Shown: positions 1 to 64,000 of the stretch, piece by piece
How positions within the stretch are numbered: the first letter of the stretch is position 1
Layout of the letters: each line of letters opens with the position of its first letter
Virus record (IMG/VR): IMGVR_UViG_3300025425_000009
Location: 11,658 to 75,657 of that record
From: a virus
Length of the DNA: 64,000 bases
Strand: one strand, 5' to 3'
Made by a program: the position numbers and the translations under genes
The notes under the pieces: generated by a model
Told to the model about the DNA's origin: nothing
Databases searched by the model: none
Seen by the model: only the letters and a program-made list of their open reading frames with translations

Positions 1-2
1 AA

Positions 3-383
3 GACACACTGATAGCCAACACAGACCTCATGCTTAAGGAGTATATGGCACAAGGAAAACATATTATGTTTGTGTCTGCCCGACCAGAGCACTGCAGGCA
101 AGACACAGAAAGTTGGCTGTCAGACAACGGCTGGCTAAACAAGTTTTCTAAGTCTGCAGAACTTGCCAATGAATCAAAGGTGCAGCATCACTGCTACTTT
201 GGACTGCTCATGAGAAGTGACGGCGACAGCAGGGACGACACTGTTGTTAAACAGCAAATTCTTGACAGGATGCTTAAAAAAGAGTGGATCCACACTGTGA
301 TAGATGATAGACCAAAGATAGTAAGGATGTGGCAGGACAATGGGGTGCCTGTCATAGATGTAGGAAATGGTATAGAATTCTAA
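3..383 (+). CDS. Polynucleotide kinase/3'-phosphatase (T4 PseT-like), C-terminal HAD domain, truncated by the window start
   Basis: FVSARPE, LLMRSDGDSRDDTVVK and IDDRPKIVRMW motifs; frame is open to the window edge. Confidence 0.85.
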   Translation, partial: DTLIANTDLMLKEYMAQGKHIMFVSARPEHCRQDTESWLSDNGWLNKFSKSAELANESKVQHHCYFGLLMRSDGDSRDDTVVKQQILDRMLKKEWIHTVIDDRPKIVRMWQDNGVPVIDVGNGIEF

Positions 384-385
384 TT

Positions 386-2077
386 ATGAAAGTTGAATTA
401 GCAAGAACAAGACTAAAGGTGTCACTGCCATATAATGAGCACCTCGTTGCCATGATTGCCCAGGTGCCTGGTAGAACTTTTAACAAGAAGTCCAAGACAT
501 GGTCTGTACCAGTGGTACATGTTAAAGATGTTGTAGAAGCGCTTGGCCCATTCGGTTGCGAGTTTAGCGACAAGGTTGTGGAACTTTATAGAGATCAAGT
601 CAAGTTCTTTCAAAAAATAACAAGACTAAAGGAAGGTAGATTCACAGAAGTGGAGACCCAGCTTCTTGACAAAACAGACATTCCTATGTATGCATACCAA
701 CGAAGAGGTGCTGGGTTCATGTGTGCAGTAAATGGCCTGCTAGGTGACCAGCCTGGGTTAGGTAAAACAATACAAGTGATTGCAGGAACTCAACTTAAGC
801 AATCAAAGAAGGTCCTTATTTTCTGCCCTAGCGTCATAAGATCAACATGGGAGGAGGAACTTCAAAAGTGGTCCCCTGACTCAACGTTTGTTGTGGTGAA
901 AGGAAACCCTAAGCAAAGGCTTGCCCTTTACAAAACAGATGTCACATACTATATATTGAACTATGAACTTGTTCTTAGGGATCTACCAATTCTCAAAAGC
1001 ATGGAGTGGGACGACATCGTATGTGACGAATCAACAGTGCTAGCCAACCATACAGCAAAAACAACCAAAGCCATTAAGAAGCTAAAGCCTCTCCGTAAAA
1101 CAGCAATGACAGGTACACCATTGAGTAATAAGCCAGACGATCTGTGGTCACCTATGGATTGGCTGCAGCCTGGCTTACTTGGGTCGTACCTTGAGTTTGT
1201 GGAGAAGTACTGTACCACAAACAGGTATGGATCAGTTGCTGGGTACAAGAATCTTGACAAGTTAAGCAAGATCATAGAACCATACATGCTCCGCAGACTT
1301 AAGTCCGAAGTGCTCAAGGATCTACCTCCTAAGATATACAAGAATATTAGGGTAGACTTCACCTCTGAGGAAAGAAGAATGTACGACAACTTTGAGAACG
1401 CTCTAACTGATGAACTTAAGTTGCAAGGGGTGGACAATACAAGAAATCTTAACTCAGCGTTGGTTAAAATGACAAGACTTTCGCAGTTGGCAGATTCAGG
1501 TGAGCTTGTGACAGGTGAAAAGCATGGGTCTAAGCTAGACGGTCTGAAGTCGTTGCTTGCTATATTGTTGGAAGACCCTGATACAAAAACAATAATATTC
1601 ACAGGGTATGCAGCGATGGCCAAAATACTGGAAAGGGAGCTAACCAAGTACAACCCACTCTGTATTGCAGGTTATGTAAATGACGATGACAGAACAAAAA
1701 ACAGGCACACATTTCAAGAAGACAACAAGCATCAGATCATGATAATGACCTCAGCAGGTAACATGGGACTTAACCTCCAGCGTGCTTCAAGTGTAATTCA
1801 CTATGATCTGCCATGGTCGATCTCAGGTGCCGAACAGAGGGAAGACAGGGCACATAGGAATGGGCAAACTGGATCTGTGGTTGTGTACAGGATGCTTGTA
1901 AAGGACACAATAGATGAGTACAAGCTGTTCAAACTGCAAGGCAAGAAAAACTACTCTGACACAGTCCTAGGTGACAAGGCAGTTGACACCTCAGGAAGTG
2001 AGGTTGACGTTGACTCACTGAACGCGGAGTCCTACATGGAGTGGTGTACAAAGGTAACCAAGCGTGATAATATATAA
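386..2077 (+). CDS. SNF2-family helicase
   Basis: DQPGLGKT, DEST, TGTP and QREDRAHRNGQ motifs; start moved to ATG 386 just after the upstream stop. Confidence 0.9.
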   Translation: MKVELARTRLKVSLPYNEHLVAMIAQVPGRTFNKKSKTWSVPVVHVKDVVEALGPFGCEFSDKVVELYRDQVKFFQKITRLKEGRFTEVETQLLDKTDIPMYAYQRRGAGFMCAVNGLLGDQPGLGKTIQVIAGTQLKQSKKVLIFCPSVIRSTWEEELQKWSPDSTFVVVKGNPKQRLALYKTDVTYYILNYELVLRDLPILKSMEWDDIVCDESTVLANHTAKTTKAIKKLKPLRKTAMTGTPLSNKPDDLWSPMDWLQPGLLGSYLEFVEKYCTTNRYGSVAGYKNLDKLSKIIEPYMLRRLKSEVLKDLPPKIYKNIRVDFTSEERRMYDNFENALTDELKLQGVDNTRNLNSALVKMTRLSQLADSGELVTGEKHGSKLDGLKSLLAILLEDPDTKTIIFTGYAAMAKILERELTKYNPLCIAGYVNDDDRTKNRHTFQEDNKHQIMIMTSAGNMGLNLQRASSVIHYDLPWSISGAEQREDRAHRNGQTGSVVVYRMLVKDTIDEYKLFKLQGKKNYSDTVLGDKAVDTSGSEVDVDSLNAESYMEWCTKVTKRDNI

Positions 2078-2088
2078 CTACTTAAATC

Positions 2089-2508
2089 ATGATTAACTAC
2101 ACAACAATGACTGACTCATTAAGCGACAAGATGTTAGTTGAGGAGCTACAACTTGCCACAGTGCAAGGACGCAGAACACAGCGGTGGAAAGACATTCTAC
2201 TAGAGATTAACGAATGTTTTGCTGCAGCGAAGGACAACAGAAGAAGCACACCTTTGGTTAGATCCAAGAATACAAAAAAAGATGCAGACCTAACTGTATC
2301 AGCCAGAGTGTTTTGGCTCCATGGTGTAGGGGAGGACGGCATCATAACGCTGTTCAGATCTTACAAGACATGGCGAACATACATATCTAAAGAGTATGCA
2401 CACATCTTCAAACCTACTGCGGTGGGGACAGGCCCAGGCAGACGGTATTATCTAAAAACGTACAGCATTGCAGACTTCGTGTATCTATTCGAAACTAATC
2501 AACTTTAA
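2089..2508 (+). CDS. hypothetical protein
   Basis: tightly packed ORF within the operon. Confidence 0.6.
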   Translation: MINYTTMTDSLSDKMLVEELQLATVQGRRTQRWKDILLEINECFAAAKDNRRSTPLVRSKNTKKDADLTVSARVFWLHGVGEDGIITLFRSYKTWRTYISKEYAHIFKPTAVGTGPGRRYYLKTYSIADFVYLFETNQL

Positions 2509-2511
2509 ACA

Positions 2512-3222
2512 ATGACTAAAGTCAAGGCATCACAACATCAAATACTGGCACTATCGGTTGACAAGGCAGAGTCAATAGAAATTGGTCTGGATCATGCAGT
2601 TGTTCTGCATTGGCTTAGGCAGGAGACAACTCTGTCTAAGTTAGTGAGTGAAGGCTCTAGTGTGCAGAACAGTCAGTGTATAGCAATAACACCTGAGATG
2701 GTTACACTCTTCTTTCCTATGTTTACTCCAGGCAGAACTCATGGGATATTACACAACCTTGCTCTCAAATTCAAAAAAATACATTTGGTTAAGTCTCACT
2801 CAAGGTTGTACGTATCCATGGCCAAGGACAAGCCTGCAGACTTTAAACCTGCAAAAAAGAAAACAGAGATAGTAGTAAAGGAGGATGTGACCTACACTAC
2901 AGAAACCGGAGACAAGGTGACAGTGCCTGAAACCAAGTTTATAGCTACTATAATAGATGCGTTTAGCACCGTCAACCCTCGGTATGCAGACTTCTTCTCT
3001 AGGAAAGGTGAGCGTGAGTCAATATCAGTAATGTTAACTCAGTACACAGCGGATAAGATACTACAAATGGTGTCTGTGCTGCCTACTACTAACAATATGC
3101 AGTGGGCACCTATTATTACAACCCCTAGGGAGTTGTATAACAAAGGCAACAAGCTTATAATATTCATGAATAGACTTAAGGCCGAGGAAGATGGAAAGGA
3201 CACCATAGAGGTACTCCTATAA
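2512..3222 (+). CDS. hypothetical protein, possibly replication initiator-like
   Basis: position before the primase-helicase; function is a guess. Confidence 0.45.
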   Translation: MTKVKASQHQILALSVDKAESIEIGLDHAVVLHWLRQETTLSKLVSEGSSVQNSQCIAITPEMVTLFFPMFTPGRTHGILHNLALKFKKIHLVKSHSRLYVSMAKDKPADFKPAKKKTEIVVKEDVTYTTETGDKVTVPETKFIATIIDAFSTVNPRYADFFSRKGERESISVMLTQYTADKILQMVSVLPTTNNMQWAPIITTPRELYNKGNKLIIFMNRLKAEEDGKDTIEVLL

Positions 3223-3223
3223 T

Positions 3224-3505
3224 ATGACATACTTACTTAAATCAACAATAGGCGTATCATTTCTGATTGACGAAGATGAGATAGCTTTGATCAGGTCAGC
3301 AAAAGATGATCACTTCATCTTCTTTAGAAACGGCGCTGTCAAGAAGAAGTTAGTAGGTACAATCACAGAGTATACATCACCTCAGGACCCAGTCCTTAGA
3401 TTATCAACTGAAACAAAAGAACAATACGAAGTTCGGAAACGAGAAGCCAAACTGCCAGACATTTTCGAAAACAGTAGGAGTTCCAAAGTTCGTAACATCA
3501 ACTAG
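3224..3505 (+). CDS. hypothetical protein
   Basis: packed ORF. Confidence 0.6.
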   Translation: MTYLLKSTIGVSFLIDEDEIALIRSAKDDHFIFFRNGAVKKKLVGTITEYTSPQDPVLRLSTETKEQYEVRKREAKLPDIFENSRSSKVRNIN

Positions 3506-3506
3506 T

Positions 3507-5222
3507 ATGTCAAAGGTCAAAGAGTTCTTAGACAGTCAGGACGTAGATTACAAAACAGTACCAGGTGGGGAGTTGATTTTAGAAGTGTGTCCAGTGTGTG
3601 GCAAGGAAAACAAATTTTATGTAAACGCTGAAACAGGGCTACATGATTGCAAGATATGCGGTCATAAAGGAAACCTGTTTAAGCTCAAATCTCTATATGG
3701 TGTGATAGAAGGTGTTAGTTCTGCTAGAGACCTGATAGGGTCGTCCTTTAAACCCATGGACATTGCAGTACTTGAATCCCTGGAAACAGCACTATGGGAA
3801 GACACACAGGCACTCAACTATCTAAGAGGCCGTGGGTTAACTGATGCAACCATCAAGCATTTCAGGATTGGGTACGAACAAACTCTAGGCGGGCATTGGA
3901 TTGCCATACCTCATATACAGGACGGTAAGCTGTGGAACGTTAAGTACAGGGAGTTTGTTGGCAAGAAGGCGTTTAGGCGTGTGCAAGGGCAGCCTACTGT
4001 CTTGTACAACATTGATGGTGTAGATTATAGTAAAGGCGGTCTTGTCGCTGCTGAAGGTGAATTTGATGTGATGGCTGCTTGGCAGATGGGCGTGACAAAC
4101 ACCGTAGGACTAACAGGAGGAGCTAAAACATTTAAACCAGAGTGGCTTAGTGTGTTTGCACAGTTTAACAAGGTGTACACATGTCTTGACTCTGATCAAA
4201 CCGGGCAGGAAGGAGCAAAGAAGGTTGCTGAAATAATAGGGTTAAAGAAAACAAGGAATGTTGAGCTACCAACTAACGATATAAATGACTATCTCAATGA
4301 TGCAACTACATCTCCTGCTGACTTTAAAAACCTGCTTGGGCAGGCTAAGCAATTTGAAATAGATTACATCGGTACATCTGCTGATATTGTAGGCCAACTA
4401 GATGATTGGTTCTCAGGGGAGGACACTGCACTTCGTGGTCTTGAGACAGGGCTTCCTCAATTTGATGCGTTAACAAAAGGACTCAAGGATCAAGACCTTA
4501 TCATTCTGTCAGGGGATTCAGGTGTAGGTAAGACAACGCTGTGTCTTAACATCATTCATGAGATAATGGACAGAGGTAACGCTGCGTTTGGCTTCTTTCT
4601 TGAAGGGCAAATACCATATTACTTCACCCGTATGATTGGTGCACCTCTTGGTCTAGAATACAATGAGTTAAACAACGACCCTGAAGTGTATGAAGACATA
4701 AAGAGTGCTGCAGCGGAACTACCACTGTACTACTACAGCGGGTCCCAAGGCGGGCTGACCCTGGACATAATAAAAGACATCATTCCGATGGTTGTAAGGC
4801 TTTACGATATCAAGGTCATCTTCATTGATAACCTCCAGAAACTTGTTCGTGGGTCAGACACAATGTATTACCAGCGGTTAGGAGATACTGTGTCAGCACT
4901 TAAAGATTTAAGTGTAGACAACAACATACCTATCGTTCTTATCTCTCACATCACTAAAATAGATGAGACCAAGAAGGTCATTACTATGCATGATGTGAAA
5001 GGGTCATCTACGATATATCAGGATGCTGACATATTCGCTATCTTCCAGGCAATCAAAGATGAGTTCTACTTGTCTATTGATAAAAACAGAATGGGGGAAG
5101 GAGGCATACACATACCAATGAACGCAGATAAGCGACTTGGCTTGTTTAAAGAGCTTGACGGGGAGGCAGTCAAAACAGAAGACATGGGCTCACAGGTGCC
5201 TAGGTCTAGGGCAGCCGATTAA
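3507..5222 (+). CDS. Primase-helicase (Zn ribbon + TOPRIM + DnaB-like; T7 gp4/Twinkle-type architecture)
   Basis: CPVC...CKIC, EGEFD, DSDQTG, SGDSGVGKT, IFIDNLQ, KNRMG. Confidence 0.92.
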   Translation: MSKVKEFLDSQDVDYKTVPGGELILEVCPVCGKENKFYVNAETGLHDCKICGHKGNLFKLKSLYGVIEGVSSARDLIGSSFKPMDIAVLESLETALWEDTQALNYLRGRGLTDATIKHFRIGYEQTLGGHWIAIPHIQDGKLWNVKYREFVGKKAFRRVQGQPTVLYNIDGVDYSKGGLVAAEGEFDVMAAWQMGVTNTVGLTGGAKTFKPEWLSVFAQFNKVYTCLDSDQTGQEGAKKVAEIIGLKKTRNVELPTNDINDYLNDATTSPADFKNLLGQAKQFEIDYIGTSADIVGQLDDWFSGEDTALRGLETGLPQFDALTKGLKDQDLIILSGDSGVGKTTLCLNIIHEIMDRGNAAFGFFLEGQIPYYFTRMIGAPLGLEYNELNNDPEVYEDIKSAAAELPLYYYSGSQGGLTLDIIKDIIPMVVRLYDIKVIFIDNLQKLVRGSDTMYYQRLGDTVSALKDLSVDNNIPIVLISHITKIDETKKVITMHDVKGSSTIYQDADIFAIFQAIKDEFYLSIDKNRMGEGGIHIPMNADKRLGLFKELDGEAVKTEDMGSQVPRSRAAD

Positions 5223-5228
5223 AAAAAA

Positions 5229-5275
5229 GTTGTTAACAGGCAGGCGTTGTACATTTGCACACAGGGTGATACTAT
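5229..5275 (+). promoter_or_regulatory. Boxed promoter: GTTGTTAACAGG, TGTACA, TGnTACTAT
   Basis: same architecture recurs at 8909, 13505, 19261, 24653, 27206, 27858, 30983 and 60243(-). Confidence 0.75.
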
Positions 5276-5302
5276 TATAGGATAATACTAACGAAAACGC
5301 GC

Positions 5303-6043
5303 ATGGCAAAAGACCCAACAACAACAACAACGCACACAGACTCAGTGTTCCTGACTCACAGTGGTAGCACAATGGCTGTTAAGGACGCGGTTAGTCAGAA
5401 TGATTGCTGGTTTATACAAAAGGAGCGAAGGTGGGTGCTTACTCACAAAGCCATTCAGAAGATTGCGACGTTGGCAGGAATCAGTAAGAATTACGATGTG
5501 GAAGAGTCAGCTACAGTGCAACCGTCTTACAGAAATGAACTTGAGCACATTGTCAGGGTGACAATTAAGTGTAATTCTAAAAGAAAAGGCAAAGGTGCTG
5601 CAAAGGGGTGTGTTCATGATCAGTTTGAAAACACTCTTACAAAAACAGGAGAAGCAAACAAGGTTAACACTGCTGTCAAAGGTAGAGGGTACCTTAGGAC
5701 TATGGCTGAGAAACGTGCTTACGACGTTGCTGTACTAGAGCATGTTGGACTGTACGACACTACATTCTCAGAGGAAGAGTCAGAGTCAATGATGGGAGGC
5801 TCACCTGAAGAGCATAGATCTATTGTGCTAACCAACGTTCAGTTGGAGGCAGTCAAAACAGAGGTCAACGCGATTGTATCCTGTACCACAGATGATCAGT
5901 TAGCCAAGGCCGCAGCAGAGGTCAAGATTAAAAAGGAGTCCAAGATGTATTCTGACAGCCAGGTTAAGTTCCTGGACAAGCTGATAAACGACACCCAGCT
6001 TGGATTTATAAATGAGGCACCTCCTCAAGTAAAACCTTTTTAG
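5303..6043 (+). CDS. hypothetical protein, possibly ssDNA-annealing/recombination
   Basis: MAEKRAYD motif; precedes an exonuclease and an SSB-like gene. Confidence 0.45.
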   Translation: MAKDPTTTTTHTDSVFLTHSGSTMAVKDAVSQNDCWFIQKERRWVLTHKAIQKIATLAGISKNYDVEESATVQPSYRNELEHIVRVTIKCNSKRKGKGAAKGCVHDQFENTLTKTGEANKVNTAVKGRGYLRTMAEKRAYDVAVLEHVGLYDTTFSEEESESMMGGSPEEHRSIVLTNVQLEAVKTEVNAIVSCTTDDQLAKAAAEVKIKKESKMYSDSQVKFLDKLINDTQLGFINEAPPQVKPF

Positions 6044-6044
6044 C

Positions 6045-6878
6045 ATGGAACGACCATTTAACTTAAAATTTGATGACACACTCACAGGACATGCGGAGTC
6101 ATCATTTAAACTAGAAAGAATATCACCATCTATGATGGGTACCTACACATCATGTCCTCTTGCATTCTACTACGGGTACATAGCAAAGATAGAGATACCA
6201 CAGTCCAGACTGCATTTGCTGTTTGGTAGTGCAATTCACTTAGCGTTAGAATACATGTACAACGATGGCAAGGACCCGCATGAAACATTTGCAGAGCACT
6301 TTAAAAGGGAGGATCTGGACCCTGAAGGGCAGTTATCCTTTTCGGAGTACTACATGCTAGGTGTAGAGATGGTAAAGAACTATGTAGATGCAAAGCCAGC
6401 CATAGATGCTGCTTACGGTTTAGACAAGGCAGACACTGAACTTAAGGTGAAGGAATTCATCACCCACCCAATCACAGGCAAGCAGTCTAGTGTCAAGTTC
6501 TCAGGAATCCTCGATGTGCTTACACACGGTCATAAGATTGTGGATTACAAGACATCGAAGACTAAGTGGAAGACAAGTGAAGCCCGGTTTAAGCTCCAAA
6601 GCCGCATGTACAATCTTTGGTATTTGTCAAGGTTCGGCAAAATTGCTGATGAGACAGTGTGGATCATTTTACTAAAGAAGTTTAAGAAAACATCAAGAGA
6701 TGAGGTAATTCAGTTTCTGTCTTACAAGCCATCTATAGATGACCTTGCCGCAACATTTGAGGAGATGGAAGCAATTGTTGAAAAGATTGAAACTGGCAAC
6801 TTCGAAAGACCAACCAAAGGTCACCCACCGTATTGTGATTGTTACAAATACGAAAGGTATCTAGGGATTACTAGTTAG
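6045..6878 (+). CDS. PD-(D/E)XK exonuclease (RecB/Cas4-like)
   Basis: SPS..CP, FGSAIH, GILD..IVDYKT, QSRMY, C-terminal CDC. Confidence 0.85.
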   Translation: MERPFNLKFDDTLTGHAESSFKLERISPSMMGTYTSCPLAFYYGYIAKIEIPQSRLHLLFGSAIHLALEYMYNDGKDPHETFAEHFKREDLDPEGQLSFSEYYMLGVEMVKNYVDAKPAIDAAYGLDKADTELKVKEFITHPITGKQSSVKFSGILDVLTHGHKIVDYKTSKTKWKTSEARFKLQSRMYNLWYLSRFGKIADETVWIILLKKFKKTSRDEVIQFLSYKPSIDDLAATFEEMEAIVEKIETGNFERPTKGHPPYCDCYKYERYLGITS

Positions 6879-6887
6879 CACACACAC

Positions 6888-7103
6888 ATGGATAACATTC
6901 AAGCATTAACTGCACTGCTTTTAAAGCATGCACAAGAAGCACAAGATCTAGCAAATGAAGCAGAACGTAAAGGCAAAATGCCATACAGGATTGCTAAAGA
7001 GATTAGACGTAACGCAGGTGACTGTGGTAAAGTAGGTAAGGAACTTAGACTAGTGACCCAGGCATATTTCAAAGCACAGAAGGAGGTACAGACAGAAGTG
7101 TAA
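6888..7103 (+). CDS. small basic helical protein, Hc1-like
   Basis: KGK...AKEIRR...KELR pattern. Confidence 0.4.
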   Translation: MDNIQALTALLLKHAQEAQDLANEAERKGKMPYRIAKEIRRNAGDCGKVGKELRLVTQAYFKAQKEVQTEV

Positions 7104-7128
7104 TACTACCCACTAACTTATAATTATT

Positions 7129-7737
7129 ATGGCAGACGAAAACAACCCATCACCGAACACAACTACTATTGAAGTTGCTTCAGTTGAGCACAAGGAAGGA
7201 GTTAGTCAAAAAAATGGACGGCCTTATGTTATTCACAGGATAACAGATGCAAAGTCAGGACGGGACATGTCAACATTTGACGAGTTTGCGGCAAACCTTA
7301 AAATAGGAGACAAGCTTGATGTTATAGTAAGCCAGAACGGGCAGTACTGGAACTTCAACGATCCAAACAAGCCGGCATCGAAGTCTTACGGAGGTGGAGC
7401 AGCAGGAAGAACAGCAGGTGTTCTTAGCACAGCTCAGTCAGCCACTGTTCATGCATTCCAGATAGCAGCAACACTGCTTGCACCAAAGTTTGCAGAGAAA
7501 GGAGCAAAGATATCAACAGACTTTCTAAAAGAACTAGCAGACCAGATCAAACCTATGATTGAAACAGTCACACCTCCTGCTGCACCTGTTGCACCTGCAG
7601 TACGACCTGTTGCAATTGTAGCACCTGCTGCAGCACCTGTTGCAACACAGCCTGCAGTTGCAGTTCCTACATCAACTGAAGACACAACCCCTGCAGTTGA
7701 TTCATCATTTGCACAAGACGAAGACAAACCATTTTAG
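7129..7737 (+). CDS. putative single-stranded DNA-binding protein
   Basis: OB-like N-terminus, Ala/Pro-rich linker, acidic tail ending DEDKPF. Confidence 0.65.
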   Translation: MADENNPSPNTTTIEVASVEHKEGVSQKNGRPYVIHRITDAKSGRDMSTFDEFAANLKIGDKLDVIVSQNGQYWNFNDPNKPASKSYGGGAAGRTAGVLSTAQSATVHAFQIAATLLAPKFAEKGAKISTDFLKELADQIKPMIETVTPPAAPVAPAVRPVAIVAPAAAPVATQPAVAVPTSTEDTTPAVDSSFAQDEDKPF

Positions 7738-7760
7738 CAAATAAGTAAAACGACTCCTCT

Positions 7761-8204
7761 ATGATGCACGTATTCCCAGCTACATTCATTACGCCTACAA
7801 ACAGGGCGGGTGGTGTAAGAGTAATATTTGAAATTGATGATTCCAATAGGGAAAGCGCAGGTGAACTGATCAAGCTCCCTATGGGAAAAGAGATGTTGTT
7901 GGTTGCTTATGAAATCGGAGAAGACAGTGAGGACATCAGAAAGGCACATGTTAAGCCTGACTACGGCAAAAACCAATTCATGAAACAAGTTCATGCTATC
8001 ATTGGTGATTACGCAGCCCAAACAGGTGTGGGAAAGGATAAAATCAAGAACATTCTAAGATTAAAGTTGATAGCAAAAAACTATATCAAAGAATCAATGT
8101 CAGAAGCCAACGAACAAACAATGGCTACTGCTGTATATATCCTTAGAACACAGATGAACCCTTCCAGATTAGATTACACTGACTATCAGGATAACGAAAC
8201 ATAA
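7761..8204 (+). CDS. hypothetical protein
   Basis: packed ORF. Confidence 0.6.
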   Translation: MMHVFPATFITPTNRAGGVRVIFEIDDSNRESAGELIKLPMGKEMLLVAYEIGEDSEDIRKAHVKPDYGKNQFMKQVHAIIGDYAAQTGVGKDKIKNILRLKLIAKNYIKESMSEANEQTMATAVYILRTQMNPSRLDYTDYQDNET

Positions 8205-8210
8205 CACTCA

Positions 8211-8516
8211 ATGGTCACATTAAAAGACAGAACAACAGGAGAAGAGTATCCTCTTGAAGATGATAATATCCACAAGTACTGGAATGAGCAAACTGCCTAC
8301 AAAGGTTCTGTGTTTGTCATTGAGCCTCACTTCGAGGTTGAAAAATACGACAAGTTTGCTATGCTAGTAAAAGATAACACAGAAGAGCCAGTATGGATTT
8401 GCTTCAATAGGGCAACAATCGAGAAGGAAAGTACAAGAGAGCACATTACAGGATTGTTCAAGGACAACCCATTTTATCGGATTCATATATCAGATCATGA
8501 CTCAAGACAAACTTAG
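8211..8516 (+). CDS. hypothetical protein
   Basis: packed ORF. Confidence 0.6.
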   Translation: MVTLKDRTTGEEYPLEDDNIHKYWNEQTAYKGSVFVIEPHFEVEKYDKFAMLVKDNTEEPVWICFNRATIEKESTREHITGLFKDNPFYRIHISDHDSRQT

Positions 8517-8907
8517 CCACATGCTCCAGTTACAGTCGGAGTTTCAAAAGAACTTCTACGACATTGCAACACTTGCTGATGCAGATAGAGTAAGACAAAC
8601 AAAAGAGAACATGCTAGCACTACATAGGGAATTAGGTGAGGCACTAAACGAGATGCCGTGGAAACACCACAGGGCAAACTCACAGTCCTATGATATTACA
8701 AAGGTGCAGGAAGAACTCATAGATTGTATTAAGTTCATGATGAACATTTGTTTGCTGTGGGGACTTGATGCAGATACAATGTACTCCAAATTCGTTGAGA
8801 AAACACGTGTTGTGCAAACTCGGTATGACAAGGAGAAGGACAGGATACCGACTGCATTAGACAGTAACAGCACCAAGATGGGGTACAACACAGACCTCAA
8901 GAACTAA
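8497..8907 (+). CDS. All-alpha NTP pyrophosphatase (dimeric dUTPase/dCTPase family)
   Basis: ELGEALNEMPWKHH...EELIDCIKF. Confidence 0.8.
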   Translation: MTQDKLSHMLQLQSEFQKNFYDIATLADADRVRQTKENMLALHRELGEALNEMPWKHHRANSQSYDITKVQEELIDCIKFMMNICLLWGLDADTMYSKFVEKTRVVQTRYDKEKDRIPTALDSNSTKMGYNTDLKN

Positions 8908-8908
8908 A

Positions 8909-8956
8909 GTTATTAACAGGCATACGGTGTACACTGTTGCACTTAGTGATTATAAT
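8909..8956 (+). promoter_or_regulatory. Boxed promoter, probably producing a leaderless mRNA
   Basis: GTTATTAACAGG, TGTACA-17-TATAAT; ATG 6 nt after the -10. Confidence 0.75.
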
Positions 8957-8962
8957 AGACAT

Positions 8963-9877
8963 ATGACAAATCGACAAACTGATCAGCAGGAACTTCACAA
9001 TAAAGAATCAGCCGTGGCGGAATCTGCGTTTAGAGAAATCTACACCAGGCTAAGCCACCTTGGTGTTGAAGTTGCCCCTCGCGGTTATAAGGTTCTGGAA
9101 TGTGAGGACTTCTCATTCCTGCTACCTAAGTATGTCAGGTTTGCCAATTTCCAAGTACGAAAACTCAACCTAGATTACATCAAGGCTGAGTTTCTTTGGT
9201 ATTTGAACGGCGACCCTGGTAACACCCGGATAGGCAAGTATGCATCAACATGGAACCCACTCATCAATCCTGACGGAACAATCAACTCTAACTACGGGCA
9301 GTACATCTTCGGACAACAGGACCAGTTCGCAATAACAAGACAAACCCTAAGGGATGACAAAGACTCAAGACGTGCTTCAATTGTTATTCTGTCTCAGGCC
9401 CACCTGGCTTCTGACACAAAGGATGTGCCTTGCACTTACTCTATCAACTTTAGGATCAGGGATAACAAGCTAAACATGAGTATACGCATGAGATCCCAAG
9501 ATGCAATATTCGGGTTTGGTAACGACACACCTTGTTTTAGTCTAGTACATGAGATGATGTACATGAGCCTTAAGGCGGATTATCCTGATCTTGAGCATGG
9601 ATCATACCATCATACTGCTGATTCCTTCCATGTGTATGAACGTCATTTTGCCATGTTCCACGCCATCACTGCAGGTGGCCTAAGCAAGGCAAAGTATGAG
9701 CACATCGCAATTCCTAAGATATCCTCCCATGCGGAAGTTGAATTCCTAAGAACAGGGGATTTCTCTCATATACCAGATGAGTATGAGTTTTCAAAGTGGC
9801 TAACATTTTTCGAGAACGAGAAGTACAAAGATGCGTTAGCTGATCTAGGCAAGCCTACTAATATGACATTGTTCTAA
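8963..9877 (+). CDS. dCMP hydroxymethylase (T4 gp42-like, thymidylate synthase fold)
   Basis: INSNYG, catalytic PCT, MRSQDAIFGFGND with Asp at the base-specificity position. Confidence 0.82.
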   Translation: MTNRQTDQQELHNKESAVAESAFREIYTRLSHLGVEVAPRGYKVLECEDFSFLLPKYVRFANFQVRKLNLDYIKAEFLWYLNGDPGNTRIGKYASTWNPLINPDGTINSNYGQYIFGQQDQFAITRQTLRDDKDSRRASIVILSQAHLASDTKDVPCTYSINFRIRDNKLNMSIRMRSQDAIFGFGNDTPCFSLVHEMMYMSLKADYPDLEHGSYHHTADSFHVYERHFAMFHAITAGGLSKAKYEHIAIPKISSHAEVEFLRTGDFSHIPDEYEFSKWLTFFENEKYKDALADLGKPTNMTLF

Positions 9878-9878
9878 T

Positions 9879-10103
9879 ATGAAGTACGTGATAACAGAGC
9901 ACAAAGACTTCGCAATATTCAGTGAGGTAACAACACATAGTGAGATAGGACACACTCTTTTTGGAGCACCCACAAGTGCAGGATTCTGCCATTTTGATGA
10001 CCTGTCAAAGACAATGCAATGCTACGGACAAAGTGTAAGCATAGGCATTGGCAGTAGACCTGACGACAGTGACTTCCTTACCAGCAAACTAACGGACAAC
10101 TAA
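9879..10103 (+). CDS. hypothetical phage protein
   Basis: SAGFC and YGQSVSIGIGSR motifs. Confidence 0.65.
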   Translation: MKYVITEHKDFAIFSEVTTHSEIGHTLFGAPTSAGFCHFDDLSKTMQCYGQSVSIGIGSRPDDSDFLTSKLTDN

Positions 10104-10104
10104 C

Positions 10105-10866
10105 ATGATATACAAACTAGTGTTCATAGATACAGAGACGACTGGCCTTACTGACGATGTCAATGCCAGGCTACTGCAGGTAGCTTACACAGTAGGAACA
10201 AAACAGGTTGACGAAATGTACCTGCCTCCTGTGGAGATAGGTGCTGGAGCTATGGCAGTTCACAAGATCACTCCTCAGATGGTGGAGTCAAAGCCAGAGT
10301 TCAGAGGTTCACCAGAACACAAGGAGTTGGTTCGACTGTTTAAACAAAAGAAGAACGTGTTTGTTGCACACAACGCTGCATTTGATGTTGAAATGATAGA
10401 GCGTGAAGGTGTGGATATTGTTTCAGTGTTGTGCACCAAGCGGTTGGCCCAGACGCTAATGCCGCTTGCTGAGCATGCCGCACTAGCAAATCACAAACTA
10501 CAAACGTTAAGAGAGTATTTTGGTATTGAGCTTAAAGATGCACGTGCCCATGATGCGTTAGGCGATGTGCTGGTCATGGTCGAGGTTTTCAAAGAACTAT
10601 ACAAGATAGCAAAGGGGAAAGCAAATGCCAAAGCAGTCACACTTGGCAGAGTAAAATACACAAAAGATGAAATCTTAGAAAGAATGATCGAATTGTCAAG
10701 TGGACCTGTCCCACCAGACAGCCCAATGCCTTTCGGTAAACATGCAGGAACCTCCCTTAGAGATCTTGTAACAAACGAGCGCAGCTACTGTGAGTGGCTA
10801 CTTAGAAACACAGATGACAGTGGAGGAGTTAACCCAACACTAAGGGCATTACTAAATCGAAACTAA
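10105..10866 (+). CDS. DEDDh 3'-5' exonuclease with a C-terminal MPFGKH domain
   Basis: FIDTETTG, AHNAAFD, AHDALGD. Confidence 0.9.
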   Translation: MIYKLVFIDTETTGLTDDVNARLLQVAYTVGTKQVDEMYLPPVEIGAGAMAVHKITPQMVESKPEFRGSPEHKELVRLFKQKKNVFVAHNAAFDVEMIEREGVDIVSVLCTKRLAQTLMPLAEHAALANHKLQTLREYFGIELKDARAHDALGDVLVMVEVFKELYKIAKGKANAKAVTLGRVKYTKDEILERMIELSSGPVPPDSPMPFGKHAGTSLRDLVTNERSYCEWLLRNTDDSGGVNPTLRALLNRN

Positions 10867-10870
10867 TATT

Positions 10871-13504
10871 ATGTCAAAACCAGATTACTCAAACATTAAC
10901 GCACTGACCGCATGGGATGAAGGCAAGGACATTAAGATTGCTTGCAAAATCAAGGATGATAAAACAGGGAACTGGTCGCGTGGTGTCAAGACTATATCTG
11001 GGTTTGAATGGTACTTCGCCCTTAGCGCCAAGGATGTGGAAAAGAAGGTAGTCAAACTACTCATAAACAACTACTACGATAAAGGTGTGGTTGTGCGTAT
11101 TGAGGATTACAAGGACGACTGGGTCAAGGTGTACTGCAACAAAGAATCAACTGATGTAAGGTACGGCACAGGTACAAGTTCCAACGTTAAGTATCTGATC
11201 CAGGACTTGAAAAGGGAAGGAGTTGTATTGTATGAGTCTGACCTTTCTATGTGGAAGCGATTCTGCATTGATAACAAAATTGATGTTGCAGGTAATCTTG
11301 ATATACTTTACTTCGATATTGAGACAGATGACACCCATGACGGTATAGAGATTGGTGCACACACTATTCTTTCTTGGGCAGCTATGAACTCCAACGGTGA
11401 TGAGTTCTTCTGGCTTAACGAGGAATCTACCGGAGGAGAACCTGGGCTGCTGAAAGGGTTCCTGAACCTAATGACAGATCATGACCTTATATCAGGTTGG
11501 AATTCAGGAGGGTTTGACCTACCTTATATACAAGGAAGGCTAGAGTTTCACAACATAGACCCAGGCGATATGTTCAAAAAGAAACTGCACATAGATCTTA
11601 TGCAAAGATGTGCAAAGGTGTACAGCTATGAAATGTTTAACATTGGCTTGAAAGGTTTCTCCTTGAATGAAGTGTCCAGGGTGTTCCTTGGCGCACAAAA
11701 GGTTGAGCATGAGGAAGGCATTATGGAGATGTATCTCAACAACCCAGAACTCCTTGAAGAGTATAACAGACAAGATGTTAAGCTACTGTTTGACTTGGAC
11801 AACAAACTCCTAATCACTGATTTGATGATCAAGGAGTGTCAGTGGACAGGTGCGTTCCTGGATAGGTTCTACATTGGCGAGTTGCTTGATAACTATATAT
11901 TGAGACGTACTCATGAAATGGGGTTCTTCCAACACGCTAGGCCTGATTGGAATGAGAAACAGTCCTTAGACAACATCTCTATTCGTGGAGGGTTTGTTAT
12001 GGCACCTGTACCAGGTGTTTATGATGGTGTTAGAGTATTCGATTTCAAATCACTGTACCCGTCAATCATGGTGGGGTTCAATATAGGACGTGATTCACTC
12101 AACAAGGAACTGTCAGATCATGGGTTTGTAGCTATGTCACAGTTTCTTAGAACAGGCACTAAGGACGAGATCAAGGTTGAACTAGTTGATTTTGGCCAGT
12201 GGAAAGCATTCCTAGAATCAGAGAAAGCAAGGTTGGATCCTAAAGATGAGCACATACAAACAGCCAACAACGCATTCTTTTCCAAAAGTAAGATATCATT
12301 CGTCGGTGACCTTGTTCAGCACCTATTGAATCTTAGGGCAGACTGGAAAGCACAGGCAAAAGGGATGGACAAAGATGATCCTGAGTATGTTAACATCCAG
12401 CAGTCACAAGGTATTGTGAAGGAGATGGCTAACTCTATGTATGGTATCACAGGTGACAAGGGTAGTCGCTACTTTGATCAGAGTGTTGCAGAGGCTATCA
12501 CCTTGACAGGTCAGTTCCTCAACCGTTTGTCATCTCACTTTGCACAGAGGCACGGGTACTCAACAATCTACGGAGATACTGACTCCATCTTTGTGCCTAT
12601 CGCTAGTGATGAAGGTACAACCTCCTTAGTTGCGAAGGTAGAGGCTGATCTTAAGGAGTACTTGGAAAGTCATGTCGGTGTTACCAACAACATCATAGAA
12701 CTTGAGTATGAAAAGAAGTTTAGCAGAATGATCATGCTAGATAAGAAGCGGTATGCTGGTAAGATGGTGCTGTACGATGGGTATGCTACTGATAAAATAT
12801 TTTCACGCGGTACAGAGAACATCAAAAAGAACACAATTAGAATCACCCGTGAAGCGTTGGTTGAGCTAATCCACTGGGTGGTTGATGATGATACTGACAT
12901 TTCAGTAGCTAAGGCAAAGACGTGGGTTGAATCACTTATGAGTAAGATGCTTAACGATGATATAGATCCAGATGATCTTAACATGATTATCAAGGTGTCG
13001 AAACCACCATCTAAGTACAAATCAAAGCCACTCCACGTCAGGCTAGCAGAACGGCTGATCAATGCTGGTATGTTACCACCTATCATAGAAGGAAAGAGGT
13101 CGTGGGGTACAAGACTAGATTACATAGTGGTCAAAGATCCTGAGACAGGTAAACAAGAAGGTATACTTCGTGAAGAGTGGGCAGGTGTTTGGGACAGGCA
13201 ATACTACTGGGAGGTGCAAGTGTACGCACCTATCAGGCGGTTCCTAGAGGTTGTGTTTCCTAGTGAGGACTGGGGGATCTACTCCATTGAGGAGCAGGAC
13301 AAAATCAAGAGAAAGAAGGACAGGGAGGAATCGAAGATACTCAAGTTTATAGATCTAGAAGAAAAGAGAAAGACAAGGCATATCAAAAAAGCAGAGATGA
13401 CTGCAAAGAAACAGAAGGCCCTTGAGGATAAGGAAAAGGCAAAGAATGAAAAGCGCCGTAACGCGATATTGGCCAAGATCAATAAGACCAAAGAGGCAAG
13501 CTAA
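10871..13504 (+). CDS. polB: Family B DNA polymerase
   Basis: FDIET, FDLPY, DFKSLYPS, KEMANSMYG, YGDTDS, KKRY. Confidence 0.95.
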   Translation: MSKPDYSNINALTAWDEGKDIKIACKIKDDKTGNWSRGVKTISGFEWYFALSAKDVEKKVVKLLINNYYDKGVVVRIEDYKDDWVKVYCNKESTDVRYGTGTSSNVKYLIQDLKREGVVLYESDLSMWKRFCIDNKIDVAGNLDILYFDIETDDTHDGIEIGAHTILSWAAMNSNGDEFFWLNEESTGGEPGLLKGFLNLMTDHDLISGWNSGGFDLPYIQGRLEFHNIDPGDMFKKKLHIDLMQRCAKVYSYEMFNIGLKGFSLNEVSRVFLGAQKVEHEEGIMEMYLNNPELLEEYNRQDVKLLFDLDNKLLITDLMIKECQWTGAFLDRFYIGELLDNYILRRTHEMGFFQHARPDWNEKQSLDNISIRGGFVMAPVPGVYDGVRVFDFKSLYPSIMVGFNIGRDSLNKELSDHGFVAMSQFLRTGTKDEIKVELVDFGQWKAFLESEKARLDPKDEHIQTANNAFFSKSKISFVGDLVQHLLNLRADWKAQAKGMDKDDPEYVNIQQSQGIVKEMANSMYGITGDKGSRYFDQSVAEAITLTGQFLNRLSSHFAQRHGYSTIYGDTDSIFVPIASDEGTTSLVAKVEADLKEYLESHVGVTNNIIELEYEKKFSRMIMLDKKRYAGKMVLYDGYATDKIFSRGTENIKKNTIRITREALVELIHWVVDDDTDISVAKAKTWVESLMSKMLNDDIDPDDLNMIIKVSKPPSKYKSKPLHVRLAERLINAGMLPPIIEGKRSWGTRLDYIVVKDPETGKQEGILREEWAGVWDRQYYWEVQVYAPIRRFLEVVFPSEDWGIYSIEEQDKIKRKKDREESKILKFIDLEEKRKTRHIKKAEMTAKKQKALEDKEKAKNEKRRNAILAKINKTKEAS

Positions 13505-13549
13505 CTGTTAACAACTTCAGTGTACACATCGTAACTTAAGTAATATAAT
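13505..13549 (+). promoter_or_regulatory. Boxed promoter (box inverted), probably leaderless
   Basis: CTGTTAACAAC, TGTACA-17-TATAAT, ATG at 13556. Confidence 0.72.
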
Positions 13550-13555
13550 CAACAT

Positions 13556-14092
13556 ATGAAAGCAAACAAAACACAAACAATCATAATTATGGAAGGTGCA
13601 GACATGATGGGAAAGACAAGTATAGGTGCAGCACTGTCAAACAAGCTTGATGTTCCTATTGTCAAGATGACTCGTAGTGAGAAGTGGTTTGACCCTATGA
13701 TAGACCTGATGTATGCAGGTGAAACCCACTGCCAGCTGGCTCAGCAAACAGGGTATGACTTTATCTACGATAGACTGTTTCCTAGTGAGTATGCATACAG
13801 TAGAGCGTACCAACGATCCACATCACATGAAAAGATAATTTCCATTGATGCTCGTTATGCAAAGATGGGGGCACTTGTAGTTGTGTGTTTCAAGGATCCT
13901 AAAGCGTATCAAGAAGATGACAAAGGCATCATCGACGTTGCAAAATACAGTCAGCTTACAGAGTGGTACAAGGAATTCAAGAAACTGTCTAAGTGTGAAG
14001 TACTCATGCTTGACACAACAGAGGAAAACCTAGAGGACCAGTTAAAACAAATACAGGAGGCATTAGAAACAGCACAAGCTAAAGTAAAATAA
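13556..14092 (+). CDS. dNMP (thymidylate-like) kinase
   Basis: MEGADMMGKTS P-loop, YDRLFPSEYAY. Confidence 0.85.
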   Translation: MKANKTQTIIIMEGADMMGKTSIGAALSNKLDVPIVKMTRSEKWFDPMIDLMYAGETHCQLAQQTGYDFIYDRLFPSEYAYSRAYQRSTSHEKIISIDARYAKMGALVVVCFKDPKAYQEDDKGIIDVAKYSQLTEWYKEFKKLSKCEVLMLDTTEENLEDQLKQIQEALETAQAKVK

Positions 14093-14094
14093 AT

Positions 14095-14817
14095 ATGAAG
14101 TCACTTCTCAACGATGATACAGCGCAGTATCTTAAAAAAATAGATTATACAAGCACATGGAGTGTTGGCCATCATTACAGGTTCCTACTATTTGCTAATT
14201 ACGTAGTTAAATCTGGTGCCAAGAAGGTGCTTGATGTAGGATTCGGAAAAAACATGCTGATTCATTATCTAATAGATGCTGGGTTTGATGGCGAGTATAT
14301 TGCAGTGGACATCAATCAGGACTACATTGATGCAGGACAGCAGGAATGGGATTCTGAGATCAGTAAGAGGGATGGTTGTGAGTGCAGTGCACAATACGTG
14401 TTCGGGGAAACAGTAAACATGGAGGTCGACGTTGTTGTGCTTGGTGAGTTTGTGGAACACATCCCAAAGGACACAGTCAAAGACGTTCTTGCAGGGTACA
14501 GGAAGCAACTAACTGATGGTGGATCAGTTATTATTTCCACACCTAACAAGCATAACGGTGAACTAAACTGGCCGGACGATCATGAGGATGAGTTTGAGTT
14601 AGACGAACTCCTTGAGGTAGTAGCTGGGAGTGGCCTTGTATCTCACCAAGTTGTAGGGTATTGGAACAACACAGCAGGTGTCAAATCACACCTAACTAAG
14701 GAGCAGTTGGCTACGTACGAAAATGATGCTGCGTATCTACCAGCATCTTTACTAAACGTACAGCACTGTTTGTCATACCCACGGGATTCAAGGGCAGTAA
14801 TTGTAATTGCAAAATAA
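14095..14817 (+). CDS. Class I SAM-dependent methyltransferase
   Basis: VLDVGFG, AVDIN, EFVEHI, IISTPN. Confidence 0.85.
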   Translation: MKSLLNDDTAQYLKKIDYTSTWSVGHHYRFLLFANYVVKSGAKKVLDVGFGKNMLIHYLIDAGFDGEYIAVDINQDYIDAGQQEWDSEISKRDGCECSAQYVFGETVNMEVDVVVLGEFVEHIPKDTVKDVLAGYRKQLTDGGSVIISTPNKHNGELNWPDDHEDEFELDELLEVVAGSGLVSHQVVGYWNNTAGVKSHLTKEQLATYENDAAYLPASLLNVQHCLSYPRDSRAVIVIAK

Positions 14818-14818
14818 C

Positions 14819-15196
14819 ATGGGAATGCATTTTGATGTAGCAGTATACAGCAAGACAAAGTTTCGTGAATCACTCAAGGAAACACACAGTGATGACAATG
14901 CCAAGGTCGTCATGGCAGCTGTAGAAGCTGCGTCAGCAGGGGATGACAGTGTGTTTGCACTTCTTGCATGTGAATACTGGGATGACTATAACCCAAGGTG
15001 GGAACTACCAAGACTCATACAGGCGTTGGCGATTGATGTGACAACCTACGATGGTGTGGAGGAACTTGACAAATACAGCATAGGCACCAACCACCAAGCG
15101 TTCAACGCTGAGGAGTGGTACAGCGATAACACTGGTAAGTCGTTACCTGCTCATCCATACGACGATGACTATGATGATGATAAAGATATTAACTAA
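14819..15196 (+). CDS. hypothetical acidic protein
   Basis: packed ORF; ATG follows the upstream stop. Confidence 0.55.
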   Translation: MGMHFDVAVYSKTKFRESLKETHSDDNAKVVMAAVEAASAGDDSVFALLACEYWDDYNPRWELPRLIQALAIDVTTYDGVEELDKYSIGTNHQAFNAEEWYSDNTGKSLPAHPYDDDYDDDKDIN

Positions 15197-15205
15197 CTTA
15201 TACTT

Positions 15206-16150
15206 ATGAAAATTGGAATCTACAAACCGTTCAAGAAAGTGTACTTTCATGATGACAAAGAAGACAACGCAGCATGGAGTTTTGAGGTAACAACAGTTGC
15301 CAAGATATTAGCAAGGCAAGGGCACAAGGTCAGTATGTTGAGTGACACTGATCTTAGGGATGGCGCGTTTATTAACATAGACACATCTGGGCTGAATGAG
15401 ATATATGACAGGATCATACTGTTCAGCGGTACATTTTCACTTGATAAAGAAGGTGAAGGAATCATAGACATTCTAAAAGGACTTACTCCTCGCCTAGACT
15501 TCATGCTCACCGATCTTCGTCTTGTACCAGAGGATAAGTCAAAATATGAGATGTTTGACACTATCTACACCCAGGCTACCAAGCCTATAGAGTCAATAGG
15601 CCACTTAGCAAAACAAAAGTATGGTGCTATCTCAGAGTTTATACTTTACAAGCATGAATGGGACCTGTCGACTGAAGAAATGAATGCAAACAAGAGCACT
15701 ACATTTTATTTCGGAGGCACTGAACGCGGTAGACTGGACGACTTCATTGAGTATGTGTGGAGACCGAACCATGTTATCACAACTAAAAGTGCGTTCTTTC
15801 AAACTGAAAACAGGGTTAACCGTCACGAATACATGAAACTGTTAGATGACACAAAGTACAGTATTGTTATTGCTGATGTTGATTACAACGAAAACAGCTT
15901 CATCACACCCAGACCTTACGAGTACTACATTCATGATATAGTAGCGTTTGTGGATTCCAAGTTTGATCCTGATGGTCACATCGTACCAGTCAACGACTGG
16001 TGTAGAGTGTCCAGCTTTAAAGAGATGCAGGTAAAAATAAATTACCTTGAAGAGAATGAGGAAGAACGAATGCAGTTGCTAATGAAGCAGCGACTTGTAA
16101 TAACCGATGAACACATCACTGGGTCTTATGTCTATGAAACCATCAAATAA
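15206..16150 (+). CDS. DNA beta-glucosyltransferase homologue (T4 BGT family)
   Basis: motifs colinear with T4 BGT: MKIGI, YDRII, LTDLRL, YFGGTER, IVIADVDYNENSFITPRPYE, FVDSKFD. Confidence 0.82.
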   Translation: MKIGIYKPFKKVYFHDDKEDNAAWSFEVTTVAKILARQGHKVSMLSDTDLRDGAFINIDTSGLNEIYDRIILFSGTFSLDKEGEGIIDILKGLTPRLDFMLTDLRLVPEDKSKYEMFDTIYTQATKPIESIGHLAKQKYGAISEFILYKHEWDLSTEEMNANKSTTFYFGGTERGRLDDFIEYVWRPNHVITTKSAFFQTENRVNRHEYMKLLDDTKYSIVIADVDYNENSFITPRPYEYYIHDIVAFVDSKFDPDGHIVPVNDWCRVSSFKEMQVKINYLEENEEERMQLLMKQRLVITDEHITGSYVYETIK

Positions 16151-16727
16151 GCAAGTATCACTTGACAGAGTACACTTGGCATATCACAAAAGATATGCTG
16201 TCACCTACCCTGACTTTGATCTTGGTTTTTTTAACGGGAACAGTATTCTGTTTGTGTCAGATGCACCTCTTAAGCAGAGTGTTACTAGGATAGTTAGTGT
16301 TCCTAACGAAGACACACTCAAGGCTGCTGACATTGATTCGAGCACTCGTGTGCTTAACTCTAGTGTAGGTCACGTTATAAAAGGTGTGGCACCTGGGCAA
16401 TGGGATACGATATCTTGCACAAGTGTTCACAAGACACAGGGCCATGAAGACAGACCTGCCTTGAACTCAGAAAGAGGTGAGGAGTTTGAGATCCTTCTCA
16501 ATCAGATCAAGTACCTACAGCCTAACCTGATTATTCTGCTAGGAGAGATAACAGGTCTTCGTTTCCACGTAGAAGAGTATTATGAACTTAGACTGTACGA
16601 CGGAAAAAGTATAGTAATGATGATACCGGACGATCTGGAATCAGAAAAATCTATCCTTAGGGCTAAGCTAGCGGTCATGGACGCAAGCGAATACTATGCA
16701 TTATCAGGTCTTAACAAAATTGTATGA
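16107..16727 (+). CDS. degenerate uracil-DNA glycosylase-fold protein
   Basis: ILFVSDAP and QIKYLQPNLIILLG resemble family-4 UDG; no terminal HP motif. Confidence 0.55.
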   Translation: MNTSLGLMSMKPSNKQVSLDRVHLAYHKRYAVTYPDFDLGFFNGNSILFVSDAPLKQSVTRIVSVPNEDTLKAADIDSSTRVLNSSVGHVIKGVAPGQWDTISCTSVHKTQGHEDRPALNSERGEEFEILLNQIKYLQPNLIILLGEITGLRFHVEEYYELRLYDGKSIVMMIPDDLESEKSILRAKLAVMDASEYYALSGLNKIV

Positions 16728-17029
16728 AATTAAGAAACCCATTCACTGCTGAAAATAGAGAGCTGTTCAGATATAAGTACGATTGTGATGTATGCGGAAT
16801 GAGTGGAGTGGATGCACTCCATCATATTCTTGGAAGAGTGTCAAGCTCTCCACTTAACGCGTCAACTGTGCATAACCATAAATGCCATATCGGTAACTAT
16901 GCACTGGACTCGTTTGACACACAGGCAAGGCTACTTAAAAACACACTGCAGTATCTGTTACAGGAAGGGTATGTGCTGACACCAGCAGACGTTCAATTTC
17001 AGGCTGATTATGCACTGTACTATGCCTAA
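16724..17029 (+). CDS. HNH-like nuclease
   Basis: CDVCG..DALHHILGR..N..HNHKCH. Confidence 0.65.
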   Translation: MKLRNPFTAENRELFRYKYDCDVCGMSGVDALHHILGRVSSSPLNASTVHNHKCHIGNYALDSFDTQARLLKNTLQYLLQEGYVLTPADVQFQADYALYYA

Positions 17030-17564
17030 CAATAAACACAGCAGTAAACTAAAGTTTGGGCTTCTTGCTGAGGACTACTTCCTTCAAGCTGCTGCAGCTC
17101 AACTCAAGGATCACTTTCCATGGGTTAGTGTTTTAGAGAGACGGTCTACAGCTGAGCGTTGTAGAGTTACAAAAGACACTTTCTCAGAAGTAGATGCCAA
17201 GATCACAGTGGACAGGTGCGGCAAGGCTCCGTACTCCACACTCATGGATTTCAAGACAACGTCTGATCCAAAACATAAATACTCAAAACATAAAGCAGGC
17301 TGGTATGGAGGAACACTCCTTATGAGCCACGCTTGCCACAATGCAATGATACGTCGTGACAACTCAATGCTGTTTGTTCTATTCATGGGAGATGGCCACC
17401 CTGTGATAGAGGTGTTTGACTATTGCAAGTTGGAACAGTTTGGGCCAGAGATGATACAAGGTAATTCAAAACACAGGGTAGGGTTTTCAGATAATGCAAG
17501 AGTGGACCGCATGTATGTAAACACCACAGCAGAGTTTTTATCAATATCTAAGATACTATTATGA
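17010..17564 (+). CDS. putative PD-(D/E)XK endonuclease
   Basis: GLLAE...VDA...MDFKT. Confidence 0.45.
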   Translation: MHCTMPNNKHSSKLKFGLLAEDYFLQAAAAQLKDHFPWVSVLERRSTAERCRVTKDTFSEVDAKITVDRCGKAPYSTLMDFKTTSDPKHKYSKHKAGWYGGTLLMSHACHNAMIRRDNSMLFVLFMGDGHPVIEVFDYCKLEQFGPEMIQGNSKHRVGFSDNARVDRMYVNTTAEFLSISKILL

Positions 17565-17794
17565 TTACAGTAAACGACCTGATAACAGTTCTAAAGACAC
17601 TGCCTAAGACAGCAGTAGTTCTAGTAGACTCAGATCAAGAAGGTAACAACACCATGACCATGTACGGAGTTAGCACAGGGTTTGCAGATACAAGTGAGCA
17701 TGGGAGTATAGATGTTTATTCAAAGGAAGACCTTGCTGACAACGACATGAAGTCAGACGACCTCAGTGAGTGTGTTGTAATACTGCCAGGTTAG
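17561..17794 (+). CDS. hypothetical phage protein
   Basis: MITVNDLI..L..LP..DQEGN pattern. Confidence 0.65.
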   Translation: MITVNDLITVLKTLPKTAVVLVDSDQEGNNTMTMYGVSTGFADTSEHGSIDVYSKEDLADNDMKSDDLSECVVILPG

Positions 17795-17795
17795 T

Positions 17796-18233
17796 ATGAC
17801 ATATTCAGATAACAACACGGAGCAAAAGGTGGTGATGGTGTCAGGTGGGTTTGACCCTGTACATGTGGGGCATTTACGAATGTTTGAAGAAGCCAGCAGG
17901 CTAGGTACCTCATTGATTGTTGTGCTAAATTGTGATGACTGGTTGACAAGAAAGAAAGGGAAAGCATTCATGTCACAGACAGAAAGGAAGGAGCTAATAG
18001 AAGGGTTTCGGTGTGTTGACAGAGTAGAGATCCTGCAGTCAGATCATGACCATGTGTGTGAGGCCCTTCGTAAATACAGACCAGATGTGTTTGCAAACGG
18101 AGGTGACAGAAAAAGTGATAACACTCCGGAGTACAGAGTGTGTGCCAGTCTCAAGATAGAGATGGCATTTGATGTAGGGCATGGAGGCAAGGTGCAGTCA
18201 AGTTCAGAGATGTTAAAGAATTACAATGGCTAA
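17796..18233 (+). CDS. Cytidylyltransferase-family (HxGH) nucleotidyltransferase
   Basis: SGGFDPVHVGH, FANGGDR, KVQSSS. Confidence 0.9.
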   Translation: MTYSDNNTEQKVVMVSGGFDPVHVGHLRMFEEASRLGTSLIVVLNCDDWLTRKKGKAFMSQTERKELIEGFRCVDRVEILQSDHDHVCEALRKYRPDVFANGGDRKSDNTPEYRVCASLKIEMAFDVGHGGKVQSSSEMLKNYNG

Positions 18234-18714
18234 GCAATATCTAGGCATTGACGGAGGTCATGCTGGAGCACTAACTGTAATAGAAGGTGACTCTGTAGTT
18301 GAAAAGATTGTCATGCCTATTCAAAAAACATCTGCTAGCAGGAATGAGTACAACTGCTTTGATATAATAACTTTTCTGAACAAGTACCCTGATGCCACAG
18401 TAGTGTTTGAAAAGGCACACGCTATGCCACAGCTTGGGTCTGTTCAGGCATTTAACTTCGGCAAGGGGTTTGGCATGATGATAGGTATCCTCACTGCCTT
18501 AAAAATGAAGTTTCATATTGTGCATGCAAAGACATGGCAATCTGAAATGTTCAAAGATCTACCTAAGCAAGACACAAAAGCTATGAGTTGCATGGTGGCA
18601 CAGCGACTGTTTCCTAGCGAAGACTTTACTCCTACAGAGCGTAGCAACAAACTACATGACGGGTTTACTGACTCTGTGTTACTAGCTGAGTTTGGTAGAC
18701 GCAGAAACTTATAA
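18226..18714 (+). CDS. RuvC-like Holliday junction resolvase
   Basis: LGIDGG, VFEK, FNFGKGFG, HDGFTDSVL. Confidence 0.8.
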   Translation: MAKQYLGIDGGHAGALTVIEGDSVVEKIVMPIQKTSASRNEYNCFDIITFLNKYPDATVVFEKAHAMPQLGSVQAFNFGKGFGMMIGILTALKMKFHIVHAKTWQSEMFKDLPKQDTKAMSCMVAQRLFPSEDFTPTERSNKLHDGFTDSVLLAEFGRRRNL

Positions 18715-18729
18715 GTAATACCACACTAT

Positions 18730-18978
18730 ATGAGAACAGAACATGACATAATCGTCTGCAAGACCTGCATGCACGGTAGGTTCAAAGGAACATATTGTAA
18801 GAATTGCAAGAGCACCAAGTCGTATTACGTAGCAGTAGCACTGATGCGGTCGCATAGAATAGCAAACCCCAAAGATGCAGTAGGATCAGTAGCAGTAGGC
18901 ATGGGAAAGGACTATGTGAAACGTGTGTACGGTGTGAAGCTATCACTGTTTCGGCGGGTTCGGTATTTGCTAGGATAG
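18730..18978 (+). CDS. small Zn-binding hypothetical protein
   Basis: CKTC...CKNC. Confidence 0.55.
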   Translation: MRTEHDIIVCKTCMHGRFKGTYCKNCKSTKSYYVAVALMRSHRIANPKDAVGSVAVGMGKDYVKRVYGVKLSLFRRVRYLLG

Positions 18979-19206
18979 TGTATAATTAACATAGGGCAAA
19001 TGACTGCTCATTTCCACGATGAAACAAAAAAAGAAAACATCAAATGAAACTAGAATACACAGACCAAGTGTCGCCTCTTCCTCAGGAAGAAAATATGTCA
19101 ACAGAGGACCGATGTGGTTCTTCCACAAACGAGGAACTCACCCGAGATCCTTTGCAAACCATACTCCAGTTTGAGTACTGACTAACCTGCATACTGGTTC
19201 CACATG

Positions 19207-19243
19207 CTGCTAGCCTAACCCATAGGCTAGTGGCATTTTTTCT
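19207..19243 (+). terminator. intrinsic terminator
   Basis: CTAGCCTA/TAGGCTAG hairpin followed by a T-run. Confidence 0.75.
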
Positions 19244-19260
19244 TACACTGCCAAAAAAAA

Positions 19261-19308
19261 GTTGTTAACAGGTCCGGTATGTACAACTATTGGCAAGCGT
19301 GGTATTAT
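19261..19308 (+). promoter_or_regulatory. Boxed promoter of the Ro60 operon
   Basis: GTTGTTAACAGG, TGTACA-17-TATTAT with extended TG. Confidence 0.75.
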
Positions 19309-19338
19309 ATACTTAATTACAAAATAACGTTCTTACAT

Positions 19339-19623
19339 ATGCTTACACAAAAGAAAATCAAAGAAGTTGTACCTCAAGGCGAGTTAACTTCTGATCAAAT
19401 CAGATGGATTTCAAAAAATGAAGAAGCGTTGCGTGAAGCCTTCTCATTGAAGTACCCTTCAGCAAGAAACCAGTTCAACCTGGAAGTGCCATCAAACATA
19501 AAGCCTGTTGAGAGGAGCTTGGTCGTTAACTCAGAAGGCAGAGTTATATTTTCTACATCCATGGCATATGTTTGCAACATCACTTCACAATCCCTTACAG
19601 CAATGGGATACCCACTTAACTAA
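19339..19623 (+). CDS. hypothetical protein upstream of Ro60
   Basis: first ATG downstream of the promoter. Confidence 0.55.
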   Translation: MLTQKKIKEVVPQGELTSDQIRWISKNEEALREAFSLKYPSARNQFNLEVPSNIKPVERSLVVNSEGRVIFSTSMAYVCNITSQSLTAMGYPLN

Positions 19624-19625
19624 AC

Positions 19626-21095
19626 ATGACAAGATTTAACAAACCACAGCAGAATACTACGGAAAACCATGAAGGGTCCACAGCATTCATGCATTCACCT
19701 GAATTGCAGCTGTATTCGTTGGTTGTGACTTGCATGGTCAGTGATAAGTTTTACGAATCATCTGATGATCAACTGGTTCGACTAAGAGGTCTTCTACCTA
19801 CAGTAGACCCTAAGTTTGCTGTACAACTTGCAATTTATGCTAGAGAAGAGATGCATCTAAGAACAATACCTCTTGTTCTAATGATAGAGCTAGCCAGGAT
19901 CCACTCAGGTGACAACCTTGTTTCCCAAGGTGTTGGTAGAGTGATTCAGAGGGTTGATGAAATAACAGAAATGCTTGCGTATTACTGTGCTGCTAACAAC
20001 CGTAATGATGTTGCTCCGTTGTCTAAGCAAATTCAGAAGGGGTTACAGGTGGCGTTTAACAAGTTCAATCACTACCAGTTTGCCAAGTACAACAGGCCTG
20101 GTAAGGTGACACTTAAAGATGCACTGTTCATTGTTAGACCGAGCAGTGATACGTTCAAGCAGTCAGAAGTGTTTGCAATGATTGCATCAGGCACGCTTGG
20201 ATCAGCAGACACATGGGAAACCTCTCTGTCCTCAGGGCTAGATAAGAAAGAAGCATGGGAGGAGTTAATCATGAATGACAAGCTTGGTTACATGGCCATG
20301 ATGAGAAACCTAAGAAACTTCGTACAGGCAGGCATCTCTAAGGATGCACTAGTTAAGGTGTGCCAATTCATATCTGCTAAGGAACGGGTACTTGCGTCTA
20401 AGCAACTCCCATTTAGATTCTACTCAGCGTATAGAATGTTGAAAGAGGTGGAAGGTGACGGGGTGACGATGATCCTAGACTCTCTGAATAAGGCAGTCAA
20501 GCATTCAATAGCCAACATACCTTTTTTCAGTGAAACCGAAAGTGTCATGATTGCATGTGACGTATCTGCATCAATGATGGTGCCTCTGTCTGACAAGAGC
20601 GTAGTTGAGTATTACGATGTAGGTCTCCTTCTTGGGTCTTTACTTCAGGCCAACTCCAACTTCGTCCAGACAGGACTGTTCGGAGATACATTCAAGGTGT
20701 ACCCAATGGCATCCACCAACATACTGGAGAATGCTTGCCAGCTAAGAAGGTGTGAAGGCGATGTAGGTTACGCTACAAACGGTCACACTGTTATTGAGTA
20801 TCTGACCCAGACAGGTAAGAGTGTTGACAAAGTCGTTATGTTTACTGACTGTCAGATGACTGATTCATCATACGACGGACGTGCCCTTAGTGCAGCTTGG
20901 AACCAGTACAAAACACAACACCCTAACTCCAAATTATACATTTTCAACTTGTCAGGCTATGGCAAGGAAGTGTTCTCACAACATGCCAATGACATTTTTC
21001 AAGTGGCTGGTTGGAGTGAAAAAATATTTGATATGCTTCATTCGTTGGAATCAGGGGACTCAGTTATTTCAACAATTCAAAAAATTAGTATATAA
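19626..21095 (+). CDS. rsr: Ro60/Rsr (TROVE + vWA) RNA-binding protein
   Basis: YAREEMHLRT, QFAKYNR, TWET, LGYMAMMRNLRN, SKQLPFRFYSAY, vWA MIDAS DVSAS and FTD. Confidence 0.93.
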   Translation: MTRFNKPQQNTTENHEGSTAFMHSPELQLYSLVVTCMVSDKFYESSDDQLVRLRGLLPTVDPKFAVQLAIYAREEMHLRTIPLVLMIELARIHSGDNLVSQGVGRVIQRVDEITEMLAYYCAANNRNDVAPLSKQIQKGLQVAFNKFNHYQFAKYNRPGKVTLKDALFIVRPSSDTFKQSEVFAMIASGTLGSADTWETSLSSGLDKKEAWEELIMNDKLGYMAMMRNLRNFVQAGISKDALVKVCQFISAKERVLASKQLPFRFYSAYRMLKEVEGDGVTMILDSLNKAVKHSIANIPFFSETESVMIACDVSASMMVPLSDKSVVEYYDVGLLLGSLLQANSNFVQTGLFGDTFKVYPMASTNILENACQLRRCEGDVGYATNGHTVIEYLTQTGKSVDKVVMFTDCQMTDSSYDGRALSAAWNQYKTQHPNSKLYIFNLSGYGKEVFSQHANDIFQVAGWSEKIFDMLHSLESGDSVISTIQKISI

Positions 21096-21100
21096 TACTA

Positions 21101-21238
21101 GTACTAGGTGCTGTAGAAAACAGTTACTTCCACTTTAAGGACAAGGTCGGTGGTTCGATTCCACCTCAACACTTCGGTGTTGATAGCTCAATGGTAGAGC
21201 ATGTATAACACACCTGTTTTCGCTTGTTGCCCTAGTAC
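21101..21238 (+). ncRNA. Y RNA (YrlA-like) with a tRNA-mimic domain
   Basis: termini pair (GTACTAGG/CCTAGTAC, GAAAACAG/CTGTTTTC); internal T arm, TTCG-closed acceptor stem and D arm; directly follows Ro60. Confidence 0.88.
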
Positions 21239-21240
21239 AT

Positions 21241-21314
21241 ACCTTTATAGCTTAGTGGTAAAGCAGGCGGCTTTTAACCGTCCGACCTAAGTTCGATTCT
21301 TAGTGGGGGTACCA
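21241..21314 (+). tRNA. tRNA-Lys(TTT)
   Basis: cloverleaf, anticodon loop CTTTTAA, CCA encoded. Confidence 0.9.
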
Positions 21315-21330
21315 GTTCTAAACAAACTGA

Positions 21331-21543
21331 GAGGAAGATGGTAGAGTGTTCCAAGTTGGAGTGGCGGAATTCATTAAAGACGCTTATAATCCTTGTCCTG
21401 ATCCTCTAAGGTAAGTGGAGGACGCCCCCAAGCTGCATTGTAAGACTTGGAATTGGGAGACCGTGGAAGCAGTAGAATGCTCCGACGTGCAAAGGTGGAA
21501 GTCCTTTGCCTCCAACATAGAGCACAGTACTGCTGTTTCCTCT
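21331..21543 (+). ncRNA. tRNA-scaffolded ncRNA A (core 21355-21517)
   Basis: acceptor GTTGGAG/CTCCAAC, D-like arm, T-like arm, about 105-nt insert, paired flanks. Confidence 0.65.
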
Positions 21544-21619
21544 GGACGGTTAGCCTAGTGGTTAAGGCACACAGCTTATACCTGTGCATACGAAGGTTCG
21601 ATTCCTTCACCGTCTACCA
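21544..21619 (+). tRNA. tRNA-Ile(TAT)
   Basis: cloverleaf, CACAG-CTTATAC-CTGTG, CCA encoded. Confidence 0.9.
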
Positions 21620-21637
21620 GTGTTACAACACTGAAAA

Positions 21638-21768
21638 GAAGTGTTCTTCATAGTGAGGTGGCGGACAGTGAGCCGTAATGGACTCGGACATAGGAATATC
21701 AAACCTTAGATGTCCTAGTTGTGATGATCCTGCAAGTCAAACCTTGCCCTCACTGTGAAGAACATTTC
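21638..21768 (+). ncRNA. tRNA-scaffolded ncRNA B
   Basis: about 21-bp closing stem ending AGTGAGG/CCTCACT, D-like GCGG/CCGT, T-like GCAAG/CTTGC. Confidence 0.65.
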
Positions 21769-21771
21769 AAG

Positions 21772-21981
21772 CATGACTATCTTTCGCGCCACATTAGCAG
21801 GTGAATGACTGAAGATACCAAACCTTAGTGGAGGCCACGTACGGGCACCGCGCTTTAACAGGAAGAGGGAGGATAGGCCACCGATTCCTGCTGTGATCCA
21901 TCCACTGTCCTAGGTGGTGCATGGAAATAGACTTATGTCATGAGGGTGTAAACCCCTCGTGGTGCGCGAAAGGTAGTCATG
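21772..21981 (+). ncRNA. tRNA-scaffolded ncRNA C
   Basis: closing stem CATGACTATCTTTCGCGCCAC with GTGGTGCGCGAAAGGTAGTCATG; T-like GAGGG-TGTAAAC-CCCTC. Confidence 0.65.
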
Positions 21982-21989
21982 GCGAACAT

Positions 21990-22063
21990 AGGTCATTAAC
22001 TCAGTGGTAGAGTGCCTGTCTTACATACAGGAAGCCCTCAGTTCAAATCTGAGATGACCTACC
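21990..22063 (+). tRNA. tRNA-Val(TAC)
   Basis: cloverleaf, anticodon loop CTTACAT. Confidence 0.9.
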
Positions 22064-22084
22064 GGTTCACTAGCAACTGAAAAC

Positions 22085-22159
22085 AGGCCTTTAGCATAAT
22101 TGGAAGTGCAACACGGTTCTAACGTGTTAGATGTCAGTTCGAGTCTGGCAAGGCTTACC
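22085..22159 (+). tRNA. tRNA-Arg(TCT)
   Basis: ACACG-GTTCTAA-CGTGT; unusual G32. Confidence 0.82.
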
Positions 22160-22229
22160 GCGGGGTGGAGAAACGGCATCTCGGTGGTCTCATAAACCAC
22201 AGAACCCAGTTCAACTCTGGGCCCCGCGA
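22159..22229 (+). tRNA. tRNA-Met(CAT)
   Basis: CGCGGGG/CCCCGCG acceptor, anticodon loop CTCATAA. Confidence 0.85.
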
Positions 22230-22249
22230 CAACGATAACAAAACAAACA

Positions 22250-22822
22250 ATGATAATCTACACCAGGAAAAAAGAAATACAGTTTGCACAGACCTCAAGT
22301 GAAATAGAAGGAGAACTCTCTGAAAGTGCATGGCAGGACCATCTTGATGCGTGGGACTTCCTTAAGGAAACTGATACCGTGTCTTTGCATGATCTGTTAG
22401 AATGCCACTACGGGCTGCAAATACGGCTGAGACCTGACATTGCCGGTAAGTTTAGAACATGCAATGTTAGGGTCGGCTCCCACATAATGCCTCATTATGC
22501 CAGTGTTGTAGCAATGACACGCGCATGGCTGCGTAAGTGGACAGGCAGCAAGTTGCCTAAGACTGAGGAAGAGTGTAGGACTGCTCATATAGAGTTTGAG
22601 AATATACACCCCTTTGAAGATGGCAACGGTAGAGTAGGCCGGTGTATACTGAATTGGCACAGGCGTAAGCTAAACCTGCCGATTCTGATTATCCATGTAG
22701 GTGAAGAGCAGCAGGCATATTACGGCTGGTTCAAAGAGGCACAAAACAGTGATGCACTTTATAAAACACTAGGCAGTGACTGTGTCAGATCCTACACAAA
22801 GAAGTTTACCAAAAAGAGATAA
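22250..22822 (+). CDS. Fic-domain protein
   Basis: intact HPFEDGNGRVGR motif. Confidence 0.9.
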   Translation: MIIYTRKKEIQFAQTSSEIEGELSESAWQDHLDAWDFLKETDTVSLHDLLECHYGLQIRLRPDIAGKFRTCNVRVGSHIMPHYASVVAMTRAWLRKWTGSKLPKTEEECRTAHIEFENIHPFEDGNGRVGRCILNWHRRKLNLPILIIHVGEEQQAYYGWFKEAQNSDALYKTLGSDCVRSYTKKFTKKR

Positions 22823-23019
22823 CTCACACCACATGACCACAAAAGATAAATCTGTTGAACCAGAAGACAAGACAAACAGGGCAGGCCGAAGAGCAAGTGC
22901 AAAACAGCGTCGTGGAGTGGCTGAGCATAACCGCAAGTACAAATTAGCTGTACACTTGAATGACGGTAGCACAGCAAAGCGAAAGAGATTACAAGCACTA
23001 TGTAAAAACACGTAAGAAT

Positions 23020-24036
23020 ATGGCAAAGAAAGCAACAAGCAAAGGCACAATCTCAGATGCACTTGCAATACTGGAAAAGAAGCATGGTAAAGGTGCTGTT
23101 ATGAAGTTGGCAAAAGGGGAACAGATCACCAAGGTTGAGCTGCTTCCTACAGGTATTTATTCTATCGACAAGGCACTAGGTGGAGGGTTTGCAAGAGGAA
23201 GAGTGGTAGAGCTGTACGGAAATGAAGGGTCCGGTAAGACTACCCTTGCACTGCAGACCATCGCTAAAGCCCAGGCCGATGGACTTAAGGCTGCTTTCAT
23301 AGATGTGGAACACGCGTTCAGTCTGCAATATGCCAGATCTTTAGGAGTTGACCTAGAAGAGTTGTATTTTTCACAGCCTAAGTCAGCAGAGATGGCGATG
23401 GACATTGCCAAGACACTTGCCCAAACAGGCGAGTTTGCTGTGGTGGTAGTTGACTCAGTGGCAGCATTAACACCTGACACAGAGTTTGATGGAGAGATAG
23501 GTAAGGCACAGATAGGGCACCTTGCTAGATTCATGTCGGCTGCACTAAGGCAGATTGTTGGTGAGTTCCACAAGACAGGCACATCACTTATTTTTATCAA
23601 CCAGCTCAGAATGAAAATTGGTGTAATGTTCGGAAACCCTGAGACAACACCTGGTGGAAATGCACTAAAGTATTATGCATCACAGCGACTTGCTATACGT
23701 AAGTCTACAAAGATAGATAATAAGGAAGGTGTCACCATAGGGTACAACGCACTCATTAGAGTAGAGAAAAACAAGATAGCGCTACCTAACATTAAAGCAA
23801 CTGTGCCTGTGACAAATGGTAAAGGGTTTGACAAGGTTGCTGACATGTTCCAGGTTGCGGAATTACTTAATGTCATAACTAAGGAGAAGGCGTCCTACTT
23901 TTTCAATGGTGAGAAACTTGGAGTGTACGAGGTAAACGCAAAACAGGCACTGTACGACAGTCTAGACATATACACAGCAATAGAAGAAGCAGTCATAGCG
24001 TTAAACAACCCTGATGAAAGCGCTAACATAGTATAG
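23020..24036 (+). CDS. recA: RecA recombinase
   Basis: GNEGSGKTT, VVDSVAAL, FINQLRMKIGVMFGNPETTPGGNALK; start taken at MAKK. Confidence 0.95.
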   Translation: MAKKATSKGTISDALAILEKKHGKGAVMKLAKGEQITKVELLPTGIYSIDKALGGGFARGRVVELYGNEGSGKTTLALQTIAKAQADGLKAAFIDVEHAFSLQYARSLGVDLEELYFSQPKSAEMAMDIAKTLAQTGEFAVVVVDSVAALTPDTEFDGEIGKAQIGHLARFMSAALRQIVGEFHKTGTSLIFINQLRMKIGVMFGNPETTPGGNALKYYASQRLAIRKSTKIDNKEGVTIGYNALIRVEKNKIALPNIKATVPVTNGKGFDKVADMFQVAELLNVITKEKASYFFNGEKLGVYEVNAKQALYDSLDIYTAIEEAVIALNNPDESANIV

Positions 24037-24038
24037 CA

Positions 24039-24557
24039 ATGAAAACAACAGAAGAATTTAAAGATGAGTTTCCGAAGACTTACAAGGAGATTAGATCTGC
24101 AGAGTTAAGAAAACAGCAAAGCAACAAGGCAGACACTGAGTGTTCCCATCGATGCTGGATTAAGAAGTGTAGTTTTTGCTCAGTGATCATGGAGTCAGAC
24201 AGCCAGGTAAACTACAAATGCGGGGAGGATGTTAAAACGGAGTTTAGTGTACTGACAGGCATAGTGACAAACTTCAATGTATCTGAGAAACTACAAAACC
24301 GCAGGATCGGCCAGAGAACTAAGTTATATTGGGTCTACTCCCCTGTGAATGATGAGATTGGACTTAGATGTTATGAGAATGTGTCAATACAACACACTCA
24401 AATAATTGCTGCATACTCATCATCTGAGTTAGTGGCAAAACTACGTAGGTTACCTGTAGAAATCATGACAGATGAGGTCTACCTTTATATAGGACAGAAC
24501 GCGTTTGACCCTAACCGACTTGCTAGGCTATATCTTAAACTAACAGCAGTACAGTAA
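24039..24557 (+). CDS. hypothetical protein
   Basis: packed ORF. Confidence 0.55.
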   Translation: MKTTEEFKDEFPKTYKEIRSAELRKQQSNKADTECSHRCWIKKCSFCSVIMESDSQVNYKCGEDVKTEFSVLTGIVTNFNVSEKLQNRRIGQRTKLYWVYSPVNDEIGLRCYENVSIQHTQIIAAYSSSELVAKLRRLPVEIMTDEVYLYIGQNAFDPNRLARLYLKLTAVQ

Positions 24558-24652
24558 AGGTCACCTCAACAACATTCACGAGGCCCAGCCTGCACCTTAG
24601 GCGGGTGTGGCACAGGAAAGGGTTAGAATATACCTCTACTGCACATAACAAC

Positions 24653-24699
24653 GTTGTTAACATGTCACAATGTGCATCTCCAAGAGAACGTGGTATAAT
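24653..24699 (+). promoter_or_regulatory. Boxed promoter of the second tRNA/Y-RNA cluster
   Basis: GTTGTTAACA, TGTGCA-17-TATAAT. Confidence 0.72.
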
Positions 24700-24719
24700 A
24701 GTTATATCTTGGAGGAAAT

Positions 24720-24791
24720 TGACCTGTAGCCAAGTGGTAAGGCAAGGGATTGTTACTCCCTGTACCGCAGGTTCGAATCCTGCCGGGTCAG
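24720..24791 (+). tRNA. tRNA-Asn(GTT)
   Basis: cloverleaf, anticodon loop TTGTTAC. Confidence 0.9.
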
Positions 24792-24886
24792 CAAGGTTAA
24801 ATCTCATAGATTCGCTTATTGAAAGTAAGTGTATTGTAAATACACCGACCTATGAGTACCTATGCAACACACTAGTGTGTCTGCTA

Positions 24887-25062
24887 AGACGGTGCTGTAG
24901 ACAACAGTTACTTCTACATCTTCAGAAAAAACAATAATGCATAGCATGCTAAACTTCGGTTTACATGCATAATGAGTGTAGGTTAAGCCTGCGCCTTCTC
25001 TGGTAAAGCAGAGTCGTACTAGAGTATTCACTCTTATCACTGTTGTCGATTGTTGCCCGTTT
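24887..25062 (+). ncRNA. second Y RNA with a non-tRNA effector domain
   Basis: same GGTGCTGTAGAnAACAGTTACTTC...CTGTTnTCGnTTGTTGCCC stem as Y RNA 1, with a compensatory A-T to C-G change. Confidence 0.82.
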
Positions 25063-25066
25063 GATT

Positions 25067-25140
25067 GCTCTGTTAGTTCAATAGGAGAACGCTACCTTGT
25101 CACGGTAGTAACGTCGGAGCGTAACCGTCACAGAGCGCCA
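25067..25140 (+). tRNA. tRNA-Asp(GTC)
   Basis: anticodon loop TTGTCAC; atypical T loop AGCGTAA; CCA encoded. Confidence 0.85.
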
Positions 25141-25183
25141 AGGGAGTCAACACTCCTACAGCGCAGTTAACAAACAAACAAGC

Positions 25184-25414
25184 ATGATTAAACAATTAAA
25201 AAATGATGATGCTGCACTTATCAAAGAGATTGGGATTAAATCATTGTCCAGAGTTGTAGGGTACAATGAGAATGGGGAGCCCGTTGAGTTAGTGTACGTA
25301 AAACATTCAGATACAGGATACGAGTGGCATGTAGGAGGGGAATATCAGAGTGATGCATCACTAAGGTCAGTAGAGAAATATGCACACAGGCTGAATCATT
25401 GCCTATTGGTCTAG
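25184..25414 (+). CDS. hypothetical protein
   Basis: A-rich leader; stop codon lies inside tRNA-Gln. Confidence 0.55.
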   Translation: MIKQLKNDDAALIKEIGIKSLSRVVGYNENGEPVELVYVKHSDTGYEWHVGGEYQSDASLRSVEKYAHRLNHCLLV

Positions 25415-25470
25415 TGGTATGACACCTGCCTTTGAAGCAGGAGAGCGAGGATCGTTACCTTGATAGGCAG
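25400..25470 (+). tRNA. tRNA-Gln(TTG)
   Basis: anticodon loop CTTTGAA; T loop ATCGTTA. Confidence 0.85.
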
Positions 25471-25486
25471 CAGGCTATACATTTAT

Positions 25487-25561
25487 GGGCGATTGGTGAT
25501 AATAGTAGCACATCCGCCTTGCACGCGGAAGGCGACGGAGCGTAACCGTCATTGTCCACCA
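25487..25561 (+). tRNA. tRNA-Ala(TGC)
   Basis: G3:U70, anticodon loop CTTGCAC, T loop AGCGTAA, CCA encoded. Confidence 0.88.
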
Positions 25562-25562
25562 A

Positions 25563-25649
25563 GGAGAGATGGCAGAGTGGTTTATCGCACTGGTCTTGAA
25601 AACCAGCAAGTCTTCTTAGGCTTCAGAGGTTCGAATCCTCTTCTCTCCG
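25563..25649 (+). tRNA. tRNA-Ser(TGA)
   Basis: long variable arm, anticodon loop CTTGAAA. Confidence 0.92.
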
Positions 25650-25653
25650 CATT

Positions 25654-25728
25654 GCAGGTATCGTATAGGGGTTATTACGACTGATTTCCAATCAGTTCAC
25701 GCAGGTTCGAATCCTGCTACCTGCACCA
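25654..25728 (+). tRNA. tRNA-Gly(TCC)
   Basis: anticodon loop TTTCCAA, CCA encoded. Confidence 0.92.
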
Positions 25729-25779
25729 GACAACGCAAAGTGTGCCTACTCACTACAAGGCTCTTGCTTGTTTGACCAT

Positions 25780-25853
25780 ACTCATGTAGCCCAAATGGTA
25801 GAGGCAACGGTTTTAGGGACCGTTCAGTGAAAGTTCGAATCTTTTCATGAGTA
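25780..25853 (+). tRNA. tRNA-Leu(TAG), short variable arm
   Basis: anticodon loop TTTAGGG. Confidence 0.85.
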
Positions 25854-25881
25854 CTAGATAGCGATAAGCAATGCACGTATT

Positions 25882-26352
25882 ATGAAAATACAAGGTCCTG
25901 TCACACTGTCAGAAATGCAACATGCTATAGCACTAACAAATTCCATGCTTGCTGCGTCTCGGTTATTGGACATGAAATACTCTACCTTTGTACGTACGGC
26001 AACAGCGTTCGGCGTGTACAAGCCCAATCAAGGCAACAAAGGGCACCAGACCTACAACAAGGCTGAGAGGTATGAACTAGGCGCTGTTAAGAACTCCAAC
26101 ATGAGAACACAAGAGCTTAAATCGCTGTTACTCCTTCTGGGAATAAAGGAGTATTGCTGTGAAGGTTGCAGAAGTGCAGACTGGCTAGGCAGTAGACTGG
26201 TGATGGAACTGCACCATGTCAACGGAGACAACACTGATAACAGAATAGAAAACCTGCAAATGCTATGCCCTAACTGTCACAGCCAGACAGACACTTGGCG
26301 GGTGCCTAAGCAGGTGCTAAAGAAAAGAAGAGAACGCACAATGAATAAGTGA
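25882..26352 (+). CDS. free-standing HNH homing endonuclease
   Basis: CEGC, ELHHVNGDNTDNRIENLQMLCPNCH. Confidence 0.9.
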   Translation: MKIQGPVTLSEMQHAIALTNSMLAASRLLDMKYSTFVRTATAFGVYKPNQGNKGHQTYNKAERYELGAVKNSNMRTQELKSLLLLLGIKEYCCEGCRSADWLGSRLVMELHHVNGDNTDNRIENLQMLCPNCHSQTDTWRVPKQVLKKRRERTMNK

Positions 26353-26423
26353 TGGAACGGTATACATAGAGAGCTTAAACCTCTCGGACTTCGGTCATGT
26401 GGGTTCGACTCCCGCCTTATTCA
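26343..26423 (+). tRNA. tRNA-Leu(TAA)
   Basis: anticodon loop CTTAAAC, variable arm. Confidence 0.88.
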
Positions 26424-26451
26424 CACGGTTCCTCACCAGAACTAACCTTAT

Positions 26452-26522
26452 CAGGGCAAAATATAATGGTAGTATACTCGGTTTGGATCCGAGAAGATCA
26501 AGTTCGATTCTTGGTGCCCTGA
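26452..26522 (+). tRNA. tRNA-Pro(TGG)
   Basis: anticodon loop TTTGGAT. Confidence 0.82.
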
Positions 26523-26608
26523 CATGTATTTTGCATATGCAATGTTTAACTTAATTAAGCTGGCAGTAAAGTGGGCAATCCCTTCCTTGTAGAAGGTGCC
26601 TACACTCT

Positions 26609-26682
26609 CCGCTTGTGGTGCAAATGGTAGACACAAACCGTTCAAAATGGTTACAGTGCGAGTTCGAATCTCGTCAAGCGGA
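26609..26682 (+). tRNA. tRNA-Leu(CAA), short variable arm
   Basis: anticodon loop TTCAAAA. Confidence 0.82.
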
Positions 26683-26730
26683 CATGCGTATGATATAATT
26701 AAGATATTATTAACCAATCAAAATTCATAT

Positions 26731-27162
26731 ATGAAATATCTTTTTGAAGAAGCACAAGTTGTAGCATCAGTGCTACCAGTCGCACAAACATCAGCTGCTG
26801 TAAATGGCGCTGCTGTTAACGTATCTGAGTTCGGAGACGGACTATGCATCGTCACTGTAGGCGCTGCACTTGGAGGACCTACTGGTCAGTCTGTAGTTGG
26901 AAAACTACAGGAATCAGTAAACGGTTCAGATGGGTGGGCTGACATTTCTGGAGCTGTAACGGTTGCTATCACAGCAGACAACAAAACTGCAGAAATCAAG
27001 CTAACACGACAAACTCGTGTTGCAAGTAAGAGGTTTGTTCGGGCTGTCATTACACCTGCTCTTACAGCAGGGACAGCTCCTACTATTCCAGTTTCTGCTG
27101 TGTTTGTTCTTGGGTCAGCACCTACAAGTGCAGGATTCACGAACAGTACAACTGCTAACTAG
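26731..27162 (+). CDS. capsid decoration/cement-like beta-sandwich protein
   Basis: NGAAVN..CIVTVG..KLQES..GWADISGA..RFVRAV pattern typical of post-MCP genes; own TATAAT and terminator. Confidence 0.6.
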   Translation: MKYLFEEAQVVASVLPVAQTSAAVNGAAVNVSEFGDGLCIVTVGAALGGPTGQSVVGKLQESVNGSDGWADISGAVTVAITADNKTAEIKLTRQTRVASKRFVRAVITPALTAGTAPTIPVSAVFVLGSAPTSAGFTNSTTAN

Positions 27163-27277
27163 TTAGTACCAGATTAAGCACGGCACCATGTCGTGTTTTT
27201 TCCTGCCTGTTTATAAGTAGGTGTACACAGTGACACAGTAGTGGTATTATATACATATACAAATATAACGTAACAAT

Positions 27278-27847
27278 ATGCAAACATTCGTACACTCCCC
27301 AGATGTCCACACAATTGTAAAGCAACTAGATAAAAAGAGGTTGTTCAAACAGACAGTAGAAACATTTCAGCTTATGAAAGCCATAGCAGGTCTCTACGCC
27401 AAAAGAGATGATGCAGGCACTGTAATTAAAGATGGGTGGAGCTCACACCCTGCAGCCAATATGTGGCGAGGTCATACCTATGCACTTCTATGTTACCAGG
27501 AGTTGTGTGTTAATGAGTGTATTGCACGAGGCATCAACTATTCAAGCCCTAATGTGTACGAAAAAACCAAAGCTGTATATGACGAGTATTTAACAGGCGG
27601 TGACCTTAACCCTCCAGCTTGGTGGGGTGATGAAAGAGTGCATGGCACACACCGTGCTAACCTACTACGCAAAGACTTAGAAGACAGAGAAAAGCAGTTA
27701 GCAAAAGGCAAAGATCATGTGTTGCAATACCACAGCTTTGGCTGGTCTGAAAAACCGTATAACATTGATGGCACTCAAACTGAGTATATATGGCCAGTAG
27801 ACAAGACTGGGCAAATGTCATTCTACTCTGTTGAACGAAAAAAATAG
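27278..27847 (+). CDS. pyrimidine dimer DNA glycosylase-like protein (DenV/Pyr_excise family)
   Basis: MQTF, LDKKRLFKQ.VE, HPAANMWRGH, PAWWGD..H..HRANLLRKD. Confidence 0.8.
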   Translation: MQTFVHSPDVHTIVKQLDKKRLFKQTVETFQLMKAIAGLYAKRDDAGTVIKDGWSSHPAANMWRGHTYALLCYQELCVNECIARGINYSSPNVYEKTKAVYDEYLTGGDLNPPAWWGDERVHGTHRANLLRKDLEDREKQLAKGKDHVLQYHSFGWSEKPYNIDGTQTEYIWPVDKTGQMSFYSVERKK

Positions 27848-28077
27848 CACTTACAGAGTTGTTAACAGGCCATGTTGTACAATGCTCTAAAATAGGTTAT
27901 AGTTATATAGGTAGAGGGGTAGTTTATTCAAAGGGTCTGCTCCTTTACGTTCGAGTATTTTTTTCAAGCTGACTTTGTGAGCAGTCAGCAACTCTCTAGT
28001 CTTTTGATTTAGAGTTTCATCTTATGCAGTAGTGGGTCATCAATACCAACACGTAGTCCCACTCTCTAGTGGGAACC

Positions 28078-28148
28078 GCCGCTGTAGTTCAATGGTAGAA
28101 CAGCCTTCTTGTAAGGGGCATATGAAGGTTCGATTCCTTCCGGCGGCT
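28078..28148 (+). tRNA. tRNA-Thr(TGT)
   Basis: anticodon loop CTTGTAA. Confidence 0.9.
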
Positions 28149-28149
28149 C

Positions 28150-28620
28150 ATGGAAACAACAAACAACTTAAACGAAGTTATAAAAAAATTACAAGAGCCA
28201 ACCCACTGGTACACAGAGGTGTGGTACTTCGTTATATACACCATTCCTCGTATTAGCAGTGACACTTATCACAGTGTCCGGTATGCATGCCAAAGAGTAA
28301 CACAAGGGTATGACGACAGAATGATGTTTAGTCATTCCTACTTCCATGCTGAGATGATGGTGCGAGTACTAGACGATTTTATTAACAACTCAATAGGCTA
28401 CCCTGGGATGTCGGACGACATTAAATGCAACACTCCAGAGGAGTGGATAAAGACACTAAAGATAATGAGGGCAGGCTTTCAGTCTGTGCTGGACCTAGAA
28501 GATGATCCGTTTTCAACTATGTCATCTGAAGAGTGTTCGGCAAGCCAAGCAGAACTTAGGAAAAGATTCAAACAAGGAATGAAGTTGTATACAACATACT
28601 ATGAGCACCTTTGGGACTAG
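28150..28620 (+). CDS. hypothetical phage protein
   Basis: GYP..W...L..M..GF and C-terminal LWD pattern. Confidence 0.7.
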   Translation: METTNNLNEVIKKLQEPTHWYTEVWYFVIYTIPRISSDTYHSVRYACQRVTQGYDDRMMFSHSYFHAEMMVRVLDDFINNSIGYPGMSDDIKCNTPEEWIKTLKIMRAGFQSVLDLEDDPFSTMSSEECSASQAELRKRFKQGMKLYTTYYEHLWD

Positions 28621-28671
28621 TCAGTAGTGGGTTATGATATTATATCTATAAGCAGAGTAGGTTACCTACAT

Positions 28672-28747
28672 ATGCGCACATGTTCCAAGGATGGCGAGTT
28701 CGGCTCCAAACTGAACTGGGAGGGTTCGATTCCTTCTGCGTATGCCA
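28672..28747 (+). tRNA. tRNA-Trp(CCA)
   Basis: anticodon loop CTCCAAA, CCA encoded; atypical D arm. Confidence 0.82.
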
Positions 28748-28899
28748 TGACAGTCTGCCTGTCTTAGACGGATCTCCTCGCCGTTGAACAGAGTGACAAC
28801 AGCCGTGCCTTCTGTAGGTGCGTCTTCAAAACACTGAGTATAAATCGACAATGGTGTGTAACAGCATCGTTTTTATACACTAACGAATATGACCCACCT

Positions 28900-29874
28900 A
28901 TGCTAATTGGACACACAGATGAAACTTCATACAGCCTTTACCCAAGTCAACACCCATGGGCAAGAGAGCTATACGACCAAGCAGTAGCGAACACGTGGTT
29001 CCCCCACGAAATTCCTTTGAAAGAGGATCTTATTGATTTTGAAAATATGACAGTTGACGAGCGTCATGCAATAGAGTTCATAATGTCTTTCTTCAACCCA
29101 GCAGAACTCATTGTAAACAGAACACTTGCTCTAGGAGTATACCCATACCTTACAGCACCTGAGTGTCATCTGTACCTTGCAAAACAAATGTGGGAAGAAG
29201 CGAACCACTGCGTTTCATTCGAATATGTTCTTGAAACATTTCCGTTTGATCGTGAAAAGATCTATGGCCACCACAACAACGTACCAGAAATGATAGCTAA
29301 AGAAGCTTACCTGAAACGTTATCTAGACCCTGTGATTGGTGACGGAGTTGACATCACCACAGTTGAAGGAAAGCAGGCGTTCATACGTAACCTTGTTGCA
29401 ATCAACATAGTTACAGAAGGTATCTGGTTTTACTCAGGATTCATGGTAATGCTCTCATTCCGTCAGCGAAACAAGCTTCGAAACTTTGGATCAATGATTA
29501 ACTGGGTACTTCGAGATGAAAGTCTTCACCTCAAGTTTGGAATGACACTCATTCTTACAGTGCTTGATGAAAACAAGGACATTGTGACAGACGAGTTTGC
29601 AGAAGAAATTCAAGCAATGATTGTGGAAGGAGTGGAACTTGAAACTGCGTACAACAAGGTACTGTTTCCAAACGGTATTCTAGGACTCAATGCAGACTAT
29701 GTAAACCAGTACGTAAAGTATGTAGCGGATCGTAGATTCGAAGAACTCGGGTTTGAACCACACTACAACGTGACTAACCCTGCAAAGTGGATGACTACCT
29801 CTACAGATGTGTATGAACTAGTTAACTTCTTTGAACAGCAAAATACCTCGTATGAGGTAAACGCTAAGGCGTAA
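28900..29874 (+). CDS. nrdB: Ribonucleotide reductase class I beta subunit
   Basis: W.P.EIPL..D, EEANH, EGIWFYSGF, RDESLH, NFFE. Confidence 0.95.
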   Translation: MLIGHTDETSYSLYPSQHPWARELYDQAVANTWFPHEIPLKEDLIDFENMTVDERHAIEFIMSFFNPAELIVNRTLALGVYPYLTAPECHLYLAKQMWEEANHCVSFEYVLETFPFDREKIYGHHNNVPEMIAKEAYLKRYLDPVIGDGVDITTVEGKQAFIRNLVAINIVTEGIWFYSGFMVMLSFRQRNKLRNFGSMINWVLRDESLHLKFGMTLILTVLDENKDIVTDEFAEEIQAMIVEGVELETAYNKVLFPNGILGLNADYVNQYVKYVADRRFEELGFEPHYNVTNPAKWMTTSTDVYELVNFFEQQNTSYEVNAKA

Positions 29875-29906
29875 CGGTTCACTGGCAACTGACAGGTTGC
29901 CGACAT

Positions 29907-29980
29907 GGAGGCATAGTGTAACGGACAACATGTAGGTCTTCGAAACCTGAGATCCTGGTTCGAATCCAGGTGCCTCCACC
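29907..29980 (+). tRNA. tRNA-Arg(TCG)
   Basis: anticodon loop CTTCGAA. Confidence 0.9.
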
Positions 29981-30025
29981 TGACGTAATGTTATAATAAC
30001 TATCTTAGCAAGTAACTTATTCTAT

Positions 30026-30166
30026 ATGCCAGAAGAACTTACACAGGAACAAATTGAGCAGAACAAGGAGGAATCTCTTAGAAATAGAGCAGCCGCTGAC
30101 AAGCAGGCTGAGGAGTTCGGTCATAACGATCCCAGCACAGACTTTGTTTGTGACAGCTGCCAATAG
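30026..30166 (+). CDS. 46-aa acidic peptide ending CDSCQ (NrdA C-terminal tail-like); absent from the ORF track
   Basis: hand translation; TGTTATAAT promoter at 29989-29997. Confidence 0.75.
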   Translation: MPEELTQEQIEQNKEESLRNRAAADKQAEEFGHNDPSTDFVCDSCQ

Positions 30167-30176
30167 GCAGTTACCT

Positions 30177-30260
30177 GCTAGCATGGCATGAGTGGTCAAT
30201 GGCACTGGGCTGTAAACTCAGCGACTTCGGTCTACGCAGGTTCGAATCCTGCTGCTAGCA
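30177..30260 (+). tRNA. tRNA-Tyr(GTA)
   Basis: anticodon loop CTGTAAA, variable arm. Confidence 0.92.
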
Positions 30261-30266
30261 CAACAT

Positions 30267-30341
30267 GGTGGGTATAGTGTAATGGTCGCACTTCAGATTG
30301 TGATTCTGACAGTTCGGGATCATTCCCCGATTCCCACCCCA
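30267..30341 (+). tRNA. tRNA-His(GTG)
   Basis: G-1, C73, anticodon loop TTGTGAT, CCA encoded. Confidence 0.88.
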
Positions 30342-30342
30342 T

Positions 30343-30414
30343 GGCGCCGTGGTAAAATGGTTAATACGCAGGATTTTCATTCCTGAGTTCGCAGTTCAAT
30401 TCTGCGTGGCGTCA
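30343..30414 (+). tRNA. tRNA-Glu(TTC)
   Basis: anticodon loop TTTTCAT. Confidence 0.88.
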
Positions 30415-30588
30415 CAACATAAGAGCTGAACACATAGGTAATAAAAAAGGCCCAACTCGCTAAGAAGGGCTCTTTGTGTTATCAGAATGTTACCACTACA
30501 ACGCCTACACCAATTAGGAGCATGCATATAGCACCGTAATACATTTCTGAAAAGGTTAACAAGATGATAGAGCAAACACATAATATAA

Positions 30589-30762
30589 CTAATCCAAGTT
30601 CCATGGGTCTCTTCCCTTGGGGATGTTAGTTGTGGCGTCTGCACGGTCTACGTTGACAGTGTCATCTTCGGTGTTGACAAGCTCTGGATAGAGAGTGTCC
30701 TCTTTACTAGTGATGTCTTGTTCAAAACTAGACTTGCGGGGTGTCATATCTTTTATGTCCAT
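30589..30762 (-). CDS. 57-aa acidic hypothetical peptide (absent from the ORF track)
   Basis: MDIKDMTP...PWNLD; TATAAT just upstream on the - strand. Confidence 0.45.
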   Translation of the reverse strand: MDIKDMTPRKSSFEQDITSKEDTLYPELVNTEDDTVNVDRADATTNIPKGRDPWNLD

Positions 30763-31347
30763 ATCATTAGTTATTATATACTAGACACAATGGTATATAA
30801 TAAACATAGGAGAGTACGCTCTTCAGTGCCGACTCAGGTCCGCTACCGAATTGGCAAACAACGTGAGTCTTGAATTGACCCACATAACCTGTAGAAAGGA
30901 GACAATATCTGATTCTTAACTGAATCCCATAAAGAACCATTTGCCGCTGGGTATAGCATTGATGGTTCTTTTTTTTGAGAGAGTTGTTAACAGGTATCAG
31001 TTTACACAATGCCTATCTTTGTTATAATAGGAAAGGAAGCCATGGACATATATGCACTACCAGAGATACAAGACGAAGACGTCAAAGAGCTAATTGAGTC
31101 AGACGTTCACAAAGGTGACTACCACAGTCTAGCGTTACTATGATACCGCGACTAACCTATGCTGAAAGAAAGGCACTCCAACTTGCAAATTGTGCAAGAA
31201 ACAACCACAAAATACTCGGTGGAAAGTGCTTGGAGTGTGACCTTAGATTCATAAAGCCCAAGAAGCAAACAACGACCCTACCTAAGGGTAACTCCTCAGG
31301 AGTCCAGGAGTCTCGTTGAAATACACGAGGCTTCTTTTTTTCTGGTT

Positions 31348-31608
31348 ATGAAAACCAACAACTTATCAATCTATCGTACTATCATGACAAGACAGCAAAC
31401 AATGTGGGCATGGGTGGACAAATCAGACACCAACAGCAAAGGTATCATTTTCGTAGATGAAACAAAACTGGCGGTTAGCAAGATGCGTGCATCAGTAGTT
31501 GCAAAACTGAAAGCAGCTGACACACCAGGTGGAAAAGATACACAGGAGATGAGGACACTTTGTAAATCTTCAGTTATTCAAAAAGTCACAGTAACCTACA
31601 CAACATAA
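31348..31608 (+). CDS. hypothetical protein
   Basis: packed ORF. Confidence 0.55.
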   Translation: MKTNNLSIYRTIMTRQQTMWAWVDKSDTNSKGIIFVDETKLAVSKMRASVVAKLKAADTPGGKDTQEMRTLCKSSVIQKVTVTYTT

Positions 31609-31609
31609 T

Positions 31610-31804
31610 ATGTTCGGATCTATATTGCATGAGTTGTACAAAAGAAAGATATTGCTTGCTTCAGACACACAAACCACGGAAGACAAGGCTTTGCAGATAA
31701 TAGAAGAGCTAACATCGGACAAGCGAGTTGACACACTAGCTGCCATAACCATGGTAGAATCACTTGTTTCGTCCATGCGAGTGCCTCATGGCAGCAACAA
31801 ATAA
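31610..31804 (+). CDS. hypothetical protein
   Basis: packed ORF. Confidence 0.5.
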   Translation: MFGSILHELYKRKILLASDTQTTEDKALQIIEELTSDKRVDTLAAITMVESLVSSMRVPHGSNK

Positions 31805-31830
31805 CAGTTTATACAGTAACTAACCTTTAC

Positions 31831-32217
31831 ATGATTTTCAAAAGAAACAACGACCTAGTGCAGTCCTTAGAAGATACCAAATTGCATGTTATACAACTAC
31901 AGCGCGATATTGCTTCTCTTAGTCATGACCGTGCAATAGAGTTGAAGGACCTTCATGCATCTCATAAACGAGAAGTGGACAGACTAATGTTTGAAGCTGA
32001 GTTTGCAGATAACACTGAAATCAAAGAACTTAGGAAAACCTTTACTGAACTTGACAAGGCTTACGGAATCCTAACCAAGGAAAACGACATGCATAAACAA
32101 ATACTTGAATTAGACGCAGACATCATAGATGTTAAGACTTTGATTTCTGAGCTAATGGCTAAACTCCCTACAGTTAACATTTCAGGTCTGCTTGCTCAAC
32201 CAGCAGATAAGAAATAA
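31831..32217 (+). CDS. coiled-coil hypothetical protein
   Basis: heptad-rich sequence. Confidence 0.6.
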   Translation: MIFKRNNDLVQSLEDTKLHVIQLQRDIASLSHDRAIELKDLHASHKREVDRLMFEAEFADNTEIKELRKTFTELDKAYGILTKENDMHKQILELDADIIDVKTLISELMAKLPTVNISGLLAQPADKK

Positions 32218-32220
32218 CGC

Positions 32221-32640
32221 ATGTCTATGTATTCAGAGGATTGCACACAGTCTGCATGGAGAGCTGCAAGGTCACTTGCAGATCAATACCAAGACTGGGA
32301 AATACGCTCACTCGAAAATACTGGTCTCATGAACCGAGGTGTGGCTGTTGTTAGAGTAATGCTCATAAACAAGATGGCCGACACGCATACCTACTTGACC
32401 ATGTCTACAGGTGTTGCAAGGTGTCTTGAAGAAATGTTGGACCATGAACCTACTGCTTCTTATCAAACTCCTCCATACATGTGCATTGACACCACTGGCT
32501 TGCGTGGAAATGTAGGTATTACTTCCGATGACCACACCCGATTCCACATGACAAGGCAGCCAGTTGACGATACTGTGGATAGATACAAAGCAAGTCTTAG
32601 GAAAGTTACATCATATCGTAACAGCCAGAATAAGTTATAA
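32221..32640 (+). CDS. hypothetical protein
   Basis: packed ORF. Confidence 0.55.
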   Translation: MSMYSEDCTQSAWRAARSLADQYQDWEIRSLENTGLMNRGVAVVRVMLINKMADTHTYLTMSTGVARCLEEMLDHEPTASYQTPPYMCIDTTGLRGNVGITSDDHTRFHMTRQPVDDTVDRYKASLRKVTSYRNSQNKL

Positions 32641-32803
32641 TTATGAAAGACGTGCTAAACTTTTACCTCGATAAAGACGCCCATCTCATTCTGGAAACAG
32701 AGGATGACTTCTTTAGACAAGGTGGTTGCCAGTCTTCCAGAACCTGGGAGCCAGTCGACGAAGATCAAGTTGACAAGAAGGAACCTGAATAAGGTTCCAA
32801 CTT

Positions 32804-32874
32804 GCTCCTGTAGCTCAATGGTAGAGCGTCCGTTTGAAGCACGGAAGACAACAGTTCGATTCTGTTCAAGAGCG
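32804..32874 (+). tRNA. tRNA-Phe(GAA)
   Basis: anticodon loop TTGAAGC; one acceptor-stem mismatch. Confidence 0.8.
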
Positions 32875-32893
32875 CTAATGTTATAATCACACT

Positions 32894-33121
32894 ATGATAA
32901 CAATATACACAACGCCAACATGCAAGTACTCAGACAAAGTCAGAAGGCTGTTGGAGGATGCAGGCAAGGACTACAAGATATGTAACGTGCTCATGGATCC
33001 TGCAGCGAGGGACCACTTAATAGACAAAACAGGTGAGGTGTTTGCACCAACCATAGAAGTAGACGGACAGTTCTTAGTAGGCTTCATTAAGTCAGATGTA
33101 CAACGCATGCTAAATGTGTAA
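32894..33121 (+). CDS. Glutaredoxin/NrdH-like redoxin (CxxS)
   Basis: IYTTPTCKYS, APTIEVDG..LVGF. Confidence 0.88.
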   Translation: MITIYTTPTCKYSDKVRRLLEDAGKDYKICNVLMDPAARDHLIDKTGEVFAPTIEVDGQFLVGFIKSDVQRMLNV

Positions 33122-33176
33122 CCTCATTGTGAGGCAGAACTACATACACGAGTTACACAAGCAATAGTGGCGTAAT

Positions 33177-33220
33177 AAAAAAGGTCTAGACGGTAATAAT
33201 ACTATCTAGATCCTTTTTTT
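33177..33220. terminator. bidirectional terminator between the convergent arms
   Basis: A-run, TCTAGA...TCTAGA hairpin, T-run. Confidence 0.8.
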
Positions 33221-33231
33221 ATCTCTGAGGG

Positions 33232-33747
33232 TTATCCACAGAGTCCTTGTTCATACGGCTTGTGTGACCATCCTCCTCCAAGACCATGCAGTTTTGAAGC
33301 GTTCCAGTCAGCAGTTCCGTATTTGCTCAGAACCCACATTGTGAGTTCTATGTTATCGTTGGCATTGAGTTTCTGGCGTGAATGACCATGGCCCCAATAC
33401 ATACTCGAATAACTTGCCCATGTTGAATCGATATATTGATACACTCCTCCTGCGGAGGATGTGCTGTTTCTTGCATCTGCCTTGAAATTACTTTCTGCAC
33501 ATGCAATATTCAACGCTAGACTTTGATCGACATTATGCTCAATGGCATATAGTCTGACACGGTCGTGATTTGTAAGATCAACATCTAGTGCGTCAGCAAG
33601 TTCTACTATATCCAGCGGCTGCTCTAATAGAGCAAGCATAGATTCGACTTCAAACTTAACCTCAGGTTCATTAGATGCATGGGCTATCAGAGCGATACCC
33701 ATTAAAGTCCATACAATCACTATTGTGAATATTAGTTTGTTGGAAAT
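33232..33747 (-). CDS. secreted lytic transglycosylase (SLT-like); start probably ATT at 33747
   Basis: IACAESNF, SSAGGVYQY..STW, W..S; N-terminal signal peptide. Confidence 0.8.
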   Translation of the reverse strand: MSNKLIFTIVIVWTLMGIALIAHASNEPEVKFEVESMLALLEQPLDIVELADALDVDLTNHDRVRLYAIEHNVDQSLALNIACAESNFKADARNSTSSAGGVYQYIDSTWASYSSMYWGHGHSRQKLNANDNIELTMWVLSKYGTADWNASKLHGLGGGWSHKPYEQGLCG

Positions 33748-33768
33748 ACACTTTGGTAAATGATAATC

Positions 33769-34083
33769 TTATCCGTGTGTCTTGGCTGATATGCCGACGG
33801 AGTTAAACGCTTTAGCGACAGTAGGAATAACAAGTGGCTGTAGGATCATTTTGTATGATGCTACCGCTACTGTTGCAGCAGTCAAAAATGACTGTCCGAA
33901 ATCCTGCCATGAGACGAATTGAAACCCGTCTTGTATCAGAACTGCCACGACTACTGTAATAACTGCTGTACCTGCTCTTCGTGCAGAAGATGCACCAAGC
34001 GCTGGAATTAAAGCAAGAATACCTGACACCACTGCAGCTGCCATTCCGGCTACTTCAGGGGTCAATAGAGATGGTTCAATCAT
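33769..34083 (-). CDS. holin-like membrane protein
   Basis: three hydrophobic segments; located in the lysis cassette. Confidence 0.65.
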   Translation of the reverse strand: MIEPSLLTPEVAGMAAAVVSGILALIPALGASSARRAGTAVITVVVAVLIQDGFQFVSWQDFGQSFLTAATVAVASYKMILQPLVIPTVAKAFNSVGISAKTHG

Positions 34084-34231
34084 AACGTACTTTGTTTAAG
34101 TGAATAATAACACCCATGATTGATTATAACAAACATGAGTGAGATTGACAACAGATGCACAATAGAGGAGCGGTAAGAAAACAAACAAACAACCACTCCT
34201 CTGCTCTGCACCCGTTGCAGGTGCTCCTGTT

Positions 34232-36088
34232 TTACTTCTTGTGCTGTCTAACCTTTGCCCATATGAAGCCGTCGTTGCTTACAACATGGTCTGTTATTGT
34301 AACAGTGTCCCCTTGATACAGCACTGAAATAGGTGAGTTAGCTAACGAAGGGTCCTGCCTAAAGTTAACGTTGGTGTCAAGTACTGCTGTGTTACCTGGC
34401 TGGAAAGATGGGTTATCTATGGTCGCAAACTGTAGACCGTCGACTCTACCAAGTGCCATGTACCCTTCTGTTGGTTCAGACTGTGCAGGTGTGTCTTCAA
34501 ATGAAAATCCAAAGTGTTCCATAATAGGAGCGATAGGTGAGAATATAGCTATCCTATCAGATCCAGCAAATATCTGACCAACTGGTTGCCTTTTGGTGTT
34601 TACTACAAGTGAGGAAGAGTCTCCTCCTGCAGTGAAGTAACTTCCGTCATTTGCAACAAGCACCTGATTTACAAATTTTCCAGTTAGACGTTCTCCTGTA
34701 GTTTTGTCGATTCCGTAGCCGACTGAAATTGTCACACCTGTTGCAACCACCTTGGACGTTTGTGTTCCTGTGGTTCTACCTGATTTGATAACAGTGTCTC
34801 CTGTCTTTGCTACAGCAGGAGTAGGGATTATATCGCCAAGTTTGTTTTGTGTAAGTGCTTGGTACGGCACTGTAAGTTTTACAAGTGCAGTGTCAAACCT
34901 GTTTGCTGTTGCTCCATCTAAATGCAGCATCTCACCTTCGGTGCATTGGCCTATCACATCTTTTCTTTTGTCACCTCCATCTAATACGGAAGGCTGAATG
35001 ATGTTGTCACCTAGCTTTGCTCCTTTCCAGTGAGGAAACGCACAGTGTGTGTTTTGTAAAGCATAAGCATCTCCGTCTTTGAACACTATTGCTCCAAGTG
35101 TACATGCTGTTCCTTTGTGCCACACTGCAGAGGTGCCTCCTTTGACTGGTCTGTGTCTATCACCGTGCACAGCCATGCCCATTGAAGTAACGTCCCCTAC
35201 AACAATTACATCTGTTCTCACTCCACGTATCTTCCTTGGTATTACATCTTCTGCACTAAGGGCAGAGATGGTATCTTTTACGCTAACCAACACAACAATT
35301 CCGTCCTTGCCTTCACCATTTTTTGGGCCAACTCCTACACCAACCACATTCTGTTTTGTAAGTAGTTCATCTTCCACTTGCTCCTTAACTGCTGTAGGAT
35401 CTGCACCTCTGAATAAGTTGAACATAGATTTTAGTAAGTTTATAAACATAACGAATAAGTGAGTTGTCTCAGGCTCTTCAGGTGCCGGAGTCTCTATGTC
35501 CCATTCAGGTTGGGGTATACCAAGGAGATTACATATACCATTGGCAATTCCTATGGCAGCCTTCCTGTGCCCTCCTTCAGTCTGTAGAGTAAGCCAGTCT
35601 GACTTGTTTGTCATATAACAAGTCTCAACAAGAACAGATCGTACATTGACCTGGTTGATCCAAGCTAGACTTCCTACATATGAGAGTGATTGATCTTTCG
35701 GTCCTCTGTCTCTAATACCTAATGAACTTGCAATTTCAGATGACATCACCTTGGCAATGTTCTTTGATATTTGACTTGAGCCATGATAAGCTTCAACTCC
35801 ACTGACATCACTGTTTGAATTTGCGTTTAGATGTATGTCCACTGCAATACCGTCGTTTAAGTTCGGTGCTACTAAGTCAGCCCAAGCTATGGACTGTGAA
35901 AGTGTCAGATTGTCTGGTACAAAGTGAGGTGTCACACCTGCTAGTTCAAGCAAAGGAATGAGTTCATCTCTAATTAGCATTGCTTCGTCAGCTTCTTGGA
36001 ATGTAGCGTATGTCACTACTTTACCAGGGTCGTGGTCATGATGACCAGCATTTATAATTACAACTTTTTTTGTTTTCTTTAAATACAT
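34232..36088 (-). CDS. Endolysin: Amidase_3 + trypsin-like serine protease + SH3b
   Basis: AGH..E..IHLNA..LVE; NTHC/FDTAL/GDSSS triad; VNFRQDPS..WAKV. Confidence 0.85.
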   Translation of the reverse strand: MYLKKTKKVVIINAGHHDHDPGKVVTYATFQEADEAMLIRDELIPLLELAGVTPHFVPDNLTLSQSIAWADLVAPNLNDGIAVDIHLNANSNSDVSGVEAYHGSSQISKNIAKVMSSEIASSLGIRDRGPKDQSLSYVGSLAWINQVNVRSVLVETCYMTNKSDWLTLQTEGGHRKAAIGIANGICNLLGIPQPEWDIETPAPEEPETTHLFVMFINLLKSMFNLFRGADPTAVKEQVEDELLTKQNVVGVGVGPKNGEGKDGIVVLVSVKDTISALSAEDVIPRKIRGVRTDVIVVGDVTSMGMAVHGDRHRPVKGGTSAVWHKGTACTLGAIVFKDGDAYALQNTHCAFPHWKGAKLGDNIIQPSVLDGGDKRKDVIGQCTEGEMLHLDGATANRFDTALVKLTVPYQALTQNKLGDIIPTPAVAKTGDTVIKSGRTTGTQTSKVVATGVTISVGYGIDKTTGERLTGKFVNQVLVANDGSYFTAGGDSSSLVVNTKRQPVGQIFAGSDRIAIFSPIAPIMEHFGFSFEDTPAQSEPTEGYMALGRVDGLQFATIDNPSFQPGNTAVLDTNVNFRQDPSLANSPISVLYQGDTVTITDHVVSNDGFIWAKVRQHKK

Positions 36089-36097
36089 ATTGAAAAA

Positions 36098-36484
36098 TTA
36101 GTTATTAGACACTGTTCTAGGTGTTGGTGCATCGCACACTGATGTAAACCCTGTAAGACTGCCAGTAAACACTGCATGGGTCTCTATCTGTGGGTCGCTG
36201 TGGCTACGGAAATAAAAAAGAGGTATGCCTTGTACGTTAGGTGTACCTCTTGTTGCAGCGGTGTTGGAATACACAGAAGACCCGTGGTCAGTCGTATTTC
36301 CAGCAACTACTGCTTCAGCTGATCTGTACACACTGTAAATCTGGTTGAACCCGAATGACACAACTGTCAGTATTACAAACATTGCAACAGCTGCACCAAT
36401 TAGCTCAGGCAAATGAGTTGCCTTCTTAATAGATATGACAGCGTCACAGTGAAATGTTTTTATGGTGTGTTTAAGTTTCTTCAT
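36098..36484 (-). CDS. single-pass membrane protein
   Basis: one transmembrane segment. Confidence 0.55.
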   Translation of the reverse strand: MKKLKHTIKTFHCDAVISIKKATHLPELIGAAVAMFVILTVVSFGFNQIYSVYRSAEAVVAGNTTDHGSSVYSNTAATRGTPNVQGIPLFYFRSHSDPQIETHAVFTGSLTGFTSVCDAPTPRTVSNN

Positions 36485-36486
36485 TG

Positions 36487-36807
36487 CTATTTTCGTTTAT
36501 TAAGTCTGTTAGTAAGAAACTCCAACCCTGCAAGTGATAAGGTGTTGAGTCCAGTCATTCCTAGGAACGCTCCAATCGCTGAAAATAAAATGACAGCGTC
36601 AGGGTTTTGAAAAAACAACTTCGATGCCATTCCGAACACTCCGCCTGAAAAGGTAGCAATCACAAATCTTGCAAAGTAGTCTAGTTTTGTAAACTTTGCC
36701 CCTGTGTCTTTTGCCACCTGCCATTGACTTGTGGCATGGGCAATTGCGCCGAAGATGACTACAACTGTTACCATTATTGTGCTGTATATTTCTGGTGAGA
36801 TTTTCAT
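36487..36807 (-). CDS. holin-like membrane protein
   Basis: three transmembrane segments, basic C-terminus. Confidence 0.65.
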   Translation of the reverse strand: MKISPEIYSTIMVTVVVIFGAIAHATSQWQVAKDTGAKFTKLDYFARFVIATFSGGVFGMASKLFFQNPDAVILFSAIGAFLGMTGLNTLSLAGLEFLTNRLNKRK

Positions 36808-36933
36808 AATGTTGGGTTACCTGTACATACTTACTCCGTTCAATCTTCTGCTGTTAATACGTTTTAGTAAATTGCTTGTTATACAAGGGTCGCTCCATTT
36901 TCTTTTTTTGGAAACACGAGAAGTGTTTTTGGT

Positions 36934-38064
36934 TTATTCATCAGCAGGTGTTAGCGCAATAGTAAATGAAGTGCTAGATTCATTACTTCCTCCTGAGTTC
37001 TGGGTAAATTCTCCAGGGTTTCTTAGTTGACCCGCAGATTCTGGATCCCATCTTGCCGATGCAAAGGTAGCAACAACAACATTCCCACCAAGCGAGTTTC
37101 TAAATATGTTGTTAGTATACCCAGAAGGGGTTGTAGAAATCACAGCAGAATTTGTGTCATTTGAACCTGCACCAAGTGCAAAAATATACGAACCACTCAG
37201 TCCTGGTTCATCAATTTCGTTTGGGTTGATGTGATTACTATTTGTAAGTGCATTTCCAACAGTAGGCGAAGCGATAGGATTGCTCGGGTTTACCCCCCTC
37301 ATAACGTAAGCAATGATTGCATAACTTCCTGTTGAAGTGACCTCAACTGAAGTATCAGGAGTTCCCCCCATTACCTTATAAAACACAGCAGAACAAGAAT
37401 CACGAGTGTCGTTAGCTTCTCTCTGTTCATCTAGTTGTGTAAAGCCTGAAGTTACAAGTGAGATAGTCTGGGTTATGTCAGTCGATGATACTAATATCAT
37501 AACAACATCATTTTCAATAGCTGATGTCCCAATTCCACCTGTTAGTGAAGTTAGACTAATTGTGGCGCTAGTTCCTCCTGCCTGAGAAGCTGAGCCAACA
37601 AACTTAATTGATTTGTTTATATACATATATCTTTCCCAAGAAAGAGAATAACCTCCTGCTGTTAAACGAGTTATAGTAAACGTATATACATAGTCCTTAT
37701 CTAAAGTTGTAGGTTTTGCATTAACATACAGAAAGTTATCATTATCGGTGTATGTTTCATCATTTACCATCTTTAAAGAAATTGTGATTTCTGAACCTGC
37801 TGGCATATTTAAAGGCGTAGCAATAGACACTCCATCATCCTGTGCTGTAGCTTCGTATTTTCCAAAAAGAGCAAAGTTAGGTGCAATTTCCGAAGAATAA
37901 GAAACACTTGTGCTTATGTTATATATTTGCAAAAACGCGTTTGCTATCTGTCCATTATCTTCAAGTTTAGGCACTCTCCCTTCATCATTTGCAGGTGTTG
38001 CATCACGCTCTGACTCATCTATGAAGTCTGTGGCTACAATTTGTTCTCCGTTAGTGATAGGCAT
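36934..38064 (-). CDS. tail fibre/receptor-binding protein
   Basis: end of the tail module; S/T/G-rich beta domain. Confidence 0.65.
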   Translation of the reverse strand: MPITNGEQIVATDFIDESERDATPANDEGRVPKLEDNGQIANAFLQIYNISTSVSYSSEIAPNFALFGKYEATAQDDGVSIATPLNMPAGSEITISLKMVNDETYTDNDNFLYVNAKPTTLDKDYVYTFTITRLTAGGYSLSWERYMYINKSIKFVGSASQAGGTSATISLTSLTGGIGTSAIENDVVMILVSSTDITQTISLVTSGFTQLDEQREANDTRDSCSAVFYKVMGGTPDTSVEVTSTGSYAIIAYVMRGVNPSNPIASPTVGNALTNSNHINPNEIDEPGLSGSYIFALGAGSNDTNSAVISTTPSGYTNNIFRNSLGGNVVVATFASARWDPESAGQLRNPGEFTQNSGGSNESSTSFTIALTPADE

Positions 38065-38068
38065 AATA

Positions 38069-38563
38069 TTATTGTTTACTGATTACATACTCGATAGTGG
38101 TGTTCTCATTTGTTCCTTTGGTATAGACACTACCAAATAGTGCCCTGCTAAATATTTGGCCGGTTCCAAGGCCAGATCCTCCATTCATGAATGTTCCTAC
38201 CTCGTAGTAGTCATCATCTGCTAAGTCTCCTGTAGCAAAGAAAAATCTCAAGGTAAGTGCTGAGCCTGACACAACTCCTGTGACCTTTGCTGAACGTGCA
38301 ACTCCTGCGCCAAGATCTGTATCAGAAACAGCAGGTGCTGTGTCGTCAGTTCCGATATCCAAGTGTGAGATATTCAAAGGATACGTACTGACATTATTGA
38401 GATGATCTATAATTACGTTAAACCCGGTGTCTGTTCCATTCATTACCAGATTCTTCTGGTAAGGAGTAGTTGAAATGACCTCACCTGTTACAGAGCTGGT
38501 TTTGATAAGACGGAACTTACCTTTTAGTCCCAGTGTATCCTTTTGTTGAGTATTGCTTTTCAT
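38069..38563 (-). CDS. distal tail protein
   Basis: KNLVMN.G, IGTD.TAP...DT.L, EVGTF; start at MKSN. Confidence 0.65.
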   Translation of the reverse strand: MKSNTQQKDTLGLKGKFRLIKTSSVTGEVISTTPYQKNLVMNGTDTGFNVIIDHLNNVSTYPLNISHLDIGTDDTAPAVSDTDLGAGVARSAKVTGVVSGSALTLRFFFATGDLADDDYYEVGTFMNGGSGLGTGQIFSRALFGSVYTKGTNENTTIEYVISKQ

Positions 38564-38582
38564 ATTGTTTATTATATAACAC

Positions 38583-39995
38583 TTAAGCCCATGCAGTGAA
38601 GCCCCAGACTGCATCTGCGTCCCCATAGTCGTAAGGACCAGTGGTAAATGAGCCAGTCGGTGCCACGTCAACAAGAGCAAACTCATCTTTGAGTTGTCTG
38701 ATCCGTTCTATGAACTCATCTTGCTCAATTCTAATCTGATCACTTGGGTTTGTAACAAGAAGTCTTGCAAGAATATCACCTATGCCTATGTCCTGGGCAG
38801 TAACACAACTTACTGTGTTAGTAAGCTCATCTGTGTCAGGAGTTCTAAGAACACTTGCTATACGTTGGATCTTGTATGACTGGTTCATATTTCTGATGTC
38901 AGATTGTATGTTGATGGTGTCACCTGTCACAAGGCCACTCCTGTAAGTGACAAAGTCAGCAGTCTTCTCTGGGTCAGAGTACTGTGCCAACTCCACATCT
39001 GCACGAAGTCCTGCAGTTGACAAGTCCTTGATGTTTACGTCAACAACTACACTTTGAAATAATCCGTGGGTTCCTACACTCTCCTCATTTCGCTTTTGCA
39101 CAATCAACGGATACTGAGGGTACTCTGTCACTGTAATATTTGCAGTTCCACTCGCAGGAACGGAAGCAAAGTTTAGTGACTTCTCATTATAGTTCCAGTA
39201 ACAATCAGACCCTTCAGGATCAATATTTTCAATCCCTACAGTCTGTGTTACTCCTCCAAGAACAACCACAGGCTTATTTGCAAACTTAGTAGCAAGAGGA
39301 AAAACATCTTTTGTTGCATCCCCTGAAAGATACTCAATTCTTAGCACTGTACTGGTAAGCAGTCCTCCTCGAACAATTACCTCGTTTCTTAACTGATGGG
39401 TGTCTTCTCTTAACAGCAAGGAGTCAATCACATAGTTGTTTGACGTGTCACTGAGGTCAAACACACTACTGACAGTACCGACCCTAAGGAAGTGCACGTC
39501 TTTGTCGTAATCCACATACCAGTCATACCCTGACACAAGCTCTGTAAGCTTCTGTATACACCTTGACACAGTAAGATAGTTGAAAGACACTGAGTCAATA
39601 ACCTCTGGTGCACTAACGTTTGCAACTGTGAATCCTGATGTGAACGTTGATATCAAGTCAGCAATGATGTCCTCCACAGAAGTAACTGTGTATGTTTTTG
39701 ACACCAGCTGTCTATCAAGAGAATACGAGTAGTCCTTACATGTACATCTTACGTATTCAAGTTGCCCTTGCATCTCTTCTTCTATTTCAACTATGAATCC
39801 ACCGAACTCTTTAGTACTCCCTACAGTAAGAACAACTTCAGAACCTGCCACAGGTTTGTATGACTGACCTTCAAATACTTGTACAAGAAAGGAAAGTGTA
39901 TCCGTTGCCTTGGTAAGAACCTGTTCACGCCGCAAAGACCGCCAATCCACAAGACTGCTTTTGTTTGATCCTGCAATTGTAAGGGTAGTTGCCAT
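38583..39995 (-). CDS. tail tip/hub protein
   Basis: follows the tape measure gene; WYVDYDKDVHF, N.VIVRGG. Confidence 0.75.
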   Translation of the reverse strand: MATTLTIAGSNKSSLVDWRSLRREQVLTKATDTLSFLVQVFEGQSYKPVAGSEVVLTVGSTKEFGGFIVEIEEEMQGQLEYVRCTCKDYSYSLDRQLVSKTYTVTSVEDIIADLISTFTSGFTVANVSAPEVIDSVSFNYLTVSRCIQKLTELVSGYDWYVDYDKDVHFLRVGTVSSVFDLSDTSNNYVIDSLLLREDTHQLRNEVIVRGGLLTSTVLRIEYLSGDATKDVFPLATKFANKPVVVLGGVTQTVGIENIDPEGSDCYWNYNEKSLNFASVPASGTANITVTEYPQYPLIVQKRNEESVGTHGLFQSVVVDVNIKDLSTAGLRADVELAQYSDPEKTADFVTYRSGLVTGDTINIQSDIRNMNQSYKIQRIASVLRTPDTDELTNTVSCVTAQDIGIGDILARLLVTNPSDQIRIEQDEFIERIRQLKDEFALVDVAPTGSFTTGPYDYGDADAVWGFTAWA

Positions 39996-39996
39996 G

Positions 39997-42417
39997 CTAG
40001 ATTCTTGCGTTACGTTTAAAGTTTTGTATTATCTGATCTCCAATCTTTTCTGCCACATTGTTATCTAGGTATGTGCCTCCGTTCATGTTGATTATCACCT
40101 GCCTGGTTCCTCCGATCTGGTCGTTAGCAGTGATCTGCCCTGAAGAAGATGGACTGAACAGTTCAGGTCCTTGTTCTCCTACAAGGTATGTGCTACCTCT
40201 TGAAACAGGCCCTCCTGCTGCTCTTGCACCATCTATGCCAAATCGAGAGGATCTAGAAGACCCACCACTGCGTATATTAGAAAGAGTGGAGTTTATATCC
40301 CTAACGTAGTCTACATACATCTGACGTGACTCTTGTTGCCAGTTGTGAAGGCCAGACTTTTCAGCTGCTAGCCTATCCCTGAATGCTTCCCCTTTCTTGG
40401 CTTCAGCCTGCAACTTGGCAAGTGTTTCAGAGTCTGTTAGTGCTAGCACCTGGTTATGCTCTTCATGAAGGTTTTTCATCTTAGTAAGACGTTCCACTTG
40501 TTCAGTAAGATATTCAGTCTTGATCAAGTTTAACTTTGTCTTGTGATCTTGTGCCATCTGCTCAATCTCATTCAGTCTAAGGTACCTACGTCGCTCTGCC
40601 ACCTCGTCTTCAATGTTAAGTTCAAGATCCTTGTATGATTCGATTAGCTCTTTCTGTTCATCGAGTTGATTTTCCAGTTTCCGCACCTCAGCTCCGCTGT
40701 CATCATCCTTTCTGGCTTTTCTTATCTCACTCTCAAGTTCTTTCTGCTTGTTTAAAGCAGCAGCAACCTTGTTAACCACACCTCCTTCGAAGCTGGCTTG
40801 CTCTTCACCTACACTTTTCTGGAAATCAGCTGTTGCTTCAGAAATCTCGTTGTAAGCATCTTTGATTTCCCCTCTGATCTCTTTAACTGAGTCTACTAGA
40901 GTGTTAAAGTATTCATCCACTTCATCTGCGTTATCCTTAGCAGCTACAGCAGTGCCTGCCAGTGATGTGTTAATCTCGTCTGTTGCACTAGCCATTGCAC
41001 TTGCACTGTCCTCAGCAGATGTTCCTATTTTACTTGCCTCGTAAGCAATTTCACCGATCTCATCCTTTGCCTCGTTCTTCATTGTATCAAACGCCTCTAT
41101 CGTAGAGTCCGCTATTACATTAGCCATGCCTGGTATTTTTTCAAACAGTGCGTCAAGTCCTATCAGCACTCCTTGTATTGCAGAGAAAAACGCTATCTTA
41201 ATTTGTTTCCATACTACAACAAACGCTTTACCGAACCCTCCTACAACATCCTTGAGTTCTACAAACTTAACGATTAGGAATGTTGCAGCTACAATGAGTG
41301 CCCCTATTCCTGTTGCCATGATTGCTCCTCGCACAGTCCTAAGTGATACCACAAACGCCTTTGTTGCGGCTGACTGTCTGAGTGTTGCTGCAGTCATTGC
41401 ATTCTTAACTGTCGTGAAGCTTTTAGTAACAGACACGTTTAGGAGCATTATCTTCTTAAGGCCGGTTAAGGCTTTACTAAAGTACCCAACGGACAGTATG
41501 ATATTAGGAAGGATAAAACTCAATGGAAGCAGTACTGCCAGCATTGCTGTTAACGCAAGACTAGCAAGACCAATTACTGCAGTGAGTCTTGGGTTTTCCT
41601 TGATCCATTGACTAATGTTAAGGATGATTGGCACCATTATGTTAAGGACACTTTCAAGGATCGGTACAAACACAGTTCCTAGGTTTTCACCTAGCTCCTT
41701 CATTCGTGCAAGCAGCTCTCTTTGCTTGTTAGCTGCTCCTTCTGATGTCCTAGCATAATCGCCTATAGCATTCTTAGATTGTGAGAATGCAATTTCCAAC
41801 GTGGCAATGGCTTTCTTTTCTCGTTCTGTTTCATTTATGAATCTACCAGCAACTTCCAATGCCTTTACCTTTGCCTTAACATCTTCTTCAAGTATGGCAA
41901 TTCCCAGCATTTTAATCGAGTCTCGTTCACCAAGCAACGCCTTTGTCAACGCTATACTGGCTCGTTCAGCACCTCCTTCGATGTTGGTGAATGATGCAAG
42001 GTCAACCGCAAGCTTGTTGGTTTTTTCAGCAAGATCTAGTGCAGAGGCTCCACTAAGACCGAACCCAGTAAGCATATCACCAGTTGATGATAGCAAATCC
42101 TTAGCACTAGATTCTGCCATACCAAAGTTATTTCTAAGATCCTGTGCCACACTCTCAGCCTGGTCACTAACATCTCCGAATACAACATCAAACTTGTTAA
42201 AGGTTTCTTGGGCATCAACCGCAGATTGAGTGGCTTTATACAGACCAACACCTATGGCACCGAATGCCACAGCGCCAACAACACCGGCTGTTCGCATAGC
42301 CCGTGTGGTTGCTTCCATCTTCTTTTGTGTTGTTTCAATGTCACCGTAGATTGCCTTGAAACCTTTTTCTGTCTTGTTGACGAGATCAACAATTAGATTT
42401 AGTCTTTTGTCTGCCAT
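39997..42417 (-). CDS. tape measure protein
   Basis: helical with hydrophobic core; RAAGGPV..YLVGEQGPELF. Confidence 0.9.
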   Translation of the reverse strand: MADKRLNLIVDLVNKTEKGFKAIYGDIETTQKKMEATTRAMRTAGVVGAVAFGAIGVGLYKATQSAVDAQETFNKFDVVFGDVSDQAESVAQDLRNNFGMAESSAKDLLSSTGDMLTGFGLSGASALDLAEKTNKLAVDLASFTNIEGGAERASIALTKALLGERDSIKMLGIAILEEDVKAKVKALEVAGRFINETEREKKAIATLEIAFSQSKNAIGDYARTSEGAANKQRELLARMKELGENLGTVFVPILESVLNIMVPIILNISQWIKENPRLTAVIGLASLALTAMLAVLLPLSFILPNIILSVGYFSKALTGLKKIMLLNVSVTKSFTTVKNAMTAATLRQSAATKAFVVSLRTVRGAIMATGIGALIVAATFLIVKFVELKDVVGGFGKAFVVVWKQIKIAFFSAIQGVLIGLDALFEKIPGMANVIADSTIEAFDTMKNEAKDEIGEIAYEASKIGTSAEDSASAMASATDEINTSLAGTAVAAKDNADEVDEYFNTLVDSVKEIRGEIKDAYNEISEATADFQKSVGEEQASFEGGVVNKVAAALNKQKELESEIRKARKDDDSGAEVRKLENQLDEQKELIESYKDLELNIEDEVAERRRYLRLNEIEQMAQDHKTKLNLIKTEYLTEQVERLTKMKNLHEEHNQVLALTDSETLAKLQAEAKKGEAFRDRLAAEKSGLHNWQQESRQMYVDYVRDINSTLSNIRSGGSSRSSRFGIDGARAAGGPVSRGSTYLVGEQGPELFSPSSSGQITANDQIGGTRQVIINMNGGTYLDNNVAEKIGDQIIQNFKRNARI

Positions 42418-42425
42418 ATGTTATG

Positions 42426-42907
42426 TTAGCTACGCTGTTGTTGCGATCTCTTCCAAGCCTTGACTTTTTCCTTTTGCTCCTGAACCAGATATGCATGCAC
42501 AGCTTCTGTAAAGAAAGTAGGCTGGCCTATATAATCATAATAAGTCCAACCCATTTCTCTACATATCACAATTACATCTGTGTTATCTAATTTTTTTTTG
42601 CTAGGTCCTGAAGTTGTTCAACTATCCATTGGTAGTCGTCGTTTCTCATGTCCAGCACAAGATCAACGATCCCTTCTGTGACATCACCTACAGACAGCAC
42701 CTGTTTTTCTATAAGTCTGTGTGTTGACGCCTGAATTGCTGTTACACTTAGTCCTCCTACCTTCGCATCCTTGCCTGTTCCTTCTAGTGACATTGCCTCA
42801 AGAAGAGGAGCTTGGCAGTATTCTGATTCCCGTCCTGTTAGGTATGTGTACACCTTTACTTTCTGCTTAGATGCAGGAGTGGTAAGTACTGTTGTTTCTC
42901 TTTCCAT
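42426..42907 (-). CDS. tail assembly chaperone G (42587-42907) with -1 frameshift G-T extension to 42426
   Basis: GCA AAA AAA AAT TAG slippery run; the -1 frame reads LDNTDVIVICREMGWT... Confidence 0.82.
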
Positions 42908-42927
42908 ATGTTTGTTTTGTTAGTTGG

Positions 42928-43929
42928 TTAAGCAGCGTTGTAATTGCCAGTATCATTGATGATAGTAACACTGATTGCTGATGCTTCTGTATCATCGTAG
43001 TGTGCGTTGAAGTCTATTGACTCAGTTACTATGTCATCTATAGGTCGATCTGGAGAGTATCCGTCAAACGACACTTTAGGTAGGTCAATCACGATTCTTG
43101 GCTTTAGTGCTGATGTACCAATTACTGATAGATCAGATCGAACCATGTCAATCCGCATTGCCTTGTATGTACCTGCCTTAAATAGGTCGTAGTAGTCAGC
43201 AGGATCATTGAAGTCTGCAGTAAACGAACCAGAGATTTCACTGATCAAAGTAAAGATGTCTGCAGGTGTTTTACTACCAATACATTGTTTATCTCTAGCT
43301 GAGTTTGACACTGTTAATGCCAGTTCGTTAATACATACTCCTGTTGCAGCGTCTAGATCTCCGACTTCTGCAGCAAACTTAACAGTTACGTCATGATTCC
43401 TGAACAGAAAATCTTCATCAGCGTCAAATGCTGGTGTGTAGTCTGACTCCTCTGTTTCCACAGTAGCCATGAATGATGCTGTAGCGTTAACCACATCATC
43501 AAGAGGTGTTCTGATTTCAAGTGAGTTAACTACGCCAAGTGCGTAAGAATAGTCTTGGTTACCTTTTTGTGATAGTCCAAGTGTAAGTGATGGATTTTGT
43601 GGTCCAGTAGTCTGCCTTGTAAATACGTGAGTAGTTGCAGCATCTGCAGTTGTTGATGAAACTGTACCTAGAAGACTCTTTAGGATGTAACCTATTGATG
43701 TGCTTCTAAGGTTGAACTCTAGATCACCTTCTGCAAATGTTTTTACAATTTCAGAGCCTTGGCTTGAAATACCTGATCCTCGAGTTTCACGGATTAGTGT
43801 TTTTTCTACCACCGTTGTAATACCTGTTGGTGTTCTTGCAGGAATCCACGATTGTGGAGCCACCTTCGTTCCTCGGGTTCCCTCAACACCGAGTCCTAAT
43901 TGTACTTGTTCTCCCATTACGTATGCCAT
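42928..43929 (-). CDS. major tail tube protein
   Basis: position and composition. Confidence 0.82.
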   Translation of the reverse strand: MAYVMGEQVQLGLGVEGTRGTKVAPQSWIPARTPTGITTVVEKTLIRETRGSGISSQGSEIVKTFAEGDLEFNLRSTSIGYILKSLLGTVSSTTADAATTHVFTRQTTGPQNPSLTLGLSQKGNQDYSYALGVVNSLEIRTPLDDVVNATASFMATVETEESDYTPAFDADEDFLFRNHDVTVKFAAEVGDLDAATGVCINELALTVSNSARDKQCIGSKTPADIFTLISEISGSFTADFNDPADYYDLFKAGTYKAMRIDMVRSDLSVIGTSALKPRIVIDLPKVSFDGYSPDRPIDDIVTESIDFNAHYDDTEASAISVTIINDTGNYNAA

Positions 43930-43931
43930 AA

Positions 43932-44144
43932 TTAAGATTTGTTAGATTTTGATTGATAATCCTTGAGTTTCTGTGTAGCTTCTTCAAGTGTGTCCGCAAC
44001 AAAATTAAGACCATCAGCAGGAAAGAAGAATCTTCGTCCGGTTGCCTTTGTTGGTGTAGTTGTTGGGACGTCTTTAGTTTTCAGTGAATCTGAACTTTTG
44101 AAGTCTGTGTTTCCGATTTGCTTATTGTTATATTTGTCTTGCAT
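43932..44144 (-). CDS. small hypothetical protein
   Basis: FFFP..VADTLEEA. Confidence 0.6.
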   Translation of the reverse strand: MQDKYNNKQIGNTDFKSSDSLKTKDVPTTTPTKATGRRFFFPADGLNFVADTLEEATQKLKDYQSKSNKS

Positions 44145-44159
44145 AATTGAGTTGTTATC

Positions 44160-44240
44160 AAAAAAAGGCGACCCCGCATTAGTGTTTGCGGAGAAGCCCT
44201 CATTTAAGCGGTCACCACTTTTAATATGTTAATTATAACA
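44160..44240 (-). promoter_or_regulatory. TGTTATAAT promoter, conserved 20-nt leader motif and terminator-like hairpin
   Basis: motif is 18/20 identical to 53150-53169. Confidence 0.65.
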
Positions 44241-44255
44241 TACTGGTGCACTCTG

Positions 44256-44705
44256 CTACGTATTTTGGTTAGAGACGAACACCACACACCGTAAGTTGAT
44301 TTCTGCTACCCTAAAGACACCAGCATCCCTTTCCTCGTATGCCCATATGGATGGTAGAGGTTCAACTATTATGTCAGTCATTCCAGACACACCATCCAGT
44401 GACCCCCTATTGCTGAACATATGCATGACTTCCCAATATGCCTTACCCATGTTCTTTTCTACGTCTTCTGCAGCGTCAGGATCATTCATCGGTATGTAAA
44501 GCATGACCTGAAATACAAAGGTCATCCTATCTACCTTACTTGAGTTATACAGAGCTTCGTTGGAGGATATGCTTACTACAGCGGATGGGCTACCTTGAAA
44601 TACAGACGGCTGGTGGAAGAATGCTTCCTGTATTGAGGTCTCGTCAGCCTCAATCTTGTCAAGTATTGCCTGTCGCAGGTTGTTGAATTGGTTGATGTCG
44701 TACAT
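44256..44705 (-). CDS. tail terminator-like protein
   Basis: synteny. Confidence 0.6.
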   Translation of the reverse strand: MYDINQFNNLRQAILDKIEADETSIQEAFFHQPSVFQGSPSAVVSISSNEALYNSSKVDRMTFVFQVMLYIPMNDPDAAEDVEKNMGKAYWEVMHMFSNRGSLDGVSGMTDIIVEPLPSIWAYEERDAGVFRVAEINLRCVVFVSNQNT

Positions 44706-44708
44706 GAT

Positions 44709-45167
44709 CTATAATTTATCAATAATGTTGTCCATTGCCTTTTTTAACTGGGTGTTAGCGTAGCTTTCACTACCTTCAACTGCATTAGTGAAGAACGGCT
44801 GTGCTTTGGTACCAGGGTGGTTGACCCGCTTAGCAAAGATCCAACGCCCGTCTTTTTGGAATGCGAGCATCTTCTTTCTACGAGGTACAATCACGTGAGG
44901 TCTCGTGCCTTGGTCCACAAACACACCGTAGGAGGAGTTTACCATAACCTTAAAACCGTTCCCACCGTGCGGCCTGTATTGAATGCTCTGTCTTAGACTT
45001 CCACCTCCTGCATATTTTCCTACCGGTGCAGCCTTGATGGCATCTGAAGTTACTTTAATTGCAACCTTCTCTAGTGCGTGCCCATACTCCTTTGCAGCAA
45101 TCGTAGGAGCCTTACGAAAGATCTTTTCGAGTAGGTCACCGTTCTCTATATGCAGGCTTACTTCCAT
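44709..45167 (-). CDS. HK97 gp10-like tail completion protein
   Basis: APV..G.LRQSI, YGVFVDQGT, HPGTKAQPF. Confidence 0.82.
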   Translation of the reverse strand: MEVSLHIENGDLLEKIFRKAPTIAAKEYGHALEKVAIKVTSDAIKAAPVGKYAGGGSLRQSIQYRPHGGNGFKVMVNSSYGVFVDQGTRPHVIVPRRKKMLAFQKDGRWIFAKRVNHPGTKAQPFFTNAVEGSESYANTQLKKAMDNIIDKL

Positions 45168-45478
45168 GCCCGTATACTTAGTTCCATGTGTGGGTTGCGG
45201 CTAAACGTGTATGACTCCACTCCACCGACTCTGTATTCGTCTGTGCCATCTACTGTGACTCTATCACCTTCCTTAATGTCTGCAACTGGGCAAACCATTA
45301 GCCAGCTTTTACCGAATCCGTCTTGTATGTCTTGAATAACTGATGCATCAACAGGCTGGACATGACAAGGAAACGATTCAAGTAATGCACCGAACGTTTT
45401 CTTGATAGTTGACCCTTCCACAAACCCTTCTCGGGCAGTAGTGGCTGTCTGGTTGTACATCTTGTTGATTCCACCCAT
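45158..45478 (-). CDS. head closure protein
   Basis: synteny; DIKEGDRV. Confidence 0.68.
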   Translation of the reverse strand: MGGINKMYNQTATTAREGFVEGSTIKKTFGALLESFPCHVQPVDASVIQDIQDGFGKSWLMVCPVADIKEGDRVTVDGTDEYRVGGVESYTFSRNPHMELSIRAWK

Positions 45479-45479
45479 G

Positions 45480-46043
45480 TTAACGTAGTCTTCGATAGCT
45501 TTTAATAGTTGCCATTGCTCCTACAAAGTCCCTTCGCTTGTCTTCCGATATAAATGTTACACTGTAACGACCTATGCTTTCACTCCTAACCTCACCGTCT
45601 GTAAAGTTAGTTGACGAGTTAACCACTCCAGCTACCAGTATGGATACAGCAACCGTTATGTTCGTAGGTAGTGTAACATAGGCCCCTTTGAGGCCGGTGA
45701 CTGAAATGTTTTGCATGTCCTTTGGAAATGGTACTACTCTTGTAAGTTTCCAGGTGTATGGCTTGTTAGTTGGGTAGAAAAAGATGTCAGTTAGATATGA
45801 CGTCTCACCTATCAGCACCTCAGTGATGGTGGCAAAATCATCAATCATTAGCGAATCCTGTCCTGACCCATCGTACTTAAGTGTGGTCTCAGCGTCATCT
45901 GCAAGTAGCTGACGGTCGGCTAGTCGGTCTACCTCATCTTCTACTGATGCAATCCAGATATCAAGCTGGTCATTGAAAGATGCATCGATATCTGTCTGCA
46001 TGTATGCTTCGACATCTGCTTTTGTTGTGTATCCTCGTGCCAT
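45480..46043 (-). CDS. head-tail adaptor
   Basis: YTTKADVEAY, SESIGRYSVTF. Confidence 0.78.
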   Translation of the reverse strand: MARGYTTKADVEAYMQTDIDASFNDQLDIWIASVEDEVDRLADRQLLADDAETTLKYDGSGQDSLMIDDFATITEVLIGETSYLTDIFFYPTNKPYTWKLTRVVPFPKDMQNISVTGLKGAYVTLPTNITVAVSILVAGVVNSSTNFTDGEVRSESIGRYSVTFISEDKRRDFVGAMATIKSYRRLR

Positions 46044-46055
46044 AGTAAGTTATTG

Positions 46056-46343
46056 TTATTTTACCTTTGCAAGTGCAACTAGGATCTGCCCAGTTACTAG
46101 GTTGCTCGCGTCAGGTGCTGCTTCACATGCTTCTTTAGCTAGTGCTAGGTCAGCCTCGTCAATGTCAACTTCATCCTGTGTAGCAAACTTCTGCCCAAGT
46201 GTAAAGCACTTGACTTTGTCATCGTGCCTGAAGTTAGATAGGAACGCTGCTACTAGTGAACCCAGTGTGATTACTGTTCCATCTTCTGAACGAACAGGTT
46301 GTCCTGAGTAAGTAAGGATTGGTGATGCTGTATTGATTTTCAT
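46056..46343 (-). CDS. hypothetical protein
   Basis: own TGTTATAAT upstream. Confidence 0.6.
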   Translation of the reverse strand: MKINTASPILTYSGQPVRSEDGTVITLGSLVAAFLSNFRHDDKVKCFTLGQKFATQDEVDIDEADLALAKEACEAAPDASNLVTGQILVALAKVK

Positions 46344-46393
46344 AATAGTGTGTTTGTTATTATTGTCCTTGTTAATGATTCTATTATAACATA

Positions 46394-46720
46394 CTAAGCC
46401 CAGACACTTGCCGATGAGAAGTCCACTATGATTTTATACTTCACAGTACCTGCAATGTTTGTTGCAATAAGTAAGTCACCGTCGTTGCCTAGTCCTGACC
46501 CGTCAGACACCCATAGCACAGAAGCACCTACTGCAGGTTTTGCAGGGTCACCACTGGTAGATAGGATAGGCAACACTTCTGCTACCCTAAGTAGATCTTC
46601 TCTTTTTTGTTTCCGCGTTACCAGCGATGAGTTTACACTGACACACACAAACTCGTCTTGACTAGACACGTCTGCGTCAGCGATGTACCCCAACTCTGAT
46701 ATTTTCTTTGATTCCGCCAT
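46394..46720 (-). CDS. putative virion accessory protein
   Basis: KKISEL N-terminal motif. Confidence 0.55.
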   Translation of the reverse strand: MAESKKISELGYIADADVSSQDEFVCVSVNSSLVTRKQKREDLLRVAEVLPILSTSGDPAKPAVGASVLWVSDGSGLGNDGDLLIATNIAGTVKYKIIVDFSSASVWA

Positions 46721-46721
46721 A

Positions 46722-47042
46722 TTATAGTGTTATATCACCTCCTGTTTCTAGTAATAGTGTTTCTCCTGTCTCTACAAGCAGTTCTGGACAATATACAGGC
46801 CTCTTAAGCAACGTCACCCTTCTAACAAGTGAAGAAGGTTGTGCTGTCAGAGGTGTGGTCTGTTTTTCAAGAAAGGATGATTGTGCTGTAACTACTGAGT
46901 CTTTTCTGTATAAGTAAGTGTTATCACAGTCAGACGTACCTATGTAGTATGACATACCTAGTATGCTAAAACCACTGTTACTAATACGTCTCAGGTTAGT
47001 TGTTGCGTATGCAGTTGTTCCGAATGATGCTGCTCCGAACAT
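46722..47042 (-). CDS. putative virion accessory protein
   Basis: MFGAASFG start; LLVETG repeats. Confidence 0.5.
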   Translation of the reverse strand: MFGAASFGTTAYATTNLRRISNSGFSILGMSYYIGTSDCDNTYLYRKDSVVTAQSSFLEKQTTPLTAQPSSLVRRVTLLKRPVYCPELLVETGETLLLETGGDITL

Positions 47043-47098
47043 GTGATAGTTGATTAGTTAATAGCCGCCCTCCTTGTTTGCTGCCTCTTAAGACAGAG

Positions 47099-47299
47099 TT
47101 ACTTCTTAAACCTCCAGAAGTGGACCATCAGTGTGGAAAAGAATCCAATCATGATGGTAAACCCTACAACAGGATCGTCAGTTAGGAACGTGTGGAACCA
47201 CTCTGATATTGTTGCGCCTTCCCCTAGCGACAGCACAGTGTCCACTCCAAAGATCAATGCAATTACACCAAGTATTGTTGTGCCTGTGTATTTTTTCAT
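47099..47299 (-). CDS. small two-TM protein
   Basis: two hydrophobic segments. Confidence 0.55.
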   Translation of the reverse strand: MKKYTGTTILGVIALIFGVDTVLSLGEGATISEWFHTFLTDDPVVGFTIMIGFFSTLMVHFWRFKK

Positions 47300-47301
47300 A
47301 C

Positions 47302-47592
47302 CTATTCCATAAGTGCGTCAAACGCTTCAGCCGTCTCCTTCACTGCTGAATTCTTTGCTTGCTTTAGGAAGGCCTCTTTTGCTCGTTGCTTGAACGCTCT
47401 TTTTTCTTCTGTTCGGATATGATCTTCTGGAAGAACTGGGTTGTCAATAAGTTCAATTGTCCCATCTTCTGCACTTACATCTTGCACCTTTGCACTATAC
47501 CCGTAAGCGTGTGTTGCAAGTATTGTCAATCCTCCTGCGTCAATAAATGCCTGCGGTACATCGAAGTCTATGCTCATTTTTACTGTTTCCAT
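47302..47592 (-). CDS. hypothetical protein, possibly a fibre chaperone
   Basis: follows the fibre gene. Confidence 0.5.
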   Translation of the reverse strand: METVKMSIDFDVPQAFIDAGGLTILATHAYGYSAKVQDVSAEDGTIELIDNPVLPEDHIRTEEKRAFKQRAKEAFLKQAKNSAVKETAEAFDALME

Positions 47593-47616
47593 AATTTTAT
47601 TAGTTAGTTAGTAGGA

Positions 47617-49767
47617 TTATACGAAAGCTATTTCGTGTTCTGATCCAGCACCATCTTGAAAGTAGAGTTTATTGTCAGTCTTGGTGTAGATTTTTCCATA
47701 GTTAGTGTCAGCGGTTGGTGTGGCTCTTTCTTTTAGGGTAAGAAGCCCTGATTCAATAGATAGACCATCCATATTCGCTGTGGGAGTAAGTCCGATTCCT
47801 ACATTTCCATCAGCGTTAATTCTCATTCTTTCTAACCTGTCTGTTACAAATCCTAGAGTATTAGAACCAATTCCTCCTGGTACGTATAAACCAACCTCAG
47901 AGCTACTTGTTTTGTCTAAAGTTAGTGAAGGAGAAACAGCCGTTCCTGCATTTGTCGTAATTAACCTATCCATTGATACTCCCGAGTTACTCGCACTTAG
48001 AACTTCGGTATCATTTGGAGATGCTAAGTGGAATCCTCCTGAGTTATCCACATACATCTTGTATGTGGAAGCTTCATTGTATCCATCGAGGAATAAAACT
48101 GGTCCTGCTCCATAAGTAGAATCTACCCCTATAGAGATTTGACCAGTGTAAGAAGCATTAGTTTGTGGATTTGCTGAAAAGGCGTACTTTGGACTGTCCG
48201 TCCCAATCCCTACTTTTCCACTATCCAAAACAGTAACTAAGTCAGAACCTGTAGAGTCGAGAAGAGAGAACACTTCACCAGTGGTTGTTCCATCGCCTTT
48301 GATTTGGAGTTTTGCGGATGGGGTGGTTGTGTTGATTCCGACGTTCCCCGTGTCACCCTCAACAACTAATTTATTTGTATCAATAGTAAAATCATTTCCA
48401 GCAGAGCCTCCTATTGAGATGTCTAATCCTGTGGCACTTGTTATATCGTTACCATTCACATCCAAGTCACCTCCAAGAAGTAACGCTCCTGTCATTGTTC
48501 CTCCTGCTAAATTAAGTTTTGCGTCCAAGAGAGTATCTAACCCAAGGTTTGATATAGCGGTAGTCGCATTAGATATATCAGAAAGATCATTACTTGCCAT
48601 CAACGCTCCTGCTGAGGTAACATTTGCGGTATCTGTTACGTCTGCATTGTCTTCAACTCCAGTGGCCTGTGATGAGCTATCTGCTAGATCCAGAGAAGTG
48701 TTTACACTTGCATCCAGTTTTGTTTCGTCTATTGAACCGGCAAGCATATCGTTAGTAACCTTCCCTGTGCCAATTGTAAGCGCGCCTGACCCTGTAACGT
48801 CCCCTGTGTGAGTTGCGTTTGTTACTTTTGCGGTGTTTGCAGCTACATCACTGTTGTTGCCTACCTCTGTATCAAAGTCTGATACCTGTGAGCTTGCAAT
48901 GGTGATAGCTCCTTCCTGGTTGGTAACATCAGATTCTGTAACAGTGTAGCCTGTGATATATCCAGCACCGTTTGTTATTGCGTTGTTGTTAAGAGATATG
49001 TTTGCTGTACCATCGAATGCTACTCCTGCAATCTCTCTAGGTGTGTTTAGCGCTGTAGCAGTGCCTGCATTTCCTGTAATGTTGGTCTGATCACCTGTGT
49101 TTGTTCCTGATGTGTTGCCTACAACTACCTTTTCAGCGTTAGTTACGTAGTTATCATCTGCACCAAGAGCAGGAGCGTAGTCGCTTGCATCAGTAGTAGC
49201 TGCAGTGCCTAATCCTAGAACAACTCTAGCAGATGATGCATCTGCTGCAGCAGCAAGTGACCTACCAGCAGCTGTGATTGTCCCTTTGACAGTATCATCT
49301 GAGGCGTTGCCATAGTAATACTGATCTTCAGCTAGTACGGACCCTCCTGCGGCATCCGAGATGGCTTGAAGGCCATCGTCATGTGCCTGGACAGTAACAT
49401 TTATGTCATCTGCTACCAAAGCAGTTGTTACAATTGTGTCAATCTCGTCGTACGTCTTCTTAGTGAAGGACAGAACAACCTTATATGCCTTGCCTGCAAC
49501 GTTCTTATCTGACGCAGTGGTGTCTTCTTGGCCACGTGTAACGGTAAGAGTGTCACCTGATATGGCTGTAACCCTGACAATCTCTTTGTTTGGGTCATCT
49601 ACTGCGTTCACGTAGTCAGTTGCGTTCCACCATGTAAGGTTAAACGCACCATCAGTTGATACATCAGGGAATACGGACGCTTCTCCAGTTACAAGTGTTA
49701 TCGATGTTGCACCACTTGTGTACACTGTAGATAGAGTCGCTATAGCAAAGTTTTTGATTGGGTCCAT
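47617..49767 (-). CDS. long virion fibre protein
   Basis: EIVRVT..LTVTRGQE anchor, T/A/G-rich shaft, three G(N/K)VGI repeats. Confidence 0.75.
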   Translation of the reverse strand: MDPIKNFAIATLSTVYTSGATSITLVTGEASVFPDVSTDGAFNLTWWNATDYVNAVDDPNKEIVRVTAISGDTLTVTRGQEDTTASDKNVAGKAYKVVLSFTKKTYDEIDTIVTTALVADDINVTVQAHDDGLQAISDAAGGSVLAEDQYYYGNASDDTVKGTITAAGRSLAAAADASSARVVLGLGTAATTDASDYAPALGADDNYVTNAEKVVVGNTSGTNTGDQTNITGNAGTATALNTPREIAGVAFDGTANISLNNNAITNGAGYITGYTVTESDVTNQEGAITIASSQVSDFDTEVGNNSDVAANTAKVTNATHTGDVTGSGALTIGTGKVTNDMLAGSIDETKLDASVNTSLDLADSSSQATGVEDNADVTDTANVTSAGALMASNDLSDISNATTAISNLGLDTLLDAKLNLAGGTMTGALLLGGDLDVNGNDITSATGLDISIGGSAGNDFTIDTNKLVVEGDTGNVGINTTTPSAKLQIKGDGTTTGEVFSLLDSTGSDLVTVLDSGKVGIGTDSPKYAFSANPQTNASYTGQISIGVDSTYGAGPVLFLDGYNEASTYKMYVDNSGGFHLASPNDTEVLSASNSGVSMDRLITTNAGTAVSPSLTLDKTSSSEVGLYVPGGIGSNTLGFVTDRLERMRINADGNVGIGLTPTANMDGLSIESGLLTLKERATPTADTNYGKIYTKTDNKLYFQDGAGSEHEIAFV

Positions 49768-49772
49768 ATTGA

Positions 49773-50198
49773 TTATGTGTTGATTAGCGGCAAATTACGG
49801 TCCTCTGTGGTTACTAGATTTCCGTCTGGTAGTATGAAGTTGTAGAGTGGTGTTCCATTCACTGTTTTACCAAAACAGTACACATTAAGTTTTTGTTCTG
49901 CAGGTGTACCTACAGACATTGCAATTCTTCGAGTAAAGACAATCGGTAGTGCATCCTCCCCCATGTGCATTACATATTGTCGAGTGGGGTCTGCATTACA
50001 AGACATAACTAATGTCTTAATAGATGCAGCGTCCACTTCCCGTATGCTATGAAACTTAGCCTTGCCTGGCTCATACTCAGTTGGTTCAAACTGATATGTC
50101 ACAGTGCCATCATGTAGCATTGCAGCCCATGACCAGGTTTCCAAGGCAACCTCAACTTCTTTGCCGTCCTTAGTAAATATGTATTTTGTTTCTTGCAT
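49773..50198 (-). CDS. hypothetical protein
   Basis: packed ORF. Confidence 0.6.
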   Translation of the reverse strand: MQETKYIFTKDGKEVEVALETWSWAAMLHDGTVTYQFEPTEYEPGKAKFHSIREVDAASIKTLVMSCNADPTRQYVMHMGEDALPIVFTRRIAMSVGTPAEQKLNVYCFGKTVNGTPLYNFILPDGNLVTTEDRNLPLINT

Positions 50199-50216
50199 AG
50201 TTGGTTAAGTAAACTG

Positions 50217-50720
50217 CTAAGTTAGTTCGTCGTATTGATAGTTCAACACTGAGACCGACCCAGCGGTGTCATCTTTGTTTGTTTGTAGCTGATGCACAAA
50301 ATAATCAGATGACCCTGGGCTCATGAATGCTCCTACTAGTGATCCTCCTATTCCTAGGTTAGGACCAGCAGGTTCTGTTGAAGCCATTGGCTGTGTTGCC
50401 ACGGAAGATTTACGATCAGTAGGTTGTGCATAAGATGCTGACCCTACATAAGATCTTTCACGTGCATTTGACAAATGAACTGCTGACCCTCCTAGTGTTC
50501 CTGTTCTCCACACCTTAAGGTTGTCAATCTTAAATACAGCGTGCATGGATACAACCCTTATCTTTTGCCACTTCTCAAAGGTGTTCGTCCCTGATGTTAC
50601 TGGATAAGCTACTGGGTCTAACCCAGATGCATCAATGCTTCCCATATTTGTGTTAACAATGTTAGTGGTTACCGTTTCACCTGCCCCGTTTGATTCGTCA
50701 ATTTCTATTGTTGCTGCCAT
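50217..50720 (-). CDS. putative virion structural protein
   Basis: follows MCP; beta-rich, ends YQYDE. Confidence 0.6.
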   Translation of the reverse strand: MAATIEIDESNGAGETVTTNIVNTNMGSIDASGLDPVAYPVTSGTNTFEKWQKIRVVSMHAVFKIDNLKVWRTGTLGGSAVHLSNARERSYVGSASYAQPTDRKSSVATQPMASTEPAGPNLGIGGSLVGAFMSPGSSDYFVHQLQTNKDDTAGSVSVLNYQYDELT

Positions 50721-50810
50721 ATTGAAACGATCTGTTACAAATAATCAGAGAGATTGTCTTAATCCTCACTCCAACCCTCCTACTAGAGAAGAGCTAGGTC
50801 AAGCTTAAAA

Positions 50811-52118
50811 TTAAGCTGCTACAGTTGATAGTACACATACTGCAGTTGGTAGTGCAAGTACGAATCCAACTCGTTCAACAATTCGAACTGCGACCATGTC
50901 TTGCTGTGCAAGGTTGATTGATCCACTGTTCGCAACGTTGTTTACAGTTGCCTGGTCAAGTAGTTTCACACGAAGTTGTTGTTTGTCTCCGAAGATAGCT
51001 GCTTTTTTCAGGTTACCGAACATGATGAACGGTTTAGAATTACCTGTTACCGTAACAAGTGGACATGCATCCGATAGGACGATGTCATATCCCCACATTG
51101 TTGGTAGTGTGTTTGGTCCTGTAGGTGGTGCGATGATGAACATTCCAGTTCCGTCTCCTTCTCGAAGAGCTCGAATCTTAGAATATACTCCTCGGTGCAT
51201 GTAGAATTTTGATCCTGCAAGTGCACCTGTTGGTTGTGCGTCTGTAAGTGACAGAAGGTTTTCTGCAGTTACAGCAGCTGGGTCAGTTCCAGCAATTCGA
51301 ACGTCGTTGACGTTACCATTGTTGAAGATACCAGTCCACACTGATCCGTCTCCATTGAAGAATTGTTCATCTTCTTCCTTAGCTACTGCTTCTGCGAATA
51401 GTTCCGCAACAAGTTCAGTAAGGTTAAGATTAGCATCTTCGATGATTTCCTCTGTCATTGGCACGATTGCCGCCAGTTTTTTCAGAGTTTGTGTTACCAC
51501 ACCGAACGTTGGAGCAGTTGATTGTTTCTCACCTGCTTCATCGGTCCATGACACAGCAACTGATGTTGCAAGTGATGGAATTTTTCGTTCGTTCCCTTCT
51601 CCTGAGAAAGGTAGGTATCGCATTTCTTGTCGAGCTAGACCGTATTGGTCTTCAGCAACTCGTAGGATTTCTGATCGAAGTTCCTCTGGAATAAGGTAAC
51701 CTCCAGCAGCATTTGAAAGACCTGATACAGCTTTAAGTGCAACGTGGTCATTTGAAAATAGTGCCTTCATGAATCCACGTGTTGAATCTTCAGCAGTTTT
51801 AGCAACCGGTACGGCTGTATCAATTGCTCGTTGTCGTTGCGCTTCAACTCCGTCAAGGAATTTGTTTGCAATTTGCTCAGATGCCGCATCAATTCGGTCT
51901 TGAATTGCTTTGGTTAGAAGTGCATCCACTCCTTTTTCATCTACAGCGTCTTCAGCAGGTACTTCAGCAGGTGCTTCTTCAGCAGCAACGTCAGCAGCTT
52001 CGACAGCAGTGTTTTGATCTTCAGAAAGGATGTCCTTGTTTGCAACAAGTACACTCTTTTCTGCTGCAGTGATAGTTTCACCAGCAGCAATTTTCTTAAG
52101 AATGTCAGTAATGTTCAT
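50811..52118 (-). CDS. HK97-fold major capsid protein
   Basis: GGYLIPEE, W.DE, F.NGDG, PTMWGY, FGNL. Confidence 0.93.
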   Translation of the reverse strand: MNITDILKKIAAGETITAAEKSVLVANKDILSEDQNTAVEAADVAAEEAPAEVPAEDAVDEKGVDALLTKAIQDRIDAASEQIANKFLDGVEAQRQRAIDTAVPVAKTAEDSTRGFMKALFSNDHVALKAVSGLSNAAGGYLIPEELRSEILRVAEDQYGLARQEMRYLPFSGEGNERKIPSLATSVAVSWTDEAGEKQSTAPTFGVVTQTLKKLAAIVPMTEEIIEDANLNLTELVAELFAEAVAKEEDEQFFNGDGSVWTGIFNNGNVNDVRIAGTDPAAVTAENLLSLTDAQPTGALAGSKFYMHRGVYSKIRALREGDGTGMFIIAPPTGPNTLPTMWGYDIVLSDACPLVTVTGNSKPFIMFGNLKKAAIFGDKQQLRVKLLDQATVNNVANSGSINLAQQDMVAVRIVERVGFVLALPTAVCVLSTVAA

Positions 52119-52140
52119 AGTAATGTTTGATTAGAATAAA

Positions 52141-53100
52141 TTAGTTCCGTTTTTCGGCAAGCAATGCTCTGATTGCTTTGTTGATAGCCTTGGCTTTAGA
52201 AGGTGATTCCGTAGGAATTGACATGGTTATAGCCGGTGTTTTCACCTGAATGAACTTAGCAGCGTCTTCCTTGTAATCCTCGTCCTCCTCTTCCTCGTCC
52301 TTGCCCTCTTCATCAGCTCCTGCCAGGATTCCTTCAAGTGTATTGATTGCTGACCGAATTGCTTCAGAGTCAGATTGACTTACGTCCACCATGCCTTTTA
52401 TTGAATCAAGATGGTCTTCTAATGAAAGGGTTACAACTTCAGGAGTTTCCGGAGTTTCCTCTGGTGTATCTTTGACTTCTTCCTGATCAACATCACCTTC
52501 AATAGGAGTCTCTGCCTTCACCTCTTCAGGTGTAGTGTCAGGTACTTCCTCCGGTGTGTCTGGTTGTACATCTTCAGTCTTAGCTTCCTCTTCTTCTGTA
52601 TTATCCAGTTCAATGTACTTGTCTTCAAGTGATGAAGTGTCAAGTCCTTTTGATTTTGCAAGTGCCATAGCATTTGCTGGAACAGATACAGTAGAGATTT
52701 CAAACAATGTGTTCTCTTTAAGCTTTGCAACTCCTTCTGCATCATATTCAACCTCACCTGGTGAGAATCCTACAGAAAAGGCTTTCATATAACCTTCTCG
52801 ATATAGGTTCCATATTACACTAGCAAATGGGTATTCATCTGCAGCGAACTTAACGGTACCTTCAAGGTTACCATCGTCGTTATAGTCTAGTTCTACGATC
52901 TTCCCTACAGGCGGTTGCCCGTGGTCATGTCCGAATAGGACTACCGGGTTAGTCATAAAGTCTTTTAGAAGCCAGGTGCCCTGGTCAACAACCTCGCCAT
53001 GTCGATCAACATCATCAGTTGAGAACACTGCTCGCAATGTTTTTTCTTCAACATTGATTTCTTTTGGCGTAAAGAGGAATTTTGAGTATTGTAGTTTCAT
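52141..53100 (-). CDS. HK97-family prohead protease with an acidic scaffold-like tail
   Basis: DRHGE, NPVVLFGHDH, FSVGF, EISTVSVPAN; start at MKLQ. Confidence 0.9.
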   Translation of the reverse strand: MKLQYSKFLFTPKEINVEEKTLRAVFSTDDVDRHGEVVDQGTWLLKDFMTNPVVLFGHDHGQPPVGKIVELDYNDDGNLEGTVKFAADEYPFASVIWNLYREGYMKAFSVGFSPGEVEYDAEGVAKLKENTLFEISTVSVPANAMALAKSKGLDTSSLEDKYIELDNTEEEEAKTEDVQPDTPEEVPDTTPEEVKAETPIEGDVDQEEVKDTPEETPETPEVVTLSLEDHLDSIKGMVDVSQSDSEAIRSAINTLEGILAGADEEGKDEEEEDEDYKEDAAKFIQVKTPAITMSIPTESPSKAKAINKAIRALLAEKRN

Positions 53101-53111
53101 ATATTGTCTAT

Positions 53112-53169
53112 TAAGAAAACAAGCGCCCTCAAGTATGTTACTTGAAGACGCCCGCATTTAAGTGGTCAC
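53112..53169 (-). promoter_or_regulatory. conserved 20-nt leader motif with terminator-like hairpin
   Basis: GTGACCACTTAAATGCGGGC followed by a long stem and T-rich tract. Confidence 0.65.
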
Positions 53170-53188
53170 GAATTGATAAGTCTTTCGT

Positions 53189-53344
53189 TTATAGTACTAT
53201 TTTGATTGAGATGTTTTCAGACGATCCAGAAAAGTTAACTTCAATGCTGCCTTTGTCTTGGCTGTTGATTAGAGCTTCATGTTTACTAAGCTTCTCGTGG
53301 ATCCTCTCCAATCGTGTTTTTGGTTTTGGTTGTCGTATATCCAT
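53189..53344 (-). CDS. 51-aa peptide upstream of the leader motif
   Basis: MDIRQ...GSIEVNF...ISIKIVL behind TGTTATAAT; start uncertain. Confidence 0.5.
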   Translation of the reverse strand: MDIRQPKPKTRLERIHEKLSKHEALINSQDKGSIEVNFSGSSENISIKIVL

Positions 53345-53402
53345 AATTATAACATAACTGTGCGATGTGCACCTTCTGTGAACTGGTGTGCAATAACGTG
53401 CC

Positions 53403-55553
53403 TTATTGTACACTACTAAGGATTGATGGAGCAAGTACACATCTGCAATTATATTCAGACGGTGCAAGGAGCCCGTTTGTAAATAGTGCATTGACACCTA
53501 CTATCTCTCCACCTACGCCTACCGGTGCATCCCTATGTGCCTGTCTTGTTCTGTCATCATCTGTGTTGATCCATTCCTTGCCTTGCACAATATCTGATTG
53601 CTGGAACTGTGATAGTGCACCTCTGTTGTTTGCATAGGTTGCTTCAGTCCTTGCAATAAGCTGTGCCCTCGACTTGGGTATATCTCCGTATACCTCTTGT
53701 ACCCTTTCCGTTAGTGCACCGATTCCGTCCCCTTGATTGATTCCTTGTGTAAGTGTGCTTGTCAACATTGAGAATGTCGTGTCTGTTACAGACTGTGCAA
53801 AGAATACTGATCTTGCTTCCATCAGTTCAGCCAGCTGAGGTGTCATGTCATATGCCTCACTTGTTAGTGCAGCTGCATCGTCAGCACCTAGTTCAGCGTA
53901 TTCACTAAGGAACGGCAATGCAATTGCTGACCACAGCTTAACCTCCGCTGTCTTGTTTAAGACAGAGTTAACATCACTGTGGTTCAGTTTGTTATGCACT
54001 CCTTTATTATTAGTAGAGTCCAGCTTAGTCAATGCCTTGATCACCCTCTGTTCTTGCAGCGCTGCTTCACGAACAACCTCCTTCTCAAAGATAGCTGCAC
54101 GTTTATCTACACGTTTGTTGACCATATTATAGTAGTCTGTCTTAGATTTACGATCTGGTAGCACAGACACAAGGGATTTATCTAGATTAGTCGGTGTGCT
54201 CTTTTTTTTTCCCTTGGCTGTTGCAATTGCCTTCATCGCCACAGCTACCTCAGATGATGCTGTCTCCAGCAATTCAAATTTGGTTCGTAGGAGTGGTCGG
54301 CCTTGTAGAAGTTTAAGTGCAGTGGACTTTACCCTAGGATCAGTCTTAAAGGTAAGTGATTTAGCAGGATCCACCTCTGTTGCGTCAGCACCTTCAGCTA
54401 TAACGTCGCCACCTTCAATTTCAGGTAGGTCATGTTCAGAACGTATCTCGTTGATAGTTGCCCATTTACCATGTGCTGCAATAGAGTCGGCTCTTAGTGA
54501 TTCACGGTCAGATGGAGTAGGATCATCGTATGTAATAAAGAATTGATCTCCGAAGTCTGGTCGTATTAGGAATTCGTTTAGTACTTCCACCAATTGACTC
54601 ATTTCAGGCACCACTGTTTCAGAAAGGAAGATCATCATACCGGTTTGTGCATTGGCAAAGTTAACGTCATCTGTTGTGATAACTGACTTAGGTACACCGA
54701 GTGCTACAAGAATGTCATCCCTTGTGAACTTCATTGATTCGATGTAATCCATTTCCCTTTGTGATATAGATACCTGTTGGTATTTCATACCTCCTTCCAG
54801 TATACCAATCTTTGATGACTCATCCTTTTTATGCTTCTCGTCCCATGCAGATGTCATCTGTGTACGTTGCTCTGTATCTAGTTGCTGCTCTGTTACTAGG
54901 AGTGCATCAGGTCTTGCGTTGTTATTGAAGAAGTTGCGCTGGAATTCAGATGCAAGTTTCTCTGTCTCTATACGTGTTTTGGATGCAACCAACGGTGACA
55001 TACCTCTGAATGGGTTAAGTGGGTCCGGATCTTTAAAGTGGATCACATCTTCAGGTGCAAATATCTCAACCTTACCGTTTGATTTAGCAAGTTCATAGTG
55101 ACTAACATATGTCACTGGGTCAGATACAACAGTCATAAGGTCAGGTCGGAGGTTCCATAGTTCAATGACTTGGCCTCGAGCGTTACGTGTTTTAAGCCAG
55201 AAAGCCTCTCCTGTTAGCTTCTTGTTGATCCATGCTGTTTTAAGGAACTCTGTCCTTGTCTGGAACGGGTTGATCTTAACAAGGAGGTCAAGAATCTCAT
55301 GATTCAGCACCTCTTCTGCGTCACCTGCTTTGTTCTTAATTTTGTATAGGCGTAAGTCAACAGCTGCAACCTTAGTTGCAACCTTGTTGACAGCTGCATA
55401 AATGTAGAGTGATTTACCGTACTGCTCCATTTGGTTGTTAACATTCCAACTCGAAGAAGTAATACCAGCAAAGATGTGAGACAGCTCATCAATAATCACT
55501 GATTTTTCTGAGGTGCCTCCGGAGTTAAATAGTTTTTTGTAGTTGAATTTCAT
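53403..55553 (-). CDS. Portal protein fused to a MuF (minor head) domain
   Basis: HK97 portal motifs (GEAF, IHFK, GMSPL, LGVP) followed by IARTE, KEW..DDRTR..H, NCRC. Confidence 0.88.
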   Translation of the reverse strand: MKFNYKKLFNSGGTSEKSVIIDELSHIFAGITSSSWNVNNQMEQYGKSLYIYAAVNKVATKVAAVDLRLYKIKNKAGDAEEVLNHEILDLLVKINPFQTRTEFLKTAWINKKLTGEAFWLKTRNARGQVIELWNLRPDLMTVVSDPVTYVSHYELAKSNGKVEIFAPEDVIHFKDPDPLNPFRGMSPLVASKTRIETEKLASEFQRNFFNNNARPDALLVTEQQLDTEQRTQMTSAWDEKHKKDESSKIGILEGGMKYQQVSISQREMDYIESMKFTRDDILVALGVPKSVITTDDVNFANAQTGMMIFLSETVVPEMSQLVEVLNEFLIRPDFGDQFFITYDDPTPSDRESLRADSIAAHGKWATINEIRSEHDLPEIEGGDVIAEGADATEVDPAKSLTFKTDPRVKSTALKLLQGRPLLRTKFELLETASSEVAVAMKAIATAKGKKKSTPTNLDKSLVSVLPDRKSKTDYYNMVNKRVDKRAAIFEKEVVREAALQEQRVIKALTKLDSTNNKGVHNKLNHSDVNSVLNKTAEVKLWSAIALPFLSEYAELGADDAAALTSEAYDMTPQLAELMEARSVFFAQSVTDTTFSMLTSTLTQGINQGDGIGALTERVQEVYGDIPKSRAQLIARTEATYANNRGALSQFQQSDIVQGKEWINTDDDRTRQAHRDAPVGVGGEIVGVNALFTNGLLAPSEYNCRCVLAPSILSSVQ

Positions 55554-55729
55554 TAGGCAATTGTTTTCCACAGAGTTAGTGATAATAGGCCGAGAATGAT
55601 CAGTTTGATTGAAATAATGATCGGGAGTAAGCAAACACCTATAATTACAAGGCCTGTGCCTCCTAAGTTCAGCATGTTTGCAAGTATCTCAACTGTATTT
55701 GTTTTAAGTGTATTGATGAGTGCTTTCAT
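55553..55729 (-). CDS. 58-aa two-TM protein (absent from the ORF track)
   Basis: TAATG coupling to the portal gene; TGTTATAAT upstream. Confidence 0.55.
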   Translation of the reverse strand: MKALINTLKTNTVEILANMLNLGGTGLVIIGVCLLPIIISIKLIILGLLSLTLWKTIA

Positions 55730-55762
55730 ATATTGATAATTATAACATCAAGTAGGTAACGA

Positions 55763-56040
55763 TGTATGAGTGTAGCATTCTTAGGACATTTGCCGACATT
55801 GACACATGCTGTAGATGTGGTCAGTTGGTGGAGTATAGCGTTCTCCATACATTATCCACCTATCCTATAATAGGTAAATGTATAGCATTATATGAGTATA
55901 GCGCTCTGCATACATATTCCACATACATCTCACATATAAATGTATTGCAATGTATGAGTATTGACTCTGCTGGACATGGAGTACATTCCGTCAGCATAGC
56001 AGTGGTGGCTCAATGTATGAGTGGTGCACTCCCTATACAA
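55763..56040. repeat. five degenerate ~27-bp dyad repeats with 62-63-bp period
   Basis: core GAGT at 55768, 55831, 55894, 55956 and 56019. Confidence 0.72.
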
Positions 56041-57394
56041 ATGTCAACTTAGCATGCGGTATATACGTGAACGCCATCCTCATGATTAGACAATCAAGAA
56101 TATCCGGTGATCTACCAAGTGCGGCTTTCATATTGTCCTTTGATACAATGGCATTCTTTCCGTCCTTGTCAATGTCCTTAGCCTTCAGCTGTTCAAGCTC
56201 CGCAATAAGTCCTGCCCTCATATCACCACTGTCTATTTCAACTCGCATTGCTTTGGTGTTGACCTGTTTAGCCAGAGCGTATGCACATTGTGATTTAAGG
56301 TTTGTATAGTTCTCTGATCCGTTGGCTCTAGTGTTTGCCACGAACCCCTTGATACCATAGAGTGAATCCTTCACACCTCCTCCAATTCCGTCCTCATCGA
56401 CAATCACCCTTGATGAAGGTATCGAATACTGTGTCATGAATTGACGGAGAAGACCAACTGTGGTAGGAATTGATGTCTTAGCATATGAATGCACTCCTAC
56501 ACACACCCATTCCTTCCATATTGTTATTACAGTCCTGTCGGCCCCGAATCGGGCTACATCGCATGATATATAGAACTTAGGGTCTGGTCTAGAAGGGTCT
56601 TCAATGTCCTGCTCAAGTTGATTAGTAAATAGATCTGTTAGCGAGTCGAAGTCCATGAGTGCTGAGGGGTCATCATCATATTCCCAGTTACCTTTCAACA
56701 GACGTTCTCGTGATACCTTGTCAAGGGTGTTCAGTGTCTTAATGTATTCCTTAGACAAGAATGGGTTGTCACTAACCTTTGCAATGATGAACTTCTTGAT
56801 GTCAGGCAGTGTGCCATCTCTGTCTGCCTTGTAGAACTCGCCATATAAAAAGTTCTTTGTAGGGTTACATGTCATTAGCATCTTGGGTATCAGTCCGAAT
56901 TGATCCAGCTTATACCGGAGTCTGGACTTGACAACGTTCTTACATTTTTCACGTATCTGACTTGCCTCATCAATAAATGCACCTGTATACTCCGTTGATC
57001 CTAGTGCATCATACTCTGGGTCAGAAGGGTAATGGGCGAGATCTTTTAGATATATGTCTGATCCAGTCTGCGGAAACGATATCACTCCTTCCTGTGCGTT
57101 ATATACATAGTCCTGTCCTTTTTCTAGTCCCCACATCTTGCAAACATCAAAGAAGGTGAGGAGTGTAGACTGCTTCAATTGCTTTAGAACAGCTCGTCCC
57201 ATAAGCCATCTTGACCCTGGAAACGTATGGCAATTGATAATGAGCCATGCACATCCAAGAAATGATTTTGCACCGCCAGCAGCACCTCCATAAAGAAGCT
57301 CAGTTGTTTCTTCGTCGTTGAGGTAGTAAAAAGCTAATTGCTGTTTGTCAGTAGCTTGCCATTTGATTGTTCTTTCGGTGTTAGTCTGATTCAT
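56033..57394 (-). CDS. terL: terminase large subunit
   Basis: YGGAAGGAKS, FIDEA, TCNP, CDVARFG.D, SPDILD. Confidence 0.93.
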   Translation of the reverse strand: MNQTNTERTIKWQATDKQQLAFYYLNDEETTELLYGGAAGGAKSFLGCAWLIINCHTFPGSRWLMGRAVLKQLKQSTLLTFFDVCKMWGLEKGQDYVYNAQEGVISFPQTGSDIYLKDLAHYPSDPEYDALGSTEYTGAFIDEASQIREKCKNVVKSRLRYKLDQFGLIPKMLMTCNPTKNFLYGEFYKADRDGTLPDIKKFIIAKVSDNPFLSKEYIKTLNTLDKVSRERLLKGNWEYDDDPSALMDFDSLTDLFTNQLEQDIEDPSRPDPKFYISCDVARFGADRTVITIWKEWVCVGVHSYAKTSIPTTVGLLRQFMTQYSIPSSRVIVDEDGIGGGVKDSLYGIKGFVANTRANGSENYTNLKSQCAYALAKQVNTKAMRVEIDSGDMRAGLIAELEQLKAKDIDKDGKNAIVSKDNMKAALGRSPDILDCLIMRMAFTYIPHAKLTFV

Positions 57395-57869
57395 CTGTTT
57401 CTATATCGGTTACATTAACAGGCATGATTTCAATACGTGCAACGGGATTTATAATCTCCACATTATGGTTTGTTGTTATACGGTCTTTTAGTTTATTGTA
57501 TTCACGGATGGCGCCAAGTTTTGCGTTGAAATCAGATGATTGGTCTATAAGGAATAGGAGCTGCTTGTCTACGTGGGTGTCATTTAAACCGGCAGACTGG
57601 AGTAATGCGTTCAGCCTGTTTGTTATTTCCTTTTTGTTAAGTAGTGTGCCTGTCCTACTCTTGGCTCGCCTATACTCGTGGGGGTCTGAGATGTCTATGT
57701 CAAAAGCAGCGGAGTAGGATTGTACGCCGTTTCCAAAAAACTCAGTGGGTGATGTGTAGTACTGGCAGAACATTTCTTCTTGCAGGTTGATGTCATACTT
57801 CTTTAGTATATCCATTGGTTGCATGGTCCGTTTGCCTGAAGGAGTCTTGTTGTTTAGCGGTATTTGCAT
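57381..57869 (-). CDS. terS: terminase small subunit
   Basis: FCQYY..GNGVQSY HTH-like region; upstream of terL. Confidence 0.75.
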   Translation of the reverse strand: MQIPLNNKTPSGKRTMQPMDILKKYDINLQEEMFCQYYTSPTEFFGNGVQSYSAAFDIDISDPHEYRRAKSRTGTLLNKKEITNRLNALLQSAGLNDTHVDKQLLFLIDQSSDFNAKLGAIREYNKLKDRITTNHNVEIINPVARIEIMPVNVTDIETDESD

Positions 57870-58220
57870 AAAATGTTTGTTTTGTTAGTCATACATCAAT
57901 TATAACAACAAACGAGCGTTACGCGTAAAGCTGACTTGTAGGGATGCGGATCGGTTGCACTTTGGTTATATAGGGTTTGTTTCTTGACCTATAGCCAGTA
58001 AAGGTCTAGAGTATATGAGGTGGACCAGGATGCGCCCATCTCAGAGTGTTTCTGCATAGGGGCGTCGTAAGGCAGATTTCACTAGATCAAGCTGTTCTAT
58101 GGCTGTGTGTGAGGCTGTGCTACTACTTTTGAGCACTATTTAGGTATACTAAGGCATAGAAAAACACACCCCTTCACTAGAGTGTGTTAATCCTGATATA
58201 AGCTTTACAGAAAGGAGATG

Positions 58221-58608
58221 CTATTTTTTAGCAGCCTCCCCTGTTTTCTTGTTCTTTTTACCAAACAGCCCTTGTAGTTTTGTGTTTGGCGCTTCTTCCT
58301 TAGGTGCAGGTTCTTCTTCAACTTCTTCTGTAACTTCTTCTTCTGCTTCTACTTGTTTTTCTGAGTCCTTTGACTGAGTGTCAGTAGCTTTAGGCGCTTC
58401 AACTGGTTCTTCAGTTTCAACAGCAGGTGGGTTTAGATCAGCAGTGGTAAGTCCTACTCGTTCCTCCTCTGCATCTACTGGTTCAGTGTAACCTTTTTCT
58501 TGTGCATACTTCTTACCTGCGTTAGTGTTTGCGTAAGCTTCAGGTACAACTTCACCTACGTTAAATGTTCGTCCGTTTGCTTCAAATGTTTTGTATGCGT
58601 ATTTCATA
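58221..58608 (-). CDS. acidic low-complexity hypothetical protein
   Basis: start taken at MKYAY. Confidence 0.6.
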
Positions 58609-58617
58609 TAATAATTG

Positions 58618-58974
58618 TTATTTTGACTTGTTGTCAATGTTGATTAGTAAGCTTGATATCTTGTTGTCTTTGCACAATGTGACAAGTGTTGAGTACAACG
58701 TTTCCACTAAGATCAGTTCCTTCACATTGTCTGCATCGTTGCCTTCAAATGAAACCTGAATTGTGTTCCCTGAGTCTGATGCGCCCACAGGAAGGTGGTG
58801 TGGTTCAGATTGGGATGAGGTGTCTGGTATCTGTGTACCAGCAGTTGAGGCATTCGGTGTAGAATGGAGCAACTTATCTATCTCGTCAATCCTTCCAGTT
58901 AGGTCTTTTCTGAGCTGCTTATTCTCCTTTGCCATCTTGACAATAAGTTCTCTGTCCTTTTTAGTAAGTGCCAT
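58618..58974 (-). CDS. hypothetical protein
   Basis: ORF. Confidence 0.55.
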   Translation of the reverse strand: MALTKKDRELIVKMAKENKQLRKDLTGRIDEIDKLLHSTPNASTAGTQIPDTSSQSEPHHLPVGASDSGNTIQVSFEGNDADNVKELILVETLYSTLVTLCKDNKISSLLINIDNKSK

Positions 58975-59154
58975 ACATCCATTATAACTTATGTCTTTTC
59001 AGAAATAAACACCTTAAGTGTTTTCCCTCCGTCCTGAATGTCCATGGCCACGTTGCCACACTTGTACTTGACAAATGCCCTCCCGAAAGAAGGGTCGTCA
59101 TCCTGATGGTTAATCACCTCCACCCTTGTCACTTTTGTTAAATCATGTGCCATG

Positions 59155-59781
59155 TTAGAAATCTTTACACTTAATTTTAGTAATCACTCTCTCACCGTGG
59201 CTGTTTGTCATGTGTACCTTAGGCCTTGCTATAACACCTTCAGACATGAAGTCGCCAAAGTAGGAGTTAAAGCCAGCTTTGCATAACTCTGTTGCTTCGT
59301 GTAGCGTCATATCTGGTAGTTGAGGGACTACTTCCAAGCCAAGGGCTGATGCTACCTCGTTTCGTTTGCTGCGTTCTAAGTAGTGCTGCCTAATTTTGAT
59401 GTCAAACACAATAAAGCTCTTATCTTTTCTGTAGTTTCCACCACCTTTCTGTATGCCAGGGCCATAGCCTTCTCCGTATATGCATACCTCAGCAGACTCC
59501 GTAGGTGCAAAAGTGGATTGGAATTTCTGCAAATCACATAGTGCAGATACGTTTGTTATTAGGTCTGGATGCAGTTGGGAGGTCGGACCTTTTCCTGCAA
59601 CTGTAACTGATGAGCCGTCCCACATTACCCTCATGTTAGTGCCATCTATTTTCTCGTCAATATGCCATTTAAGGTCTTGCATATACTCAAACTCTGGCTT
59701 TGACCAAGTACCAACAAACACCTTTCTCATGTTATGAGGGTCTCTTATGTATGCACTTTTGATTTTGTGATATTTTAGCAT
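59155..59781 (-). CDS. ATP-dependent RNA ligase (Rnl2-like adenylyltransferase domain)
   Basis: YHKI, EKIDGTN, YGEGYG..IQ, VFDI, EGVI, KIK. Confidence 0.88.
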   Translation of the reverse strand: MLKYHKIKSAYIRDPHNMRKVFVGTWSKPEFEYMQDLKWHIDEKIDGTNMRVMWDGSSVTVAGKGPTSQLHPDLITNVSALCDLQKFQSTFAPTESAEVCIYGEGYGPGIQKGGGNYRKDKSFIVFDIKIRQHYLERSKRNEVASALGLEVVPQLPDMTLHEATELCKAGFNSYFGDFMSEGVIARPKVHMTNSHGERVITKIKCKDF

Positions 59782-59794
59782 ATGCTATGTATTG

Positions 59795-60190
59795 TTATTG
59801 AGATCTCGGTGATACAAGATCAGTCAGTTTGGACTCTGTGGACAGGTCATTCACAAATATCAAATCGTTAGTTATGACCTGCACTGGCACCCAGGTGCCG
59901 TTGTAATTGACAAATGTGATTGCATAATCTATATTTGTGCTGTCTGGCACCTCAACGAGTCCTTCAACCTTGGAAAATTCGAATAGCTTGCTTACAGAAC
60001 CGTCCTTTACAATTGTTGCAAAATCTATATCTGAGTAATTCTCAATTTGCTTGACTGCCTGTTTGGTGAGGTCAGGTACCTGCAGAATGTCCACATATGT
60101 GGTTACTGGAGATAGTAGTGAACTTAGGAATATTGCTAATGCTATTGTTGCCAGCACTAGTGTGATGGACAAGGAAAGTTTGTTTTTCAT
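59795..60190 (-). CDS. membrane-anchored hypothetical protein
   Basis: N-terminal TM; apparently leaderless behind a boxed promoter (60197-60243). Confidence 0.6.
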   Translation of the reverse strand: MKNKLSLSITLVLATIALAIFLSSLLSPVTTYVDILQVPDLTKQAVKQIENYSDIDFATIVKDGSVSKLFEFSKVEGLVEVPDSTNIDYAITFVNYNGTWVPVQVITNDLIFVNDLSTESKLTDLVSPRSQ

Positions 60191-60310
60191 GTGTAGATAT
60201 TATCATGTACTCTGACTTTGTAAACAGCCAACATGTTAACAACTTCTGGTACATCTCTGAAGCAGTCTGGTACTAACACCGCAAAAGGCTATGAGATGCT
60301 CAACTTTCGT

Positions 60311-60402
60311 AAAATAATATTTATGTTTTTATGTATTTTTTTGAGTATTCTAGCTAGAGTAACTTGTTACTCTAGTTTATATAAAAATATAAATATTATT
60401 TT
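60311..60402. repeat. AT-rich inverted repeat with an inner palindrome
   Basis: 25-nt arms; CTAGAGTAAC-TT-GTTACTCTAG. Confidence 0.7.
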
Positions 60403-60882
60403 ATATATCCCGTACACGCTAGTACACGGGCTGGTAGAAATAGTTTGCACAAAAAACAAATTGGGTGTGTCTGCATATTAGTTGGCGCAACTGCCATGCC
60501 TATGTCCAGAAGTGCACTGTCATAAATGTAACAGATTGCAACTGTACGAGACCAGCGTTTGCAGTGTGTCTCTGTGATCAATCCTGTCATCTTTGACTGT
60601 TTTGATAGAACTAGGCCTGCTCATAGTTTAGCTTGGCATGAAGACAGCAAGAGCTGCTACACATGCAGTAGATGTCAATGCACCTAGACAGCAGTGTGTT
60701 GAAATTAGTCCAGACAGTGCCACTAACGCAAGGTGAGCAAACTGCATCAGGCGTACTTGACATGGTACTGCTTGACCTGTCGGATTGCGCACTCAGGCAT
60801 TGGCTAGGTTACCACTGTGAATGACAGCATGACTATCACCAGGGTGCCTTACTTAAGATGCGTGTGTAAAAAAAGATGAGCG

Positions 60883-60977
60883 GTTTACTTTCCCCAGAGT
60901 TGTTACATACTGCATGCAGGCCTTTACATAGTTGACCACTGTGATATTATATATATATCAAGGAAAGGAAAACTTGA
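60883..60977 (+). promoter_or_regulatory. early promoter repeat, copy 1
   Basis: TTTACA-TAGTTGACCACTGTGA-TATTAT, then TCAAG/CTTGA hairpin. Confidence 0.8.
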
Positions 60978-61009
60978 CACTACATACCAACTTAACATAA
61001 AACATTAAA

Positions 61010-61198
61010 ATGACTAATTCAAATCAAAGAGAGTACGCACAAGGCAACGATAACAGATGGTACTACAGGGATCAAGAGACACAGGCAAGTGGAACAACAT
61101 ATACAAACTATTTCATGCAGGCTGACGCAGGAAGAAGTTGGGACGCCGGATCGTACTATTCAACTACAGAAGAACAGTACAGCCAGGCAACAGCGTAG
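61010..61198 (+). CDS. early hypothetical protein
   Basis: behind repeat promoter copy 1. Confidence 0.6.
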   Translation: MTNSNQREYAQGNDNRWYYRDQETQASGTTYTNYFMQADAGRSWDAGSYYSTTEEQYSQATA

Positions 61199-61200
61199 CA

Positions 61201-61295
61201 GTTTACTTTCTCTAGAGTTGTATCATGCTGATAATATACCTGTACATAGTTGACCACTGTGATATTATATATATATCAAGGAAAGGAAAACTTGA
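61201..61295 (+). promoter_or_regulatory. early promoter repeat, copy 2
   Basis: near-identical core to copy 1. Confidence 0.8.
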
Positions 61296-61511
61296 TCAAC
61301 TTACATATAACTAATTAAAATATGACTATCGAAGAAAAAATACAAATTGCAAAAGAGTTAATCATTAAGATCAGGAAGCAGAGTAAAGATTTTCAATCGT
61401 TTGAAAAAAATGTAAAAAAAGATGCACACATCAAACTACTCGTACCAGCACGGATCACAAGAATGCTTATTCAGGCCCAGGCACATCTAATAGACTAATT
61501 CATAACACTAT

Positions 61512-61739
61512 ATGAAAACACTCACAGAAACCCTCAATACATTGAGGCGAAGCAATAAAAACAACTGGTACACATTTGTGGGAACTATAGACGGTAAAAC
61601 GATCAGGGCGAAAGGGTACGGAACTTGGCTACAAGTGCTTGACGTAGACGGTATCAAGCATGGAAGCACTATGGACTTGAACGTGACACAGTTTAAGAGC
61701 CACATAGATAAAGCTATGGAATATCATAATACTAACTAA
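61512..61739 (+). CDS. early hypothetical protein
   Basis: A-rich leader. Confidence 0.6.
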   Translation: MKTLTETLNTLRRSNKNNWYTFVGTIDGKTIRAKGYGTWLQVLDVDGIKHGSTMDLNVTQFKSHIDKAMEYHNTN

Positions 61740-61740
61740 T

Positions 61741-61926
61741 ATGCAAACACTAGGCCAAATAAACAAAGAGTACGAAGAATCAACAGACGAGGCTTGGGCA
61801 ACATACGTAAACGATTGTGCTGCTGCCTTAGCCAATTACAAGAAAGTTCAAATGCCTCAACTAGCGAAAAGAAACAGACGTATTAAAGCGCAGCAGGATG
61901 CTCAGTCTCGTAAGACCCTTGAATAA
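61741..61926 (+). CDS. early hypothetical protein
   Basis: packed ORF. Confidence 0.55.
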   Translation: MQTLGQINKEYEESTDEAWATYVNDCAAALANYKKVQMPQLAKRNRRIKAQQDAQSRKTLE

Positions 61927-61976
61927 AGGGTCATGCTGAATGCACAAGTACATATTATTATATAACGAAAACTACA

Positions 61977-62174
61977 ATGAAAACACTTCACCCAGCAGAT
62001 AAGACCATCGTGATTAAGTTTATAGATTATACACGGTTGAGACGAAAGGAAAACATCATGCTTGAAATTGATGCAAGAGCAGTAGCAGATCATCTCAAAA
62101 TAGAGACTGATGTGAAAAATTATAAAATTGCCAACCGGTTTGCAGAGCTACTGGAGCAAGGAGTTATTGCTTAA
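61977..62174 (+). CDS. early hypothetical protein
   Basis: A-rich leader. Confidence 0.55.
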   Translation: MKTLHPADKTIVIKFIDYTRLRRKENIMLEIDARAVADHLKIETDVKNYKIANRFAELLEQGVIA

Positions 62175-62337
62175 CCTGTTACACCATGTATACATCAACA
62201 AAGGACGCACAGGAGGCAATACTCAAGGTACAGCTTAAGAAAATGCATGGGGCAAAGTTGTGCAACCACATTTACAGGTGCTATAGCAACAGCCGAGCGA
62301 GACTGTGTTTACTATGCAGTCATAGAACAAAGGACTA

Positions 62338-62433
62338 GTTTACTTTCTCCAGATCTGTTACATGCAGCATGCAAGCCTTTACATAGTTGACCACTGTGAT
62401 ATTATATATATATCAAGGAAAGGAAAAACTTGA
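62338..62433 (+). promoter_or_regulatory. early promoter repeat, copy 3
   Basis: near-identical core to copy 1. Confidence 0.8.
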
Positions 62434-62615
62434 TCTTACATCTAACATACATATACTATGAAAACCTCACTGCACCTGTTTATTAAAAAGTTTGGACACA
62501 CGGATGGCTCTGCTTTTTATAAGACTGCAAGTCTAGAGTACAAGCGTTACATTGTAGAAACAGCATAACCGCTATCAAGCGCCAACCTATTACAACTAAG
62601 AAACACACATACAAT

Positions 62616-62870
62616 ATGAAAATCACAGAAACAGTTTACAGTGAAGCTTTACAAGCAGAGAATCATGATCAGCAGAGTTATTCAATAGCAGTCGACGGTG
62701 TTGAACAAATCACTGCCCAAGACGGTGGAGAGCCAGAAGACAATATGTTAGGACGAGATCTTAACTTTGTATATGACATTGTAGGTCTCATGAAGCGAGC
62801 TTATGATGCAGGTAAAAAAGGAGAAGAGTTTGAAGTAACGACCACAGAGCTTACTAATTTAGATTCATAA
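62616..62870 (+). CDS. acidic hypothetical phage protein
   Basis: EPEDN..GRD, AYDAGK. Confidence 0.65.
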   Translation: MKITETVYSEALQAENHDQQSYSIAVDGVEQITAQDGGEPEDNMLGRDLNFVYDIVGLMKRAYDAGKKGEEFEVTTTELTNLDS

Positions 62871-62872
62871 TT

Positions 62873-63097
62873 ATGTTAATGCAGCACATCGATGATGTAG
62901 AACTCAAGGAAGGGGATGTAGTTAAGGTTAGGCGACATGGAACTGACTCTCTTGGTAGGGTGAACAAGGCAATGCTCGGTAGAATTGTAGATCACAGAGG
63001 TGTACTTCACTGGGTTAAGCGAAACCGTTCTACCCAAGGGTTCAACCTTGCTCTTAACTCAGCAAGAGCTTATTCATACCAGATAATCAACGACTAA
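62873..63097 (+). CDS. hypothetical protein
   Basis: packed ORF. Confidence 0.5.
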   Translation: MLMQHIDDVELKEGDVVKVRRHGTDSLGRVNKAMLGRIVDHRGVLHWVKRNRSTQGFNLALNSARAYSYQIIND

Positions 63098-63291
63098 TGA
63101 GAAACAGCATAACGACGGACACCTCAGAAATGTTTCGTAAGTACCTGGCCAAGGAAGGTATCACTGTGGCACAACTGTCTTTTAACGAAGACTATAACAG
63201 GCATGTATTCAAGGTAGAGTTGCATGGTAGGCAGTACTACAGGTTTATTTCTATCTGCCATGAGAAAGAAGCTTATAAGTTGTCACACTAG
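63097..63291 (+). CDS. hypothetical protein
   Basis: TAATG coupling. Confidence 0.5.
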   Translation: MRNSITTDTSEMFRKYLAKEGITVAQLSFNEDYNRHVFKVELHGRQYYRFISICHEKEAYKLSH

Positions 63292-63314
63292 TTGACACAT
63301 AAACAGTAATCAAC

Positions 63315-63623
63315 ATGAACCACGTAAGACAAACACAAAACAGAGGAGAAGCAACAGAGCGCATTAAGAAGGCAGGCCAGCGCCTGCTTGACATGGACAT
63401 CACAACAAAGGAGCTTAGGCTGATGGTGTACCTTGACTATCTTTGGGTTAACAGTGCAACACTGGATCCAGTAAAAATCAGCAAAGAAGAAAAAATGCTG
63501 TTCTCCACATGGAAAGCTGCCGGCTATGTGACTGGAGGTGCATCAGACAACGTAAAACCAAGCAAGCTATTTTATAATGCTTGCAAAGAACTCATTTATC
63601 TAGGGTATGTAGATCTTTGCTAA
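63315..63623 (+). CDS. hypothetical phage protein
   Basis: QNRG..ELRLMVY..YLGYVD. Confidence 0.65.
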   Translation: MNHVRQTQNRGEATERIKKAGQRLLDMDITTKELRLMVYLDYLWVNSATLDPVKISKEEKMLFSTWKAAGYVTGGASDNVKPSKLFYNACKELIYLGYVDLC

Positions 63624-64000
63624 CTTATACATGAATAATCTACAAGAGCTTAAAAACGAAATCCAGAAGGCAGTACCAGAGATACCAGAGATACTGGAGT
63701 TAAAGGAGGGTTGTCTTCTCTGGAATACTTACCAGACCCCAGATATAGGATGTGGATATAATTTTGTTAGGCAACAAGGAGAAAGTATGTTAGTTCGTAC
63801 CCCACAGCATTGGAAAAAGAGAGGTGGACAGATGGTATCGGTTGACGCTAAAAAATCAAACGGAGATTATGTGTTTATAACTCTCGGAAGACCTATAACC
63901 CTCGAAGATGTGATGGTGATGATGGATAAGGTCTTAAAAGAATACGCTTGGGAATATCTAATAAGTCCAGAGGGGGTATTTTGGAGGGACTGGGGAGAGG

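Follow-up and report, generated by a model that had tools for sequence, protein, structure and literature searches.

Predicted T4-like synthesis of glycosylated 5-hydroxymethylcytosine, with possible further tailoring, in a siphovirus-like phage from salt-lake metagenomes

Introduction

In the glucosyl-hydroxymethylcytosine pathway of bacteriophage T4, the dCTPase gp56, the dCMP hydroxymethylase gp42 and the dNMP kinase gp1 work together with a beta-glucosyltransferase (BGT), which acts on the hydroxymethyl group. Two further families matter here: family-4 uracil-DNA glycosylases (UDGs) carry the motif GE(A/G)PG, and the Hen1 of RNA repair has a ligase, RlaP and Ro60 as its natural company. 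Phages RB69, DLP3 and RL38J1 carry clusters for 5-hydroxycytosine (5hoC), in which kinase, transferase and thymidylate synthase (TS) homologue follow in that order, and the same work supplies a residue test that separates enzymes making 5-hydroxymethylcytosine (5hmC) from those making 5-hydroxycytosine (PMC13326640). On the side of defence, the glycosylase Brig1 excises alpha-glucosyl-hmC (PMC11078745).

We analysed a window of 64,000 nucleotides of viral DNA (positions 11,658 to 75,657 of IMG/VR record IMGVR_UViG_3300025425_000009). A sequence-only reading had proposed a T4-like glycosyl-hmC route in a non-T4 phage from genes at 8497-18233; all of these genes are present there on the + strand, and the proposal is supported by the residue signature of a TS-fold enzyme and by a transferase of the BGT family. 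Judged from its genes, the phage probably swaps cytosine for 5-hydroxymethylcytosine and then adds a sugar.

Results

The phage genome and the locus

The phage genome is 75.7 kb in length, is rated 100% complete by CheckV and encodes a tail module with a tape-measure gene. Its portal, capsid and polymerase have at most about 28% identity to any isolate, which agrees with the view that this is not a T4 phage. No evidence was found for the CPR host that had been suggested: RecA resembles many phyla equally (42-48% identity), and the source of the DNA is salt-lake metagenomes. The locus comprises the following features, with the basis of each assignment in brackets.

8497..8907, + strand: all-alpha NTP pyrophosphatase, dUTPase_2/MazG-like (Pfam, PHROG)
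8927..9877, + strand: TS-fold enzyme with the signature of a 5-hydroxymethyl-dCMP synthase of T4 gp42 type (solved relatives, residues)
10105..10866, + strand: DnaQ-like 3'-5' exonuclease (Pfam RNase_T, E 1.7e-17; phrog_192)
10871..13504, + strand: family B DNA polymerase, PolB (Pfam DNA_pol_B, E 6e-46)
13556..14092, + strand: YorR/thymidylate-kinase-like P-loop nucleotide kinase (profile matches)
14095..14817, + strand: Hen1-like class I SAM O-methyltransferase, catalytic domain only (profile, motifs)
14807..15196, + strand: 129-aa acidic ORF between methyltransferase and transferase (TTG start)
15206..16150, + strand: DNA beta-glucosyltransferase-family (T4 BGT-like, GT-B) glycosyltransferase (profile, fold, residues)
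16107..16727, + strand: degenerate family-4 UDG-fold protein, a pseudo-glycosylase (profile A4, Pfam)
16724..17029, + strand: small HNH-like protein (atlas look-alikes)
17796..18233, + strand: cytidylyltransferase-like nucleotidyltransferase, RfaE domain II/TagD-like (Pfam, NCBIfam, PDB)

The earlier description of the kinase and transferase genes as one operon with those downstream was an assumption, and the UDG-like gene is separated from the nucleotidyltransferase by three small genes, one HNH-like (16724-17029) and two without an assignment.

Enzymes of the core pathway

Among solved structures the TS-fold enzyme is closest to T4 dCMP hydroxymethylase (E 3.2e-18), with MilA next (E 3e-16), and its motif RSQD..FGFGND aligns with RSND..FGFRND of gp42, so that the gp42-type motif noticed earlier is borne out. 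In alignment A2 the catalytic cysteine is Cys169, the L143D position is Asp166 and the N177D position is Asp200; with position D169, considered below, they make up four diagnostic positions that all fit and that are kept in seven other aligned relatives (from five related loci and the isolates RsoM2USA and Effie). On these residues, the enzyme shows the complete signature published for 5-hydroxymethyl-dCMP synthases. A search of the genome found neither a second TS-fold gene nor ThyX.

The transferase is a true relative of T4 BGT, as had been claimed. A profile of 25 relatives, searched against solved structures, matches T4 BGT (E 3.8e-12, positions 25-297 against 20-333) and nothing else significantly; the AF2 model (pLDDT 95) has T4 BGT as its top six Foldseek matches in the PDB (E 1e-11 to 2e-8, TM up to 0.74) before BshA in seventh place (3e-7), and tblastn among isolates finds T4-like bgt genes only. 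E27, D103, R174, R176, R236 and E239 align with BGT E22, D100, R191, R195, R269 and E272, which we take to be the catalytic and UDP-binding set; five of the six are invariant across the 25 relatives and D103 is at least 90% conserved. Its BGT counterpart, D100, has been named as the catalytic residue (10.1101/2023.12.21.572611).

Between these two genes lie the polymerase, exonuclease and kinase. PolB, recognised in the earlier reading, is confirmed and would have to incorporate modified dCTP, while the DnaQ-like exonuclease (phrog_192, DNA polymerase exonuclease subunit, E 3.5e-49) belongs to the replication context and not to the modification chemistry. The dNMP kinase noted at this place exists as a P-loop nucleotide kinase, but it is YorR/thymidylate-kinase-like and not gp1-like: a profile of 12 relatives has its best match in SPbeta YorR (2axp, E 3.4e-9), followed by dGK and Tmk, and both the P-loop EGxDxxGK(T/S) and the DR motif are invariant. 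Homology to T4 gp1 was rejected (hhalign probability 2%), and a search of the genome found no gp1 homologue. The enzyme is presumed, from its linkage, to be a 5hm-dCMP kinase, a functional analogue and not a homologue of gp1.

The pyrophosphatase, predicted earlier as a dCTPase/dUTPase-family enzyme, is present as a member of that family (Pfam dUTPase_2, E 5.7e-12, 46.7 bits against a cut-off of 22.9; phrog_173 NTP pyrophosphohydrolase, E 1.7e-14). Its direct match to T4 gp56 is weak and spans the ExxD helix (BLASTP E 0.002 in a single comparison), and homologues adjoin PolB or the kinase in two related loci (L004, L017). It is presumed to be a dCTPase/dUTPase that drains dCTP and supplies dCMP, as an analogue of gp56.

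Conservation of the locus

About 50 metagenomic relatives of the transferase were found. The conserved core of the related loci retrieved is the kinase-transferase pair, with PolB and the TS-fold gene usually close by. In 14 loci the transferase is preceded by the kinase, immediately in 9 of them and after a short gap or a single intervening gene in the remaining 5; the TS-fold gene is no more than a few kb away in 7, and PolB, adjacent to the pair in many related loci, shares a short stretch with it in 8. Linkage of the transferase to kinase, TS-fold gene and PolB holds in relatives down to 34% identity.

Neighbours of the transferase

The SAM methyltransferase proposed in the earlier reading is present and of class I. 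Its profile (A5) matches best the methyltransferase domain of C. thermocellum Hen1 (3jwi/3jwg, E 1.1e-8), with further matches to HENMT1, plant HEN1 and Anabaena Hen1. Fold searches with the AF2 model (pLDDT 90) do not set Hen1 apart: many class I methyltransferases reach Z scores of 15-18, and HEN1 comes sixth. The metal and diol site was read from motifs: E118-x-x-E121-H122 and D162-H163 agree with the residues that bind metal in HEN1, namely E796, E799, H800 and D859-H860 (PMC10781085), the ExxEH part being aligned to CthHen1 and the D-H pair placed by motif and spacing outside the alignment. The family is tiny and restricted to this phage group; its gene adjoins the transferase in all five visible contexts (the window, L005, L015, L018 and L023), in varying order, and is missing from at least seven related loci in which both flanks can be seen. 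That the enzyme methylates the DNA-linked sugar, giving O-methyl-glycosyl-hmC, is a tentative proposal drawn from motifs and position. The methylated sugar put forward earlier is plausible on this Hen1-like character, which would make the enzyme a methylase of sugar hydroxyls, and on its constant position beside the transferase, but is unproven, with a role in RNA repair as a live rival.

The genome also encodes RNA-repair genes, which makes an RNA role of the methyltransferase a real alternative. The DNA would then carry plain glucosyl-hmC as in T4, the enzyme would be a true Hen1 that 2'-O-methylates RNA 3' ends in repair, and its place beside the transferase would be inherited synteny. Its best sequence relatives are indeed RNA 3'-end methylases, the metal-ligand motifs are present, the genome holds a repair kit of an Rnl1-like RNA ligase, RlaP, Ro60 and 20 tRNA genes, and bacteria are known to have a Pnkp1-Rnl-Hen1 repair complex (PMC4411300). 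However, the ligase is about 16 kb away, whereas the transferase is the neighbour, on either side, in every visible context; the protein, of 240 aa, covers only positions 270-397 of the 462-position bacterial Hen1 model and lacks the N-terminal partner-binding half; and locus L016 carries Ro60, yet its stretch from PolB to Ro60 holds no methyltransferase. We regard this explanation as the less likely one, but as a serious rival.

The TTG start of the 129-aa ORF overlaps the end of the methyltransferase gene. This ORF has no Pfam, PHROG or NCBIfam match and no homologue in the related loci, and is a doubtful pathway member.

The degenerate UDG fold noticed earlier is real. The family profile matches S. 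tokodaii family-4 UDG (4zbx, E 2.5e-11), and all six family members match Pfam UDG (best E 6.7e-15), the window's copy reaching only 0.093. Relatives keep GQNPG, TN and HPS; the window's copy has SDAPL and TS, with HPS deleted, and this loss of motif A, the Asn and HPS makes glycosylase activity unlikely. The gene lies directly 3' of the transferase in four related loci (L002, L015, L016, L022). The small protein that follows has atlas look-alikes that carry HNH (feature score 0.94-0.95, TM 0.56-0.67) and no Pfam match; its HNH identity is only a lead. It recurs near the transferase, with homologues in L005, L007, L016 and L018.

A nucleotidyltransferase is present as described, and is cytidylyltransferase-like (Pfam CTP_transf_like, E 5e-15; PDB matches ECT and TagD), its NCBIfam scores for rfaE_dom_II (72 bits) and TagD (58 bits) both lying far under the equivalog cut-offs. 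It has homologues in cyanomyophages (up to 46%), and among the related loci only the nearest relative, L005, shares it. There is therefore no visible link to the pathway, and the gene probably stands outside it, contrary to the membership proposed earlier. The family presumably makes CDP- or ADP-activated compounds, and the transferase keeps what we take to be the UDP-binding arginines of BGT. The complete genome was searched for genes of sugar-nucleotide pathways and for a further transferase, and neither was found, which favours a common host donor and leaves the suggested non-glucose sugar unsupported. In sum, the 'extra tailoring' envisaged for these neighbours is partly supported: it is plausible for the methyltransferase and unsupported for the nucleotidyltransferase, while the UDG-like gene often accompanies the transferase in relatives but has lost its catalytic motifs in the window's copy.

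Alternative products and targets

Glycosylated 5-hydroxycytosine, of the RB69/DLP3/RL38J1 type, is a very improbable product. The same module occurs in the published 5hoC clusters, the kinase is related to RB69p045 (hhalign probability 95%, E 1.9e-8) and Acinetobacter phages are among the isolates with the closest homologues of the TS-fold enzyme. However, the diagnostic D169N (PMC13326640) is absent: the residue is retained as Asp192 in MRSQD, and is Asp in all eight other aligned sequences except RB69 gp48, which has Asn. The enzyme thus does not match the newly described 5-hydroxy-dCMP type, and membership of the transferase in the BGT family argues the same way.

It is very improbable that the DNA has 5hmC while the BGT-like enzyme is inactive or adds its sugar to something other than DNA, for example a protein or a polymer of the host surface. 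The Pfam T4 glucosyltransferase model is silent on this protein (only the generic Glyco_trans_1_2 responds, E 1e-5) and identity to BGT is 18-25%, but the residues that we take to be catalytic and UDP-binding are conserved and the gene is tightly linked to the core as described above.

There is scarcely any likelihood that the TS-fold enzyme uses dUMP to make dTMP or 5hm-dUMP, with cytosine untouched and the transferase modifying hmU or non-DNA: Pfam and PHROG label it thymidylate synthase and most annotations of the pyrophosphatase family read dUTPase, but Asp occupies the N177 and L143 positions in every one of the nine relatives and reference enzymes aligned, and true TS structures match at 3e-9 at best, 1e9-fold worse than gp42.

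Discussion

The whole is likely best explained as the T4 strategy carried out by a partly different enzyme set, with possible tailoring on top. The pyrophosphatase (8497-8907) would hydrolyse dCTP and dUTP to give dCMP, and the TS-fold enzyme (8927-9877), given its residue signature, would hydroxymethylate C5 of dCMP. The YorR/Tmk-like kinase (13556-14092), to judge from its conserved linkage, would phosphorylate 5hm-dCMP; host enzymes would complete the triphosphate, and phage PolB would incorporate the modified nucleotide. After replication, the BGT-family transferase (15206-16150) would draw on a host UDP-sugar, in the simplest case UDP-glucose, as the presumed donor and place its hexose on the hydroxymethyl group as the presumed acceptor. 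The Hen1-like enzyme, as a metal-dependent O-methyltransferase, may then methylate a hydroxyl of the attached sugar to yield O-methyl-glycosyl-hmC, and the UDG-like neighbour is probably, in this genome, a DNA-base-binding relic without catalytic activity. A Hen1-type sugar methylase beside a sugar transferase may add a new decoration to DNA.

As in T4, 5hm-dCMP would be made before replication by a TS-fold enzyme whose active-site signature is identical, and modified afterwards by a BGT-family transferase, and the hydroxymethylase and transferase genes lie near a family B polymerase (T4 genes 43, 42 and b-gt). Unlike T4, the phage has a YorR/Tmk-like and not a gp1-like kinase, a pyrophosphatase that is only a distant relative of gp56, neither alpha-glucosyltransferase nor dCMP deaminase, a siphovirus-like virion module in its 75.7 kb genome, and extra neighbours in the Hen1-like methyltransferase and UDG-like protein.

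The likeness to the 5hoC clusters of RB69, DLP3 and RL38J1 lies in the adjoining Tmk/YorR-like 'nucleotide kinase', transferase and TS homologue (PMC13326640). YorR is the top published structural match of DLP3 gp78 (3kb2) and the top sequence match of the phage kinase (2axp), the two entries having the same sequence. In those phages (PMC13326640) the TS homologues have D169N and make 5hodCMP with flavin, whereas the enzyme described here keeps Asp; their transferases are GT4-like and this one is BGT-like; and their pathways for UDP-arabinose or UDP-galactofuranose have no counterpart in this genome.

S. tokodaii family-4 UDG (4zbx/4zby), the best solved match of the UDG-like protein, is also the reported best structural match of Brig1. 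Unlike Brig1 and the family-4 UDGs, the protein is phage-encoded and adjoins the transferase, and its relatives have GQNPG where family-4 UDGs have another motif. Finally, the methyltransferase shares with Hen1/HENMT1 the class I SAM fold, the ExxEH and D-H motifs and a TPN motif after strand 5, but it is a catalytic domain alone, without a Pnkp-binding or RNA-binding domain; its family has a conserved N-terminal segment of its own, and its genomic partner is a DNA glycosyltransferase in place of the Pnkp of Hen1.

Results and Discussion

Gene content and lineage

A T4-like pathway for glycosyl-hydroxymethylcytosine (glycosyl-hmC) is probably encoded by this phage, which belongs to a lineage outside the T4 group, a conclusion with good support from sequence, fold, diagnostic residues and the conserved gene linkage. 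Such a pathway in a siphovirus was the central claim of an earlier sequence-only reading, and every gene which that reading named was found in its place.

Genes of the putative modification region (window positions, strand, assignment)
8497-8907, +, dUTPase_2 family pyrophosphatase (Pfam PF08761)
8927-9877, +, thymidylate synthase (TS)-fold enzyme, gp42 and MilA being its best solved relatives
10105-10866, +, DnaQ-like exonuclease
10871-13504, +, PolB
13556-14092, +, P-loop kinase
14095-14817, +, class I SAM methyltransferase
15206-16150, +, glycosyltransferase
16107-16727, +, UDG-like protein
17796-18233, +, cytidylyltransferase-like enzyme
18226-18714, RuvC-like resolvase

Four small open reading frames in this region (14807-15196, 16724-17029, 17010-17564 and 17561-17794) gave nothing usable in Pfam at E-values up to 1, and a by-eye guess that 17010-17564 encodes a PD-(D/E)xK nuclease was dropped for want of Pfam support. 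The first of them, a 129-aa frame that separates the methyltransferase from the transferase and has a very acidic C-terminus, has no homologue in the related loci and libraries searched; it may be spurious, or may encode a small DNA-mimic-like protein.

The virus is represented by a single record of 75,657 bp, rated complete by CheckV, of which the window covers 64 kb. Among sequencing runs, near-identical DNA was present solely in salt-lake metagenomes (DNA, contigs), and no RNA run among those searched contained the stretch. The left half of the window is a plus-strand block devoted to replication and nucleotide metabolism, and the right half a minus-strand module that encodes terminase, portal, capsid, tape measure and endolysin. 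The replication block starts with a SNF2-family helicase (329-2077), of the annealing-helicase type by a weak N-terminal HARP match that falls slightly short of the cut-off (23.6 against 25 bits), and a T4 DenV-like pyrimidine-dimer DNA glycosylase (27278-27847; Pfam Pyr_excise E 2e-16) lies amid tRNA genes. No isolated phage matched the region by megablast, and across 50,697 isolated phage records the portal and polymerase reach at most about 28% identity, which places the phage in a deep, uncultured lineage that is siphovirus-like on a non-exhaustive search for a tail sheath. The sequence-only reading also proposed a CPR host, a proposal that lacks support here: bacterial RecA homologues from many phyla share 42-48% identity with that of the phage, all alike, and a profile of the transferase found nothing in 185,579 prokaryote genomes, so that this route offers no prophage or host clue.

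A glycosyltransferase of the T4 BGT family

Searched alone against solved structures, the transferase matched only T4 beta-glucosyltransferase (BGT), and weakly (E 0.002, C-terminal part). Among isolates, tblastn hits were confined to T4-like phages and their bgt genes (E 1e-8 at 87% coverage), and a scan of viral contigs with the single protein gave no match. Relatives were plentiful in a large protein collection, where about 50 clusters, all metagenomic, share 34-67% identity with the transferase. A profile of 25 relatives compared with the PDB by hmmsearch recovered BGT at E 3.8e-12, aligning positions 25-297 with 20-333. Residues E27, D103, R174, R176, R236 and E239 stand opposite BGT E22, D100, R191, R195, R269 and E272 respectively, and are invariant among the 25 relatives except D103, which is conserved in at least 90%. 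For Glu22 and the UDP-binding set Arg191, Arg195, Arg269 and Glu272 we take the roles to be those assigned in the BGT structure papers. BGT D100 is the catalytic base (10.1101/2023.12.21.572611).

The AlphaFold model of the transferase is of high quality (pLDDT 95), and its first six Foldseek matches are all T4 BGT (E 1e-11 to 1.6e-8, TMq 0.67-0.74), the next family following at 3e-7. Because sequence, fold and active site all fit, the transferase is a member of the BGT family, with a donor and acceptor that are predicted. Profile and structure searches were the check that had been proposed in advance for the T4 BGT homologue, and both bear it out.

A predicted 5-hydroxymethyl-dCMP synthase

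The best solved relatives of the TS-fold enzyme are T4 dCMP hydroxymethylase (gp42; E 3e-18) and then the CMP hydroxymethylase MilA, genuine thymidylate synthase structures scoring some nine orders of magnitude worse than gp42. Relevant here is that some phage TS homologues yield 5-hydroxy-dCMP instead of 5-hydroxymethyl-dCMP (PMC13326640, 2026). In the E. coli ThyA numbering of that study, C146 is catalytic, N177D selects cytosine, L143D/E accompanies a non-methyl product through an acidic residue giving water access, and D169N marks the 5-hydroxy makers (PMC13326640). We examined these positions in an alignment of ten sequences, in which the window enzyme was placed with T4 gp42, RB69 gp48, five related-locus homologues and two cultured-phage homologues.

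Cys169 is invariant and lies opposite gp42 C148 (ThyA C146). Asp200, in the motif FGFGND, is opposite gp42 D179 (ThyA N177), in the column marked by the D179N mutant entry 6l18, and Asp166 occupies the L143 position three residues ahead of the cysteine, with the same spacing in gp42. The D169 position holds Asp192, within MRSQD where RB69 gp48 has MRSQN; in this column Asn occurs in RB69 gp48 alone and Asp in every related-locus homologue. By the published criteria these four gp42-like residues mark the window enzyme as a predicted 5-hydroxymethyl-dCMP (5hm-dCMP) synthase, and the gp42-type assignment of the sequence-only reading holds. By the same criteria, Asp, not Asn, at the D169 position speaks against a 5-hydroxy-dCMP synthase of the RB69 gp48 type. 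The enzyme is the sole TS-fold gene of the genome, from which ThyX and dCMP deaminase are both absent.

Homologues were also seen in cultured phages. Proteins annotated as hypothetical in Ralstonia phage RsoM2USA (L027:5986-6822, 57% identity) and Acinetobacter phage Effie (L026:6944-7753, about 40%) carry Asp at the L143, D169 and N177 positions, the 5hmC-type signature; neither phage was among the tblastn matches of the transferase. Other close homologues, in Acinetobacter phage HHU4 (about 41%) and Xanthomonas phage Xp15 (about 38%), were left out of the alignment, and these two phages are likewise missing from the tblastn matches of the transferase. A second TS-fold subfamily, at about 29% identity to the window enzyme, accompanies a transferase in three related loci (L002:11558-12547, L024:6907-7818 and L025); the first two members, 25-28% identical to it in the alignment, have the same diagnostic signature and an added C-terminal extension of about 70-100 residues, the fragment in L025 having been left out of the alignment. 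In a further locus the homologue (L014:2040-3698) is one 552-aa frame with a 262-residue in-frame insert exactly at the catalytic cysteine: the first residue of the insert is a cysteine (Cys155), and a second, Cys418, opens the conserved CTYSINF segment after it.

Kinase and pyrophosphatase

The sequence-only reading included a dNMP kinase and a dCTPase/dUTPase-family enzyme, by analogy with T4 gp1 and gp56. A P-loop kinase is indeed present, but its relation to gp1 did not hold: hhalign of the kinase family against gp1 gave a probability of 2%, over the P-loop only, and the genome has no gp1 homologue. The best solved match of the kinase profile is instead SPbeta YorR (2axp; E 3.4e-9, positions 6-158 against 2-154), and G14, D16, G19, K20, D72 and R73, forming the P-loop EGxDxxGK(T/S) and a DR motif, are invariant in the family. 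In isolated phages tblastn found no match to it. The kinase is also related to RB69p045 (probability 95%). The published clusters of DLP3 (78-79-80), RB69 (45-46:47-48) and RL38J1 (214-215-216) each place a 'nucleotide kinase' next to the first transferase and the TS homologue, and the top structural match of DLP3 gp78 is YorR (PMC13326640). The similar kinase in these phages indicates a kinase-transferase-TS module common to 5-hydroxycytosine and 5hmC phages. As the sole candidate in this genome, the kinase would phosphorylate 5hm-dCMP.

The pyrophosphatase belongs to dUTPase_2 (46.7 bits against a cut-off of 22.9), a family which we take from its Pfam description to include T4 gp56. Pairwise similarity to gp56 is weak (E 0.002), and sequence searches yielded no solved relative. 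Homologues adjoin the kinase or PolB in two related loci (L004 and L017), and from gene context the enzyme is a putative dCTPase.

Conserved gene neighbourhoods

Twenty-three distinct loci were retrieved with the transferase profile and the window proteins mapped onto them. In 14 of them the kinase precedes the transferase, directly in nine and with a short gap or one intervening gene in five. A TS-fold gene occurs within a few kilobases in seven loci, the second subfamily being found in three, and PolB is on the same short stretch in eight. These counts define a conserved core of kinase and transferase, with the TS-fold gene and PolB nearby. A UDG-like gene directly follows the transferase in L002, L015, L016 and L022, follows it in L018 with the methyltransferase in between, and lies about 1.2 kb downstream in L011, while the methyltransferase adjoins the transferase in L005, L015, L018 and L023.

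Sugar donor

The sequence-only reading counted a nucleotidyltransferase as a pathway member and envisaged a non-standard sugar, methylated or non-glucose; neither the pathway membership nor a non-glucose sugar is supported. The cytidylyltransferase-like enzyme has the HxGH motif as HVGH and a clear PF01467 match (56.2 bits against a cut-off of 21), and its resemblance to RfaE domain II (72 against 181.5 bits) and TagD (58 against 165.4) falls below the equivalog cut-offs. Its phage homologues are those of cyanomyophages. Three small unrelated genes separate it from the transferase, and among the related loci it is confined to L005, which is the closest long-flanked relative. We assume that this family yields CDP- or ADP-activated compounds, not the UDP-sugars used by BGT-type enzymes. 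Furthermore, the genome lacks NTP_transferase, epimerase, GT2 and GT4 genes, leaving a special sugar made by the phage unsupported. The likeliest donor is a host UDP-hexose, most simply UDP-glucose.

A degenerate UDG-like protein

A profile of the UDG-like family matches the family-4 UDG of S. tokodaii (4zbx) at E 2.5e-11, and Pfam UDG matches all six members, although the window copy alone reaches only E 0.093. Relatives retain GQNPG (motif A), the base-reading Asn of TN, and HPS (motif B); in the window copy GQNPG has become SDAPL, TN has become TS, and the HPS segment is lost. The degenerate UDG fold suspected earlier is thereby confirmed, and with its catalytic motifs lost the window copy is unlikely to be a glycosylase. 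Sites are apparently intact in five related loci (L002:10969-11550, L011:4576-5223, L016:4750-5355, L018:1301-1864 and L022:1238-1822), where motif A is, in our judgement, nearer the MUG/SMUG type. Going by their motifs, these relatives could be active glycosylases, for instance for deaminated hmC or unmodified DNA. The bacterial glycosylase Brig1, which excises alpha-glucosyl-hmC, has the same S. tokodaii UDG as its best structural match (PMC11078745). This shared match makes modified-base binding conceivable. Should the attached sugar be methylated as proposed below, the dead UDG-fold protein might act as a modified-base binder, for example shielding the base from Brig1-like defence glycosylases or serving as their decoy.

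A Hen1-like methyltransferase

The earlier suggestion of extra tailoring enzymes survives only for the methyltransferase, now seen to be Hen1-like, and not for the nucleotidyltransferase, and the UDG-like protein poses a separate question. The methyltransferase family is small, comprising seven clusters in 5.8 billion proteins, and had no tblastn match in isolated phages; the contig carrying one cluster equals that of the transferase homologue P0008 in length (161,306 bp) and is probably the same one. A profile of 11 members has as its top match the methyltransferase domain of C. thermocellum Hen1 (E 1.1e-8), followed by PfPMT (8.6e-8), and human HENMT1, Anabaena Hen1 and plant HEN1 are also among the matches, with EVIEH and STPNK aligned. 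In HEN1, the 2',3'-diol of the terminal ribose is bound by a metal whose ligands are Glu796, Glu799, His800 and (Asp859-)His860 (PMC10781085). E118-x-x-E121-H122 of the window protein, conserved in the family, aligns with EVIEH of the C. thermocellum enzyme, and D162-H163, 41 residues on and likewise conserved, was set opposite HEN1 Asp859-His860 by motif and spacing only, no alignment covering it. The homologue in L015 lacks two of the metal ligands. The structural model (pLDDT 90) is less specific: HEN1 (Z 17.0) ranks sixth among many ties, hundreds of class I methyltransferases being alike, and its atlas look-alikes are phage methyltransferases.

With 240 aa the protein comprises a catalytic domain only, covering 270-397 of the 462-position bacterial Hen1 model. 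The N-terminal partner- or RNA-binding domain and adjacent Pnkp gene of the bacterial Hen1 type are absent, the neighbours being the kinase and the transferase. In every one of the five visible contexts the methyltransferase adjoins the transferase, four times on its upstream side and once, in L018, downstream, the transferases of these loci being 38-59% identical to that of the window, and is missing from at least seven loci in which both flanks are visible; this is the pattern of an accessory gene travelling with the transferase. One distant methyltransferase locus (L030) has no other gene in common with the window.

A genuine RNA Hen1, methylating RNA, is the less likely reading of this gene; in its favour speaks the RNA-related content of the same genome, which includes genes for an Rnl1-like RNA ligase and for RlaP, both lying upstream at a distance of about 16 kb, as well as Ro60 and 20 tRNA genes. 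In the phage's own genome record, before the window, we observed RlaP (L001:6576-7322; Pfam E 7e-25) and the T4 Rnl1-like ligase (L001:9712-10779; E 2e-16), and in the window Ro60/TROVE (19626-21095; E 5e-29) and a Fic-domain protein (22250-22822; E 5e-13), all of which, with the tRNAs, bear on the role of the methyltransferase. Methylation of a hydroxyl on the DNA-attached sugar, for which the constant adjacency to the transferase speaks, is the reading we tentatively favour. More speculatively, a Hen1-type metal-dependent methylase may have been recruited from RNA 3'-end methylation to the sugar added by the BGT-like enzyme, giving a subset of phages with O-methyl-glycosyl-hydroxymethylcytosine. 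We found no description of this base, or of methylated DNA sugars, in the literature searched.

Comparison with known systems

Glucosyl-hmC has counted as a hallmark of the T-even phages, and we found no BGT-type transferase described in the literature searched outside the T4-like phages, which are myoviruses. Here about 50 transferase clusters, recovered from salt lakes and further metagenome collections, define a metagenomic lineage that would make the base of T4 with a different kinase and pyrophosphatase, indicating a modular pathway that predates the T4 group or moves more readily than it does. New DNA-glycan enzymes of this kind would be useful reagents for 5hmC mapping. To what is known from T4 the lineage adds a Hen1-like methylase, possibly a decorator of DNA sugars, and a phage UDG-fold protein akin to the Brig1 fold, and it extends the kinase-transferase-TS module, lately noted in 5-hydroxycytosine phages, to phages of the 5hmC type.

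What the first reader, a model, noticed from the sequence alone, without database searches (positions are those of the whole stretch)
24887..25062. Second, distant Y RNA: same Ro-binding stem, new effector domain
Seen: the stem is nearly identical to Y RNA 1, with a compensatory pair change (GAAAACAG/CTGTTTTC becomes GACAACAG/CTGTTGTC). The tRNA mimic is replaced by an A-rich linker, a TTCG hairpin and a GAGTG/CACTC-closed multibranch domain. It lies 3.8 kb from Ro60 under another promoter. Known: Y RNAs tether Ro60 to effector proteins such as PNPase. Inference: interchangeable RNA adaptors redirect the phage Ro60 to different partners.
Basis: partly seen in the sequence, partly recalled or inferred. 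Interest (0 to 1): 0.78.

Follow-up and report, generated by a model that had tools for sequence, protein, structure and literature searches.

The report
Second Y RNA of a Ro60 phage
A salt-lake phage that encodes the RNA-binding ring protein Ro60 carries a second partner RNA (Y RNA) 3.8 kb away, inside its tRNA gene cluster; it has the same protein-binding stem as the first but an unrelated body, and I found many such partner RNAs per Ro60 gene at other loci, so it is a new member of a known kind.

Summary
Window 24889-25060 (+) has the terminal stem of a Y RNA. A covariance model built only from 26 Y RNAs of other Ro60-encoding viral contigs hits two places in the whole 75.7-kb phage: Y RNA 1 (21105-21234, 60.1 bits) and this one (55.5 bits, E 1.6e-12); the next hit scores 15.8 bits. 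Against Y RNA 1, three base pairs changed on both sides and none broke.

The 122-nt body is not a tRNA mimic, matches no Rfam family, and has no relative in about 2.4 Mb of Ro60 loci.

Several Y RNAs per Ro60 gene is normal: 69 stems in 27 viral loci, 316 in 80 metagenome loci, 88 in 22 Bacteroidota genomes, and none in 1.27 Mb of control viral DNA. Second Y RNAs without a tRNA module are published (YrlB, Yrn2, phage phiLo Yrl1/Yrl2). This scan has also noted shared-stem RNA arrays beside Ro60 or Ro60-like genes on other DNA.

Ro60 binding, a discrete transcript and a distinct partner remain untested; no RNA run was listed. Verdict: real, a new member of a known kind, moderate interest.

The parts
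24889..25060 (+). Y RNA 2, whole (172 nt): terminal stem plus 122-nt body
   Evidence: R1 covariance model 55.5 bits, E 1.6e-12, full-length match to the model (whole genome). MFE -50.9 kcal/mol.
24889..24914 (+). 5' arm. Lower helix 24889-24892 and 24894-24895 with bulged U24893. Conserved loop UGUA 24896-24899. Upper helix 24900-24908. Near-invariant UACUUC at 24909-24914.
   Evidence: 25/27 identical to Y RNA 1. All positions that are near-invariant in 150 metagenome Y RNAs are kept except position 8, which is U here and in Y RNA 1 but C in 149/150.
25037..25060 (+). 3' arm. Upper-helix strand 25039-25047, conserved CGAUUGUU loop, lower-helix strand 25055-25060.
   Evidence: Pairs with the 5' arm at 14/14 model pairs. 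Family covariation: 13 of 14 pairs change on both sides and about 98% of cells are paired.
24915..25036 (+). Body ('effector' module). A-rich single strand 24924-24938 (AGAAAAAACAAUAAU). Hairpin 1 24944-24968 (UUCG loop 24955-24958). Hairpin 2 24976-24994. Hairpin 3 24998-25013. Hairpin 4 25021-25034.
   Evidence: MFE and pair probabilities. No Rfam family at E<=10. Model R2 of the body finds only itself (160.5 bits; next 16.9 and 16.5) in 2.4 Mb of Ro60 loci. No significant similarity to the body of Y RNA 1 or to other bodies.
21105..21234 (+). Y RNA 1, a YrlA-type tRNA mimic (T-arm, UUCG-closed acceptor-like stem, D-arm)
   Evidence: R1 60.1 bits. Rfam YrlA RF02553 36.6 bits, below the gathering score of 69. 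It starts 9 nt after the Ro60 stop and ends 6 nt before tRNA-Lys.
19626..21095 (+). Ro60 (TROVE + vWA) gene, the presumed protein partner of both RNAs
   Evidence: Pfam TROVE 5.5e-29 and vWA_Ro60 1.1e-6. PHROG 850 RNA-binding protein. PDB 9KOP/9L5Y phage phiLo Ro60, 3e-24. About 50% identity to Bacteroidota Ro60.
24691..24699 (+). Extended -10 promoter-like site TGGTATAAT, candidate start of the transcription unit that holds Y RNA 2
   Evidence: 12 TGNTATAAT sites in the window against 2.5 expected, with strands that follow gene orientation. This is a consensus match only.
24720..24792 (+). tRNA-Asn (GUU), upstream neighbour in the same unit
   Evidence: ARAGORN; Rfam tRNA 67.2 bits.
25067..25137 (+). 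tRNA-like gene (anticodon GUC, atypical T-loop) that starts 6 nt after the Y RNA 2 stem. It is the likely site of the RNase P cut that would free the 3' end of Y RNA 2.
   Evidence: Rfam tRNA 50.7 bits; not called by ARAGORN. The same 6-nt spacing separates Y RNA 1 from tRNA-Lys at 21241. The cut itself is inferred.

Best explanation
Window 24889-25060 encodes a genuine second Y RNA of this phage. Shown: it carries the full stem signature of the Y RNA family that sits beside Ro60 genes of this (Bacteroidota-like) clade. That signature is a lower helix with a bulged U, a conserved G-Y-C/U-G-U-A-G loop, an 8-9 bp upper helix, UACUUC, and ...CGNNUGUU-NCCC on the 3' side. It lies on the Ro60 strand within 4 kb of the gene, and all helices are kept through two-sided changes relative to Y RNA 1. 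Inferred: it is transcribed with tRNA-Asn and the downstream tRNA-like gene from the extended -10 site at 24691. It is then cut out by tRNA-processing enzymes (RNase P 6 nt beyond its stem, nucleases on the 5' side), and the phage Ro60 binds its stem as it binds Y RNA 1. Its 122-nt body replaces the tRNA mimic of Y RNA 1 with an A-rich single strand and four hairpins. So the same Ro60 ring would be gated by, or tethered through, a different RNA surface, for instance an exoribonuclease such as PNPase that grips single-stranded RNA, as in the known Ro60-Y RNA-PNPase complexes. The confidence given is for 'real Y RNA that binds the phage Ro60'. A distinct partner for the body I put at about 0.35.
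For: Model R1, trained on 26 Y RNAs of other viral contigs with no window sequence, hits only Y RNA 1 (60.1 bits) and Y RNA 2 (55.5 bits) in the window with filters off and in the whole genome; the next hit scores 15.8 bits. The family stem is real RNA structure: 98% of cells are paired, 13/14 pairs covary, 0/500 shuffles reach the covariation score, and slid controls give 42-63% paired, in two alignments. The lower helix was not a selection criterion and is 95.5% paired with 6/6 pairs covarying. The stem is tied to Ro60: 69 hits in 0.46 Mb of viral Ro60 loci, all on the Ro60 strand, 316 in 0.87 Mb of metagenome Ro60 loci, 88 in 22 Bacteroidota loci, and 0 at E<=1 in 1.27 Mb of viral loci chosen for RecA. 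There are three two-sided changes and no broken pair between Y RNA 1 and Y RNA 2. Both share the rare U at position 8, which is C in 149/150 family members, as expected for two ligands of one protein or a recent duplication. Position and strand meet the published criterion (within 4 kb, same strand; PMC4201824). Distal Y RNAs 2-5 kb from Ro60, and Y RNAs interleaved with tRNA genes, occur in other loci. [quoted passage not shown]
Against: There is no expression evidence. Ro60 binding is not tested. The published motif GNCGAAN0-1G is not met literally: GCUGUAG here, GYCGUAG in the clade. The body has no relative, so its fold and any function are unsupported by comparison. The phage has no close relative in any collection searched, so conservation of Y RNA 2 itself cannot be shown. 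The promoter and the processing sites are consensus or spacing arguments only.
Confidence: 0.8

Rival explanations
1. The stem is only a Ro60-dependent stabilising handle. The body would act on its own, as a base-pairing or protein-sponging small RNA (for instance through the A-rich AGA-AAA-AAC-AAU-AAU tract, which fits the A-R-N repeat bound by the distal face of Hfq). Alternatively it merely gates the Ro60 cavity. In neither case would it recruit a distinct effector.
For: The A-rich single strand is predicted to be largely unpaired. A-rich loops follow the 5' arm in many short family members. Chen et al. 2014 leave the role of non-tRNA Y RNAs open. The A-R-N/Hfq rule is from my own knowledge, not tested here.
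Against: No target complementarity was sought or found, and the host is unknown. Tethering is the only mechanism shown for bacterial and phage Y RNAs so far.
Confidence: 0.12
2. Y RNA 2 is a decaying duplicate of Y RNA 1. Its tRNA-like body was replaced by unrelated sequence and it no longer functions.
For: The arms are unusually alike, with only one upper-helix pair different, which suggests a recent copy. The body is an orphan.
Against: All three differences in the helices are compensated on both sides, and every near-invariant family position is kept. The body is strongly structured (z -3.7). The sequence is identical in contigs from at least two further salt-lake samples. Its model score is close to that of Y RNA 1.
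Confidence: 0.05
3. It is not an RNA gene. It would be a DNA-level inverted repeat (recombination or regulatory site) or a protein-coding stretch: ORFs 24605-24937 (+) and 24816-25040 (-) overlap it.
For: Two mechanical ORFs overlap the region.
Against: Neither ORF matches any PHROG family, and the + ORF also runs through tRNA-Asn. The family helices hold many G-U pairs and occur only on the Ro60 strand, which is a property of RNA, not of DNA palindromes.
Confidence: 0.03

Closest known systems
Non-tRNA second Y RNAs of bacteria: S. Typhimurium YrlB, M. smegmatis YrlB, D. radiodurans Yrn2 (Chen et al. 2014, PMC4201824)
   Same: A second Ro60-associated RNA encoded near rsr on the same strand. 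It shares the Ro-binding stem with the tRNA-like Y RNA but lacks the full tRNA mimic, and it has been proposed to widen the range of Ro60 complexes.
   Different: [quoted passage not shown] This one has a 122-nt body of four hairpins plus an A-rich strand, and it lies 3.8 kb away inside a tRNA gene cluster.
Thermus phage phiLo Yrl1 and Yrl2 with phiLo Ro60 (PMC12135203; PDB 9KOP, 9L5Y)
   Same: A phage-encoded Ro60 with two phage-encoded Y RNA-like RNAs. Binding and a complex with host PNPase were shown there. The window's Ro60 matches the phiLo protein at E 3e-24.
   Different: The phiLo RNAs lie directly upstream of Ro60 and were picked by a CGAA motif. Here the loop motif is UGUAG, one RNA is a tRNA mimic, the other is large, and the two are 3.8 kb apart.
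YrlA (Rfam RF02553)
   Same: Y RNA 1 of this phage is of this type (36.6 bits, full-length alignment). Y RNA 2 shares its stem.
   Different: Y RNA 2 has no T-arm or D-arm and gives no YrlA hit even at E<=10.
Metazoan Y RNA sets (e.g. human Y1, Y3, Y4, Y5; Rfam RF00019)
   Same: Several RNAs share one conserved Ro60-binding stem and differ in the loop region that binds other proteins (own knowledge; cited).
   Different: There is no sequence relation. The metazoan motif is GGUCCGA with a bulged C, and the RNAs are made by RNA polymerase III.

Membership tests
Bacterial/phage Y RNA (Ro60 ligand) | Long stem formed by the 5' and 3' ends that carries the conserved Ro-binding helix and loop | tested here: met
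   R1 (trained without window sequences) 55.5 bits, E 1.6e-12, all 14 model pairs formed. The family stem covaries.
Bacterial/phage Y RNA (Ro60 ligand) | GNCGAAN0-1G motif near the 5' end (Chen et al. 2014) | tested here: not met
   The sequence is GCUGUAG. The consensus for this Ro60 clade is GYCGUAG, with C at position 8 in 149/150. This is a clade-specific variant of the motif, shared with Y RNA 1, not a literal match.
Bacterial/phage Y RNA (Ro60 ligand) | Encoded within about 4 kb of the Ro60 gene on the same strand | tested here: met
   3.79 kb downstream, + strand. The criterion is quoted.
Bacterial/phage Y RNA (Ro60 ligand) | Physical binding to Ro60, and Ro60-dependent accumulation | not testable with these tools
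   Needs EMSA or co-immunoprecipitation.
Bacterial/phage Y RNA (Ro60 ligand) | Discrete stable transcript | not testable with these tools
   The runs that could be laid here are DNA contigs, which cannot show a transcript.
YrlA subfamily (RF02553) | tRNA-like module: T-arm, acceptor-like stem, D-arm | tested here: not met
   No RF02553 or tRNA hit at E<=10 on 24795-25066. No T-loop motif. The body alignment to Y RNA 1 is not above shuffles: 136/500 shuffles score as high.
YrlB/Yrn2-type Y RNA | [quoted passage not shown] | tested here: not met
   The body is 122 nt with four hairpins and an A-rich strand.

The most novel reading that the evidence does not exclude
The orphan four-hairpin body of Y RNA 2 recruits a partner different from that of the tRNA-mimic Y RNA 1. 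The phage would then use one Ro60 ring with two RNA adaptors, made from two transcription units, to aim it at two different host or phage RNA-processing activities during infection. One of the two would be co-regulated with the phage's tRNA supply.
Probability: 0.3. Interest if true: 0.6.

Novelty: new member of a known kind. Interest (0 to 1): 0.4.

Why it matters
What the non-tRNA Y RNAs of bacteria and phages do is still open, and only a few have been studied. This case offers a clean pair for experiment: one small phage Ro60, two RNAs with near-identical stems, and wholly different bodies made from different transcription units. The wider result may matter more than this single RNA. A simple stem model recovers several hundred Y RNAs, typically about four per locus and up to about nine, with very diverse bodies, beside Ro60 genes of Bacteroidota and their phages. 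About 3-19% of them, depending on the sample, are large non-tRNA forms like this one. That is a ready catalogue for asking whether Y RNA bodies are interchangeable adaptors. It does not change what a Y RNA is understood to be.

Tried and rejected
- Relatives of the RNA by DNA similarity: blastn of Y RNA 2 and Y RNA 1 against GenBank phages found nothing. Exact-pattern scans of IMG/VR with the 5' arm and with two hairpins of the body gave 0 hits.
- Close relatives of the phage by protein: Ro60 as a single query in IMG/VR found none. The nearest Ro60 in 5.8 billion proteins is 52% identical. RecA relatives reach at most 50%. So no orthologue of Y RNA 2 could be compared.
- Expression: no RNA holder listed.
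- Natural variation: contigs of four salt-lake DNA runs are identical over Y RNA 2, so there is no variation to test pairing.
- Known RNA families for the body: none in Rfam at E<=10.
- Homologues of the body: blastn-short against other Y RNA bodies gave only 8-11-nt chance matches. Covariance model R2 found only itself.
- Common origin of the two bodies: the local alignment scores 40 against 37.4 +/- 4.4 in shuffles. The UUCG hairpin sits at a similar offset in both, but this is not significant. Rejected.
- Coding potential of the overlapping ORFs: no PHROG family.
- The generic sigma-70 scan found nothing convincing upstream of Y RNA 2, and no terminator.
- The 2020 Annual Review on bacterial Ro60 (PMC10870794) and the supplements of Chen et al. 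2014 are not held. I therefore could not check how many Y RNAs per genome were already tabulated.

Full report
**What is there.** The window is bases 11658-75657 of a 75.7-kb IMG/VR virus record. DNA runs from salt-lake metagenomes hold the stretch. ORF 19626-21095 (+) is a Ro60: Pfam TROVE 5.5e-29 and vWA_Ro60, PHROG 850, and PDB phage phiLo Ro60 at 3e-24. Nine bases after its stop lies Y RNA 1 (21105-21234). This is a YrlA-type tRNA mimic with a T-arm, a UUCG-closed acceptor-like stem and a D-arm. It aligns over the full length of Rfam RF02553 but scores 36.6 bits, below the gathering score of 69. About 21 tRNA genes follow on the same strand.

**The finding's stretch.** It sits in a 626-nt non-coding gap between ORFs 24039-24557 and 25184-25414. 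In order, the gap holds:
- tRNA-Asn (24720-24792)
- a nested hairpin (24803-24856)
- the candidate (24889-25060)
- six bases later, a tRNA-like gene with anticodon GUC (25067-25137; Rfam tRNA 50.7 bits, not called by ARAGORN)

**Check of the observation.**
- The 5' arms of the two RNAs agree at 25 of 27 bases, and the 3' arms are also nearly the same.
- The terminal helix holds two more such changes (UAGG/CCUA to ACGG/CCGU).
- No pair is broken.
- The stretch folds at -52.9 kcal/mol, z -3.7.

**An independent test of membership.**
- I fetched 27 IMG/VR loci that encode Ro60 relatives. A simple scan found the same kind of stem in most of them, often several per locus.
- I aligned 26 of these, none from the window (A2). 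The two helices are 98% paired and 13 of 14 pairs change on both sides. No shuffle out of 500 reaches the covariation score, and slid controls give 51-63% paired.
- My scan had demanded a perfect upper helix, so only the lower helix is unbiased. It is 95.5% paired with all six pairs covarying.
- The covariance model R1 built from A2, run on the window with filters off, finds Y RNA 1 (60.1 bits, E 9e-14) and the candidate (55.5 bits, E 1.6e-12). The next hit scores 15.8 bits. The whole genome gives the same two.
- R1 is specific to Ro60 loci. It gives 69 hits in the 27 viral loci, all on the Ro60 strand, and none at E<=1 in 1.27 Mb of 80 viral loci fetched through RecA.
- It gives 316 hits in 80 metagenome Ro60 loci and 88 in 22 named Bacteroidota genomes.
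- An alignment of 150 metagenome hits repeats the covariation result (97.9% paired). That alignment is fitted to the model and so leans towards it.
- The alignment also gives the family consensus: NNGGUG-Y-C-GUAG, helix, (U/A)UACUUCG ... helix, CG-NN-UGUU-N-CCC-NN.
- The candidate keeps every near-invariant position except position 8. There it and Y RNA 1 both have U, where 149 of 150 family members have C.
- I conclude that the candidate is a member of this Y RNA family and a sister of Y RNA 1.

**The body.**
- Bases 24915-25036 have no T-loop or D-arm and match no Rfam family at E<=10. They are no more similar to the body of Y RNA 1 than shuffled sequence is.
- The minimum-energy fold has a largely unpaired A-rich tract (24924-24938) followed by four hairpins. 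The first is closed by UUCG. Pair probabilities are about 0.8-0.99.
- A covariance model of the body (R2) finds only itself (160.5 bits; next 16.9 and 16.5) in about 2.4 Mb of Ro60 loci that hold several hundred Y RNA stems. Short-word blastn and exact-pattern scans of IMG/VR also find nothing.
- The body is therefore an orphan. Its fold is a prediction without comparative support.

**Context.**
- Several Y RNAs per Ro60 gene is the norm in this clade, with up to eight or nine per locus (L012, L198) and sizes from 59 to 322 nt.
- Of 150 metagenome Y RNAs, 98 carry a T-loop motif, 28 are mini-hairpins of 75 nt or less, and 7 exceed 150 nt, five of them without a T-loop.
- Among the 69 viral hits, 13 are 158 nt or longer.
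- Y RNAs 2-5 kb from Ro60 also occur elsewhere (for example L117, L129, L168, L031). In L012 they are interleaved with tRNA genes.
- So neither the distance, nor the tRNA setting, nor a large non-tRNA body is unique. The last is uncommon.

**Expression and processing (inferred).**
- TGNTATAAT occurs 12 times in the window against 2.5 expected, on the strand of the local genes. One copy (24691-24699) lies 20 nt before tRNA-Asn, and the previous one on this strand is at 18360.
- Y RNA 2 is therefore probably made with tRNA-Asn and the tRNA-like gene, apart from the Ro60 and Y RNA 1 unit.
- Both Y RNAs end exactly six bases before a tRNA 5' end. This suggests that RNase P defines their 3' sides, and processing of Y RNAs from a joint precursor is known in M. 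smegmatis.

**Comparison with what is known.**
- Chen et al. 2014 showed at least two Y RNAs in each of three bacteria, one tRNA-like and one a simple hairpin. They proposed that the extra ones let Ro60 join more partners, and they used 'within 4 kb, same strand' as their criterion.
- Phage phiLo Ro60 binds two phage Y RNA-like RNAs and forms a complex with host PNPase.
- The present RNA is thus a new member of a known kind. It is distinguished by an orphan multi-hairpin body and by its place in a tRNA operon.
- The published GNCGAAN0-1G motif is not met literally. The clade uses GYCGUAG and this phage uses GCUGUAG.
- Earlier notes of this scan describe shared-stem RNA arrays beside Ro60 or Ro60-like genes in other genomes. 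The theme is recurrent in the scan.

Noticed in passing
window 24803-24856 (+): A nested hairpin between tRNA-Asn and Y RNA 2 gives a weak partial match to Rfam DUF3800-I RNA (26.1 bits, gathering 44.2, model positions 30-81 of 115; E 0.039 in a 272-nt search). It may be a leader or processing element of the same transcript, or a chance match.
   Followed up: partly
window 25067-25137 and 25487-25558 (+): Two tRNA-like genes are scored by Rfam (50.7 and 42.5 bits) but not called by ARAGORN. The first has anticodon GUC, an encoded CCA and an atypical T-loop (AGCGUAA). It may be a variant tRNA or a tRNA-derived RNA.
   Followed up: no
L014, about 11640-11790 (IMGVR_UViG_3300021471_000012): A tRNA-shaped RNA (acceptor stem, D-arm, T-arm) whose anticodon-arm position holds a circularly permuted Y stem: 3' arm, UCUC loop, then 5' arm. 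R1 hits 11697-11738 at 25 bits.
   Followed up: partly
L009-L035, L116-L195, L196-L275: Ro60 genes of Bacteroidota and of many uncultured phages are flanked by several same-strand Y RNAs, up to about nine, with highly diverse bodies. Counts: 69 in 27 viral loci, 316 in 80 metagenome loci, 88 in 22 named genomes (for example Xanthocytophaga flavus 9, Emticicia 7). I could not check whether this has been tabulated in print.
   Followed up: partly
family-wide; window 24909-24914 and 21125-21130: A near-invariant UACUUC(G) directly after the upper helix (146-149 of 150 sequences per position) is as conserved as the presumed Ro-binding loop. It is not part of the published motif, and its role is unknown.
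   Followed up: no
L012 6120-9313 (IMGVR_UViG_640196209_000005): Eight Y RNAs are interleaved with tRNA genes. Two of them end 12 nt before a tRNA (6208 to 6221; 9224 to 9237), echoing the 6-nt spacing of both window Y RNAs.
   Followed up: partly
window, 12 sites from 18360 to 57907: The extended -10 motif TGNTATAAT is about five-fold enriched (12 against 2.5 expected). It switches strand together with the genes between about 33 and 34 kb, so it is probably the phage's main promoter type.
   Followed up: partly
window 22250-24036 (+): A Fic/DOC-domain protein (22250-22822) and a RecA-family recombinase (22960-24036) lie between the two Y RNAs. The recombinase has no viral relative above 50% identity.
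   Followed up: no

Follow-up and report, generated by a model that had tools for sequence, protein, structure and literature searches.

Ribonucleotide reductases (RNRs) produce the building blocks of DNA. In the class I enzymes a beta subunit (NrdB) generates the radical, and the C-terminal tail of the catalytic alpha subunit (NrdA) reaches into the active site to reduce the disulfide that each turnover leaves, and is then itself re-reduced by thioredoxin or glutaredoxin. The cysteine pair of this tail is C754/C759 in Escherichia coli NrdA, and CxxC tails are found in eukaryotic R1 and in most bacterial NrdA proteins. Until now the alpha tail has been regarded as intrinsic to class I RNR, which is among the most intensively studied enzymes, and as covalently joined to it. 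A small protein acting on RNR is known from yeast, namely the disordered inhibitor Sml1, which is said to compete with the C-terminal domain of R1. To our knowledge, a separately encoded electron-accepting RNR module has been known only for the class II enzyme, as NrdJb. A C-terminal CxxC was present in 1737 of 2022 class I sequences (PMC9531940), and surveys of the RNR family (PMC9531940 among them) describe only fused tails and the NrdJa/NrdJb split. In this split class II enzyme of Pseudomonas aeruginosa (PMC4520616, PMC5704485), the electron-accepting C-terminal module is carried on a gene of its own; NrdJb, encoded beside its own catalytic gene, folds into a Cys-rich domain of 150-220 aa that includes a zinc finger (PMC5704485). 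Another arrangement, in which a redoxin is tied to an RNR component and its reducing power can thus get to the alpha tail, is the fusion of glutaredoxin (Grx) to NrdB in Facklamia ignava (PMC6187632).

The locus described here was found in a salt-lake phage. The window, i.e. the whole stretch of 64,000 nt that was analysed, comprises bases 11658-75657 of the 75,657-bp IMG/VR record IMGVR_UViG_3300025425_000009. Its relevant features, in coordinates of the window, are the following:

28900-29874, plus strand: nrdB, 324 aa, RNR beta subunit of class Ic (R2c type) (PF00268, E 9.9e-75)
29907-29980, plus strand: tRNA-Arg(tcg), between nrdB and the peptide ORF (ARAGORN; Rfam tRNA, 66.7 bits)
29989-29997, plus strand: extended -10 box TGTTATAAT, a possible promoter element (read from the sequence)
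30012-30019, plus strand: GTAACTTA, the usual gene-start context of this phage, with no Shine-Dalgarno sequence (motif counts)
30026-30166, plus strand: putative detached NrdA-tail peptide, 46 aa, from ATG to TAG (ORF and tail-HMM match)
30177-30261, plus strand: tRNA-Tyr(gta), 10 nt past the peptide stop (ARAGORN, Rfam)
32894-33121, plus strand: glutaredoxin-fold protein, 75 aa, with a CKYS (monothiol) site, candidate redox partner (PF00462, E 5.5e-16)

The 46-aa peptide has CxxC one residue before the stop, exactly as the class I alpha tail does, and has significant homology to the tails of Patescibacteria-type enzymes, but it is a separate polypeptide in a genome without alpha. It shares with NrdJb the placing of an electron-accepting module on a separate gene and differs from it in being 46 aa long, of class I type, with two cysteines, predicted by AF2 as one helix with a flexible end, and with no catalytic partner gene. 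The fusion in F. ignava resembles the tail-redoxin fusions described below, but there beta carries the redoxin and alpha keeps its tail, whereas here the tail itself is free or fused to glutaredoxin or thioredoxin (Trx). Like Sml1, the peptide is small and largely unstructured and would act at the interface of tail and alpha; Sml1, however, is an inhibitor and has no Cys-pair tail.

The 75,657-bp record is rated 100% complete by CheckV, and no close DNA relatives were found among GenBank phages. The absence of nrdA, which the initial annotation had stated for the window, is true even for the whole record: no match was obtained there with PF02867, with a full-length Patescibacterial NrdA query (P0001) or with two class-II-type alpha queries. 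Nor was any other nrdA fragment detected in the genome with PF02867 and the full-length NrdA query. These alpha searches, together with the PF00268 and PF00462 matches, confirm that the phage has genes for beta (NrdB), the tail peptide and a redoxin (glutaredoxin), and none for alpha. The phage also has a dNTP-hungry hydroxymethylcytosine pathway.

The NrdB protein has the ferritin-like R2 fold (PF00268), and its closest PDB structures are 6Y2N and three R2c structures from Chlamydia trachomatis, 1SYY, 4D8F and 2ANI (E about 1e-67). It aligns end to end with 1SYY (E 1.6e-67), with a matching Glu at E89, the first metal ligand, and a matching Phe at F127, the site of the radical Tyr; alignment to PDB R2c proteins shows that NrdB also keeps its two ExxH motifs and its C-terminal Tyr. 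The earlier assignment to class Ic is thus well founded, and a Mn/Fe cofactor is predicted for the window NrdB. The two systems differ in that C. trachomatis encodes its own NrdA, while the phage is without one.

The 46-aa peptide is composed of a charged helix (residues 7-31) and then a flexible tail ending DPSTDFVCDSCQ-stop (residues 35-46, nt 30128-30163). Its C-terminus reads ...NDPSTDFVCDSCQ, and the final VCDSCQ-stop places two cysteines (CxxC) inside the last ~10 residues. In a single-sequence AF2 model, the helix 7-31 was predicted with pLDDT 85-93 and the tail with pLDDT 59-69. A cellular tail HMM, made from the last 50 aa of 137 distinct Patescibacteria-type NrdAs, was compared with 3573 six-frame ORFs of the window phage, and the 46-aa ORF was its sole match (24.7 bits, E 9.6e-6), the next hit having E 18. 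This unique match upholds the original view of the peptide as a mimic of the RNR alpha redox tail and, as judged by profile comparison, the peptide is homologous to class I alpha redox tails, beyond mere similarity. Farther from the C-terminus, 42 residues before the end, the peptide carries the motif LTQEQI (..ELTQEQI..), and some Saccharibacteria-type Patescibacterial NrdAs have a helix L[ST]KE[EQ]IMAKL (e.g. LTKEQIMAKL) 39-44 residues from their ends; the resemblance of these helices is only suggestive.

The ORF and the amino acid sequence it encodes were confirmed on the plus strand, with ATG at 30026 and TAG at 30166. It begins 151 nt from the end of nrdB (150 nt in the initial annotation), and the gap contains the tRNA-Arg(tcg) gene, which had been missed. 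The ORF lies in the 196-nt spacer between tRNA-Arg and tRNA-Tyr, within a cluster of 20 tRNAs, and, since tRNA-Tyr begins only 10 nt past the peptide stop, it fills this spacer. A structured RNA in the spacer was considered and rejected (no Rfam family, fold z -1.39). As for the proposed promoter of its own, the extended -10 box TGTTATAAT is perfect, but a -35 element is absent, and for this reason no sigma-70 promoter is called upstream of the ORF. Shine-Dalgarno sites were found upstream of none of 22 genes of the window phage. Instead, of 21 long ORFs, 10 have [ACG]TAAC in the 25 nt upstream, as compared with 1.6 expected at random, and three have TAACTTA (0.08 expected). Both motifs precede the start of the 46-aa ORF; its start context is gene-like. 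The phage's own contigs from salt-lake metagenomes (~4x deep) are identical across the ORF, with no variants. An organism at roughly 80x depth in the same salt-lake runs has an nrdB that is about 80% identical. The stop-to-stop frame around the ORF spans 60 codons, and it is not the covalent end of a PF02867 barrel.

In nearly all of ~150 cellular relatives, nrdA (roughly 830-1020 aa) is located directly upstream of nrdB, and the NrdAs of these loci end ...(C)P[VI]DPxExxxC[DE][SAG]CQ-stop. The initial annotation had suggested checking whether cysteines are absent from the C-terminus of the related NrdA; this is not the case for the nearest nrdB neighbours (L114, L034 and L115), and the closest cellular NrdAs (L114, L034 and about 140 others) retain an intact fused tail. 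Thus, the alpha subunit of the host may not need an extra tail. Five cellular NrdAs in the set (L055, L107, L145, L172 and L191) do end without the cysteine tail. In the MAG that holds one of them (G053, with L107), a pattern search revealed one tail motif, on a different contig, as a stand-alone 37-aa ORF ending ..QDPAEEGICIGCE-stop, which scores 24.2 bits on the fused-tail HMM, about equal to the window peptide. No detached tail was found within the loci of the other four tail-less NrdAs, nor in the incomplete MAG G052. The combination of a tail-less NrdA and a detached tail in G053 suggests that detachment is viable in at least one cell, although a single MAG is a slender basis and chimeric MAGs occur. 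The proposal that the shuttle had been split off from alpha is supported by the detached tails of phages and of one cell, but not by the closest cellular NrdAs, which keep theirs fused.

Small CxxCQ-ending ORFs near nrd genes, for which the initial annotation had suggested a search, were found in an IMG/VR phage clade that carries nrdB, its NrdB being 59-67% identical to that of the window. These ORFs have 25-28 codons, end ..GYxxPxDPM[DE]xxxC[DE][SG]CQ-stop and lie 5-8 nt upstream of nrdB, 1 kb off or downstream. Over their last 20 codons pS is 0.77 and pN 0.24, and variability is 0.43 at the third codon position versus 0.21 and 0.14; these values indicate purifying selection on the protein. 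Alpha was absent from four of five larger records of this clade that were searched, two of these four having terminal repeats, and a class-II-like alpha was present in the fifth.

Detached tails are not limited to phages with nrdB. A DNA motif scan gave at least 117 viral loci, nearly all of them tiny ORFs, and 87 distinct peptides of 22-45 aa were among the matches listed. The neighbouring genes are those of lysis and packaging; for example, an unannotated tail ORF is located just after the holin gene in Pontimonas phage phiPsal1 and Clavibacter phage CMP1, and the tail ORF of Pseudanabaena phage Pan2 is annotated as a hypothetical protein. In these three isolated phages the gene has 22-30 codons. 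Among 50 peptide-bearing viral records, alpha was absent from 49 and present in one, and NrdB was present in three. A profile of 78 peptides, searched against 1.84 billion representative proteins, matched at least 559 clusters at E <= 1e-3, of which the best 150 are 25-151 aa long and are matched in nearly all cases at the C-terminal end. There is no model for these micropeptides in Pfam, PHROGs or NCBIfam and no PDB match to the profile, and a word-index protein search with a short-form peptide at longer lengths returned nothing. One 28-aa peptide (P0013) is located on a Microbacteriaceae contig.

The only long proteins matched by the viral-peptide profile are class I NrdAs (ATP-cone, PF00317 and PF02867) and redoxin fusions. 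The best of the long NrdA matches belong to Micrococcales (Cellulomonas, Demequina); they end ..[VI][DG]GVACPVDPMERLQCESCQ-stop and align with viral peptides (e.g. L284, L289, L309) over about 22 residues. Judging by these alignments, NrdA is what the viral tail peptides mimic. Detached tails are real and conserved phage genes, which make up a large family of micropeptides of 22-66 aa. Full-text searches of the literature found no description of a free class I tail micropeptide.

The window peptide was compared with this family. An HMM of 77 viral tail peptides placed the 46-aa ORF at the top of the 3573 ORFs, with E 0.01 and a match to the last 12 residues only. The stand-alone DPx5C[DE]xCQ-stop end is shared, in the same register, with the viral tail micropeptides (22-66 aa in alignment A1); these micropeptides also have a Pro-[Val/Ile] ahead of DP and a GY motif, both of which the window peptide lacks. 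Membership of the ORF in the viral long-form subfamily is unsupported by sequence, the HMM of six long-form peptides missing it. By the profile scores, the window peptide resembles cellular tails more closely than it does either group of viral peptides. Its NrdB likewise has cellular affinities: it is 83% identical to that of the metagenome contig L114 and 68-77% identical to those of Patescibacteria/CPR MAGs, the value of 77% belonging to a MAG labelled as Saccharibacteria. In a tree of 186 NrdBs, built with FastTree only and with SH-like supports, the window sequence is sister to L114 within a cellular clade (support 99), far from the IMG/VR phage clade (support 100). The tail gene of this phage probably arose independently.

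The nesting of the window NrdB among cellular nrdA-nrdB loci also suggests a fairly recent capture, and this leads to another possible explanation, namely that an nrdA-nrdB operon was acquired from a Patescibacteria-like source, the body of nrdA was then lost, and 141 nt of it are still open by chance. In agreement with decay, there are no relatives that could show conservation of the 46-aa ORF (no close ones in sequence collections, a word-index protein search at near lengths being empty), and the strong likeness to tails is confined to the last ~12 residues. The position of the ORF, however, speaks against a relic, because it lies downstream of nrdB and past a tRNA, where the 3' end of nrdA would be upstream. 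Moreover, the ORF has an ATG with the typical gene-start motif of the phage and preserves both cysteines, the DP and the Q right before the stop, no other fragment of nrdA is detectable in the genome, and analogous tail-only genes are kept by selection in other phages. We consider a decaying remnant unlikely.

The redoxin reported at 32894 is a glutaredoxin by its PF00462 match, but its active site is CKYS and not CxxC. It is encoded 2.7 kb downstream of the tail ORF, neither adjacent nor fused to it, and is 27% identical to the Grx domain of a Grx-tail fusion (P0211). A conserved association of this glutaredoxin gene with nrdB or with the peptide was looked for in the nrdB-related loci, and the gene was not found there. 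Elsewhere, a link of detached tails with redoxins is evident from the gene arrangements, by both fusion and overlap. The fusions include 95-aa glutaredoxins (CAPC or CPPC) with the tail at the C-terminus, one cluster of which has 73 members, a viral Grx-tail fusion (L201) and a thioredoxin (PF00085, CSNC) fused to a tail (L275); Cys-less NrdH-like proteins with a tail were also found by the peptide-profile search. Long-form viral peptides (47-66 aa, a helix followed by ..DPxDxxxCEGCQ) are encoded by genes that overlap a glutaredoxin gene in two loci (L232 and L215), and in one locus (L306) the peptide ORF overlaps the stop of a class-II-like alpha. PF00462 was detected in all five records with a longer or CEGCQ-type peptide (L201 being one) versus none of 45 short-form records, and two of these five are complete genomes without alpha of any kind. 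The window phage shares the long-form architecture, i.e. a helix-and-tail peptide with a glutaredoxin in the genome.

The monothiol site of the window glutaredoxin might instead be taken as an indication of a competitive mimic, which would occupy the partners of the tail (thioredoxin or NrdH of the host, or the docking region or active site of NrdA) and thereby throttle or redirect the host RNR or its thiol pool, much as yeast Sml1 does at the C-terminal domain of R1. A CKYS protein cannot be a dithiol reductase, a second tail looks redundant where most related cellular NrdAs own one, and the short-form family occurs mostly in phages without any RNR genes, often at the end of the lysis cassette. 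A block of RNR would, however, be counter-intuitive in a phage with its own NrdB and a hydroxymethylcytosine pathway consuming dNTPs; fusions of the tail to intact Grx (CAPC) and Trx (CSNC) fit electron delivery better than blockade, and the detached tail in the genome with a tail-less NrdA must be productive there. Competitive mimicry therefore seems improbable to us.

A different small-protein role reusing the CxxC end, such as zinc shared by two peptides, a chaperone role for the Mn/Fe cofactor in NrdB or the regulation of a different thiol enzyme, would suit the invariant CxxC in acidic surroundings, the weak, noise-level Pfam matches to zinc-finger models and the non-nucleotide contexts of short-form genes (lysis and packaging modules), but is very improbable, because the likeness exceeds CxxC (~22 residues against Micrococcales NrdA ends, at the exact C-terminal position), among long proteins the peptide profile matches nothing but NrdA and redoxin fusions, and the family has no link to metal-handling genes.

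The explanation that we prefer is that the 46-aa peptide acts as a trans-acting electron shuttle for the NrdA of the host, to which we give about an even chance. The ORF would be a free copy of the C-terminal ~46 residues found in a class I NrdA of Patescibacteria type, with the acidic helix and the ...DPx5CxxCQ end. Since the phage has no catalytic subunit, it probably furnishes the enzyme of the host with spare parts: the class Ic beta, the detached tail and the glutaredoxin-fold protein would together keep the host NrdA turning over during infection. The peptide may then serve as a mobile dithiol between the redoxin and the active site of alpha. We infer the translation of the ORF, its binding to host NrdA, electron transfer and the part of the monothiol glutaredoxin as partner. 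Points that count against the shuttle are the fused tails of the nearest cellular alphas and the monothiol, non-adjacent glutaredoxin, and also a failed in vitro attempt at reconstitution, in which the Cys-rich domain of a class II enzyme had been expressed as a separate protein (PMC5704485).

A broader reading is that phages carry a portable electron-delivery kit for the class I RNR of the host, consisting of a detached tail, sometimes accompanied by or fused to a dedicated Grx or Trx, with most carriers being RNR-less and the present phage adding a class Ic beta. The tail would then be a true trans-acting subunit, needed also by some cells with a tail-less NrdA; we hold this reading tentatively, at slightly less than an even chance. 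The chemistry of the tail is that of the textbook, and what the window adds is a case of class Ic beta, tail and glutaredoxin together, with a tail gene of probably independent origin. Free micropeptides of 22-66 aa that correspond to the class I tail, found mostly in RNR-less phages, appear to be undescribed in the searchable literature. Cultured carriers exist (Clavibacter phage CMP1, Pontimonas phage phiPsal1 and Pseudanabaena phage Pan2). If the shuttle reading is true, these peptides represent a cheap route of about 75-140 nt by which phages enter the dNTP synthesis of the host, and they would explain why some NrdA sequences seem to be without cysteines. The family of free tails, distributed among RNR-less phages, beta-only phages, redoxin fusions and at least one cell with a tail-less NrdA, would thus add a trans-acting component to class I RNR.

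The tail peptide, the free-standing counterpart of the C-terminal CxxC redox tail of NrdA, also occurs in other viral records with ribonucleotide reductase genes. Two of these records encode a reductase of class-II-like type, and a third a putative endonuclease:

L306:1553-2790, - strand: class-II-like alpha fragment (motif NPCGEI), then a long-form tail peptide of 47 aa
L033:442-2553: 703-aa monomeric class-II-like reductase (motif NPCAEQ) with a CxxxxC pair at its end
L012:5043-5975: stand-alone ORF of 310 aa; its N-terminal residues are Hint-like, and it has a LAGLIDADG-like motif

The alpha fragment of L306 has an end of its own (..CVGGNCEV), and its stop codon overlaps the ATG of the tail peptide (ATGA). 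Locus L033 belongs to a related 102-kb phage (G004), which encodes the class-II-like enzyme plus a class Ic nrdB and the micropeptide. The phage of locus L012 is 120 kb long and has terminal repeats; its 310-aa ORF, which is flanked by nrdB on one side and the tail micropeptide on the other, looks like an intein converted to a stand-alone endonuclease. In a Paceibacterota MAG (L039:2864-5807), a stop cuts the nrdA frame short by about 70 codons, and the tail carries on in a different frame, a 93-codon open frame ending in ..CPTDPAELNQCDSCQ. Either the sequence contains a frameshift error or the gene is beginning to split.

The NrdA-tail motif is also found at the C-terminus of redoxin-type proteins, as natural fusions to glutaredoxins (CAPC/CPPC) and to a thioredoxin (CSNC), and joined to Cys-less NrdH-like domains:

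P0211, P0205-P0221, P0180, P0160 and locus L201: redoxin-type/tail fusions
L275:1285-1767, - strand: thioredoxin/tail fusion

The glutaredoxin of the window phage (32894-33121) has a monothiol CKYS site in place of CxxC.

NCBI lists HAA79333.1 (P0013), a tail micropeptide of 28 aa encoded in a Microbacteriaceae MAG, as 'ribonucleotide-diphosphate reductase subunit beta', which seems to be a mis-annotation. One gene call in the protein collection is almost certainly spurious:

30026-30355: P0235, 109 aa, running through the TAG of the peptide ORF and across tRNA-Tyr

No Shine-Dalgarno sequence was found before any of the 22 genes of the window phage that were scanned. A CTAAC/GTAAC(TTA) motif is strongly enriched 8-20 nt 5' of the start codons of most + strand genes in the window, for example:

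28880-28899, + strand: CTAAC/GTAAC(TTA) motif upstream of a gene
30012-30019, + strand: the same motif

In the salt-lake metagenome runs X4-X7, a second organism is much commoner than the window phage (about 80x versus about 4x, compared at window positions 28899-29874). Its nrdB shares about 80% DNA identity with the window nrdB over these positions, and its contigs part from the window sequence exactly at both ends of the gene. This abundant organism of the same metagenomes is a candidate for the host or the gene donor.
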